This document shows positions 1 to 64,000 of a stretch of DNA of 64,000 bases, piece by piece; the first letter of the stretch is position 1, and every line of letters begins with the position of its first letter. The notes under the pieces were generated by a model, which was given only the letters and a program-made list of their open reading frames with translations, was not told where the DNA came from and made no database searches. A program made the position numbers and the translations under genes. The stretch comes from Eledone cirrhosa (taxonomy: Eukaryota): the NCBI GenBank assembly GCA_964016885.1, contig OZ024743.1, forward strand, positions 38,192,001 through 38,256,000. The letters are read 5' to 3'.

Positions 1-870
1 TTACCGATTATTAAATGTACCATTATGTTATGTTAAATTTTGTAAATTCTGTAATATGTTTATATTTTTATAATTTTTGTAATGTTTGGATAATATTTAT
101 TTATTTACACCAATTGTATAGAAATTGGACCTCCATCTGTTTTCTTGCAATGGTTTTGATATTTTTCCAACATAATTTTTCCAACATATTATTTCTCACA
201 ATGTTTTTTCTCACCCGGTCTGTAACTCTATATGATTTGTTAAGTTATATGCCATTATATTATAATATTGTTATTATAGTGTTATTGTAACATTTATATT
301 GTTTGTGCAAATTAACCGGAGATTATCTATTATGTAATTATATAGTTTATTATATATTATATGTTTACTTTTAATCATTTATTCTTCATTTTATACTGTA
401 AATAATATATGTATTATATTTTTATTTTTATTTTTATCTTTATTTTTATTTTTATTTTTATTCTTATTATTCTTATTATTCTTATTTATATTTAAACTCT
501 TAATAAGGGTTAGTCTGTGCTTCTATTGATGGAAATGTGTATTGATATATATGTATATATGTGTACATATGTATATATATATATGTATATTGGGCCTTTT
601 AATATTATTATTATTATTATCAATTATATTATATTATATTATATTATATTATATTATATTATATATAGTACAATAATTCCCGCTCTTTATCACCACCTTT
701 GTTTAGCTTTAGTTTTGGCATTGGACTATATTTGTAATATGGTTCAAAATGTTATTCACTTCCTTAGCAATTTTTACTTGATATTTTCCTATGCTTTAAT
801 GTATGTACACTCAATATTCTTCTGAGTTTTTGGGTTGTATTGGCCGATAGTGCTTCTTATAGCGTTAATT

Positions 871-908
871 GCCCTGATGAGTCCTTAATAGGACGAAACA
901 TTGTTGGC
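871..908 (+). ncRNA. Minimal type I hammerhead ribozyme (PLE pLTR type)
   Basis: gcc-CTGATGA(874-880)-gtcc ttaata ggac-GAAA(895-898)-c att g-TT-ggc. Stem II is a perfect 4 bp. AATAAA and then (TA)n follow. Confidence 0.8.
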
Positions 909-953
909 TAATAAATACTTTTGATGTATTGAAGGCTTCTTTGGTTTATTTTC

Positions 954-1026
<73 letters not shown>

Positions 1027-1052
1027 GTGTATATATATATATATATATATAT

Positions 1053-1149
1053 AGCGGAGGAATTGTGGTGAGGAACCAGATGGCTATTTCTGTCCAGATG
1101 TAGCCGTCGAAAGGGCTTGAGCTCTGCCGTCGGGGTCATACTTTTTCCT
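1053..1149. mobile_element. Fold-back PLE-derived mini-element (3' half of the 22855-family HHR)
   Basis: tagccgtcGAAAgggcttgagctctgccGTCgggg is shared with 2688, 22855 and 23484. Flanked by (TA)n. Confidence 0.65.
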
Positions 1150-1166
1150 ATATATATATATAAAAA

Positions 1167-1987
1167 CAGGGTGGCCCAAAAGTCACATATAGGTTTTACC
1201 TTTTGTTAACCTTTTGAATTGTACAGATTAATGAATGACATTTTGATACAACTTAAGGGACATAATGTAAATTATTTTGCACTCGTCATTCCTTGTCAAA
1301 CCTGTACATTACTTACAAAGGCAATTTGCGGCTTCGCACAACCGTGCTCTTTCCATAACCTTCTCCATAACATCTGCAATGGTTTCAGGTACCACTTCCC
1401 TGATGTCTCTATTGATATTCTCCTTCAGTTGGTCCAGGGTCTCAAGTTTGTTGACATAAACCCTCTCCTTCAGGAACCCCACAAGGAGAATTTCGGTCAT
1501 TTCTCACCAATTTCTGTTGATAGTCTTGGGGCTTCAGTTGTTGAACCAGTTGCACTTGGTATGAATAAAAAAGGTCGAGGATTCTGAGAACCATTGGCAG
1601 CGAATTTCCTGATATTCCGAGCTGTCTTGATAGCCTTCCATTCGATGTGCCTGGATTTTCCTCGAGAGTCTTTCGAGCCTGTTCCCTTGTCTCATCAGCT
1701 ACGACAGTGCAAGGCCTCCCATATCGTGGCCAATCACTTTCTTCGAAAGATTTAACCAATTTCCTATTGGCACTGTCACTAGGAGCAAGTCTCATTTGAT
1801 AGTGTCACCGATATGCTCTCTTTGTCTGAATTATCGACCCCTGAACATGAGTGCGTTGCTTGGTGCCGTATTTTTCCATAATTAATTTCCCAGGCCTAGG
1901 GCATATAATTCCTGAAAGGAAAGGGAGCATATTATAAAATAAAAAAAAATTATAAACAGATGCAACCCCTGTGTGACTTAAGCCACC

Positions 1988-1990
<3 letters not shown>
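1167..1990 (-). mobile_element. Internally deleted Tc1/mariner (maT/DD37D-like) DNA transposon
   Basis: TIRs cagggtggcccaaaagtcac / gtgacttaagccaccctg in a TA context. Minus-strand remnants of the HTH region (GRP..EENPGTS..LSRQLGIS..YQVQLVQQLKPQD) join directly to the C-terminus (FLKERVYVNK.ETLDQLKENI); the catalytic domain is missing. Confidence 0.8.
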
Positions 1991-2056
<66 letters not shown>

Positions 2057-2061
2057 GAGTA

Positions 2062-2240
2062 GAAAAATCAGTGATGCATCTGAATTCAATTTATTGTGTC
2101 CTTAGATTGTAACACACAATAAATTGAGTTCAGATTCATCACTGACTTTTCGTTTTCTATTCTATCATACTCTGCTATGTAAGAGCATATAGTGCTCAAC
2201 CGGCATACCGCCTATGGAAGCATCTTAGCTACCATCAGAC
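2062..2240. mobile_element. Fold-back mini-element related to the 2265 element
   Basis: Hairpin arms 2068-2099 / 2114-2145. The tail tcatactctgctatg.. resembles 2591-2668. Confidence 0.6.
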
Positions 2241-2315
2241 ACACATATATATATATATATATATATATCACAGAAAAAAAAAAGAGAATCAGTGTTGCGA
2301 TGAATGGAATTTATT

Positions 2316-2413
2316 AGACACATTACGATCGTTTCTCTGGCGACCAGCTCAAGGCACGATCGATGGGATGATCGAACCTGACTCTGAAAATCGCAAAGTC
2401 CTCAGATACATCT
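2316..2413 (-). ncRNA. Hammerhead ribozyme, long stem II (mirror copy)
   Basis: Reverse complement reads agatgtat-CTGAGGA-63 nt-GAAA-cgatcg-TA-atgtgtct. Confidence 0.7.
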
Positions 2414-2444
2414 TGATTCTACGAAAATCTGCTTCGTAGAATCA

Positions 2445-2542
2445 AGACGTATCTGAGGACCTTGCGATTTTCAGAGTCAGGTTCGATGATCACATCGATC
2501 TTGCCTCGAGCTGGTCGCCAGAGAAACGATCGTAATATGTCT
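2445..2542 (+). ncRNA. Hammerhead ribozyme, long stem II
   Basis: agacgtat-CTGAGGA(2453-2459)-63 nt imperfect hairpin-GAAA(2523-2526)-cgatcg-TA-atatgtct. Stem I is 8 bp; stem III is palindromic. Confidence 0.75.
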
Positions 2543-2734
2543 AATAAATTCCATTCGTCGCAACACTGATTCTCTTTTTTTTCTGTGATATCATACTCTG
2601 CTCTATGAGAGCATCGTGTGCTTATATGGCCTACCGCATACGTACACTTTAAGCATCCAACACCAACTATATATATAGAGAGAGAAATAGCCGTCGAAAC
2701 GGCTTGAGCTCTGCCGTCGGGGTAATTACTTTTT

Positions 2735-2796
<62 letters not shown>

Positions 2797-4128
2797 TGTG
2801 TACGTGTGGGAGCTTCGTGCAGATGGCGTCTACATGATTTCACTCAGAATCCATTATTCTACTTGAGAATAAACTAATTAAACCTAGCCATGGTGCTACA
2901 CAGTGGAACTGAACTCAAAACTACGTGATTGTTTCACAATATTTTTGGAGATGTTTAAATTTAGGTTTAAATTTTTTCTTAATTTATATTAATTAAGTCA
3001 CTGGTTGGTTTTAAAGCTAACGTTTATATGCTTGCATAACATTCGAAAGGTAAATATTATTGTTTAAATACCAAATATTACCGCTTGCTTTCGATGTGGT
3101 AAGTGTCTCATATATAGTTGTTGCAATAAAATGTAAGAATTTGAGTTTGTATCACAGAATTAATAACACTTGTCGATATAACATGGCGTCCATAGCCATA
3201 AATGAGATACAGAGATATATCGCGATATTAAAAGTCACACATATTCAAATAGGAATCCTTTCCAAACTATCATTATTACGTATGTTTGACGCAACGAAGT
3301 AACATATATGTGGTCATTGGATATATGAAACAAACCTTTTATGAAACTGTCCACAGTTGTGTTAACATTGAAAGTAATGTCACATTAAATGATGTAATTT
3401 TAGATTCAGGTAAAAATGCAGGGTGCTCAAAAATATCTGCGATAATCAACCTATCCTATCCGGATTTGTCTGGTGTTGAAAAAACAATAAGAATGAAATT
3501 ACATTTGTTGGTCTCCACAATTGAAACGTACATCATTCCCTTATATTTATCCAAAATTACTGTCTCGTGAAATGTGCATGAACACATCCGATGTAATTAA
3601 ATAGACACAACTTAAATGATGCTTATATCTATGGAAGTTATAATTGATATAAATGCCTTTGAAAATGGTGAAGTCTGAATAATAATACTAACATGAATCT
3701 TAATATGAATGCATACAGAATATTGATTAGATTTTCTATTAATTGTTGACATAAATAGTAAAATTATTGGAGAAGAATTTTAATTATTTCGTATCATTAA
3801 ACGCAAAAGAGTCCTCTGTGAAGATTTCAATTCATCGTGGTTGTACCGTGTCAGATACATTGACTGGTGTCAAAGGGTTGCACATTTAACAACATGTTTC
3901 CCAAAGGTGACTGTCAATTTCCTTTCATTGTAGTATTGTCTGTCTTACATAAATGGCCGTATCTAAAGTGACTCCATAAGAATTATGGCTACGAATTTTC
4001 AATCGAAGTTCTCAATGAGCACATAATGCATGAATGGATACAAAATGTGGTTTCATTAAGCGTTTCTCCACACCTTCTTCCTTCTTTCCCTCTTTGTCTC
4101 ATACAATTTATTCTCACTCTGTCTCTCT

Positions 4129-4253
<125 letters not shown>

Positions 4254-4689
4254 CATGTATGTGTGTGCATGTGCACGCGCGTCTGTGTGTGAGTACGTGT
4301 GTGTGTATGTCTGTGTGAATACAAAGGGGATCTGAAAAGCACTCTGTTAAAGAAATCCCCAAGTTCATTTTCAGTAGGTAAATACATAAATATAAGGCAA
4401 GTCCATTTATGCGTTAACAATGTGTATGAAACTTATTTTGATAATTCCACATAGCAGATTGTCTTACTTGTTAATTATCGGAGGATATACAACCAGTATC
4501 GAAAATGAATTCTAGTCCAAAAGCAATATCAGTAAAGAGCCGAAACAGTAAAGGAGTCCAAAATAAAGATATAGGAGATCGTTGGATTTAAGCTGCAATT
4601 CGACTTCAGATCAGCAAATAAGTTAATCTGTGAGACCAACTAATGGCATCGTAATAAAAAGACCTGATCCACACCTAATATGAAGAACG

Positions 4690-5400
4690 CGTCTGGTGTT
4701 CTCCTGTTTCAGAGAGGTGTATTCTCACGATGCGGATCAAACAGGTGTGTAGGACCTATTGACAGCTTCCTATTGACCTGATATATGTGCACAAATACCC
4801 TCGTACGAGTGCGCCAGATGAATGATGTGAATGCGAAACCATTGGATGTGCCCGTCACACTCATGAACAGGATTGATATGCACAAGCGAGTTGGAAGTGC
4901 TATCGAAATTGGTGGTTGTCGGATCATCGGATTGCAACTTACGGACAACCTCTTAATAGTTAACTCGTCAGATTATGATCTCCGACATGCATTTAATAGG
5001 TTCGATGCAGAGTACTGCACGGTAGGAATAGAAATTATTGCTGTGACGACTGAGAAACTCCTCCTCTCAAAAAACACAGGTCAGTGGACTATATATGAGT
5101 TGAGTTTCTCTGAAGCAAATGGAGTTGTTCAAATATCTCACAGTTCACGAAATTCGGAAAGCAGGAGGCCGATGTGAATGACAACATTGAAGGAACTGAT
5201 GCAGTAATGCGCAAGGTTTAGCATAAGGCCATCAGAAGACGGGAGGATGTACCTGTATAAGCGAAATTAGTTATCTTCAATTCGGTATTCAGGCCAACTC
5301 TTACTTATGGTCATGAATCTGAGGAAATGAAGGAAAGAATACGATCAGAAATACAAGGCCCCGAAATTGGGTCTCCGAAAGGAACTTGAAACAACGTTGC
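4690..5400 (+). mobile_element. Degenerate RTE-clade LINE fragment (RT C-terminal part)
   Basis: LQLTDNLLIVNSSDYDLRHAFNRFDAEY resembles RTE LLFADDLVL.ASS..DLQ.AL.RF..EC; downstream AKLVIFNSVFRPTLTYGHES. Confidence 0.7.
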
Positions 5401-5737
5401 TCATCGAATAAGTAACACTATTTCTCCGGATTAATAACTCAATTTTCTCGAATTTATAACATTATTTCTTCGAATTAACAAACATATTCTTTTCGAATTA
5501 ATGAAATTGGAATTAAGAGATCAGAGCTCTAATGTGAAGGATATTTAGTTAGAAAGCTTTTACGGGCAGAACCAAAATGTAGGAGTCATTGGCGTATAAC
5601 TCGAGCAAAATGATTGGATAACATCCAGGAGCACGGTTGGTTTCACATACGGCTCCAGTCGAATAAACTGGCAACAGTTGATTCTGACAGGACACGCTAT
5701 AAAGAGTGCTTGAGGTCACTGATAGAACGACGTTCCC

Positions 5738-5843
5738 AAGAAGAAGAAGAAGTAGAAGAAGAAAAGAAGAAGAAGAAGAAGAAGAAGAAGAAGAAGAAGA
5801 AGAAGAAGAAGAAGAAGAAGAAGAAGAAGAAGAAGAAGAAGAA
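5738..5843. repeat. (GAA)n microsatellite
   Basis: Direct reading. Confidence 0.95.
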
Positions 5844-7683
5844 GACATATTATCAGGTTCATACCGCTTACGTATCTTCTGCTATAATCTCAAAGAAATA
5901 TCTTGTTTGTAGACGTTAGTTGACAGAATCTATGCATATATCTGTGTGCGTTTGTGTCCATGTGTGTTTACGTTAACGGATAGTATCCCGTAACACAGCG
6001 GCCTGACAAAGAAGGTCGATAAGATAATTACCTAACTTATATACAAGTGCATGTCTCAACATGATCGACTGCATATAACCGTCCATGTCCTAGACGAGCA
6101 TGGCTGCAGTCAAATGAGTGACAGCAGTATATATATATAAAGCTTAGAGAGAAACAGAGTAATATTGCAACTTAGATATTCATAAATATTATCATTTTAA
6201 TTTCAAAATCACTTTATATATATTAACTGAATAGTTGATGGTATTGGTACAGTCTGTTAAAAGTTTTCTAATATATTAGATGTAAAATTCGGGGTTACAT
6301 TTGCCAAAGTAATCACCAAATGTTAAATATTTGATGGTAAGGAATGACAATGAGGCTTGTTGTAAGCTTGGCGAATGCAAGACAGGGCGGCTAAGAAATT
6401 AGCTTCGAAAACCATTTACTTTGGGCCTCGGTCCCACTACGGTTCTCCTTCTTGAGCAACTCTCTCGTTTTGGCCAATGCCTTGCGATCTAAATTTAGAA
6501 GACAGAAACAGAAATGGCCACACCCACACACATATTTAAATATATATATATATCAGCAAGGAATCTCACTTTATTAACAAATACGGACCCCGTCTAAACA
6601 CTTCTCCCTAAGACGAACCCACAACATACACACGTCAACATACATACCTACATTAGCATACATCCTACATACATCTCTATCCACATATAAACACAATGAC
6701 ATACGTAAACACACATGTTCTATGGTGCAACACAAGTAAACACAAATTTGTATACCTTTTGATGTCTATAGATATAAACGTGCCGACACACACACATACA
6801 TAAACGCACACATGCATTGCACACTGATGGGCACATACATATTTGTACACAAGTATTCCAATACGGCAAGGTCTAATGGATTCCCCTTGCAGTACGTACA
6901 ATCTGGACACTCACACACACCTTGCTCTTATGCCAATACTATATATCATTTCACACCTTTTATTATTAAGGTTTTTGATGTTCTATTGAGAGAATCGTTT
7001 TTACTGAAAATATCGAATAATGTACACCATTTTTACCAGTATCACAAAAAGACTGGTCCACCCACACACACACACACTTTCTCACACACACACACACACA
7101 CATATATATATACACACACACATACACACGCGTACATTAACATACAAAGAGACATATACACACACACACACACACACTTCTCCGTATAAGACAAGAGCTG
7201 AAAAATATATTTTAATATGTTAAAATATCCCCCACACACGTACAGACACATTCCTATTGACCGATCCCTCTTCCACGAATTACTCTGCTACACACACACA
7301 CACACTTGTCTTAATAGACATTTGGACTGTCAGCAGGCTGCGGTTCGCACACACATCCCTGCTGACCATTATCACAACAACGAACCTCTTTACTACTACT
7401 TCACACACACACACACACACATATTTGTCTTGAAAGACTTATTTTTCAGTGACTTCTCAATCAGCCGAGACAAACCTACATTTGGCGCAAAATCAATTTT
7501 TAACATTCACATGACCTCTACCGACCAATCAATATTGTTTTGACCACAAGAATTTTTTCATGCATCTGGAGCCACTTTTTTTGACATAAAACAGGTAGAA
7601 TTTCCGAAACTAATCAGATTAGAGCAAACATCACGGGCGCTCTATCTCAAAATTATTTGTGTCAGTATTTTCTGTTCCTTTTA

Positions 7684-7740
<57 letters not shown>

Positions 7741-8169
7741 GTTTCTCTCACCTTCTTTCGCCCCCTCTGTCAGTTACACTTTCTCTCGACTGACCGCTTC
7801 CTCGCACTTCCACTCACTCACTCTCTGTTTTTCCCCTTCTCACTTCCTCCTGTTTGGCTTACAGTGGGTCTCTTTTTGCTTACATCTCACTCACGTCGGA
7901 CGGTCTGTACCTTTCGCTCATGAAATCCACCCAGCTTAAGCTGACCGGACAACCATGTTGCTTGTTTTTTTTCCTATCTTTGGTTTGCTTTTATCCTTCT
8001 ATGTTGTTAACTTGTCCCCCTCGCTTTACGCGATTTACTGGTCCCAATAACTGAGGTATATCATTTTTAATGCGATGAAATACCAATGATGGTTGGAAAA
8101 TCACTGACGAAGGACTATTTTTATCATATATAACCCATGTGCAACCACGCAGTATTCTTCTTTCTTGTC

Positions 8170-8233
<64 letters not shown>

Positions 8234-8685
8234 CACACACACATATATGTGTGTGTTATAATATTTACTATACGTCTGGTTTCCCCAGGGTAGTCTCGGT
8301 TTATTAATGTAGCCCGGTGTGCCCTTTAGTCTGACATTAAGTCGCGGATTTAGTAAATCTTGAAACGCATTTTACGCAATTGTTATCCTGGTGTAATAGA
8401 AAAACTAGGAAAATATTTTACTACTTAGTCATTCTAGAATATTATGAAATACGTACAGCAGTGTCACTCACACGCAAATAAGCATAATATTTAGAATTAT
8501 TCCTACGACTGAAAAACGCACACAGATATTCATTGAAAAACCAGATGACCTCTAGAAATAATGAAATAAATGTTGACAAGGAAATGTTTTGGGCTGGGAG
8601 AATAAAAGGGATTTATCTTTACACTTTGGTGTTTGCCCATTAATAACGATCAATATTAGCCTTTTTACACCTTTTGTATTAAATC

Positions 8686-8805
8686 GCGCCAATGCTAACT
8701 TCCATCCTCACTAGGTCGATAAAATAAAGTACCATAACGTACTAGAGTCGATTTCCTCGACTTTCCCCTCCCCACAAAAATGTAGGTCTTGTGCCTAAAT
8801 CAGTA
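8686..8805 (+). mobile_element. Nin/Deu-domain SINE fragment
   Basis: aacttccatcct..ggtcgataaaataaagtacc..cttgtgcctaa. Confidence 0.65.
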
Positions 8806-9929
8806 ATTAATTACGCTTTCTATGAGACATGATTTTCATGAGAAACGCATGAGATTGTAGAGCTCTTACAATTCAAGTCCTGCCAATGCTCCAAAATTTC
8901 TAGACGAGTCAGGAGAAATTGTCGCTGAAAACTGAGTAAGTTATCTTCTTTAATTTTGTTTTTCTGTTTTTATTGTGTCTTAACGAAGCCACAGGTTTGA
9001 CAACCGAATCAATTTTTCTTTCTCAGACACACAGACACACATACAGAGACACACACATTTATAAAAAACGTAGACATTCTCTCTTGTAAGTATTCATATT
9101 TTTACTTTTGTTGTACACACCCACATTATAAACATGAATGTTTGATTAGGTACTAATAAACGTTTCCTTCACTCAATGAATACACACTCCCATCTGCATA
9201 AGTAATCTCTGTTTATCTTGATATGTAATTATCTGAGTAAGTTTGTCCTTATTTTGGTGCGTCACAGAAAGTATCAATGCTGAAAAAACGTAAATATTTA
9301 CGAAATAACTTAGAAGAATGACCGACAGGTTAAAATGCCATCACAGTTTTGCTGACATCTATGTGGCCATGAAGATAACACGGATATTAAAACCTATTCA
9401 AAATTGCAAAGGCACAAATCTAGCTTTGTTGCTAGTTCGTCATGATTACATATTTTTAAAGTAAAACATAATAGAATTGGAGCCTCTCGTTGCTGATAAA
9501 TAAATATATACATAATATTCCAGGTATAAAATGTTAGGTGATCAAGCAATTGACCGACTTCTGCGTAAAGAGATGTAAACCCTTTAGCATGTGGGTAACA
9601 TTAGGTATTACCTATATAGTAGCACCATAATACCTATATGATGACAACACATCAAATGTGTATTACTCAACCACTGTGATGCCTTCGAAATGTGCATAAC
9701 AGGTTGTTATAATAACAGAGAATGTATAAGTAATGCCGTCTCACTTCTTTTTTATAATATTGTATCTATTCTCTCTTAAGGAAGCCATTATGGACGCTGT
9801 ATTGTCATACGGCGTTTCTCGAGCATTTCATTTTAAATGTGGTGGAGACCATCTCCTTCCCAGCAGATTTCCTCCAGAGAAGGATAAAGAATGATAGAAT
9901 AGATGTGAGAAAAATATATAACCGAGAAA

Positions 9930-10075
9930 TCGTCCCCAGTACTAGACCGATAGATTTTTATCGATCTTAAATGTATGAAGTGCAAGTTAGTCTCTGCGGA
10001 ATTTGTACTTAGAGAGCGGGGATCCGAAACGAATACGCAAAGTATGCCATCGATCTACCGCTAATTCGCCACATT
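9930..10075 (-). mobile_element. Degenerate Nin/Deu-domain SINE
   Basis: ttttatcgatc..atgaagtgcaagttag..gcggaatttg matches the SINE consensus in reverse. Confidence 0.5.
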
Positions 10076-10219
10076 CGTCTATATATAATAAATATATAGA
10101 CGTATTGAAGTTTCCGTTGAAAATTGAAAAAGTCATAGGAGTGAAGAGTGGTCTATGTATATATATATATATAAATGAAAGGTATAGTAAACACTGCAGC
10201 GAAAAGCCAACAGCACTCC

Positions 10220-10303
<84 letters not shown>

Positions 10304-11874
10304 TGTATGTATATCTACATATACAAATATAAGTGGATGGCATGTTTTGGAAAATGTTATTTCTCTGGGAGAACACATTTTTCATCTTTCTCAATGTTAT
10401 TGTTAGCACATCAGGTTCATATTCGAGACATGATATAAAAGTAAGTTCCTGACCACATAATATGTATATGTTAGCGTTTGTGTTCTCTAAACTAGATGAG
10501 CGACAAAAAGAGATATGAGGTAGTTATGATTGACTTTATCATTTTAGCCGTTGTCTTATGACTGATACCAATAAAACCATAGATGTATAGGTGATTCTAC
10601 AACAGCAACACTATTAATATTATTTCTACTGTACACATTGCCACTCATGGCAGGATTTTGACAGGAGTATAAGTATCTGTCGCAATACAATAGTTCTTCT
10701 GAGAAATATATTCTTAAATTCTCCACGAGAAAAAAAACACGAAACTACTTAATGATTTCTTTGTATGTTTGTTAAACTATTTTTATAGTGAAGGTGCATT
10801 TACGTAATCCATAAAACAAATAGAAGCCGCACGCTGATGCCCTGCCTTGATAAAAAAGAAAAAGTATGCTTTTGTTTTTATTTATTGGTGAAGTTTGTAC
10901 ATTTATTTGTCGTCCTGCCAAACTGGTTTGGCTGAAGTATGTTATCCAGCCAAGAGCGTAGAATATGCCCTCACCTCCATTGCTACCGTATCTTTTCATT
11001 TTCCTTTCTGTTTTTTATTATAATATTGCAAACATATTTTGAAAATTTAAAAGCTATAATAAAGTTTCTCTGTAATAGGAATCAGATTGTAGGAAGGGCA
11101 GTGATATTTTGGAGTGCAATAGTAGCTAATTGAACTAATAATTGTCCTATATTTCTTATTGACTATATATTTAAAATCGATTTATTTCTGCTACTAGATT
11201 TAAGAAACTAATTTAATTAAGCGTTAAATCTAATAGCATCAATTCCGGTATATTACTGGTAATTATTCCATAGAAATTGGGTTGGGAGAAATAATTAAAG
11301 TTGACCTGAAATAATATGAATTGAGAATAACGGAGTGAGTGAAGTTCAACTCTAAATAAGAAACCACATTAGATGACCTATGGCTAAATGAAGCATGTGA
11401 GTTTATAAGACGTGAAATGCAATGAGGTAGGGTTATTATAAGATATACTGAAGTGATATTGATTTTTATTGATCTAATAAATATTCGTAATTTAAATGAT
11501 TTCATACATTTGCATAAAGCAGAGAATCATTGAAAAAAGCATCTAGACATTTCCATCCATACCTGATGTTTTATTGATAATTATTTTATGGTGTGCGGAA
11601 TGTGGAAATAAACTGCAAAATTTCGAACTGGATACAGAAAATAAATTAATGCGCATATAAATTATCTTTCTCCATTATGAGAACTAATACACACACAGTT
11701 GTTTTACGAAGGGATTAAATAGTAACCATTTTTGTCTGAAAAGCTGAATATGTAAATGATATGTATTCGAAACAAATATATAAAGAGATTACCATTCGTA
11801 AATGAATGCTAGCATGAATATAAATATTTCCGATTCAAACAGATTGGTTCGTTAACGTCGGTTTACTATGCATG

Positions 11875-11910
<36 letters not shown>

Positions 11911-12039
11911 TACATACATATACACACATACATAGAAACACACACATACATGTACTTATACAAACATATATACACACACATATATATATACATACATATA
12001 CACACATAAACACATACATACACATATATAACCTTGATC

Positions 12040-12294
12040 ACCTTAACCACCAGTCGGTCGGGCGCCAATTGGCGCCGCTGGTCACAGCACGTCGTGCTGT
12101 TTTAGCCATAAGATAACACCATCCCACTGGCTGGGCGGGCAGGCCGGTACTCATTTCTACTGCTGTGTAAACTGGTGCAACGTGAAATAAAGTGTCTTGG
12201 TCAAGGAAACAACACATCACCAGGTCCAAGAATTGAACTCACATCCTTTCGATTGCAAGCCCAATGTTTTAACCACTAAGCCATGCGCCTTCAC
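12040..12294 (-). mobile_element. tRNA-derived SINE with CORE-like segment
   Basis: Reverse complement: A box tggcttagtgg, B box gagttcaattc, then tgtttccttgaccaagacact. Confidence 0.7.
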
Positions 12295-12414
12295 ATATAC
12301 ATATATACGATAGCTATATATACATATATACACATATATACACATACAATATATACACACATATATACCACCAGAAAATATATAAATACCACAATATTTA
12401 TTTTGGACAGCCAC

Positions 12415-12466
12415 ATTCCTGATGATTTCTAAAGAATGAAACAGTTCTAGTCCTGTAGAATCTCAT
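12415..12466 (+). ncRNA. Hammerhead ribozyme (14719 family), 5' stem I shortened
   Basis: attc-CTGATGA-tttctaaagaat-GAAA-cag ttctagtc ctg-TA-gaat. Confidence 0.75.
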
Positions 12467-12477
12467 CTATGTTAAAG

Positions 12478-12533
<56 letters not shown>

Positions 12534-13554
12534 TGGCAACATGGCCCTCCCAAAGTATAACAATATATATATATATATATATATATATGCAGATATGCAT
12601 AATTTAACAGCCATAAATGCATGAAAGTTAATCCTGTATATTTATATATATATACTAAACATATTTATTTAATAACACAAACAATGTATAGCAGTAATAC
12701 AAAAAAACACTTATGCTTTGTATGTATATGTTATATGCGGGAGTAGATATAATGTGTATTTTCCGAGTGTGTGTGTATATATATATTTATGTATCTTTGC
12801 CTATGTGTACGTGATATACGATAGGTAATTTCTCTAGCAATATATATATTTTGTAATGTTTAAATTCCAATTTTTTATATATTGATCTCAATTTTTAAAC
12901 TAAATATCTAATCATAATTAAACAATGATTCATTTCTCATATTATATATGTATATTCCATTCATGAATATTAATATTTCTTTTTTTATTTATTCATTTCA
13001 TCTCAAATGTTAACTCAACTTAATATGACATGACTTAAGGTTTTCGTTCTCTCCCCCTCTCTCTATCTCTATATTTCTCTTTCTTGATTTTTTTCTCTCT
13101 GTCTGGTGGTTTGATATCTCTCTGTTGTTTTCCTCTGTTTTCTTTTTTCTTTTTTCTTTTCTTTCTTCTTTATTTATCTCTCCCTTTCTTTTCTCCACAT
13201 TTCTCTCTATCTCTCCGTACTTATCCTTAACACAACTTACTAAAATAAACAAACCACTATCCTGAAGTCGTCCAAAAGTAATGGTCGCATTTTGAAAGGG
13301 TACGTCAATATTTATTATAAAACTGGTATATATTGTATTTTGTCTGATGAAGGCATACCATAATTTAACTTGGTATCCTTTAAATATGTATAATGAAATA
13401 AATATGGTTTTATAAATATAGTTTCCATTTGTTAATATCGTATATATATATATATATATATATAGTGGTGGAACACTGGAAGTTAATATCCGTAGTGGTA
13501 GAGCACTCAGTCTAAGGGACGAGTTAGGTAGAAGTGGTTGCACAACAGTTAGTA

Positions 13555-13594
13555 CCGATAACAATTGTTTCACCTTAGCGGATCTTCAGCTCGG
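13555..13594 (-). ncRNA. Minimal hammerhead ribozyme
   Basis: Reverse complement: ccgag-CTGAAGA-tccgctaaggt-GAAA-caattg-TT-atcgg. Confidence 0.7.
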
Positions 13595-13729
13595 GATGTG
13601 CATGGTTATTAGAAAAGAAAGGACAACCGTACGAACGCACATGCGCAGAAACTCGGTCACCTCACACAGACTAGATTGCGTGCGAGAGGTGTAAGGGAGA
13701 TAGCTGCGAAAGACCGGAAAGTTTTTAGG

Positions 13730-13869
13730 TTAAAAATAAAAATAAAAATAAAAATAAAAATAAAAATAAAAATAAAAATAAAAATAAAAATAAAAATAAA
13801 AATAAAATTAAAAATAAAAATAAAAATAAAAATAAAAATAAAAATAAAAATAAAAATAAAAATAAAAAT
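13730..13869. repeat. (TAAAAA)n hexanucleotide repeat
   Basis: Direct reading; lies inside the left pLTR arm. Confidence 0.95.
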
Positions 13870-13946
13870 ACAAAGAATCAGTGATACCTGTAGGTATGCA
13901 ATAAATGTTTGGTGACGTGTGGATAACGTCAAAAATTCACTTCTCT

Positions 13947-14310
13947 TTAGGCAATCACTATTGCGTAATTTAGAATTGTTATTCGTTCGTCAATGGATAA
14001 GCCACAGGTCGCATTTCCCCTTGCGAATAGCTTGGACTTAGTGATGGATTTCCATTGAATGGAGTAGTCTATACTTGAGTCCTCGAGGGACCATACGTGG
14101 CTCGCGAGTTTCGTCGATGAACGTTTGTCCGGGTATCTGAAGGTAGACTGGAAACGCTCCTTGAATCGGCCCTCCGCAATGCCCACATAGAATTTGACCT
14201 CCTGTGGTTCGTTTGATCGGTTAGAAGGGACCACAGCTTCATAGATTACAGCTGGTGTGTTGCATTGCTGTTGAAGGGGGCAAGCTTCAGGTTTATGGCA
14301 AGAGCACCCT
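13947..14310 (-). pseudogene. PLE GIY-YIG endonuclease domain fragment
   Basis: CSCHKPEACPLQQQC..VIYEA..FYVGIAEGRFKERF..STKLASHVWSL..YSIQWK..C.L..DERITILNY. Confidence 0.85.
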
Positions 14311-14587
14311 GGTAAAGAGATTCCGCAATAGTGATTGCCTAAAAACGAGAGGTGAATTTTTCACACGTTGTCCACACATCACCAAACATTTATTGTATAA
14401 CTACAAGGCTCCGGACTGATTCTTTCTAATTTTATTTTTATTTTCAAGCTAAAAACTTTCCGGACTTTCTGAGTTATCTCCCTTACACCGCTCGCATGGA
14501 GTGTAGTATTGCCTGCGTGAGGTGACCGAGTTTCTGCGCATGCGCGTTCGTACGGTTATCCTTCCTGTTCCCATAACCATCCACATC

Positions 14588-14627
14588 CCGAGCTGAAGAT
14601 CCGCCAAGGTGAAACAATTGTTCTCGG
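14588..14627 (+). ncRNA. Minimal hammerhead ribozyme
   Basis: ccgag-CTGAAGA-tccgccaaggt-GAAA-caattg-TT-ctcgg. Stem I is a perfect 5 bp; stem III is palindromic. Confidence 0.8.
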
Positions 14628-14666
14628 TATGGTGAACTAACTGTTGTGTAACCACTTCTATATATC

Positions 14667-14715
<49 letters not shown>

Positions 14716-14718
14716 ACC

Positions 14719-14775
14719 ATGAGATTCCTGATGATTTCTAAAGAATGAAACAGTTCTAGTCCTGTAGAATCTCAT
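14719..14775 (+). ncRNA. Type I hammerhead ribozyme
   Basis: atgagattc-CTGATGA(14728-14734)-tttctaaagaat-GAAA-cag ttctagtc ctg-TA-gaatctcat. Stem I is a perfect 9 bp; GUA cleavage site. Confidence 0.85.
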
Positions 14776-14823
14776 CTATATTAAAACTTACTGTGGTTAC
14801 CTCCGATTCAACCCGGAATAACT

Positions 14824-14897
<74 letters not shown>

Positions 14898-14944
14898 GTA
14901 AAATGACCGGAGGCCGGACATGTTGAATTCACCTAATTAATTAT

Positions 14945-15008
14945 AATACTATGCACATTTCAGTGGCCAGGCAGCGTATGAATGTTGTGACATCATCAGC
15001 TGTATGTT
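14945..15008 (-). ncRNA. Probable decayed hammerhead ribozyme
   Basis: Reverse complement: CTGATGA-31 nt-GAAA-tgtgca-TA; stem I is out of register. Confidence 0.4.
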
Positions 15009-15155
15009 GCACAAGAGTTATATATCAGAGGAATGGTGGGGAACACATTCCAAAATGCTTTAACGAAAAATAGCAGAGAAAAAACAGAGAAATAAGTCTG
15101 TTTTCGTTATTGACTCATAGGCGATCGTGGGAGCGTGTTGATATTTTGCTTCATC

Positions 15156-15156
<1 letters not shown>

Positions 15157-15250
<94 letters not shown>

Positions 15251-15310
15251 TCTCTCTCTATCTATCTATCTCTCTATCTCTCTTTCTCACTCAACCTCTC
15301 TCTCTCTCTC
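15157..15310. repeat. (CT)n microsatellite
   Basis: Direct reading. Confidence 0.95.
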
Positions 15311-15364
15311 TGTATACACGCACACACACACACATATATATATATTTAATATAGAAAAGTTTCT

Positions 15365-15429
15365 ATAGAAAGATTCCTGATGATTTCTGCCGAATGAAAC
15401 AGTTCTACTCCCGTAGAAGCCTTTTCTAT
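15365..15429 (+). ncRNA. Hammerhead ribozyme (diverged member of the 14719 family)
   Basis: atagaaagattc-CTGATGA-tttctgccgaat-GAAA-cagttctactcccg-TA-gaagccttttctat. Confidence 0.7.
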
Positions 15430-15505
15430 GTTAAGTATTTATGCTCTGCTTTGTATTAAGTACCTTCCTAACTGTGGTTACCCCCGATTGAACCCGGGAT
15501 GAAAT

Positions 15506-15638
<133 letters not shown>

Positions 15639-15946
15639 ATATATTTATGTATGTATATATATCCGTATGATATTCACCGACGCCAGAATGGCCACTCAAT
15701 ATAGAAGTAGAGTTTAATAATCCTCTTTATCGTGGCTAAATGATGAGATTTGTTACTCAGGATTTATTCATCTGTGTATTGACAGATCAAAACGATTCAT
15801 CACTTAGCCATAATAAAGGAGGTTATATATATATATTAAATTACCAATGAAGGTTGGAAAATCACTGACGAAGGACTATTTTTATCATATGTAACCCGTG
15901 TGCAAACACGCAGTATTCTTTCTTCTCATGTTTTATATATATATAT

Positions 15947-16052
<106 letters not shown>

Positions 16053-17713
16053 GTGTGTATATATATAAATATATATATATATGTGTGTGTATATATATAT
16101 GGGTGTGGGTGGGTGTGTGTGTGTGTATATCTATATATCTATATCTATATATATATATATATATAATTGGAAATCAGTAAAATCGAATCTCTGGCGGTTT
16201 GCAAGTAAATTCGGCCTACTTATATGAAGTGATGAGTTAACAAAGCACTCGATAATGTAGGGCCTTAGAGTAATAACATACGTTTAAATAGCTTGACAAA
16301 TCGAACATTGTGGTAGGCTAAACTAACAGAGAATACATACCAAAGCAACGATAGAACTAATCAGGTTGAGAAAAGTACACCTGGACAGATCAAACGAACA
16401 ATCGTGTAAAGTGTTTCTTTGAATCCGAAATCAAATATCAGACTTACTTGAAAGGGAAGCTCATGGTATTGGTGATCGAACGTAGGATTCAGTTTATCAA
16501 CAGATTTTATCGCTCTTCCTAGGATCGGAGTGATAAATTATATGTTGCTGCTACATGCTGCTTATCGTATCTATAATTATCACGTGTTAATTCCGGCAAG
16601 GGAAATAACCCCCGGTCCCAGGCGGTTCATTCAAAATGTTAGCGAAAGGAAATATTTTAAATTTCCGCTAATCATCATGATAATCTCTCGACTAGATCTT
16701 ATGAAACAAACACTAATAATTAACAAATCAACAGAATTGTCTAATTAAATTAATTAGTTAATTATTAAATCTCTCTCTCTATATATATATATACCCCACC
16801 TTGAGAGTGATCATTCGGACTGTCAGAAATCTCCCAAATTGTAATCGTATATACCGAGGAGATGTATCAAATGTTGCTGTTTTACATAGCCCCTCAAGGC
16901 AATATTGGAAGATCTCTGAAACCTTTCCAAAGTTATGTCTACACAATCACATCTCACTATCCTGTAAACTAAAATGCCCGAAACAATATAACTATATCGA
17001 CAATTGTTAATAATATTTGATTCCTTATTTGCTTTATGAACACATGCCTGACATGTTAAGAAATGTGCTTCGCATTCATAACTTCACAAGTGACACGATG
17101 CCCTTAATAAAGTAATGGATTAACACAAAACTTGTAAAGAAAATAATCTAGCCAGGTTTTGAGGAATCCTGTCTGGTGTCTCGAACTTTTAATTCAAGTT
17201 TTTAGTCACACATCATACTCTTCTGACTTGCGTAAGAATACTGTTACGTATATATAGGATATTCCGCCATTTGCATAATAATTTAACAGGTGAAGCCTTC
17301 AGTTGATCGGATAACTGCATTGTCATCATTGAATCCGACGGATGATCCCTCGTAGAAGATGAGAACAACTATGTTTTTATATAAATTGCTTCTATAAGAT
17401 TTAAAATGTCACAAGGTTTAGAAATTTTACTTTAATATCTTTCCAACAAGATTCAGTTTACCACTTCCTTTTGTCTTTCATATCGTTTGACGCTTTTAGC
17501 TAGACTGATATTGCGCAAATATTGCTGCTTCTACACACAATGCAGGAAATGGCTTTTAAACGAAGAAGACAGTGTTAGGTCTTGTGCAAATATCGCTCAA
17601 TAATAACAAGATTACAGAGACAAACTAATACAAACAAAACATCATCTGTATGACGATGTAGTTTGTTCGAAGTGACTGAATATATTATTACAGCAAATTG
17701 TGTTCTTGTTATT

Positions 17714-17907
17714 AGTATCGGTCGGACGCCATGTTTTGCAGCATAGAGTTACGGCTCTTTATGATCTGAGTTCAAATCCCGCCGAAGTTAACTTTGCCTT
17801 TCATCCTTACGGGGTCGATAAAATAAGCACCAGTAATGCACTGGGGTCGATTTAATCGACTTTCCCCTCCCACAAAATTGCTGGCCTTGTGCTTATATAA
17901 GAAACCA
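17714..17907 (+). mobile_element. Nin/Deu-domain SINE
   Basis: B-box-like gagttcaaatccc; aactttgcctttcatccttacggggtcgataaaataagcaccag; (ATT)n/(CAT)n tail. Confidence 0.8.
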
Positions 17908-17931
17908 TTATTATTATTATTATTATCGTCG

Positions 17932-17982
<51 letters not shown>

Positions 17983-19914
17983 CCATCATCATTATTCGAG
18001 ACATGATATAAAAGTATGTATTGTCGATAATATTGTTATTCTATTCCTTTTCTTACATATAGTTCTTTTTCTGTTATGTCGTCAAGCTCCTCATCATAAC
18101 CGTTGATTTCATCGTCGTTACTAACCTCATCATCATCCTCAGCATCACCAGCATCATCAATGTTATCATCATTATCGTCATGTTTTCATTATGACCATCA
18201 TTTTTATCACTAACAACACTGAAACTACCTCCACCACTATCACTAAAATACTCATTATCCTTCACTTCATCTTCGCCATCATTATTATCGTCATCATTCA
18301 CGTCGTAATGTTTCCATTGCTACTGACTAATAAACTATCAACTGATAAATAGAATATAGCATATGAAGAGGAGATATTACTTTGATGTAATAAAGAAAGA
18401 TGTTTTTATCACGAATATCGTTAAAAGCAAAGGTGACATGAGTGAAGAAGTATTTTATAATCTTCAGTGTAGATAAACGGTGCCAAAATCGATCAGATCT
18501 TTCTCTCAATTAGTCGTCTTCGTCTTCCTATGTAAACATTGCCTTCACAATTACTCTTCGTCTATTAACTGAATTGACGTGGAGGCATATAGGTTATTAG
18601 TTCAGACAGTAAAAATACATTTATAAAGTGTGGGACAATCTATCCCAGACTCTTTTTATATCCGTTCAATAACTCGATGATGGAACGTTTAATGGAATTT
18701 TGAAATTTATTTACATCAATTTCCACTTAGATGTTCCCAAGTAGTGGAGATTAAGTAAGAAAATGAAAATGAAAAAGAAAGAAAATGAAAGAAAAGTTTA
18801 AACAAAGGCTGAAAGAATAGGGGGAAAGAAGACAGAGAGAGAAACGGTGGTGGAGACAGTTTGGAATATTAGCATCTTCATAATCAGAATTTATACTTAA
18901 GAAAATGAACTTGGAGTAAATTAAATAGGAATTTTCATTGCAACCTTCAGCCGAAGAAAACGAACATTACAACATGCAGCCGAAGTAGATTAATAAAGCC
19001 CATCAATATACTTATTGTTGTTCTTGGTGTTGTTGTAGTTAATAGTGTTCCTGTTATTGCAGAAGTTTCGGGTAAATTAAGAGCGTTTCCATCAAGAGTT
19101 GTAGACGTATTTGAAATGTGGACTATAATTATTTTGACAGATACTGTACTTGTAATAATGAAACATTCTCCTTTATGTTATACAATCCTAACAGCAGTAA
19201 CTAAGAATTCGAAACTACTGACCACCAGTAGTTGTTGCGTCTAGAAACATAATTATATTACTGTAGTATTGTAGACTCTTTGTTATAAGTTGCTTGTGTA
19301 AATCCTTTCTCATTTGATTCGAATGTTTTAATTTCCGGTTACGCTTACATTTCTGGATAGGAGGTTAATATGTCACGAGGTTAAACTTTGGCAATCGAGA
19401 CGTGGCGTGGCTTTCTACTAAAAAATGAAAATATTAATAACATTGAGGTCACATGTTACGTAACATAAACTGGTTCCTATGGAAATATATAAACAAGTGG
19501 CCTTAAATCCTATGGAAAAATGTCTTTTAATGTGGTGAAAAAGTCATCTTCAGAACTTGCGCATACATACAGAAGATTCTTGATATTTTGGTTCTGCAAA
19601 TAGAAATATTGAATCATATATCTATATAATGGCTAGAAGACCTGTGTATGCTAATATATCTGTATTGTTTTCTCAAGCTTAAGGAAATGTGAAAATAATG
19701 TGCAGGTCATTGCACTTTGTGGCCGAATCGCTTTTTTCACACGTTGAGCAATTTGGTGACATGGATAAAACTGACCCCGTAAACTATATTCCATTGAACA
19801 AGTTGCTACTTATCATAGTAACATAATTATATACATGTTCAACAATTCGCTAGGAATAATACATATCAATGAATAAATGTATATGGATTAATGTTTATAT
19901 ATAATATATTGTGT

Positions 19915-20030
19915 AGGCGTGTGCGGTAGAGTGTTTGGTCTTCAGCTTACGATTATAATGTCGGGATTTCGATTTCAAGCGATGTGTTTTACCCCCAACC
20001 AAGACACTTTATTGAACATTATTCCTATCA
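19915..20030 (+). mobile_element. Degenerate CORE-like tRNA SINE
   Basis: ccaagacactttatt is shared with the 12040 element. Confidence 0.4.
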
Positions 20031-20659
20031 TTCCAATAGAAAGAAAATTATTTGTACTTAGAATTTAAGAAGCGGCCATCTCTTCTTAATATAAATCACA
20101 TGTACTCCACATATGCACGATTAGGCTTTGGTGATGATGTCCCATGTAAAGTTTAAGGTCGTACATGGTGACGTAATCCCATGATAATACACATGTATAC
20201 ATTTTCTGAGTGTTTATATTCATTTCAATGTTTTTGTCTGGAAAATTAAAAAGGTCAATCTGTGAAAAAACAAACTGACTATAAAATTAGAATACAATAA
20301 TGCGTTTGGCGTGCCTTCCTATATAAATAGTTTGGAAGTGATGTACTACAATACTAAATATTTTTTCCATATACGCTCATCAGATTCGCAGATCGCAATG
20401 CCAGCAGTCCTCTGGTATAGAGACATACACTTCACTAGGAATGAAATATAAACACTTTATAGCAACCGTGTAAAATAAAACGAACACAAAAATTAAATGA
20501 AAAAATACTACCCAATCATGGCGTCTTTAATTTAACAAAATAAAAGTATTTTCTCACTGGAGGAGGTTGACACCATTCTGGTCATCACAGTGACTACGAC
20601 TAATCAGTTCGAATCACACCAGATATAAGCTCTAAGTCGAGAAATTGCAAATTGCTTGA

Positions 20660-20695
<36 letters not shown>

Positions 20696-20730
20696 TCAAG
20701 CAATTTGCATTTTCCCGACTTAGAGCTTAT

Positions 20731-20770
<40 letters not shown>

Positions 20771-20773
<3 letters not shown>

Positions 20774-20949
20774 AGAATAGAAGGGATACAACCAGTAAGA
20801 CCATTACTCAACAGAGTACTCGATACTTGGGGTAGTAGAGTGGGTAAGACGAAAAATTCGGGACCCCGAGGGCTGAGCTTCTGGCATTTTAACAGATGAA
20901 CAGTTCGGATATAACTGTTGAAACGTCAGGAACTCAGGTTTCCCGAATT

Positions 20950-20953
<4 letters not shown>
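20771..20953. mobile_element. Fold-back mini-element, diverged relative of the 22761 family
   Basis: ggtagtagagtgggtaa..ggaccccgagggctgagct; imperfect inverted repeat 20851-20953. Confidence 0.6.
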
Positions 20954-21031
<78 letters not shown>

Positions 21032-21039
21032 GTATATAC

Positions 21040-21124
<85 letters not shown>

Positions 21125-21775
21125 GCGTGTGTATGAATAGATTAAAATAAAATTATTTCAGTGGTGCTTCATATGTTCAGAAATTATATTTATGTTTTAA
21201 ATATTACAGATCATCAAACGCAAGCATTGGAGGCAAAATATACATATAATTTCATCTAAAATTGGTGCTATTACCGCGGGTTTGTTTAGGCGATGAAATA
21301 TATATTAATTAAGATGAATAATTAATAAATATAGACCCCGTAAATTGAAACATGCTTAGCGAGTTTTACAAGAAAATTCAAGTGAGATGCCATAACGGCA
21401 AAAACCCTCTTTCAGCAAAAAGTAGTAGATCTGACATGAAAGGCCAGATGTTACAATGGACGCTAGATTTAGACTCATAGTAAAGCAACTCTAATCAATA
21501 TTATGCGTATAGACTAAAATAAATTAATTGCAATCATATTAAAGATGGAATTGCTCAAATAATAAATAGAGGCTAAAAATTATAAGTTTTTGAGCTACTT
21601 TTTTTCAAAATAATATATTTAGATGTAATAATTATATATTAAAATTATATATTAAAAGTGAGCATGGTAGGCAGAATATAATAAAAATATAATTTTTCCT
21701 ACATATACGCGATTATACCGCGACACACTCACACATATGTATATATATATATGTATTTAAATTTACGTTGAAAAT

Positions 21776-21847
21776 TGCCTTGTCTGATGAACGAATGCGG
21801 ACGTTTCTTGTATTCGTTTTATTCGGGAAACCTTTGGTAATGAGGTA
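21776..21847 (+). ncRNA. Type I hammerhead ribozyme
   Basis: tgccttgt-CTGATGA-36 nt (acgaatgcgg/ttgtattcgt hairpin)-GAAA-cc ttt gg-TA-atgaggta. Confidence 0.75.
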
Positions 21848-21883
21848 GTTATACCGTATTGTTTTGTATACATTAAATATATA

Positions 21884-22036
<153 letters not shown>

Positions 22037-22393
22037 GCTATTAGGATCGGTGCTCGGAAGTAGCGACGTATACATGAATGTATGTATAGTATATTTGGCA
22101 ATATGACGTATGTTTAATTAAAAGCATATTAGAACGCCATACGTTATCAGTTTTAAAGTAGTGACTACGTCACTTACTTCTTTTCGGCGAGAGAAGGGAG
22201 AGAAGCTGACAGTGTGTTTCACGCTGCTTGGCGTTTATCAGAGCCATCTACTCCCATGTTTTCGCCGAAAATTATACAAGGTGGATTCTTATAGAATTCA
22301 AGACATAGTAATTACTATAAAACTGATAGTGTATGGTCTACTAAATGTTTTTAATTAAACATACGGTATATTACCAAATATACTATACATACA

Positions 22394-22543
<150 letters not shown>

Positions 22544-22760
22544 TGTGTGTCTGAGTCTATGTGTTTTTGTAATCATTTTATTAATTCTAAATAATGAGTT
22601 TTACTACTCTGGAGTTTGGTATGTTGATCCTATGATGAAAAAGCGAAAGTCCGGATTAACAAGATACACTGGTAAAACTCTACTTCCGTATTGAGTACTC
22701 TTCTTTCTCAGACGTCAACAGCAAATGGATATATACATATATGTATATATATATATATAT

Positions 22761-23155
22761 AACGAAGGAAATGTGGCAAGGAACCAGGTGGATCATAACG
22801 CACCAAAGAACTCAATACTTAGGGTAGTAGAGTGGGTAATATGAACGAGTAGGACCCCGACGGCTGAGCTCAAGCCGTTTCGACGGCTAATTCTGGACTA
22901 AATGAACATTTTTATCCTGGTATATGAATAGCCGAGCTTCTCAGGGAGAAATCCATATATGGTAAAAGTGATTGTCACAAAGATTGGTCAAAAGTTTCAG
23001 CAGCTGTTTCTGAACGTTCTGAAATAGCTGTCGGAATGGCTGGATCTAATCCGTCGGGGTTCTGACTCCTTTCCCGTTACCCACTCTACTACCCCTAGTA
23101 TCGTGTACTCTGGTGAGCTATTGTCCAATTGGTTCCTTACCACACTTTCTTCGTT
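22761..23155. mobile_element. PLE-derived element with diverged inverted arms
   Basis: aacgaaggaaatgtggcaaggaacca.. / ..tggttccttaccacactttcttcgtt; flanked by (TA)n. Confidence 0.7.
22855..22948 (-). ncRNA. Hammerhead ribozyme with long stem II and extended stem III
   Basis: Reverse complement: ctcc-CTGAGAA-gctcggcta..(56 nt)..tagccgtc-GAAA-cggc ttgagctca gccg-TC-gggg. Core position 8 is non-canonical in this copy. Confidence 0.65.
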
Positions 23156-23344
23156 ATATATATATAGGTAGGTGGCTATATACATTGACAGATACAGAGG
23201 AGGTTAGTTAAATCTACTTGTTTATGACTTGTGTGTTAATTTCCGGACATACCCCACATATTATACACATAATCACATATTCAAACATACACACGCATAT
23301 ATCTATACGTATATGCATATATATTTATATATCTATATATATAT

Positions 23345-23533
23345 AACGAAGGAAATGTGGTAAGGAACCAGGTGGACCATAACGCACCAAAGTACTCAAT
23401 ACTTACGGTAGTAGAGTGGGTAATAGGAACAAGTAAGACCCCGACGGCTGAGCTCAAGCCGTTTCGACGGCTAATTCTGAGTCCAGAATTAGCCGTCGAA
23501 ACGGCTTGAGCTCAGCCGTCGGGGTCTTACTTG

Positions 23534-23536
<3 letters not shown>
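23345..23536. mobile_element. Fold-back mini-element with a perfect 53-bp hairpin
   Basis: Arms 23427-23479 / 23484-23536 are identical; loop agtc. Confidence 0.85.
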
Positions 23537-23604
<68 letters not shown>

Positions 23605-24223
23605 GTAAATCTATATATGTATATATATATATCATCAATTATAGTATATCTGTGTGTGTATATGTGCATGTTTGTGTGTGTGTATGTGGGTGGGGGGGGG
23701 GTTGTGTTTGTGCGTGCGTAGGTATGTGAGTGTACAATACATCGCATCTTTTATTTTATAGGCCAATAAAATATATATAGCAGCCTGAAGAGATGTCATG
23801 GTCATTAAACATAATATATAGTCGTTTATTTAACATCCTCATAATATAATATCGTCTCACCAACTATTAACGAAGCCTTTTTACGTGAGTCTATTTTATT
23901 TAAGTTAAATATTGTTTTGCCAATTATATTTTATGCATAATTTACATCTTAAAATAATACCACACTCAACATATTGTAAACGTAGATACCACTTTAAATA
24001 CTTGTGTTTATACTCGTCCAGTCATTATCTTCATTTTTATTTAATAGGCATTTCAGACAAGAGTAGTAAAGAACTCATTCACAAACACAAACACACACAC
24101 ACACACGTATATATAAAGACACACACACACACACCAACACACACATACATATATATATATACATAGACACACACATACATTCATTTATATATATATATAT
24201 ATATGAATGTATATGTGTGTGTC

Positions 24224-24265
<42 letters not shown>

Positions 24266-24930
24266 TGTATATGTGTGTGTCTATGTATATATATATATAT
24301 ATATATATATACATCTACGAGAGATTTAAATTCATATTAGACATTGCAGACACCAATTAGAGACTTAAAAGAATAAAATAGAAAAAAGACCGGTTTCAGT
24401 TTTCTCTTCTCGCGATGCCCACATTTTATACAAGAATATCTACACACATATGTATATCCACACATATACATTAACACATTCTTGCATATTTACACATATA
24501 TGCATATATGTGTGTGAATGTATAATAGTGAATGTGCGGATGTGTTCGTCTGCGTGAGAGTGTATGCGTGATATATCCGGTTCTATACATTTGTAAGCAT
24601 ATATTATTATTGTAACTTTCCAGTATGGAAGTAAATAAATGTCCACTATATAGTTGCATGTACGTATGGTTCTCCAGTTTAAATACATTTTGCCTTTTAA
24701 GTATAAACAATTTGCTACACTGAGCCTACTTAAAACAGAGACTACGGAGTATCTCAGTAACAAATAAGAAACAAAAAAAAAAATGTGTTGTGATTGAAAA
24801 TTCAGTGCTGATCTGTTTTAAACATGACTGTACATATTCCTGGTTCATTCCATCTCCACCTAATGAAGCTAGATGTCGTAATTTTATTGATAATAACCGT
24901 TATCATGTTCTTATTATTTTGACTATGTTG

Positions 24931-25140
24931 TGGATTGGCTCTATCGGTAGATAGTCGGACACTATGCTTCGTGTCATAGAATTATGGCCCTTTACGTTCT
25001 GAGTGCAAATCCCACCGAGGTTAGCTTTGCCTTTCATCCTTACGGGTTCGAGAACTATAGCACCAGTAATGCACTGGGGTCAATTTAATCGACATTCCCC
25101 TCCCTTTCAAATTACTGACCTTGTGCCTAAAGTAGAAAAA
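24931..25140 (+). mobile_element. Nin/Deu-domain SINE
   Basis: Similar to the 17714 copy. Confidence 0.8.
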
Positions 25141-25295
25141 GTTATTTTGACTATGTTATTCTTTAGTACATCTGTCGCTGACTAAAAAATAAAGAAGGTG
25201 TGAGAGAAAATAAAAGCTTTAACTGTGGTATTCGGCATACAATGACTATTTATTGCCAAGAACACAATCTAATGCATATTTTGTATATTGATAAT

Positions 25296-25480
25296 TGTTT
25301 CTACTTTTGGCACAACGCCAGCAATTTTCCCAGTACATTACTGGTACTTTATTTTATCGACCCCGTAAGGATGAAAGGCAAAGTTAACCTCGGCGGGATT
25401 TGAACTTAGACCGTAAAGGGCCGCAACGCTGTGCTGAAAGGCGTCCGACCATCTATCAATACTGCCAATCCACTGCCTTG
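25296..25480 (-). mobile_element. Nin/Deu-domain SINE (short variant)
   Basis: ggtactttattttatcgaccccgtaaggatgaaaggcaaagtt. Confidence 0.8.
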
Positions 25481-27129
25481 TGTATAATGATAATATCCTG
25501 ACTACACCTAGAATACCATCAGTCTTCAGGCGTGCATTTCCGTCGAATCAGTTTACGTTGAACAAATACCTTCATAATAAAAACAATGAAGAAATTGAAC
25601 CTATAATCCAGCAGACATATGATGGAAACGTATTGTAGCCAAGCACATACCAGTATTTTTACAATATTCAGTGTGTTATCTCCCTTTATCTAGAATGTAG
25701 GGTATTTTTGTCTAATATCTGATTCAAATATAAGCACAAGACCGAGTACGTTACTGGTACTTTCACAATATTGCAAACAGGAAAGGCAGAGTTGATTTCG
25801 GTCGGATTTAAATTCAAAAGTTAGAAAGTTTTAAATAAATAGTGAAACGTATTTTGTTGGAAGATATCCCGATACTTCTAAATACACCCCCTTTGATTGG
25901 TTTAATATTTCTAACGGATTTTTTCGTTTTCGTATCCGTGTTATGCTTAAAAACTTCATATCTATTGTCTCTCTTGCATACGTCTACCTATATATGTGTA
26001 TATATTCGTGTGTGCGTATGTGAGTGTGTCTAGTTAAATGCATCATATTTTAGAGAAGCTATACTATATGTGATGCAGCTGTTTGTTCCTGTGTTTGTGG
26101 ATGCGTGCTCATCTGTGTGTTACTAAACAAACAATATTCTGGTAAAAACTAAAGCTTCATATATATCCCATTTTTAATATATATATATCAATTATTATAC
26201 TTAGATTATCATGTTGATATCTTCATATTTGATTCTTACAGTTGACAGCGACAACCTTGAAATTTGCTATAGGTAGATTCCTATGTAATAATATAGTTCT
26301 ATTTGTTTTGATTTTTTTTTCTTCGTGAAAATACATGAAACAACACATCCATACTTGTATCGAATTCTAAACAATATCATAAAATATAAAGACAATATGC
26401 ATTTCCTGTCACGTTATCATTCAATATTTCTCTATTTTTCTTATATGATTTATATATATATCTTTTCATCTTTTTGACATAATTTCTCAATGTTAGAAAT
26501 ACAGAATAAAGTATCAAGTTAGAGAATATTCAATTTATCAAAGAATCGGAGAAAGGATACGTTTTGATATATTCTGATATTATGAGCATATCTTGCCACC
26601 TCGTATTGAAGATTTTCAGCAAAAGATTGTGTTACAAAAAGAGCAAGATATCAATAATTTTAACACATTGCAAGAGCAATTCTTTCAATACATTATTATG
26701 CGACACAGTGTCACTGATAATATAGAGCAGTGCTTTAATATCTTATCTGGATGTCGACAAAAATTTATTTCACTAAAAATATTTAGCTAAATTAAATATT
26801 ATCTCTATTCTATCATTATTCATATTGTGTGTCCCATGAATTCCTCACACTAATTAAACTACAATATCCACCCAGGCATTTTGAATCAGTCGTACAATTC
26901 ATTCATGAAAGACGCAAAATATCCATACTCATTTCCAGGTCTTGTAATATTGATATGATGTAAAGCGGATTATATTCCCAAACCGGAACCTTAAAAGAAT
27001 GAGATCCACTAAAGTAACCAGTGGCTAGGATGTTGTGTAAGCTATAGCAAGATATAAACTCAATACCCAAAGATTTAGAGTAAATATTGCTCATCATCTC
27101 ATCCGATCGTTTCACAAATTTAACAATCC

Positions 27130-27225
27130 ACTGCGCTAGAACGGTCCCATATTTATCGACCTCGAAACTATGAACAACAAAGTTAACCTCAGTGAGACTT
27201 GAATTCAGAATGTAGAGAGCGAGGA
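27130..27225 (-). mobile_element. Degenerate Nin/Deu-domain SINE
   Basis: tttatcgacctcg..caaagttaacctcagtgagacttgaattcagaa. Confidence 0.55.
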
Positions 27226-29017
27226 TAGTACTACCAGGAATATTTCCTAGGTAGTACTGAATCTGCTAAATTGTTCTATTAGACAAATATTTTCTCAGTT
27301 TTTAGCAAATCTTCTATCCATGTTTTCCGGCAGTTTTGAAACGCAATTGTTAAAACACATATTGACAAAATTGAAATGACGTGTATTGGAGGCCAATAGA
27401 CAATAGGCCTCAAAGAGTTTCTTCCGATCAAACCACTAAAAACATTAATCAAACATGATAGATTGCTCTTCTGTGAGAAGAAAAGCATTTCTGATGTATC
27501 AGGTATATAACCAAACATAGTTTAACCATAGCATTGTCATCTATGTATAAATCTGTATTGTCGTTGATAAAGCAGAGAATAACATAGTAAACCCATGACA
27601 GATTCTATTTTCCTTATGGATACTTTCTAACACCAACCTGTTTAGTCGCCTTTCTCAACACTCATTCATGCAGCGTATTTATTCTAAACTACTTAGAAAT
27701 ACGTAGATCTATATCACCTTTCATGATTTGCGTGTATTTAAAAAAATAGGAGTTGAGTTAAGAGTGGCATGTCTGTTATTATCCGCAATACAGAAACGCC
27801 GTGGAGTTTTCTTGCTAACATGTACGTTCCTATCTTACAGCCTGGCTTAATACGATAGTTTGTTAATGCGAAAGTGATTGGCCAACTTCTGTATTTTCCT
27901 GAAAACATTACAACATCCTCAATATAAGCGTAACTGTGTTCTGTGTCAGACAACCTACTGCTATAAAGCTTTGATATTCTATAAAAAAACATTAACATAA
28001 TGTGTCTCAAGTAGTGTACACGTCAGGCCATATGATGGATGAATGAATATATTAAATACATTTTCCTCGGGGAGAGCATGTTGACAGCTTTCTATTGATA
28101 TATTACTCAAATATAAACTTAGCTTAATGTATTCCACTGCATACTATATCATTAAGCTACACACAGTTCGGTTGACACGATGGTGATATAGATCAATATA
28201 TGTATTTCGTTTTTACATTCCAGGAATGAATTATGTTTAAAAAAGTAAAAAGTGACGCGCATTCGTCATGCTTTTGACATGGCATTACCGTATCCATTTG
28301 CTGAACAGGATGCAAGAAGAAGAATAAACTATATATGTATTGTATCAATCAGATGGCGTTAGTTCTCTTTGGGTCCAGGTCATATCTGATATAATAAATC
28401 TAAGATGAAATGGGTTCTAGTCCTGTGTAGACCATCTTTTATTCAGACAAATTGTAACTAAGACTATATTATCGAAGATATTTTATATAAATGGGTTTGA
28501 TTTTCGCATGAATTGCTTGCTATTTTGAGAAAGAAATTTGACCACAATTGATGATGCATCGTTACTTGGTAACGTGGTAGTTCAGAGAAAGGTTGAATAC
28601 ATAATTTCAGGTCTCAATAATATGTTGTGTGTTACAGATTGAAGAAAGAGAAAATGAGAGAACATCCTTGATATCCATATGCCATTCAATAGTTCACCAG
28701 TCGGGATATCACTATGGTTATATCTCAATTCGACCCTCTGTACGAGTAACTACGAAAACTATAGGTTGTAATTCTTATTGTTCAGGGTCAGTGCAGGATA
28801 TGGGTGCATGGGACAGTAGACGAATAACATGAGTATAAAAGAGATAGCATGATTGATATTTAGGCAAAGCTGTAATGAATTACTTTTATATGAATACTTC
28901 ACAAGGATACAATATTATGTAACTTATCAAAGAATAGTATGTCAAATGAAATAATAAACATAAACGAGGTTTTAATAGAGCAGGTAGAATAATTTACTTT
29001 AATAATTCACGAATATA

Positions 29018-29205
29018 ATTGTTTCTACGTTTTGGCACAAGGCCAGCAATTGTCCCAGTGTATTACTGGTACTTTATTTTATCGAGCCCGTAAGGATGAA
29101 AGGCAAAGTTAACCTCGGCGGGATTTGCATTCAGATCATAAAGGGCCGTAAGACTTTGCTGCAAAGCATGGCGTCCGACCCCTACAGATACTGCCAATCC
29201 ACCGT
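29018..29205 (-). mobile_element. Nin/Deu-domain SINE (short variant)
   Basis: Close to the 25296 copy. Confidence 0.8.
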
Positions 29206-31877
29206 AAGTCAAACACGAGAAAAAAAAATTAATAGTGCATACAATACACAACTGAATATACAATATAGAACGTACACAATGGTTATATACCTCTTGCAGG
29301 TTATGGGTTCTTTCCACGTACTGTCATGTGATTACAGCCAGAACTCTTAATACACTGATAGGTGTATTTAATAGATATCATATTGTATTACTGCTCACAT
29401 GGAAAAGAAAAAAAAAAGAAAAAGCGAAACAAAAATAGGGATTATCCAATCAATATTGTGCATTTCAAATATCACCGATAGTTCATGAATATGAGTGGGA
29501 AGTATTTGTCGAGGAGTCTGAGTGTAATACAAGGGACACCTCTCTGTTACCTTTACTTTATCAGGTTCGAGTGTGTAAAGAAGCCTTTCTCACTATGTAT
29601 AAGAGTGGAATGTAGTGGATAAGAACGTTTTTTAGTGGATGTATTGTTGTGGTATATAAAGCAAGTAGCATATGCACATATTTTGTTATTTAATCTCCTT
29701 GAGTAAGCAGAACGGAGATGATCAAGTTCTGTTTGAATAAACCACGCTAGAATAAATTATTCAAAATTAGATGTTCATGCATCATTCCAATTGCTGATCA
29801 TTTTCCTGAAGATCTTACCGTAGTGAGTACATGTATTCAAGATACATTGATAGGTAAGCTGTATATAGCTCGATATCCTATGAAGATTTATTTCTAAATT
29901 ACGGGAGCGGAAGTTCTTCACACGTGTCATTTAGAAATTAGGTGGAGTTTCGTTGTGTCATCTTCGGGCCAATATATTTTTTATCAATCAACTCTCAAAC
30001 CGAGTTGTCTGGGCTAGACCAGAAATGAAGCATGTTCGATGTAAATTCAAAGAAGTGTAGAACGGTTATATGGAGTGAATATCTAGATTGATAGTTCTAG
30101 AGGCATTGGAAGCAGGGAAAATACACGACAAATGTTGCCTGAGTTAGGTATAATTGTTAGTTTATCTTATTTGACGTAGATGTATTTAATGAAAGAAAAT
30201 TGTTGGTAGGGAACAACTGCAATTTAAAGGGGGTCTTTGGAAGATCGTTGGGTGAGTTTAGTGAAAATGGAAATAATACTCTCAAGCAAATTAACATTTT
30301 ATTGACGCTAGAAATGTCAGTGAGGATATTCACTGTATTTATAATATTTGCAGTCTACTTTGCAATCAATGGCCGATGTCTCGAACTATAGCAATATATA
30401 TGAGTACGCAAAGAAAAATAATTGACTTTTATCAGTAGTATTTACGTTTGCTTCGGCAAAACAATTATCAGAAATGTCCATAGAGTCACCAATAAAACAA
30501 CGTAAACAAACGCACTCAATCAAATTCTCTCGTTTTCTGACAGCTACTTAAGACTGATTGAGAGATTTTAACTTCGAAAAATTGCTAGATACTGATAAAT
30601 AAATTATAAATTACGATTCTGTAGAGACAAATGAGAAGTCTCTTGTATATAATCATATATTCACACCAGCGATAACTGAAAACAGACATATGCAGTTTCA
30701 TACTTTCCTCGTACGTTCACATATCACATACACAATCACGTAAACGCCAGAAACTCATATAAAAATGTGTTCCCACAGCGTTATATATGATCACATAAAT
30801 ATATATCTTAAATTGAATACACACACACTAACGCACAAATACGTGAAATCGCAAACACATAATATATATATATACATAATATATACAGGTGTGTGTCTGT
30901 GTGTGTGTGTCTCTGTGTGTATGTGTGTGTATGTATGTGTGTGCGTCTGTGTGTGTGTGTGTGTGTATGTGTGTGTTGTTTGTATGTGTATCAGGTAGCT
31001 CGATGGAATGTCACCTTTCCTGAGACAACGCATCTGATGTAACACATATTAAATAGCTCGTGCAACATGCATATATAATATCCAGCCATCCTAACTGAAA
31101 TACATAGCAACGGTGAATAAATGTATCATACGTTAGAAAAGCAGTATTAGAAATGTGTATGTTTGTCTGCCTTCTTGTAATTGTTGGTATCGAAATACTG
31201 TTTCAATAATATATATTAAATGTACGTATGTTGTAAGGGTGCACTGAGGAACAATATAACATGTGATTTACATGTAATCACCGTTCTTAGATATATGAAA
31301 ATTGAAATTTGAGATATCTACAGATTAGCTTACTCTCAGTGATCCTAATAGAACGCTTATTATACGAACAATCTTATATACTAGCTTCTAGAACACACAC
31401 ACACACATACACACACACACACGCACACGCACGCACACACACATGTTGAATTGTATATATCTATGTATTACTCTTTTTGTCTCTATGCATTCCTATCTAT
31501 CTGTCACCAACTACAGAAAGCATTCTCCAAGGGAGATGAGCTGGATTTGTCTAGTATTTCATAAATACATGGCAACTCACATCAACCATTGCTTCCTACG
31601 TTCGTCGTCACTACGCTCAACCCAACCTATCATACATGCCAAAACATTCCTCATAATTAAACCACCAATCAAAGCAACATAAACCGTCCAACATATGAAC
31701 GTGAGACATCTATATGTCATGTATATTCATTCTGTCATTACTACAACAGACGTCCGACGAGCTTTTGATTCCAGAGTGGGGCCGGATCGATAGAGATCGA
31801 ACCTTGAACTGATGAATAGCGAATCGGGCGTCACCAAACAATAAAAGTAATGAAGGCTTAACTACTCGTCCTCGTAT

Positions 31878-32078
31878 TATGAATTGGCAGTATCTGAAGA
31901 GGGTCGGACGCCATGCTTTGACGCATAGAGTTACGGCCCATACCATTCTGAGTTCAAATCCCGCCGTGGTAAACTTTGCGCTTCATCCTTACGGAGTCGA
32001 TAAAATAAAGTACCAGTAACACAATTGAGCCGATTTAATCGACTTTCCCCTCCGACCAAATTACTGGCCTTGTGCCAA
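31878..32078 (+). mobile_element. Nin/Deu-domain SINE
   Basis: Similar to the 17714 copy. Confidence 0.8.
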
Positions 32079-32289
32079 TACTTGAAATCCTTATATGGTC
32101 TCACTCTACGAGTAGGTAACAGATTGGTGAAAAAAATAGATATGTATATAAATATAAGAAATACATAAATATTTAGAAATAAAGGCTTAAGTTTAAACAT
32201 CTACATACACACACATATTTACAATCACTCGCAAATTTACATACATTTTCTCGCACAGAAACACATATATAAATATATATGTATATATG

Positions 32290-32339
<50 letters not shown>

Positions 32340-32586
32340 AATGTTATATTTAATTTGTTGGAATTCAACAAACTTAAAAGTGTTATAACTGATATAAAGC
32401 ACTCAACAATTTGGTGGAGTAAATATTAATTGTATTAATAAATGGAAAATATATTTATAAAACCATAATTATTTTATTATATATATTTCAAGGGCAACCA
32501 AGGCAAAATATATATAATAAAATAATTATGATTTTATAAATATATTTTCCATTTATTAATATGATGTTTATATATATATGTATGCT

Positions 32587-32672
<86 letters not shown>

Positions 32673-32686
32673 TGTGAGTGTGTGTA

Positions 32687-32729
<43 letters not shown>

Positions 32730-33871
32730 GTGTATTTGTGTATGAGTGTGCACGACTGTATAGTCACAGATACACGTACACGCGTGCACAAACACACACA
32801 CGCACACACACATACACACACATATATATATACCGGATGCGGATGTATACCTGCAGCTGGTATCCTCGTCAATCCAAATAGTACATTGATGATTTAAGGA
32901 AAAATGTAAGAAAAGGTAAGAATTAAATCCTCAAGGTATTGTTTGTCTCCACCGGATTGACCGGGATGCCAACTGTAGGATTGCTTAATTTTTACATTTG
33001 TTATAGTAGATACTTTAAATAGTACCTGTAGTTCACGACATGAGGCCAGTAATTTCCATGGGGAGTCATAACAAGTTAATATCCAGCTCTGAACCCGATC
33101 CCTAATACGAATATACACTTTACCACTCAGGTATTTTTCTAAGCATATTGACTGTTGTCTAGTTCTCTGGACTCCTAACTTTTAACTTTTAAAGTCTGAG
33201 ATTTTTAATTTTTTTTTTCGTTTTTTGTTTTTCTGGATGTGAAAGTTTAAATATTTTCTATTATAAGTTATTTTAACCATAGCAGTAGGTAACTTTCTCA
33301 CATTGAGGTTGATGATCTGTATATTATCCCGCCATAAACGAATAGCGGGTACGAATGCACTAAAATCCTATTGTTTACCAAAGCTGGCAGTAAATAAATT
33401 TTGGCCGGTTTGAAACCCCGCTGAAGATATCGAGTTGTTGGCGGATGAGGTGGGGGACTGGTAGCTAGAGAAAACAAATAAGTTTGGTGGTGTTCCCGAT
33501 TGTAGTTTAGTATTCAGTCACCCACACCTCTGCGATTAAGCAGTGCTGTCGAGATGATCTGAAAATTAAAAGATAGTGGACACTCAAAGCAAAAACACAC
33601 ATTTTTTTAGTGCGCTCCCTTCCACATAAAATTGCCTCATAAATGTTACATTTTAATCAACTTTTGCAGTCTTTAGAAATCACGATATCTATCGTCATCG
33701 AAATATGTATAAAGGGTCAATTAATAAAGGACCCTAACATCTTCAACTAGGCATTTTCCTCATTGCTGGCCTTGTGCCAAAAGTAGAAACAATTATATAT
33801 ATATACATACATATATATATATATATATGTGTGTGTATGTGTGTGTGTATGTGTGTGTGTGTGTGTGCGTG

Positions 33872-33951
<80 letters not shown>

Positions 33952-34089
33952 GAAAGTGAGGTTTCTTTACAAGATGAAGAAAACCGAGGTGTCCTACACG
34001 AGTGAAAGTATAAGGAAAAAAGATGAAATCGAAAATGCAACTGGCGTCTTTTTTTTTCTTTTTTTATAAAAATCTATATTTATTTGGTT

Positions 34090-34126
34090 CCTTTACCGGT
34101 TTCGCAGTTCTTCTGCTTTTCAAAGG
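34090..34126 (-). ncRNA. Minimal hammerhead ribozyme, U3:A8 core
   Basis: Reverse complement: cct-TTGAAAA-gcag aagaa ctgc-GAAA-ccgg-TA-aagg. Confidence 0.65.
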
Positions 34127-35099
34127 TAGAATTGAGATGGAGGGTTTGTGGTTTTTCTCACCTCTGGTTGCTGTTTGAATGTTAGTTCTATTTTATATGG
34201 AAAAAAGTGGCTCGAAATGCTAGGTTTTTAGAGAAGTAATTTGGTTGGTAGGTTAATAAGTATAATACATTTCGCGCCAGTTTGCGTTACAAAGTTCTTA
34301 TTATATTTGCCTTAAAAAAAAGTGGGGGAGGGGGGGGGGGGGCTTAGGTTGTTTTTTCATATATGAGTGAAGTTTGGTTGGTTGATGCAGGCACGTCAAT
34401 AAGCACATCAGCTTTCGCGCCAGTTTGTGTTTGAATTTCTTTTAACTTAAAAAAAGGTGGCTCACGAACCCTTTTTTTTTATAAGTGTAATTTGATTGGT
34501 TATAAATTAAATTAATACTGTCACGTGAACAGCAACATTAAATTCGCGCCCGTATTTTTGAATTTTTTTGTAGCCATTTAGAGAATTTTGTGCCAAACAA
34601 AATATAATGGTCAAGAAAAACGGGATGTGGAGAATTGTTCTGGTTCAGTGAATATGGCTTGTGTGCTGGTGTGTAAAAATTCAGACTTTTTATTGAAATA
34701 AAGAAAGTAGAGATATGTATATTTATTTGTTTGCTGGTGTGTGTGTGTGTGTAGGAAGATGATTCTATTAGTAGAAATGGGGGAGAGAGTTGTGTGTGTG
34801 TGTGTTTGTGTGTATGTGTGTATGTGTGTGTGTAGGAAAATGATTCCGTTAGTAGAAATGGGGGATGGAGTTATGTGTGTATGGGGTGTGTGGTTAGCAT
34901 GTTAAGGTGTTAGAGTATTAACGTATGTTAAGGTTTATTTAGTTCTGGTTTTTATTTTCTAAAATAGAAGGTGTTATGTGTGTGTGTATGTATGTGTCTC
35001 TTTGGATGGTTAGCATGTTATGGTGTTGACATAATGTATATTAAACTGTATTTAATGCTGGTCTATATTTTTGAATAAACATATGTTCCTTATTTATTC

Positions 35100-35286
35100 G
35101 TATTTGTTCTTTTGTATTGTCAGCGCAAAGATGAAATGGGAAGACTTGGAATTTGGGTGTCTTATTATTTGTGCATATGTCTAGATGTACACTGAGTGGT
35201 ATCTGTCTAGTGGTCGGATCTCGTAATTGTTAGCGATGAACTGTCATTCTATTTCTGAGTGTGAGTTTAGTTTGTCCTACATAACC
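35100..35286 (-). pseudogene. PLE GIY-YIG fragment (absent from the ORF track)
   Basis: Manual translation: GYVGQTKLTLRNRMTVHR*QLRDPTTRQIPLSVHLDICA. Confidence 0.75.
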
Positions 35287-35646
35287 AATTAAATTATATT
35301 TATAAAAAAAAGCCTTCGTGAGCCACCTTTTTTTATGTAAAAAGAAATTCAAACACAAACTGGCGCGAAAGCTGATATGCTTATTCACTTGAATGCATCA
35401 ACCAACCAAACTTCACTCATATATGAAAAGAAACCTGAGCCCGCCCCCCTTTTGTTTGAAGGCACATATAATAAGAACGTTGTAACGCAAACTGGCGCGA
35501 AATTTATTATACTTATTCACCAACCAACCAAATTACTTCTCTAAAAACCTAGCATTTCGAGCCACTTTTTTCCATATGAAACAGAAGTAACATTCAAACA
35601 CTTACTAGATGTGAGAACAAACCACAAACCCTCCACCTCAACTCTA

Positions 35647-35683
35647 CTTTTGAAAAGCAGAAGAACTGCGAAACCGGTAAAGG
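35647..35683 (+). ncRNA. Minimal hammerhead ribozyme, U3:A8 core
   Basis: ctt-TTGAAAA(35650-35656)-gcag aagaa ctgc-GAAA-ccgg-TA-aag; AATAAA follows. Confidence 0.75.
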
Positions 35684-36989
35684 AACCAAATAAATATATA
35701 TTTTTTATAAAAAAAAGACTCCAGTTGCATTTTCGATTTCATCTTTTTTCCTTATATATATACTCTGGGCGTTTCATAGATTTTGCCGATACTCATTCAG
35801 GTGTTTGTTAAACAGAACTTCCATCACCTGAATTAAGTTGAAAGTTGTCGAGTATAAATTCATGTGCCTTTCAAAAATTACTCAGACTGTAACAACTTAT
35901 TTGACAAGGTTGGGCATTTAAAGTGCTGGGGTTGTAGGGTCAATCCATCTGACGAGTTTCCATAGATTTTCACTCGATCCAGTAAAAACACTTGCTTCAG
36001 GTGCCACAGTGTGTGGACTAATCCGTGACTGCGAAGCGGATTTCGTAATGACTCGGCCATACATATCCCAATTTATATACACAATATATATATAATTACA
36101 CAGTTATTCTTCCGCTATACATGCATTGTTGGGGATTACAAAAAAGTAACATCTCGACCATCATATAACATAGTGTTCGTTTTCATTTTTCGCTTCCATA
36201 AATATGTCTTTTATATGAAACAATATTTACCTTTTTGAACATCACATCATTTCCGTTTCCATGTAGCAATACTTCTGGTATTTTCAATGTAAGCTGCATG
36301 AAGACGCATTATTATTACTTTTTTTTGTTAACAAATAGTATCTGAAATAAACATATATTAAATTTATCTCGATAACATTGCCTGAAATGATATTAATTTT
36401 CGTGTTTTATTTTAACATATATCTAAATATATAGCGCATATTACTGCCTTTTTTTAGTTTGATTGTGAAAAATAATCTTTAGAAATAAATTGAAAGTACA
36501 TTCTCGAAGGCAAATTTTAGAAAGTAATAATGAAAAAATCTCGTAATTTATTTTTCTAGATCTATATAACAATTTTTTCCTTTTCCATACTTAATGTCAT
36601 AGTTCATGTAGCAACAAATATTATTTATATACATATATGCTTTATTATGTGATGTTTCATGAAATTTACATGCTTTTCAAGCTATTCGAAAAAGTATATT
36701 ATCATGGCTATTACCTGCTTATAAAACATATCTGGCCATAACTATGTAAATGACTCGGTATTCGCCATTTATTTATAAAAGTATTTACGCATGAATCTAT
36801 ATTCGAAGGAGTGTTTAACAAAGATATCAATAAGCTTGAAGCTTGAGGTAACATATAAATGTAATAAAAATAATCATGCAAGCTAACCGGATTAAACATA
36901 AAAAATAAGATATCAGAAGGACATTTGGGACCTAGTGTTTAGAAACCACACTAAATCAATACATAATATTATAGTGGAAATAAAATCCT

Positions 36990-38360
36990 TACATCAGCCG
37001 TAGGCTAATCCTAGTGACCTCTCTCCAGCCCAACCATTTGATAAAATAGATGTTTATAATACCAACTGGGATGCAATTATGAACGAGCTATCACATCTTG
37101 ACTGGTCTTTTTACAAGTACACAAACTAAATTAGTGCCAACAGCAACATACACAATTGGCGCTATCCCACTGCTCGAATGAAATAAATAATAACCCCCAA
37201 CAATGCATGAAGAATAGTTGAGGAGAAATGGGCCATTGAGAAAATCAAACTCAACCCTAAAGTTTTCTTTTCATTTGCGAAAGAACACAAGGTCACTGTC
37301 TCTACTGTTGGTCCTCTAATTGATGAAACTGGCACTCTCCAAGATAATGCCAAAACGATGAGTGAAATACTGCAGAAAAAATACTGCTCTGTTTTTAGCA
37401 ACCCTGTGAGGCTGATATGGCCTGTATCAGTGATGTCATTCGCCAACACACTATATCGGACCCGTTTTGGCGCCCCTGATGTCTTAGCGGCAATAAACGA
37501 AATTAAACACACTTCAGCAGTAGGCCCCGACAGGTTCCATGCTTGTGTCCTGAAGGTGTGTCGACACCAACTTGCACCTCCCCTTGCTAATCTGAGAAGG
37601 AACTCACTGGATGTTGGCTATATTGCTGAAAACTTCCTGTCCCAGTCAGTTGTCCCAGTTTTCAAAAAGGGAAATAAGTTCCTTGTACTGAACTACCGTC
37701 CGATCTCACTCACATCTCATATCATCAAGGTATTTGAAATGGTGGTGAGATCACGAATGACCCACTCTCTTGAAAACAACAAACTGCTGAACTCCAACCA
37801 ACATGGGTTCCGTAATGGAAGGGACTGCCTAACGTAGCTCCTGCATCACTTTGATGACATTTTGAGAGCTTTCAGAGAGGGCTCCAACACTGATGTCATC
37901 TACCTTGATTTAAGCAGGGTTCGACAGGGTTGATCACAAGATTCTATTGAAAATACTCTCCAACATTGGTGTCTCTGGAAAGTTACTACAGTGGATCACG
38001 TTTTCCTGACAGACAGTGCCCAACATGTTGTAGTCGAAGGAGTAAAATCAAGCCCAGCCAAAATCAGTAGTGGCGTTCCGCAATGAACTCAGTTGGGTTC
38101 ACTTCTTTTCATCATCTACATTGACATTATTGACATCATCAAGCACAGCAACATGAGAATATTTCCAAGCTCCAGAGATTTATCAATGGAGTGGTTGACT
38201 GGACATGCCTTCAGTCAGACCTACTGGCTGTCATCCAATGGGCGCAAAAGAACAATCTTCTGCTGAAAGAGGATATATTTGAGTTAATCCACTTTAGAAA
38301 AGAGTATGCCAAGAAACTCGCTTACTCACTTCCTTCAGGTGAAACTCTCGTGGCATCCAT
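36990..38360 (+). mobile_element. CR1-clade LINE fragment (decayed RT)
   Basis: NPKVFFSFAK..VGPLID; SAVGPD; VVPVFKKGNK..NYRPISLTSHIIKVFE; QHGFRNGRDCLT; DVIYLD; stops and frameshifts. Confidence 0.85.
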
Positions 38361-38514
38361 AGAAAATTTTTTGCTATAATGTTGCCTAACAACCCCATTA
38401 AGGATTTACTCCATCCTTCTCATCTCCAATCTCCCACTTATTATCCTGTATCTCTACTGTTCTGGTGACTAAGCTTGTTAGAGCTTATATCCAAAACTAT
38501 ATTTTTGTTTATAA

Positions 38515-38561
38515 TGCTCTGATGATACCTGCCCCACGGTATGGATGAAACATTGTCAGCA
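38515..38561 (+). ncRNA. Minimal hammerhead ribozyme
   Basis: tgct-CTGATGA-tacc tgccccac ggta tggat-GAAA-cattg-TC-agca, then AATAAA. Confidence 0.75.
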
Positions 38562-38602
38562 AATAAAAATTGTTTGAGTATATAGGCGTTCTTTGATTTA
38601 TT

Positions 38603-38715
<113 letters not shown>

Positions 38716-38876
38716 ATATATAAGAAAAGGGAAGTAAGCTTCTATACAAATTTGGAGCAAAATTTGTAGCAAGAACAAGAAGGATGGAAGAAAAGTTACT
38801 CCATCATATGATTTTAATTTTAAATCCTTAATTTTTAGTTTTTAACTCCTATTAATTCTTATTCATTTTTTATTTC

Positions 38877-38920
38877 AATTTGATAAGATGAATTTTAATA
38901 ATACATCGAAACCAGTAACA
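38877..38920 (+). ncRNA. Probable decayed hammerhead, U3:A8 core
   Basis: TTGATAA-gatg..catc-GAAA-ccag-TA; stem I is poor. Confidence 0.45.
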
Positions 38921-39120
38921 CTTTATATACTTTATAAAAATCATAAACCTTTTTTTTTTTAAGAATTGACCCTCTCATTTTTTCAATAATGTCATCTTTT
39001 CAATAATGTCACTTTGACGAATCAAAGAAAGGATTAAAAAAGTAAAACAGACCCTTAAATATATTTCCTGTGCTATTTCCAACTTAAACTTTTCTCTCTC
39101 TCTCTCTATATATATAGAAT

Positions 39121-39310
39121 AATTGTTTCTATTTTTAGGCACAAGGCCAGCAACAATTACCCAGTACATTACTGGTAGTTTATTTTATCGACCCCGTAAG
39201 GATGAAAGGCAAAGTTAACCTCGGCGAGATTTGAACTCAGGTCATAAAGGGACGTAACTCTATGTCTCAAAGCATCGTGTCCGACTCTCTACCGATACTG
39301 AAAATCCACT
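39121..39310 (-). mobile_element. Nin/Deu-domain SINE (short variant)
   Basis: Close to the 25296 copy. Confidence 0.8.
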
Positions 39311-39571
39311 ATATATACATAGAATAATGAGAAAAGGTCACCGCAAGGATAACTGCCCCAAACAGCGAAATCCTGTCAAAGACGGCGTCGGATTAAAACA
39401 ATGTAAAGGACATGAATAAAGAACTAGAAATGTGATGACCCGCAGAAGTGATAGGGAAAGAGGAGCAAATGAAGAAAATTGAGAAAATGAAAATGAACGA
39501 GGCAAAACCATACAAACATGAACATGTACAAACCTTATGAACAGACAGCATTTCGTAGTGTGTGTGTATGT

Positions 39572-39628
<57 letters not shown>

Positions 39629-41029
39629 TGTGTGTGTCTGTGTGTATCTGAGTGTGTATGCGCGTGAGTTGTTACTGTGCGCACGCCTCCAGACTTCTTT
39701 CTATTCATATTTACCTGTCTTTTATTCTCTTCCCCACACTCTATAGAACTTGAACCCGGCAACGAACTGACTAACATATTGGCTCTTATATATTAGACGT
39801 GACCGATTTATTGAGGTTTATAATGCTTTGGAAATGTTAGTGTACACTGGGGTGGGGTGTCATGTAACTCTTATTTTGATGTGAGTTTTGTGTATATTTA
39901 ATAAGTATTTTGGTTACAGTTTATTTGCATTTTGTAATTGTGTTTATCTATAGAGGCCAACTGTCTAAGTGTTTGAGCATTGGAAAACTACTTTGTCGTA
40001 TTAGTTCCTACTCGCAGCCTTCTTAGCTTTAATCTCATCACCTTCATCTCTCACTGTCATCCTTCCTGCAAAATACCACTCCAACAACGGTAGATTAACA
40101 GAAATGTTCAAGTATATTAACTGGCTCCGAGTTGAAAAGATGCTTCTTGTTATCGAAAAAGCATTTACGCTTCTGTCAGTAGTTTTAACCGAGTAAATAC
40201 AAAAGGAGGTATAATGTTCTTTGCCCGATCTGAAATATCATCTTCCTTCTGTTTCTTTCTTTCTGCTATGTTTTTATTTTATTTTAGAACTATTATTGAT
40301 GAATAGGGTTTGCCCGTTTATTTATCTAGCGTCCCCTATATGAAGCTGGATCTAAGCTTTCTTCCTATTAGGAACTTCCTATCCGACATTTCATCAGTTT
40401 ATTAATTTAATATCCCCTTGTCAGTAGAGACATTTGTTCATACATTTGTTGTATAACCATGTGAATGATAAGAGACCATACCTAAGAGGTTTATTTGCCC
40501 TGGAATTGATTTTGAATTGTTTCATAAAATCGATTTTTACATGTTTTCGTGTGGAATCTGACCCATCGTGTATTATTCCATTCGCTTATTCATACTGATA
40601 GCATATCTTCGCATCTTCCAGTGTATTCCTTAAGATAAGCATATCTTGATTTGTTCATAGATTGTATACGACTTACAATATCATAGGTGAAAATTGTGTC
40701 TAAGATGCCCCAACATTGATAGTATGTAGAAAACCTTAACCATAAGCTCTGCTGCTTATATAACATATATTGGTAGTGCAGAAAATCTAAGAATGCTGTA
40801 TAGGTTAAGAAGAATTTATTTAGTATAGGGTAAGAACATTTTATTTCGCCAGAATAGTGAATCATATTAGCAATCAGTGTTTGTATGTATAGTTGGCAGG
40901 TGTGACAACAGATTATCTGAATATTCCAATATATATATATATATGTCATATTTTTATGATATTGCCAGAAATGATAATAAAATACAGTGCCTATTTGTCT
41001 GGGATTGGTTTTATTATTATTTCTGAGGG

Positions 41030-41290
41030 TAATATTATTATCATATTGCCAGAAATAATAATTGTTTCTACTTTGGCACAAGGTCAGTAATTCACCAGTG
41101 CATTACTGGTACTTTATTTTATCGACCCCGTAATGATGAAAGCAAAGTTAATCCCGCCGAGGTTAACTTTGCCTTTCATCTTTACGGCGTCGATAAAATA
41201 AAGTACCAGTAATGCACTGGGTAATTGCGGGCCTTGTGCCAAATGTAGAAACAATTATTATTTCTGGCAATAGGATAACAATATGACCCA
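41030..41290. mobile_element. Head-to-head palindrome of Nin/Deu SINE 3' halves
   Basis: About 120-bp inverted arms centred on cccgccga (~41153-41160). Confidence 0.8.
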
Positions 41291-41351
41291 CCCCAAATAT
41301 AACAATGTCTGTTTCAACACACAATTTCATATCAAAAACCTTGCGAAACAA

Positions 41352-41426
<75 letters not shown>

Positions 41427-41575
41427 CCCCATATATATATATATGTCGGAGATGAGTTTATTGTAGAACAATAAAGCAATGCAAATATCGGATATACTTT
41501 TAAATTTATTTATCATGTGTTTACTAGACACTACCTTGTTCACAAGTATTTTTTTAGGCATCATATCATGTCTCC

Positions 41576-41646
41576 TATTTTATCTGATGAGAACGCATAT
41601 ATCGTCCCAGGCTGATATTGGTTTTTGAAATGCGCATAATAAAATA
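41576..41646 (+). ncRNA. Type I hammerhead ribozyme
   Basis: tattttat-CTGATGA-36 nt-GAAA-tgcgca-TA-ataaaata. Stem I is a perfect 8 bp; stem III is palindromic. Confidence 0.8.
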
Positions 41647-41676
41647 CATGGAACATTTTTAACCATCTTTTAATTT

Positions 41677-41715
<39 letters not shown>

Positions 41716-42486
41716 AAATGTGTGTAATCCTTGGTACAGTTAGGTATATTAAGACAGGGGGAAGAAAAAAATGGCTTCACTTGTGCTTTCAACAAATTTA
41801 TTTTCTTCACAAAATCCCAAAAGAATTTTTTTCCGGATTAGAAAAAAATTTTTCTTAAAAGATTTTTTTTATAAATTAAGTTGTTGGTTGTTGGATTAGG
41901 TCTTAGGAGTTCTTGGTTAACGTAGGAGGTATTGTTTCGTTTTTAGAAAGACCTTTCACGCTGAGGTGCGCTTTTCAAACTGATGTGTATGTGGTGTGTT
42001 GTTCTATATATAGGGATTTAACATGTCTGTGGTGTGGTGGGGTTTTTTTCTCCCCCTTTAATAAGTGTAGGGGTGTAGGTGTGTTGAAAAAGTGTTAATA
42101 GCAGTAATGAGTTGAGACAGTGAGTAGGGTTGGGTGGGAGAAATGTAGCAAGTGCGGCCTGCCCCGGTCATTCTCGAAAAATTCCTTTATTCAGGGGAAA
42201 AAGCTTTTAGTATTCCTTTGTGTTGAGAATGGTCATAGGCAAACCGCACCTGCCAAGCTTGTAAACAATTACATTTTTCTGAAGAATTTGTCTACGTCCA
42301 TCCCAAAATTAGTCCTTTGTTCAACACACACATATGTGCGAATATACGTACATACACACACGGGCATATGTAGGGTTATATAGGCACACACCATCAATCA
42401 CACACCCATGTACATATACATCCACATACATACATAAAAACATATAAAGACACATATAAAAACACATATAGACATACGTACACACA

Positions 42487-42545
<59 letters not shown>

Positions 42546-42589
42546 CTATTTATAGTTATGTATATACTATAAACAACTATAAACAGGAA

Positions 42590-44357
42590 AGGTCAGTAAT
42601 TTCCTACTACCTTATTACCAGTAAGAGAAATAGCTCAAATAAATAAATAAATTAGATAATTATCAAAGTTGTGTTCAAATCATATAATAGCTGACAAACG
42701 TGGTAACTTTATGTTTAATTCTAACACTTATTGCAGAGTATAAGGTTAGAGATAAATAGGACTTGTGTAGAGGAAATAGCTTATCAAAGAGTGTGTGGCT
42801 TTGGGGGATGATAAGTCCTAGATGCGAAGTGTTAATGGTGGTGAGGAATTCAAATCTGACATTGTTATATACTAACAGCTAGGTTTAAAGTTATGGACCG
42901 AGTGATGGTATCAGTGTTGGCACGAGGAAAAAACATCTGACTTTCTATTAAGGAGGTCTAGTTTCGAAAAGAGTATAGTATGGTTCTCTAGAAGACAGAG
43001 ATTACACTATTTATTCGGTTGTTTATACGATGAGGCCCTACCTACTACTTCCCATTGCGTGTAAATGGTCTATTCCTAGTTTTCAGAGAGTGTACGTAGC
43101 TAGATAAAGTAGTGGAGTTGGCTAGATTGTGTTTTTTAAAAGAGTTCAGGTGCAAGTTGTATCTCGTCTTGAAGCTGTTCGAAGTAGAGCCGACATATGT
43201 TTTAGAAGAATTGTTTGCGTTGACGGTGCATGAGTAATTGATGTCTTTGGTTAAGCAATTATTACCTAAAGGGCAAGTTCTATTAGTTTTACAGTTACAT
43301 TTATTATGGATGTTTGCTTGCCGGTTACTATGTTGTGAAGAAGTCTGGTTGCTAGGGATAGCACTAGGGTAATGATGTCTGTCATTCGTATTGTTATTTC
43401 ATTAGTGCTATTATCATTATTACTATTATTACTACTATGGTTTACCGGTACTAAGCTTACCACCTGTTGTGTTTTAATTAGTTGGAAATAATTATTAATC
43501 TTCCTTTTATTACTACTAGCTATATGGTATGATATGTTAGGTGTGGTAGCGTACGAGATTTTAATCGTATTTTTATTGATACGATTATGGTACTTGTGGC
43601 TGGATAGGAAGTTTTTTTCTAAGATTGAGAAGAAAGCGTTAGGCAAGTTGGTAGAGACGTTTAGATTGAAAGGGGGATTGAAGAATGTATTAGTTCTTCT
43701 ATTTTTGTTTTTAGTAATTTTTTTTGAGGTATTTGTATCCCTGTTTATATTATCATCGTGGTGATTACTGTGGTGCGAGTTAAGTTTGGTATTACCATTC
43801 GTCTTAGAGATATAGTGGCTAGTACTTTTATTATTTTTCCTCATGGCAATATTATGAGAAAAATGTTGTAACTATGTAATTTTATAGGTAGGAATTCAAT
43901 CCCATTCTTATGTCCTGAATTAGCTCAGGCCTCATTATAGTATTGTGAATTATTGTTAAATATGGTTTCATTATATGATAGATTAGAGATTCTATTAGAT
44001 ATTCCTTTAGCATTTGAGTTTAATATGGATTTGGTGTGGTTAGAGTTGGTATTCACATGAATTAGTTTTTCGTTAAGTTTATGAAAGGGTGTGTATATTT
44101 CAGAGTCTAGGCAAAGGGTAGCATCAAGGAAGTTAACGTTTTTAGTGTTTTTATTGTTTTTATTGTTTTTATCTAAAGTGATACTTAAGTTGCTCACAAC
44201 ATCAATATATATGTATCTATATTATTGTTTAATAGGAGGTTAATTACATGTACAAACATTGATAATACTCCGATGAAATCAAACAAGAGTTTGGAAGAAA
44301 CGATTGGCAGCTATTAAATGATTTGAACACAACTTTGATAATTGTCTAATTTATTTA
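42590..44357 (-). mobile_element. Truncated Penelope-like element (RT C-terminus, linker, GIY-YIG) with inverted pLTR piece
   Basis: VNFLDATLCL..YTPFHK..SNH; FFNPPFNLNVSTN..INKNTIKISYATTPNI; CPLGNNCL..YVGSTSNSFKTRYNLHLNSF. 42637-42700 is the inverse of 44301-44357. Confidence 0.85.
44264..44315 (+). ncRNA. Decayed hammerhead ribozyme
   Basis: aatact-CCGATGA-tcaaac/gtttgg hairpin-GAAA-cgattg-GC-agctatt; the inverted sister copy retains GTC. Confidence 0.5.
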
Positions 44358-44385
44358 TATATATATATATATACATATATGTGTG

Positions 44386-44972
44386 CTACTGGTAACATGT
44401 ATTCCAGTACAACCTGTCCCATGGTCGGGTCGTTGGCGACTAAACTGGCAACCCCACCAAGGTTTCTTGGTGAGGAGGGTGACTTTGGACATCCTGCAGG
44501 ACTAAAAAAAAAACCTGTCAAAGGGCAAAGGAGCTCTTAAGAGTCAATGGCCATCCAAAATCACCGGGAGAGATGACCGCTTAGCCTTTGTCAAGGCAGA
44601 ATTCTAGGAGAAGGAAAACTCTGATATAACACCTGCAACCCTGATGGTATCCAATGATGTTGAATTGTTCTTCTTTTTGGTAAATATCATCTTGGTTAAG
44701 AGAGTGGGACTGGCTTTGTGCAGTGCCTTTGCTCACTATAAAAACTTAACGGCACAGGCATTGCTTTATATCTGGAGATGTCTCTGCACTTGTCGTCACA
44801 TGGTACCATGGGCCGAGCACTATGTGTCAATAATTGTCACAAGTGTAGTGTTTGTACCAGAGTTTTCAAGTCGCTAACTGGACTAAAAAGTCACACTCGT
44901 TCAGCGCATCGGTAGGGGTTCTCCTACATGGATATAAAGTAGTGGCCGTACTCGAAAACGAGTAGGCAGCCA

Positions 44973-44975
<3 letters not shown>
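44386..44975 (+). mobile_element. Bipartite (5' plus 3') non-autonomous RTE-like element
   Basis: RTE-like 5' UTR segment (ctaggagaaggaaaactctga) joined to a terminal C2H2 finger CSVCTRVFKSLTGLKSHTRSAHR* and a 3' hairpin tactcg aaaa cgagta. (TA)n flanks. Confidence 0.6.
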
Positions 44976-45032
<57 letters not shown>

Positions 45033-45087
45033 GTGGAAAAGTAACAAATCGGAGAACAGACCGTTAATACATGTTTATTGAAAACAG

Positions 45088-45127
45088 CACCTACGTACGT
45101 TTCGCCCGAATGGGCTTCTCAAGGGCA
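45088..45127 (-). ncRNA. Minimal hammerhead ribozyme, U3:A8 core
   Basis: Reverse complement: tgccc-TTGAGAA-gccc attc gggc-GAAA-cgtacg-TA-ggtg. Confidence 0.65.
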
Positions 45128-45465
45128 TAAATAACAGAAAGTTTTCTTTACACGGCTCGGAAAGTATTTTTGGAGGTAAGTGTTTTGATTTTGCAGTAGG
45201 TCAAGGGAGGTAACTCTGGCGGGTGTTAGGGCAGTCTTTCCCGGCCAAATTTTTTATCTGTTATAAGATGTGGTTACACCCTAACCATTGTCGATACCTA
45301 CAGGGTCAGGTAAGCAAAGTTTGTTTTGAGACGTTTGTTTTTCTGCACCTGCCCGCCTGGGTTATTTGAAGCTGGGTCTGGGATGCATGGGTAGTTTCCG
45401 GATGTGTTTGCAGCGCCTGCTCACCGGGATGTTAAAGCTTGTTGCAGGGAGACCCGGTATACGGT

Positions 45466-46286
45466 TCAATCCTCATCCTTATCCCATCTGAAGAAGGATA
45501 TTTTTAAGCGATGTGTAGAGCTTATCCTCGTTTTAGCTCTGCTGTTGATGAGCTCGTGGGGTGCAGTTATGTTGTGGTAGAGCTCCATGAGGCAAATATC
45601 GCACTTCCTCCTGACGTTGTACGATGTAGCCGTGCCGACAATATCCCAGTGCGTGGAGAATCTGAGGTTTAAGACTTTTAATGATGTGATGTAGTTCGCG
45701 AGCGAAGTGGCGTGTCTTAATTTCTTATTTGTGAAAGAGTGGAGATGTGTTCGAAAACTAATTTTGAACGGGCCAGAGGTAACCCCTATATAATGTTTAA
45801 CGCTATTGTGACTAGTTACAGTGCATCTATAGATCACCCTATCAGTCACGCAGTATCCCCTGAGGTGGCAGCGTCCCCTGTCGCGGCAGATGCAATTTCT
45901 GTCGCCGTCACTTCTAATTCCCACGGTAAGGCTATCATTATTGCTATCTACGTTGTTATCTACGCTCCCGCACCTGTCGTTAGCACCATTATAACCCACT
46001 GTGCGCGGGGTGGTACCATATTATCCGCACGTCATGTCCTGCATGTTCCTCAGTCAGGTCGCGGTTATGCTGGTTGCGTCTGTAGAGGCTGTTGCCAGCA
46101 CTAGTGGATGCTGCTAGGGAGTCATTAAGGCCGATATAATTATTGTCAGGTGTAGGTGCGTCTGTGCTAAGGTGCTGCGTCTTGGTGATCTTACTGTGGT
46201 TCGTTGTTCCTATGATGTCTGCTAGGTTAGGAGTAGTAGAGAAGGATATTTTTATATTGTTCCTATTAAGGATTTTTCTATACCTA
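45466..46286 (-). pseudogene. PLE ORF 3' part: Cys linker plus GIY-YIG endonuclease
   Basis: NCICRDRGRCHLRGYC..VIYRCTV..HYIGVTSGPFK..HLHSF..ATSLANYI..WDIV..KCDICLME; frameshift near 45990. Confidence 0.85.
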
Positions 46287-46842
46287 TGGGATATTGTCGG
46301 CAGGGCTACACCGTACAATTTCAAGAGGAAGTGCGATCTTTGCCTCATGGAGCTCTACCACATCATAACTGCACCCCACGAGCGCATCAACAGCAGAGCT
46401 GAAACGACGATAAGCTGTACACATCGCTTAAACATATCCTTCTTCAGATGGGATAATGATGAGGAGTGAAACCGTATACCGAGTCTCCCTGTAACAAGCT
46501 TTAACACTCCGGCAGGCAGGCACTGAAAAAACATCCGGAAACTAACCATGCATCCCCGACCCACCTTCAAATGTCCCAGGCGGGCAGGTGCAGGCAAAAC
46601 AAACGTCTCAAAATAAACGTTGCTTACCTGACCCTGTGCGTATCGACAATTGTAAGGTTGTAATCACATCTTATAATGGATAAAAAATGTGTCCGGGAAA
46701 GACTGCCCTAACACCGGCCAGAATTACGTATATTGACCTACTGCAAAATCAAAACACGCTTTTTTGCGAAGAATGAACTCTGAGGTGAACTTACCTCCAA
46801 AAACACTTTCCGGGCCGTGTAAGGAACACGTTTAGTTATTTA

Positions 46843-46882
46843 TGCCCTTGAGAAGCCCATCCGGGCGAAACGTACGTAGGTA
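46843..46882 (+). ncRNA. Minimal hammerhead ribozyme, U3:A8 core
   Basis: tgccc-TTGAGAA-gccc atcc gggc-GAAA-cgtacg-TA-ggta. Confidence 0.7.
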
Positions 46883-47096
46883 ATGTTTTAAATAAACATG
46901 TATTAACTGTCTGTTCTCCGATTTTTTACTTTTCCATGTGCTTACGCTCTGCTAACTCTCTCGCCCACTAAATATTAACACTTCTAATATTTAATACTGC
47001 CGGCACTAGTATTGGGCACCTTCTGCATACGCTATTTGGCAAATAATTACATGTATCACATATCCCCCCTTTTTTCTCTCTCTCGATACTATATTA

Positions 47097-47132
<36 letters not shown>

Positions 47133-47280
47133 TAAAATAACTTTAATCTGTTATTTTAATAAATATATTTTTATAAATAATATTTTAATAAATATTTGCT
47201 CTAGGGTTCTTATATAATTGATATATATTTATCCTTATCGAGCCATCTTTGGATTTTAGTCTTCACATTTATTATTATTA

Positions 47281-49610
47281 TAGTTGCATTTATCTTGCTT
47301 TATGTTTATACGAGTTATCACCACGTCACAACCAGTGACCTCAAGAGACAACAAGGTCCGCCATGTTCAAGAAAGAACATACATACTCACACATGCATCT
47401 TTAGGTGTTTTGACTTGTGATGTACTTATATTGACAGAATCTTCCTTAGTATATGGGCAGTTCCCATTAGTACTATCTTTTTTTATTTCTCCTATACGCG
47501 GGTTTCCTGGGATTTGCGATAAGTAATCATTAGACCCCTTAGGTGTCATTCCTAGACCGCCTACAACCACTGGTATTGTTTTACTTCTCAATTTCCATAT
47601 TTTTCCAATTTCTATCGCCAGGTCCTTATACTTGCTCAATTTTTCAAATGTTTTTATAGATACATTCTTGTCTATTGGAACGCACATGTCAATTAGCAGG
47701 CATACCCTCTTTTAAAAGTCCTTCAGTATTATATCAGGACTATTTGCATCTATTTTTGGTCTGTTTGGATGCTAAAGTTCCACAATATTGAGATGTGATC
47801 TTTTACAAGTAAGGGAGGTGGTTGATGCTCCCACCAATACTTTTGATGGGGTAGGTCAATATGCTTACACATTATCCAATGTATGTATTGTGCAGCTCTG
47901 TCATGCCTGTTTAGCTATTCGGTTGGAGCTATAGGACTTCACATTGAAATTATATGATCAATGGTCTCTGGTTGTTCTTTTACATACACGACCATAATGG
48001 GTTGCATCCATTTTTTATTATGTTGGCTTGGTAATTTTTTGTTGGCAGAGACTGATCTTGTGCTGATATAATCAGTCCTTCAGTCTCCGATTTCAGTCCA
48101 GCGGATGCCAACCACTGATGGGTTAAAGTTTTGTCAACATCAGGATTGTTAGCTCTTTCTGGGTATTTTCCATACAGAGGCTTTTCTTGCCATTTCTTAG
48201 GCAGTTTCTGTAGCAGTTCTTTCTTTGAAGTTACTTTTACTTTCTTTGCTTTTTTATGTGTTTTACATTTGAGCAGTAAATTGGACTTCTGAAATGTGTA
48301 GTCCATTACTGTATCATTGTGCATATTTTGTAATTGAGTATGATCTTTTGATGCTTTCGTGTTTCAAAACGCGTTTGATCATCCAATCATGTGATTCCCT
48401 TAGATATGTAGATAATCCATATTGTTGCAGTTTTCAACGCAATATCTAACTGGATTAACCCACGTGCCCCTCCTTTCCTAGGTAGTATATTCTATCAGTA
48501 TCCCTTGGGGTGATGTATTCTGTGCATGGCTAAGAATTTTCTAATTTTTGTATCGAGCCTACGGATCTCTGTGCTTGACCAGTTGATGACATTGTAACTG
48601 TAGGTTGCTACTGGTATGGCAAGCGTGTTTATGACATCGATCCTATTCCTTGCATTCAATTCCGTTCTTAAGATTGCTCTTACTCTGCGGTAACATTCTT
48701 TCCTTATCTAATGCTTCATTGTCGAGGGCTTGATTCCGTCTTCTTCACAAACACCTACATAGTTGTAAGTTTCCTCTTGATTTAGTTCTCTTATCACATT
48801 CTCCCGATCAAGATTAATGTCTGAACTTTTCAGCAGCTTTCCTCTGGTGAACGTTGCTTTGGCGCATTTATCTAGTCCAAACTCCATTTTAATGTCATCA
48901 CTGAACTGCTCCACATTGGATAATAGCCCTTGGAATTGTTCATCATTTTTTGAAACAGTTTCAGGTCATCCATGTAGAACAAGTGAATAATGGTTTTGTC
49001 ATAGACTTTATATCCATGTTCTGTTTCATTGAGCATTTTACTTAATGGTATAAGTGCGATGCAGAATAAAAGCGGTGATAAAGAGTCACCCTGAAAAATT
49101 CCAGAATTAATATTATCTTCTCCAGCTTCTAGTCATTTTTTTTCACTATTCGAAAAGGAGTGTCGTTTTTCCAGTTCTTCATACTGAATGACAGGAACCT
49201 CCTGACAACGGGAGATATTTTGAAAATTTCTAAACATTTTTCAATCCAACTGTGTGGCAAACTATCGAATGCTTGTTTATAATCTATCCAAGCAATTGAT
49301 AGATTTTTATTGTCTATTTTGACAATCTTTCAGTATCATTTTGTTAACCAAAATCTGATCCTTACAGCCATATGAGCCTCGTTTACACCCTTTTTGCTCA
49401 TTGGGAAATAGATCATTTGTTATCAGGTGGTCATATGTATATTCAGTTAGGACTGATGTTAACATTTTATACATTGTGGTCAAGCAAGTAATCGGTCTGA
49501 AATTTTGGGGATTGTGTGTCTCATCATTCTTCAGAAGCAAGAATGTAATGCCGTTATCTAGTCATGATGGTATCTTTTCTGGCTCCTTAACTATTTCATT
49601 GTAAAGTTGT
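47281..49610 (-). mobile_element. R4/Dong-clade LINE, family A copy 1 (5'-truncated, decayed)
   Basis: NFRPITCLTTMYK..EQKGCKRGSYGCKDQ; FYMDDLK; FSDDIKMEFGLDKCA; RLE-type C-terminus. Bounded by (ATT)n at both ends. Confidence 0.9.
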
Positions 49611-49917
49611 ATTATTATTATTATTACGGGGGAAAAGGTTCGTAGCTTTAAGCTGTTTTAAAGTGTCTCTTTTTGTATTTTCTCGTCATTAACGAAACTT
49701 AAGGTACACATCTTGATTTAAAGAGAGGGATACCTCTCAATATTCGGGCTTTAAGCCCGAATATTCATATTTAATTTTTAAAAACATCGAAAAAAATCGT
49801 TTCCCCACCAAAAAAAAATTATGGAAATGTTCGACCTTTAAAACGGTAAACAACGTTCAGGTCAAAAGTTTAAAGGCAACCACTGTAGATTTCACCACGA
49901 CTACGACGGCTACAGTC

Positions 49918-51745
49918 ATGCCTGTCATCCACTCTACCGAATGTGAAGGCAAAACTAAAAAGCTACCATCACATCCTTCTGCCATAGCAGCAGTATCATC
50001 TGAAAACGACATCACCACCACCGCCACCACCACAACAACAACAACTCAGAGCAATAACGACAATAACACCGACAGCTTCAATGTAAACAAGGATGGCTGT
50101 GGAAACAGCAAGAATGACAACTACAACAATAAGAGCATCAGAAACACCACATTTGCTGCAGCAGCAGCAAAAACAAAGCGCTTATTGAATATTGATATTG
50201 ATATTAGCGATAAAGACGAACAGTTGGCCAAAGCGTGGAGGCTAATTAAACGGGAGAAGTCCTGGGCAAACCTGACCATCCCGGACGAGGAAATAGCGGC
50301 CATGCAAAGGAGGACGGTGCTCTTTCGATGTATTTCGGTGCAGACACGAAAAGTGGAACTTGCGAGCGAAGCAGAGGTAGAGGATGCTTTGGAGTACATC
50401 GGAAGTAACAGAGTACAAAGCAAGAGGCAAACAGTTCGGTAACATCTCGGTACTGTTCAAAACCGAGGCCCTCGCTATTAAGCACTCGTTGACCCCCTGC
50501 AGAACGGAACGCATTATCATGCATCCGTCCTATATGGGTAAAAGGACAGTGAAGGTACGCATTCCCAGCATCCCACCGGGAATGAACATATGGTGGCTGC
50601 TGGGATGCGTAATCGAGGAGGGGACAGACACCACCCTCCTGGACATCAAAAGGACAGAGAGAGAGGACTGGTCCGGAATGGATTTGGAGATTCTTCTCCA
50701 AATGAAACCGGAGGATATGAATAACATCCCAGATTTTGCCCGCCTAATGATTGACGGAAGAAGGCCACGCTGCTTCGTTTGCGGGGAAGCAACGGATCTT
50801 CAAGCCTTCTGCCCTCACCGCAAAAATGCAGGGGGTTGCAAACCCCCTTTGTTGCCAACGCCAGTGTCAGCACGGAAAGCTGCACCGCCACCACCACCAA
50901 AAACAACATCAACAAAAACACGGACACCAACATCAAAAGCAGCCGGATCACCACCAACACCAAAACCAATCCAAGGAGAAAACGAGGAAAGCTCTCCCAC
51001 TCCCCCTACCCCCACCAATTATACACATAGACAAAGCAAAAATAAACGCACACACAGACACAGAGACACTCACAGACACAGACCCTTTGTCTTCCAGCAG
51101 CGAAGATGAAGGAAAACCCAAAAGTGCAAAAAAACAGAGAAAACTCACAAAAAAAAGCCCCAACAAAACACAAAAAATACAGACACCACTAACGCAAACA
51201 CTTCCCCAATAATATCAGCACCATCAGCAACATCGACACCACCTCCACAATCCCCGAAACGCAAACAACCTAAACAAACACAAGTACAAATAAACACACA
51301 AATACCTGAAATTGCAGACACCACACCTACAACAAACACAGACATACCCGAAACAACACCACCAAAACCATCGCCACCACCTTCACCAAAACGAAAACAA
51401 ATAAAACCACACCAACAAAATGTTAAAAACTTCGTGCTTGTCAGAAGGGCCAACGATAAACTGATGGCCCTCTTAGCGCGAAGCGAGGACATTCAAAGAG
51501 AGGGGGAGATTTTTGAAATGAGCACATATTGCGTGCCAGAAGATTTGCTTCTGGTCCGAATGTCACTCAATTCCTTCAAAGAAATTCGAGAGAGATTTCC
51601 TCAAGACGTGGGAAACCCGAATGTGAAACCCACATCAAGACTTTTGAAGGGGTTCCCAAAAGAAACCCCACCAACCATGGGGGTCGAACCACCCGACCTT
51701 CACAAGACCCAGGAAGTAAGTAAACCTTCCCTCTCTCTCTGTTAG
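49918..51745 (+). pseudogene. Tx1 ORF1 (gag-like), frameshifted
   Basis: IDGRRPRCFVCGEATDLQAFCP (decayed CCHC knuckle); Pro/Thr-rich tract. Confidence 0.7.
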
Positions 51746-51754
51746 CTTACCAAT

Positions 51755-54700
51755 ATGGCCATATTAAGAGTAGGAAGTCTAAATGTTCGCGGCCTGGGGT
51801 CATCCTGGAAGCAGGGTCGCCTGCTCAACGACCTCCGGTCGCTGGAAATGGATGTGATTGCCGTAAGCGAGACCAGAATTTCCGACACGCGCGCACTAGC
51901 CCCCATTTTCGACGACTATCAGATCTTCGCATCTGTTAGCAGGCGGGGAATGGGGGGTGGGGTGGCAGTGCTGTTTAGGAAAGGACTGGATCTCGAGGTA
52001 AGGTCGATCTTCCGGGACCCGGACGGTAAGTTGGTGGTCTTGGATGTGAGCAGTAGCGAAGGTGGTGCCTTTAGACTGCTGGCCGTCTACGCCCCTACAG
52101 GGGCCGGCCGACCTGATCTCTTTAGGCGCCTGGAGACCTTTCTGGGTACGTCTCGCCCTTTACTGTTAGCGGGGGACTGGAATGGCATCTTAGACGCACG
52201 CTGGGATTGTGTGGGAGTAGCCGATAGGAGCGGGGGGTGCAAAAGCCTCAAGCACCTACTCAGCCAGTTCCAACTGTCTGACAGGTATCGACCAGATTTC
52301 CCCAATGTGCCAGTATGGACATTGACCATAGAATGGGGTCATCTAGATCGTATATAGACAGAATCTTCATTAGGAAAATAGATAGAAATAGTGTGGGCTG
52401 TCCACTTTTTAAAACGGTCGCCTATTCAGATCACAAATTTGTGATCTGTACGGTCGACCTAAATAAAACGCGTAGGTTAGAACCGGGTTACTGGAAGCTG
52501 AACATGTCATTTCCGGCACGTAAGGCTTACAGGGACCGAGTCAACAAGTTAGTTAAGCAAAAGTTGACAGGGGGGATCATCAACAACAGATGGTTGGGGC
52601 TCTCAAAAGAGAGATTAGAGTAACTTCGATAGAGTTCAGCAAAGAACTAGCGTTAGAGAAAAATAGAAAGGAGGGGGAGCTGGTAGATAAGTATTTGTAG
52701 TGGCATCGCAACTGACGTGCTAGCGGCGAGAATGGCATTAGACCATTTCTTCAATGCCAAACACGAAGGTTGCATTGTCAGAGCTAAGGCGCGTGCGCTG
52801 AGAAACGAGGGAACTAAAGCTGTTCGATGGGCCCGCGTGGAGAAGGCGCAGCGTGGTAATAAAACCACAATTCGGACTTTGGCGGACCGAGACGGACACG
52901 AGATAAGCGATTCCAAGTGGATGTGTGAGGCATTTCGCCAGCACTTTGCTCGGTTGTTCAGGGAGATTGGCGAGTCAGAGAGAGTAGCGGATTTCAGTCC
53001 CTACCTTGACGGCTTGCCGCGCATCTCGACGGTCGACGCTGAGCGCTACGAAAGGCCGATTACTTCAGCCGAAATTCAGGACGCCCTTGTCGGCTGCATG
53101 AGGCGCAATTCACCCGGTTTGGATGGCCTGCCCTACGAGCTTTACGTAAATATGCCAGACTTTTCTCCGAACTCCTCGAAGCACTCTACTGTAACTGGCA
53201 GCAGAATGGGAGTATTCCCAGTTCTGTGAGCAGGGGAGTGGTGACGCTGATAAGGAAAGGCGAGAACAAGAGGGATACATTAGACAACTTCAGGCCCATA
53301 ACTCTGCTCAACACACAGTTTAAGATTTTGGCCAAGGTGTTAGCAAAGAGATTGGCGCTTGTCGTCGAGGATTTGGTTGGGGAAGCGCAAACTTGCGCAA
53401 TCCCAGCCAGGTCCATACACGACAATCTCCACCTCATGCGATACATCATAGAGAGGGTAGGGTGTAAACCTGGCTTCGGTGGGGCACTGATCAATTTAGA
53501 TCAATCGAAAGCATTCGATAGGGTCGACCATCGGTATCTGGAGGTTGTCCTCAAAGCAGCTGGCTTCGGCTCTGTCTTTAGAAGCTGGATCGTTGCAATG
53601 CACAGCGGCACACGCTCGGTGGTCAAGGTTAATGGCCACTTCTCGGAACCATTTCGGCTCTCCCGATCGGTCCGTCAAGGGTGCCCTCTCTCTTCCCTTC
53701 TGTACGTATTGACTCTCGAGCCTTTACTGCAGAAGCTGGAGCTGTTGCAGGGCATCTCGCTCGAACCGGGACGTTGAAAGGCGGTGTCGGCTTATGCGGA
53801 CGACATCACCGTGATGGTGTCGAACACCTCAGAAATCGAGGTGGTCGGCACCTTATTGAAGGAATATGAAAGGTTGACAGGAGCCAAACTTAACCCGCAA
53901 AAGTCGGTGGGCTTGCAGCTCGGAACCTGGAGAAGCAAGCCCATGCCGTCCAACAGCGTCGTGGGGCGCTGGACGGACGGACCAGTAAAGTTGCTCGGGG
54001 TTTGGTTCGGACCAGACTTCCATGTGGAAAAGAATTGGGACGAGGTAACGAGCAGAGTAGCCAGTCTCACCCAAAAATGGGGCGGGAGGCAGCTATCACT
54101 GAAAGGTCGCGCGGAGGTGGCGAATGCGTACATCGCGCCCGTCATCTACTACCGCCTAACCGTCGTGCCTTGCCCCCGTCCGCGGAGGGCTGGGCATGCC
54201 GTGGCTAATGATGCGCAGACATGCGTTGAGGCTGCGACATCTCCAGATATTCTGCCTCAATGCTGAACAGGTGTGGTCGCCGTTTATCAGACGGGCCTTT
54301 CCGCAGCTCATTTCTTTGACTGAACTGCAGTCCTGGGTCAAGAAGAGACCGAGACTGGGTGACTGGCACCTGGAATGTTGCCAGGCACTCACTGCCCTCT
54401 ACCAAGCGGGCAATGCGATCAGTGGAACTTCCACTCTCGAGTTCTATAGAGGATTAGTGGTGGGCAAGTGCGATGACGCACTCGGAGAATCTTTGGTCCT
54501 CGACGAAGTCGAACTGACCAGTCTGTACCGGAGGACTTTTGAGCCGGGGACGATGGACAATTTTCAGAAATCCCTCGCTTGGCAGTGCTACCGGGGGGCA
54601 CTGCCGGTTCGAGGTAAACTCTACAGTCACGGGAGTGCTGTCAGACGGACCTGCACAAGATGCGTACAGAACGACGAAACCGTTCTGCACGCACTTGTCC

Positions 54701-55068
54701 AATGTCCGTACATTACTGACTTGTGGAGTTATGTCGAACGGCTACTGTCGCGTGTGGAACGAATCCGGCTATCGGCCGAGTCCATAGTGAAGATCGAGCC
54801 GCCACCTTCCTTAGGTCAGGAAGAGCAAGACATTTTCCTCTGTCTGGTGGCAGTTGCGAAAGAAATTATATGGTGGACCAGGTTGAAAGGACTAAAGAGA
54901 GACACTTTTCTCTTCGGCCAATTCCTCATCAACTTCTTCAAGTTTCACCTGGAAAGGAGGGTAAGGGTGGAGAGAGAAGTGCTGCCCCCCAGTACATTTG
55001 CTAAAAGGTGGGTGAATGTGGCGAGAATGGCTCGTGTAAATGGGCCTACTCTGACCATGCGCCTATAG
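51755..55068 (+). pseudogene. Tx1 ORF2 (APE endonuclease, RT, CCHC), frameshifted
   Basis: SLNVRGL, VSETR, VYAP, AGDWN, YIDRI, SDH; SPGLDGLP, FRPITLLN, DQSKAFDRVDH, RQGCPLS, YADD; CTRC..ETVLHALVQC. Confidence 0.9.
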
Positions 55069-55344
55069 GCTGGCTAACTTGAGGAGAGGGGTGCTCTCCT
55101 AGGTGCCCTAGAAGCGCAGGGTGGTTCAGAATTGGTGGGGTACCCGAATCACCCCAGGGTCGTCCACCCCCTATCGGGGAATTTATTTTGTTTTATTTAT
55201 GCATAGTTTATTTTATATTTTTATATTTTCATTGTTAAATTAGTCTTGCCATTGTGCACTTTTACTCGACCTTATTGTAAACCCCTACTGTCCCTGTCTT
55301 TGCATTGTACCCTACATGTCGGCCCTTGTGGCCAATAAATGAAA

Positions 55345-55391
<47 letters not shown>

Positions 55392-55719
55392 ATTGAAAGA
55401 TGGGTGAGAGAAGCAAGAATTGTCCGAGTGAATGGGCCTCCTCTGAGCATGTGTCCGTAAATTAAAGGTGGAAAACTGGGAGAGAGCACTTGCCCTGGTG
55501 GTCAGGGTCACTGTGGCCTTTTAATGGGCTTTCTCCACAAATGTCCCTCGGAAGCCTCCCCCCTATTGGGGAATTTTTCATTGTTATTTTTTGTTACCTC
55601 CTCTGTTTTGGTTTTTACACGCAGAAATGCCCATTTGTACCGTCCTGTATTGTCCTGTACTGTCCTGTACTGTCCTTAATGTCTACTTTATGTAAACCCT
55701 TGTGGATAATAAAGAAAGT
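55392..55719 (+). mobile_element. Tx1-related 3'-end fragment
   Basis: aaagatgggtgagag..gtgaatgggcct..ctgagcatg resembles 55003-55050; AATAAA then (ATT)n. Confidence 0.75.
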
Positions 55720-55747
55720 ATTATTATTATTTTTATTATTATTATTA

Positions 55748-57451
55748 CAGTTGCATTTATCTTGCTTTATGTTCATACGAGTTATCACCAAGTCACAACC
55801 AGTGACCTCAAGAGACAACAAGGTCCGCCATGTTCAAGAAAGAACATACATACTCACACATGCATCTTTAGTGTTTAGATTTGTGATGTACTTATATTGA
55901 CAGAATCTTCCTTAGTATATAGGCAGTTCCCATTAGTACTATCTTTTGTATTTCTCCTATACGCGGGTTTCCTGGGATTTGCGATAAGTAATCATTAGAC
56001 CCCTTAGGTATCATTCCCAGAGCGCCTACAACCACTGGTATTGTTTTAGTTCTCAATTTCCACAATTTTCCAATTTCTATCTCAAGGTCCTTATACTTGC
56101 TCAATTTTTCAAATGTTTTTCTAGATACATTCTTGTCTATTGGAACGGACATATCAATTAGCAGGCATACCCTCTTTTTAAAGTCCTTCAATATTATATC
56201 AGGTCTATTTTCATCTATTTTTCGGTCTGTTTGGATGCTAAAGTTCCACAAGATTGAGATGTGATCTGTTTCAATTATGGGACGTGGTTGATGCTCCCAC
56301 CAATTCTTTTGATGGGGTAAGTCAAAATGCTTACACATTATCCAATGTATGTATTGTGCAGCTCTGTCATGCCTGTTTAGGTATTCGGTTGGAGCTATAG
56401 GACTGCACATTGAAATTATATGGTCAATGGTCTCTGGTTGTTTTTTGCATACACGGCATAATGGGCTGCATCCATTTTTTATTATGTTGGCTTGGTAATT
56501 TTTTGTTGGCAGACACTGATCTTGTGCTGATATAATCAGTCCTGCAGTCTCCGATTTCAGTCCAGAGGATGCCAACTACTGATGGGTTAAAGTTTGGTCA
56601 ACATCAGGATTGCTAGCTTGCTCTGGGTATTTTCCATACAGAGGGTTTTCTTGCCATTTCTTAGCCAGTTTCTGTAGCAGTTCTTTCTTTGCAGTTACTT
56701 TTACCTGCTTTGCTTTTTCTGTGTTTTCCATTTGAGCAGTAAATGGGACTTCTGAAATTTGTAGTCCATTACTGTATCTTTGTGCATCTTTTGTAATGGA
56801 ATATGATCTTTTGATGCTTTCGTGTTTCAAAACGAGTTTGATCATCCAATCATGTGATTCCCTTATGTAGATAATCCAATTGTTGCAGTTTTCAACGCAA
56901 TGTCTAACTGGATTAACCCTCGTCCTCCTTCTTTCCTAGGGAGATATATTCTATCTATATCTGCCTTAGGGTGATGCATTCTGTGCATGGTTAAGAATTT
57001 TCTAATTGTTGTATCGAGCCTACGGATCTCTGTGCTTGACCAGTTGATGACATTGTAACTGTAGGTTACTAGTGGTATGGCAAGCGTGTTTATGGCATCG
57101 ATCCTATTCCTTGCATTCAATTCCGTTCTTAAGATTGCTCTTACTCTGCCGTAACATTCCTTCCTTATCCTTTCCCTCATTGTCGAGCGCTTGATTCCGT
57201 CTCCTTCACAAACACCTAGATATTTGTAAGTTTTTTCTTCATCAAGTTCTCTTATCACGTTCCCCCGATCAAGATTAATGTCTGAACTCTTCAGCAGCTT
57301 TCCTCTGGTGAACGTTGCTTTGGCGCATTTATCTAGTCCAAACTCCATTTTAATGTCATCACTGAACTGCTTCACAGTGGATAATAGCCCTTGCAATTGT
57401 TCATCATTTTATGCAAATAGTTTCAGGTCATCCATGTAGAACAGGTGATTA
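55748..57451 (-). mobile_element. R4/Dong-clade LINE, family A copy 2 (5'-truncated)
   Basis: Same 3' UTR as the 47281 copy; NHLFYMDDLK; CRVC..ETIDHI..C; RHD; NRPDII; K..KY.DL. Confidence 0.9.
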
Positions 57452-60400
57452 AATGTCAAGCCACTACCTGTAGCCTCAGATATTCAGGACGTATCGGAGG
57501 GTTCTTGCTGTTCCCAGCAAGCATGCCTTTTGAAGCGTTCCAAAAAGCGGTGCGGGACCAATTTTCTTTAACCAACGTTGGAAACTCTTTGAGATAGTAC
57601 CTAGTGCGCCTATGAAAATCGAGACCACTTTGACCTCATGGCAGTTCCAAATCCTTTTTACCTCCCAATTTAAGTCCTGGTATCGGTTAATTTCTCCCTC
57701 TCCTTCTCTTGCACTCTCGTGTAGAATGGGCAGGCTACATCCACAATCAGGCACGATCTTTTTCCCTTGTCCAAAACCACTAGGTCAGGTCTTTTGTGTT
57801 CCAGTTTCTTGTCCGTCTGTATCCTAAAATCCCACAGCAACTTCAACTGATCGTTTTCCATCACCGACTCTGGTTTATGCTCATACCATTTCTCAGAATG
57901 TGGTAAATTGTTTACTTTGCATAGGTGCCAGTGGATCACCCTGCCCATCAAATAATGTCTCCAGCCTTTATAGTGAGTCTGGGCTAGGTGTTTACACTCG
58001 GATACAATGTGAGACACAGTCTCCTCTCTCTCTCCATAGATCCTACACAGTGGGCTAGCCTCCTCCTTGTAAATGTGGTGTTTCATCCACTTTGTTTTGA
58101 GGGCCTGCTCTTGCGCAGCCATTAGCATTCCTTCTGTAGCCTTTTTAAGGTCTCCTCTTTTCAACCAGTTCCATGTCTGTGGATCTCTAAATTCAATTTT
58201 CTCAAAGAAGTTACTATGAAGGGATTTTTCCTGAAGGTTACTCTTCCTCCTTGTCGTTATTTCCTCCTTCGACATCCCCTGGTCTATTGTTCTCTCCTTA
58301 AGTACAATTCTGAGCATTGGCTCCCTACTATAAGTCACGTATTTGTGTAGGTTATTTTTCCCCAACTGAACACAGTCCTCTATGCTGATAAGACCTCTTC
58401 CACCTTCAGATCTCCTTAAGTAGAGTCTATCGACATCACTCCTCTTGTGGAACATGTTGTAGATAGTCAATAGCTTCCTAGTCTTCCTATCCATTTCTTT
58501 TTGTTCAGCAACATTCCATGTCAGAATTCCCGCACTGTACCTAATAATAGACACAGCTCTGGAATTTACTGCACCTATGGCATTCCTACTGTTTAGATGT
58601 GACTTTAGTACGCTCCTTACTCTCCGAATGTATTCAGATCTTATCAATTCCTTCATTTTTTTGTTCTTGATGTCATCAGCCTCCAGAACACCTAAATACT
58701 TGTATCCCACTTCAGCATCAATTTCCTTTCTCATCTCACCTGTTGGTACCTGGATTCCGTTGCTTCTGTTCAATTTCCCCCTCTTCATCACAAGGACTCC
58801 ACACTTACTAATACAAAATTGCAAACATATATCATTGCTGAAAATACGGACAGTGTCAACAAGCACATCCAACTCCCTCTCACTCTTCTCACAGAGCTTA
58901 AGATCGTCCATGAAGAGGAGGTGATTGATGGTAAGCTCTCCCTTTCCCAACTCGTATCCTGCTCTCACTTTTCGCAGTATAATGGTCAGGGGGATCAGCG
59001 CAAGGAGAAACAAAAGAGGGGACAAACTATCTCTCTGGAAGTTACCTCTCTTGATCTTCACGCCTCCCAAGGATTCTCCGCCCGATGCTAACTCTGTTTT
59101 CCAGGACTTCATACTTTTGCTCAACAACTTCCTTATGTTATCTGCTACCCTGAAGATCTCTAGGCTTTTGGTTATCCAAGAATGAGGTACAATGTCGAAT
59201 GCCTTTTTGTAGTCTATCCATCCCATGGCAATACTAGTGTGTCTCCTCCTGCAATTCTTCATTACCATCTTATCAATAAGTAACTGGTCCTTTGTACCAC
59301 GGGACTTCTTTCAGCATCCTTTCTGTTCGTCCGGTAACAAGTTGTTTATGTAGAGGTGGTGGTATATTTCCTCAGACACATTGCTTGTTAACAATTTCCA
59401 CATTACGGACAGACATGTGATAGGTCTATAGTTGGTAACATCATTACCCTTGGTTCGGTCTTTCATTACCAGAACTGTGGTACCTTTTGTCAACCACTCT
59501 GGTACCTCACCTGACATCAAGCAGTCATTGAACATGGTTGTCAGTTCCGGGTGGAGGGATGTTATATTTTTAATCCAATACCCCTGCACACCATCTGGGC
59601 CTGGTGATTTCCAGCTGGTAAGTTTTCTGGCCTGCCCCTTAAGAGTTTCAACTGTGATACTCAAATCAGTTTGTTGGTGTGCCTGTTCACTAATCTCCTT
59701 TTGTACTGTCCCAATCCACACTGCCTGATCATTATGTTCAACATCCTGCTCCCATACTCCTCTCCAGAATGTCTTAGTTTGTTCCGCCTCAGGGATCAAG
59801 TCGTTGCCTCTTTCTTTCCCTTCAAGCTGTCCAAACAACATCTTCTGGTTGTTGTCAAACACTCGGTTTTGTTTATACTGACGGACTCTGCTCTCGTATC
59901 GCCTGATTTTTGCACTCTTTGCTACAATGCGTTGTTTCAGTTCCTCTATGATAATATTTTGCTTTTTCCTCCTAGTTTTGTACTTTATTTCCAGTCTATT
60001 TTTAGTGTCTATTTTTTGTATTGTCCCATTAGGGACTCAAGCTTTCCAATGTCATTTCTCATTTCCCTGATTTGAATATTCAGTCGTTTCGTCCATCAAG
60101 GTTCTGATCTTTCTTGTTTGTTGCTTCCTCTCGCTTTCATGCAAAGTAATTTCCTCACCGCATTTGCTGTTGCTTTGAGGATATCGTTGCACTGGTGAAG
60201 GCTCCTCGCCTCAAGGTATGGGATGACTTTGTTTACCTTAGCTGTTGTTTCTTTTAACTTTTTCCTGTCTAAAAATCTTAGGTTCATAGGTTTCCCACTA
60301 TCATTGTTCATTTCATCTACTACTAAGTTTAGTATATCAACCAAATCTTGTCCTAGCCCGTCAGCATTCATTTCCTCAATGGCCGTATCTTTGTTCTAGG

Positions 60401-60930
60401 TTTTATTTATTTCAGCATTCAGATCATTGTTTGCTTCGGATGCTTCCTCCGTTCTCTCAACCTCTTCACCTACATCTACCACTGGCTCGTTTGCCTGGCA
60501 TACTCCACTCTCCATTTCCAATCTAATCTCTCTGCTGAGTTCCTCCAGTTCCAGCTCGCTTATCCACCCATTAGTTCTTATTAACCGAGCCTGCCCGGCC
60601 AATTTTTGTTCATCTAATTTAAATAGACCCATCTTGTTCCAGATGCTATGCATCCGTTTCCTATAACCCTTTTCTTTGTGGTTACTCTTCAGGTAACATT
60701 GAATAACAGTTCTATTCAATTCTTTCGTCTAGTTCGTTCTGGTCGCTTTCCTTCTTCTTCTTCCTCCAACACCAGCAGTATTTGGATGACAACCAGGTCC
60801 CTGATGCTGGGCCAGGGAGCACCTGCTGGGTGAGAGTCTGTCACATGACATCCCAGTCTCCACTTCACCGTTATTCGAACTGTTTAGGTTCGACATTTAA
60901 ACACTCATATGGAGGATTGGTGAATGTATG
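57452..60930 (-). mobile_element. R4/Dong-clade LINE, family B, near full-length single ORF (decayed)
   Basis: ATG at 60896; N-terminal IQCY..S..KGYRKRM..IW; WKSPGPDG; NYRPITCL; WIDYKKAFD; HLLFMDDLK; KRPDLV. Confidence 0.9.
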
Positions 60931-60943
60931 GTTACATAAATAC

Positions 60944-60989
60944 CGGTGATTTGATCACCCCCAGTGATTTGATCACCCCTGGTGATTTT
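60944..60989. repeat. Short tandem repeat (gtgatttgatcacccc, ~18-19 nt unit, ~2.5 copies)
   Basis: Direct reading. Confidence 0.8.
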
Positions 60990-61746
60990 AGCGTGGCACT
61001 ATCACGCTGTAGACGAACATAAATAAATAAACAAATAAATAGGTAAAAACCTAAGAAAATAAGCATAAGTTTCATTGTAAGGTAATGTTTGAATGTCTGA
61101 CTTAGTTTGTTTGTGTATTTGTTTGTTTGTTTGTTTTTCTTTTCTTTTTTCTTTTCTTTACGTTTATCCTTGCTGCTGTGCTGTTTTGATTTTTGATTTT
61201 GATTTTTGATTTTTTGATTTTTTGACCGAGTCATCAAATCAGTCTATTTATATCTTTTGATGCCTTCCTCACTTAGTGGGAATACTTCGATACCTCTGTC
61301 TTAGCAGGAGGTAGTGGGAGAGTATATCGGCGGTAGCGATAATGAGGCAGTGGTGGTGGTGGTGATGTGATCATAGAACTGTTGTGGTGTTGAAGTTGAA
61401 GTGGGAAATAGAAGTTGGAGTAACTTGGCTAGATTGTTTTGGTTTGGTAGTGGTGATGGTGGCGGTGGTCGTATTGCTGGTGAAATTATTTGCCTGTCTG
61501 TCCACGTAGCAATTTTCCACTTCTTTGACTATAACATTTCTGATCCAAAATTAAATATTAAATATTTGGGCCCTATGTCATAATGTGATGCGTTGTCGCT
61601 TGCTCAGAGTAAAAAAAAAAAACTGTAATCCTATGTTTCATTTGTAATAAGAATTATTCTATCACAGTTGTTTTAAATATGTAAAAATCAAAACCTTACG
61701 GGAGCGATTACATAACGATATATCCCCCATGTGTGTTTTTTTCCCG

Positions 61747-61783
<37 letters not shown>

Positions 61784-64000
61784 GCATTGAATGCCATGGT
61801 TGACGGAGGCTCGGCTCTGTAAGGTATAGTAATTTTTAACTGCTATTACAATTGTAAATTGTTTAAAACTTTAACCAAATTGTAGACAAAAACACCCTCC
61901 TCCTCGTGAGAAGGGTCTTTCTGCCCGTTTTTAGCACTTCGAGGTTAAATAACCGCTTATTGAGTTTTTTTGCCCAATATTTATTTTAAACCCCAAAAAA
62001 ACATGGCTACAAAAAGAATTTTCCCCAGACGATCAAGTAAAAAGGGATGGAGAAACCATCATTCCTTTACGACAAGTAAGGTAAGTGGTTTTTCCCATCT
62101 TTTCCACTCCGTTTGAACATGACCGCACTCAGAATAGGCAGCATAAATGCGCGAGGCTTGGGGTCGTCATGGAAGCAGGGCCACCTGCTCAACGACCTCA
62201 GGTCACTAAACATAGATGTAGTGGCCATCAGCGAGACCAGATCTCCGAAGCACGGGCCTTCGTACCGATCTTCGGCGGCTACGATGTGTACGCATCTCCC
62301 AGACGTCCTGCATCGGGGGGAGGAGTTGCTGTGCTTTTTCGGAGAGGTTTGGATCTCGCCATATGGGCCATCTTCCTGGACCCAGAAGGTAAGTTGGTGG
62401 TGCTGGACGTGACCAGCGGAGACGGGCAAGCTTTCAGGCTAGTGGCCGTCTATGCCCCGACAGGAGCAGGGCGGCCTGATGTTTTCCGGCGTCTGGAGAC
62501 CTTTCTTGGAACGTCCCGCTCTTTAGTGTTAGTGGGCGACTGGAACAGGATCTTAGATGCACGCTGGGACTGTGTGGGTTTAGCGGATAGGGGAGGAGGG
62601 TGCAAGAGCCTCACCAACCTGCTCAGGCGTTTTGAACTGTCTGACAGGTACTGATTGGATTTCCCGAATGTGCCAATGTGGACTTGGACAAAACGCATAG
62701 GGTCATCCGGATCATATCTAGATAGAGTATTTTGTAGGGAAATAGATAGGTCTAGCATAGGCTGTCCACAATTCAAGATAGTCAGCTACACGCACAACAA
62801 ATTTGTGATCTGTGTGCTTGACTTAGATAGGCTTCATAGACGAGGACCCGGCTACTGGAAGCTAAACGTGTACTTACCAGCGCGCAAGGCCTACATAGAA
62901 CGAATTACCGAACTAGTTAAGCGGGCGTTGACGGGAGCCATCGTCAACAACAAGTGGTGGCTTGCTCTAAAAAGAGCGATTACAAGAGAGTCCATTAGGT
63001 TTAGTAACGCTTTAGCAATAGAGAAAAATAGAGCAGAGGGAGAACTAGTTAGACAATTAGACGAGGCGCTTAGCAAAGGCATCGCGACCGACGTGCTTGC
63101 GGCGAAATTGGCCCTTGAGCAATTCTTCAATGCAAAGCACGAAGGCTGCGTTGTCAGAGTTAGGGTGCGTGCTCTCAGAGACGAGGGGACGAAAGCCGTT
63201 CGGTGGGCCGGGTCGAAGGATGAACTTTAGTGTCTACCTCGACGGACTGCCGCGGCTCTCGGCCACTGAGGCGGAGTCTTGCGAAAAGCCGATAACAGCC
63301 GCTGAAGTACGGGAGGCAATGACTGGCTGCACAAGGGGTAAATCGCCTGGTTTGGATGGTCTTCCCTATGAACTTTATGTACAGATGCCAGACTTGTTCG
63401 GATGCTTCTTGGCGGACGTCTACTGCAAGTGGCAACAGAAAGGGAGAATTCCCAGCTCTATGATCCGAGGAGCGGTTGCACTGCTGAGGAAGGATCCGAA
63501 CAAGTGGGATAACATAGATAATTTCAGGCGCTTAACTCTGCTAAACACAAAGTTCAAGATTTTGGCCAAGGTGCTAGCAAAGAGGTTCTCGCTTGTCGTT
63601 GGTGGTCTGGTGGGAGAGGCGCAGACATGCGCCATTCCCGACAGATCCATCCACGACAACCACCACCTCATGCGATACACTGCTCTGTGGTGAGAGTGAA
63701 CGGTCACCTTTCGGAACCGTTCAACATTATGCGCTCGGTCCGCCAAGGATGTCCCCTCTCGTCCCTCTTGTATGTACTGACTCTCGATCCATTACTGCAC
63801 AAACTGGAGACGTTGAGGGGCGTCCCGCGCGAACTAGGATGCGGAAGATCCGTGTCAGCATATGCGGACGATGTCACCGTAGTGGTGTCGAACGCCAAAC
63901 ATCGAGGCGATCGGCACTACACTAAGAGAATACGAAGCGGTGACAGGTGCAATGGTCAACCAGGAAAAGTTAGCGGGCCTGCAGCTCGGCACCTGGAGAG
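61784..64000 (+). mobile_element. Second Tx1 LINE (ORF2 from 62119), internally deleted, runs off the window
   Basis: MTALRIGSINARGLGSSWKQG is paralogous to 51755; preceded by (ATT)n 61747-61783; YADD near 63861. Confidence 0.88.

What the first reader, a model, noticed from the sequence alone, without database searches (positions are those of the whole stretch)
2265..2591. 330-bp palindrome encoding a long-stem-II hammerhead on each strand
The two ~160-bp arms each carry CTGAGGA..GAAA cgatcg TA with an 8-bp stem I. The 63-nt stem II forms a nested hairpin (gcga/tcgc, cag/ctg, cagg/cttg, tcgatg/catcga). Standard HHR models would probably miss such a long stem II. A transcript of either strand contains both the ribozyme and its antisense, giving a rod-like dsRNA that competes with the active fold.
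Basis: partly seen in the sequence, partly recalled or inferred. Interest (0 to 1): 0.75.

Follow-up and report, generated by a model that had tools for sequence, protein, structure and literature searches.

The report
Mirror-image jumping-gene stub with hammerheads
This palindrome is the short end of a common Penelope-type jumping gene sitting head-to-head with a copy of itself, a layout already described for such elements and likely a by-product of insertion; the only unusual part is that its predicted self-cutting RNA carries one arm more than twice as long as in catalogued relatives.

Summary
The 327-bp palindrome and a type I hammerhead motif on each strand are real, and Rfam misses the motif. 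It is not a unique device. It is a 5'-truncated insertion (2265-2670) of the pseudo-LTR end of a high-copy, 4.9-kb Hydra-clade Penelope-like retrotransposon, with an inverted second copy and a one-sided 75-nt tail, inside (TA)n. Of 30 copies picked by the tail, 17 have an inverted arm, 5 a stub, 8 none; outer ends are fixed, centres vary. Inverted copies with a hammerhead on each strand are in print (PMC8557442 File S2, PMC4209133). Read-through RNA would form a rod about 128 kcal/mol more stable than the ribozyme fold, with the antisense arm made first: likely dead, not switched. No editing footprint. What is a variant: stem II is 61-63 nt (12-26 nt in catalogued Hydra hammerheads) and covaries across diverged subfamilies. 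Cleavage is untested; the 2-bp palindromic stem III predicts dimer-only activity. This scan already reported the same kind of thing on other DNA.

The parts
2245..2264 (.). (TA)n target, left side; the next 4 bases (ATAT) fit both target and element
   Evidence: sequence; same junction in other copies
2265..2425 (-). Inverted, 5'-truncated pseudo-LTR copy; outer end at 'site 2' (no tail)
2317..2412 (-). Type I hammerhead motif, minus strand (core 2405-2399, stem II 2398-2336, predicted cut between 2324 and 2323); three G.U pairs in stem I
2420..2425 (.). Head-to-head junction, about 6 nt shared by both arms; the direct arm starts at the family's 5'-end hot spot
2420..2670 (+). Direct, 5'-truncated pseudo-LTR copy; outer end at 'site 1'
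   Evidence: reference 1508-1756, 94%
2446..2541 (+). Type I hammerhead motif, plus strand (stem I 2446-2452/2535-2541, core 2453-2459, GAAA 2523-2526, palindromic stem III 2526-2533, predicted cut after A2534)
2460..2522 (+). 63-nt stem II: C.A mismatch, about 19-20 bp in short helices, conserved internal loop, GATC-capped hairpin
2592..2666 (+). One-sided 75-nt 'tail' between site 2 and site 1, ending in an AC-rich stretch; in full-length copies the ORF follows it
2668..2677 (.). (TA)n target, right side
   Evidence: sequence

Best explanation
The palindrome is two 5'-truncated copies of the pseudo-LTR end of a Hydra-type Penelope-like retrotransposon joined head-to-head in a TA microsatellite, likely made in one insertion event, and each copy carries the element's ordinary hammerhead motif. 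Shown: family, boundaries, link to an RT plus GIY-YIG ORF, variable centre, fixed outer ends 75 nt apart. Inferred mechanism (about 0.6): the element's protein nicks both strands of (TA)n and starts reverse transcription at two internal sites of one RNA, one per strand; both cDNAs stop early, often at one spot 26 nt upstream of stem I, and are joined by microhomology. Inferred for the ribozyme: in the element's sense RNA it would cut, if at all, as a dimer through the self-complementary 8-nt stem III and probably with protein help; in a read-through transcript of this palindrome it would be trapped in a 155-bp rod. This genomic copy is likely inert and decaying.
For: High copy: 2543 first-look candidates, 40 scored, at 92-95%. 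Tail-selected sample: 17 of 30 with inverted arm, 5 stub, 8 none; 16 different inner-end pairs among the 17. 101 of 103 distinct arms end at site 1 (60) or site 2 (41) (site 1 is inflated by how loci were chosen). Full-length copies L141 and L143 read pseudo-LTR, ORF, 1.8-kb 3' region, pseudo-LTR; L143 shows RMRWRA, SDKT, YRDD, CxCx5C, VVY..YIG, CxLC, CRH, matching the Hydra definition. Homologues of the related 847-aa ORF carry PF01541 and PF00078. Arms of one insertion share non-majority bases: 13 in 2513 columns over 26 pairs, rate 0.0052 against 0.0005 when arms are re-paired, 0 of 2000 permutations. Direct arm reaches further in 7, inverted arm in 7, equal in 3 of 17 (counted). Published: inverted 5'-truncated copy, one-sided tail, TA bias; two RT start sites bounding the tail, both strands cut and extended, protein-assisted ribozyme in another clade; Penelope-13_HM with a hammerhead on each strand. 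Rod -278.4 against -150.0 kcal/mol with the ribozyme enforced.
Against: Shared mutations fit fold-back copying or gene conversion between arms equally well. The two-site mechanism was shown in vitro for a Poseidon element, not a Hydra one. The tail is 75 nt, not the 30-40 nt reported. None of the 12 ORF-bearing copies with a 5' pseudo-LTR match starts at the 5' hot spot, so the template RNA of the short copies is not identified. All 13 long family copies fetched are broken, and no tree against named Hydra proteins was built. No cleavage, RNA or spanning-read data.
Confidence: 0.82

Rival explanations
1. Same element, but the second arm is made by fold-back self-priming of one cDNA (or on an antisense template), and the tail arises from endonuclease resolution of the intermediate.
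For: Proposed in print for head-to-head Penelope junctions (Discussion passage). Explains shared mutations. Some junctions are small palindromes (L018, L025, L027).
Against: Either arm can be the longer one, and either site can end a direct copy: 7 of 13 long copies end at site 2, 2 at site 1; both outer ends join (TA)n through 4-nt microhomology; copies with no inverted arm stop at the same 5' spot.
Confidence: 0.25
2. The motif has a hammerhead shape but hardly cleaves; the long stem II is kept for another job, such as binding the element's protein or promoter function.
For: C.A at 10.1/11.1 in 52 of 63 family arms; only 11 of 35 sister-subfamily copies have a strict core and 11 have CCG(A/T). 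1 of 101 arms begins within 3 nt of the predicted cut. PLE hammerheads cleave poorly in vitro and ribozyme mutants did not block insertion in the Poseidon assay.
Against: Core intact in 44 of 63 family arms; stem III self-complementary in 54 of 63 and 21 of 35 with several different palindromes; a mismatch at this place is normal for Hydra hammerheads (15 of 26 rows, hand count).
Confidence: 0.3
3. One reading: a selected sense/antisense device in which a rod-like dsRNA regulates the ribozyme or feeds small-RNA or editing pathways.
For: The rod is very stable; such hairpins could be ADAR or Dicer substrates if transcribed (established knowledge).
Against: Only 6 of 30 copies have both arms long enough for two hammerheads, and 3 of these have deletions in the inverted arm. 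Centre not conserved. A>G 11 of 1421 in paired arms against 5 of 898 in solo copies. The energy gap leaves no competition.
Confidence: 0.05
4. Assembly artefact (fold-back chimeric read).
For: No record spans the stretch.
Against: Arms differ at 8 bases and one indel; outer ends fall on family-wide sites; 16 other loci of 30 show the layout; 93 raw reads of another sample show the site 2 to (AT)n joint for the family (run X21).
Confidence: 0.02

Closest known systems
Hydra-clade Penelope-like elements and their hammerheads (Craig et al. 2021, PMC8557442; passages, section 11, supplement Files S1-S2 read), e.g. Penelope-13_HM, Hydra-1_Obim
   Same: C-terminal GIY-YIG, DKT, CxCx5C, CxxC and CxH motifs, (TA)n target, type I hammerhead near the 3' end with short palindromic stem III and often a mismatch opening stem II; Penelope-13_HM has an inverted 5'-truncated copy and a hammerhead on each strand.
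   Different: Stem II 61-63 nt against 12-26 nt in the 26 Hydra rows (hand count); C.A, A.C or A.G instead of U.U; RWR/RWH instead of RWK; unit 4.9 kb against under 3 kb; tail 75 nt against 30-40.
Minimal type I hammerheads of metazoan PLEs (Cervera and De la Pena 2014, PMC4209133; parts 1-2 of 4 read, supplement not seen)
   Same: In pseudo-LTRs, palindromic helix III, dimer model, pairs on opposite strands 100-700 bp apart attributed to truncated PLEs.
   Different: Their helix II is 7-8 bp with a conserved G10.1-C11.1 pair; here about 20 bp in four short helices with internal loops and no G-C opening pair (kept only in a basal subfamily, 5 of 35 copies).
Inverted pseudo-LTR plus tail structure of EN+ Penelope elements (Arkhipova et al. 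2013, PMC3846280, passages read; Frangieh et al. 2024, PMC11167929, parts 1-2 of 4 read)
   Same: Head-to-head inverted copy, one-sided tail, AT-rich target, AC-rich end.
   Different: Longer tail; hammerhead lies wholly upstream of the ORF; a sharp 5'-end hot spot that the parts read do not describe.
Non-LTR retrozymes (bioRxiv 10.64898/2026.07.22.740005, part 1 of 5 read; PMC7229834, search listing only)
   Same: Type I hammerhead, PLE ancestry.
   Different: Not tandem head-to-tail units; this is a truncated piece of the autonomous element itself.

Membership tests
EN+ Penelope-like element | Single ORF with RT and C-terminal GIY-YIG endonuclease linked to this repeat | tested here: met
   L141, L143 and others; homologues with PF00078 and PF01541. 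Pfam itself gave no hit on the genome's own ORFs.
EN+ Penelope-like element | Pseudo-LTRs: 3' end repeated before the ORF | tested here: met
   Repeat directly followed by the ORF in 12 of 25 loci found with the ORF start; flanks both sides in L141, L143, L145-L148, L151.
EN+ Penelope-like element | Inverted 5'-truncated copy and one-sided tail | tested here: met
   tail is 75 nt rather than 30-40.
Hydra clade | DKT, CxCx5C linker, CxxC and CxH, no CCHH, (TA)n target | tested here: met
   Motif scan against the definition; absence of CCHH judged by eye (one Cys inside the GIY-YIG core).
Hydra clade | RWK motif; length generally under 3 kb | tested here: inconclusive
   RWR or RWH; unit about 4.9 kb.
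Hydra clade | RT phylogeny groups with Hydra | not tested
   No tree built; named reference proteins were not available as tool sequences.
Neptune clade | CX2-5CxxC linker, CCHH, DKG | tested here: not met
   my first reading, dropped.
Type I hammerhead ribozyme | Core CUGANGA, GAAA, UH closed by stem I | tested here: met
   Both arms; 44 of 63 family arms.
Type I hammerhead ribozyme | Stems I and II supported by covariation | tested here: met
   19 diverged copies: basal stem II helix 5 of 6 pairs with changes on both sides, 89.5% paired; upper part 5 of 13; slid controls 30-35% paired. Outer stem I only 63%. Relatedness inflates the shuffle test.
Type I hammerhead ribozyme | G10.1-C11.1 pair | tested here: not met
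   C.A in 52 of 63; mismatches here occur in natural hammerheads, so not disqualifying.
Type I hammerhead ribozyme | Stable stem III | tested here: not met
   2-bp hairpin +2.4 kcal/mol; intermolecular duplex -10.0 (window) or -5.8 (family majority): fits the dimer class.
Type I hammerhead ribozyme | Self-cleavage | not testable with these tools
   No assay; no RNA run of this organism was offered.
MITE or fixed palindromic element | Fixed length and centre, terminal inverted repeats moving as a unit | tested here: not met
   Centres vary, arm optional, tail on one side.

The most novel reading that the evidence does not exclude
A clade of cephalopod-type Hydra elements has grown hammerhead stem II into a conserved 60-nt domain (fixed internal loop, GATC-capped hairpin, mismatch at its base) that serves as the docking site for the element's own protein or replaces the usual loop-loop contact, and a short RNA starting 26 nt upstream of the ribozyme is copied from two start sites at once, making these small palindromes a genomic record of double priming on one RNA.
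Probability: 0.3. Interest if true: 0.55.

Novelty: new variant of a known kind. Interest (0 to 1): 0.27.

Why it matters
The palindrome itself is ordinary for this class. Two points have modest value. First, hammerheads with a 60-nt stem II escape Rfam and the usual descriptors, so ribozyme counts in such genomes are too low, and the covarying domain is a clear target for asking what peripheral structure does in protein-assisted PLE ribozymes. Second, the fixed outer ends, shared mutations between arms and the 5' hot spot give population-scale support for two-site priming, so far shown in vitro for one element of another clade.

Tried and rejected
Neptune assignment: dropped after the Hydra definition was checked. 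Pfam on the genome's own ORF pieces and long ORFs: no useful hit; solved-structure search: nothing below E 0.9; Atlas search unavailable. Covariation inside the young family: no power, copies differ by about 3%. K-turn reading of the internal loop: tried by eye in both orientations, flanking helix does not pair; rejected. Editing footprint: not found. Footprint of cleavage at copy 5' ends: 1 of 101. Reads: none spans the locus; three guessed-RNA runs and one DNA run of other organisms gave 0 matches, which proves nothing. A subfamily defined by CGATCG: 19 exact pattern matches in the genome, mostly without the window's other changes, so probably recurrent; those loci were left out of the permutation test. 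The 10 kb left of the window was fetched but not analysed, so whether the insertion lies in an intron is unknown. Lunse et al. 2017 on PLE hammerhead variants is not held and may describe long stems; supplements of PMC4209133 were not seen. Seven paper searches showed no report of a 60-nt stem II in Hydra or cephalopod elements; a 54-nt one is listed for the plant element PLE-X1_sMoe.

Full report
Observation. The palindrome is real: arms 2271-2425 and 2433-2587 are 94% complementary, the fold is -261.4 kcal/mol with z -36, and each strand carries CTGAGGA, a 63-nt insert, GAAA, ACGATCGT, A and a closing stem I. Rfam finds nothing at gathering score in the whole window and no hammerhead here at E<=10, though it hits a short hammerhead at 868-912. 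The right arm continues through 75 more bases before TA repeats resume, so the unit is 2265-2670.

It is a repeat family. The right arm plus tail has 2543 first-look candidates in the 3.0-Gb genome, of which 40 were scored, at 92-95% identity. In 51 distinct loci the direct copy ends at one site and the inverted copy, when present, at a second site 75 nt upstream, both joined to (AT)n through about 4 shared bases. In 30 loci chosen by the tail alone, 17 have an inverted arm of 30 nt or more, 5 a stub and 8 none; the 17 show 16 different pairs of inner ends; 6 have both arms long enough for two hammerheads, and in 3 of these the inverted arm has deletions. Over all held loci 101 of 103 distinct arms end at one of the two sites. 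The palindrome is therefore made anew at insertion and does not move as a unit.

The parent element. Longer copies extend upstream into a GIY-YIG C-terminus and downstream of the tail into an ORF start. Of 25 loci found with the ORF start, 12 have the repeat directly before it. Of 13 long stretches fetched, L141 and L143 read repeat, ORF, 1.8-kb 3' region, repeat, a unit of about 4.9 kb; all 13 are broken; L143 shows RMRWRA, SDKT, YRDD, CxCx5C, VVY..YIG, CKLC and CRH. A related open ORF of 847 aa has 429 homologues, some with PF01541 or PF00078. I first called it Neptune. RWK is RWR or RWH here, the element is longer than usual, and no tree was built. The host looks cephalopod-like (homologue in Argonauta; likeness to Hydra-1_Obim); this is inference.

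The layout is in print. Inverted 5'-truncated copies, a one-sided tail and TA bias are described for Penelope-like elements (PMC3846280 passages; PMC8557442 passages). Pairs of hammerheads on opposite strands 100-700 bp apart were attributed to truncated PLEs (PMC4209133), and Penelope-13_HM is listed with one on each strand (File S2). For a Poseidon element, the protein cuts and extends both strands, starts at two internal sites that bound the tail, and assists a ribozyme that is not needed for insertion in vitro (PMC11167929).

How this copy likely formed. Arms of one insertion share non-majority bases ten times more often than re-paired arms (13 in 2513 columns, 26 pairs; 0 of 2000 permutations; loci selected for CGATCG left out), so they come from one template, or were converted afterwards. 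Either arm may be longer (7, 7, 3 equal; counted), and long direct copies end at site 2 (7 of 13) or site 1 (2 of 13). This fits two primings on one RNA better than a fixed-order fold-back, without excluding it. Ten of 30 direct arms and 5 of 17 inverted arms stop in an 8-nt stretch at CATAGG, 26 nt upstream of stem I (binomial p 9e-8 and 0.003); the window's direct arm is one of them. An RNA 5' end there is the simplest reading, but none of the 12 older ORF-bearing copies starts there, so this stays open.

The ribozyme. The core is intact in 44 of 63 distinct family arms, and stem III is a self-complementary 8-mer in 54 of 63 and in 21 of 35 sister-subfamily copies, with several different palindromes. 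As a hairpin it is unstable (+2.4 kcal/mol), as a duplex stable (-5.8 to -10.0), as in the dimer model. The long stem II is clade-wide: a covariance model from 7 sequences found 118 matches in 100 of the held loci, all subfamilies with 60-63 nt. On an independent MAFFT alignment of 19 diverged copies (18 not used for the model) the basal helix has changes on both sides in 5 of 6 pairs and the upper part in 5 of 13, against 30-35% pairing for slid controls; relatedness inflates the shuffle test, and outer stem I is weak (63%). The base of stem II is C.A in 52 of 63 arms; sister subfamilies have A.C, A.G or G-C. In File S2, 15 of 26 Hydra rows also open with a mismatch and stem II spans 12-26 nt (my hand count). 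Other hammerhead families in the same loci have 12 to 50 nt and one 101 nt, so length is labile in this genome. Against activity: 11 of 35 sister copies have CCG(A/T) cores and only 1 of 101 arms begins near the predicted cut. Cleavage is untested.

For the whole insertion the rod is -278.4 kcal/mol and the best fold with the right-arm hammerhead enforced is -150.0. On either strand the antisense arm is transcribed first, so there would be no window for the ribozyme to fold. Substitutions in paired arms are dominated by C>T and G>A; A>G is 11 of 1421 against 5 of 898 in solo copies. No RNA data for this organism were available. The window holds 20 inverted repeats under 2.5 kb, including another head-to-head hammerhead pair, so such hairpins are common here.

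Artefact. No record spans the locus, but the arms differ at 8 bases and one indel, end on family-wide sites, and the site 2 joint is seen in 93 raw reads of another sample.

Verdict. A known layout of a known class, with a hammerhead variant whose long, covarying stem II I did not find in print (searches; one key paper not held). This scan had already noted the same kind of structure in other genomes and elsewhere in this one. Interest 0.27.

Noticed in passing
window 2062-2240: A second, shorter head-to-head stub with tail from a sister subfamily (91-93% to L051, L059, L084), lacking most of the hammerhead, right beside the finding.
   Followed up: partly
window 868-912 (+): Short canonical type I hammerhead, Rfam RF00163 29.1 bits, below gathering score.
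   Followed up: no
window 13529-14660: Another head-to-head pair with a short-stem hammerhead on each strand (13549-13600 minus, 14582-14633 plus) and a one-sided extension on the left.
   Followed up: partly
window 31743-31838 (+): Decayed relative of the long-stem hammerhead with CCGA core and G-C at the base of stem II.
   Followed up: partly
window 21784, 38519, 41584 (+): Three more type I hammerhead motifs with stem II of 36, 21 and 36 nt.
   Followed up: no
window 1096-1146, 2683-2733, 23423-23540: Pieces of another palindrome-forming repeat beside TA runs, with far higher read depth than the family studied.
   Followed up: no
L103:610-743 (+): Hammerhead-like motif with a 101-nt stem II and the same ACGATCGT stem III.
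   Followed up: no
L055, L056, L058, L059, L085, L087: Sister subfamilies with CCGA or CCGT in place of CTGA in the core; some CTGA or CCAA copies may be CpG decay of CCGA.
   Followed up: partly
window 43269-43871 (-): Open frame resembling the linker region of the same kind of element.
   Followed up: no
family-wide, reference L031: 5' ends of both arms pile up at CATAGG, 26 nt upstream of stem I; cause not established.
   Followed up: partly
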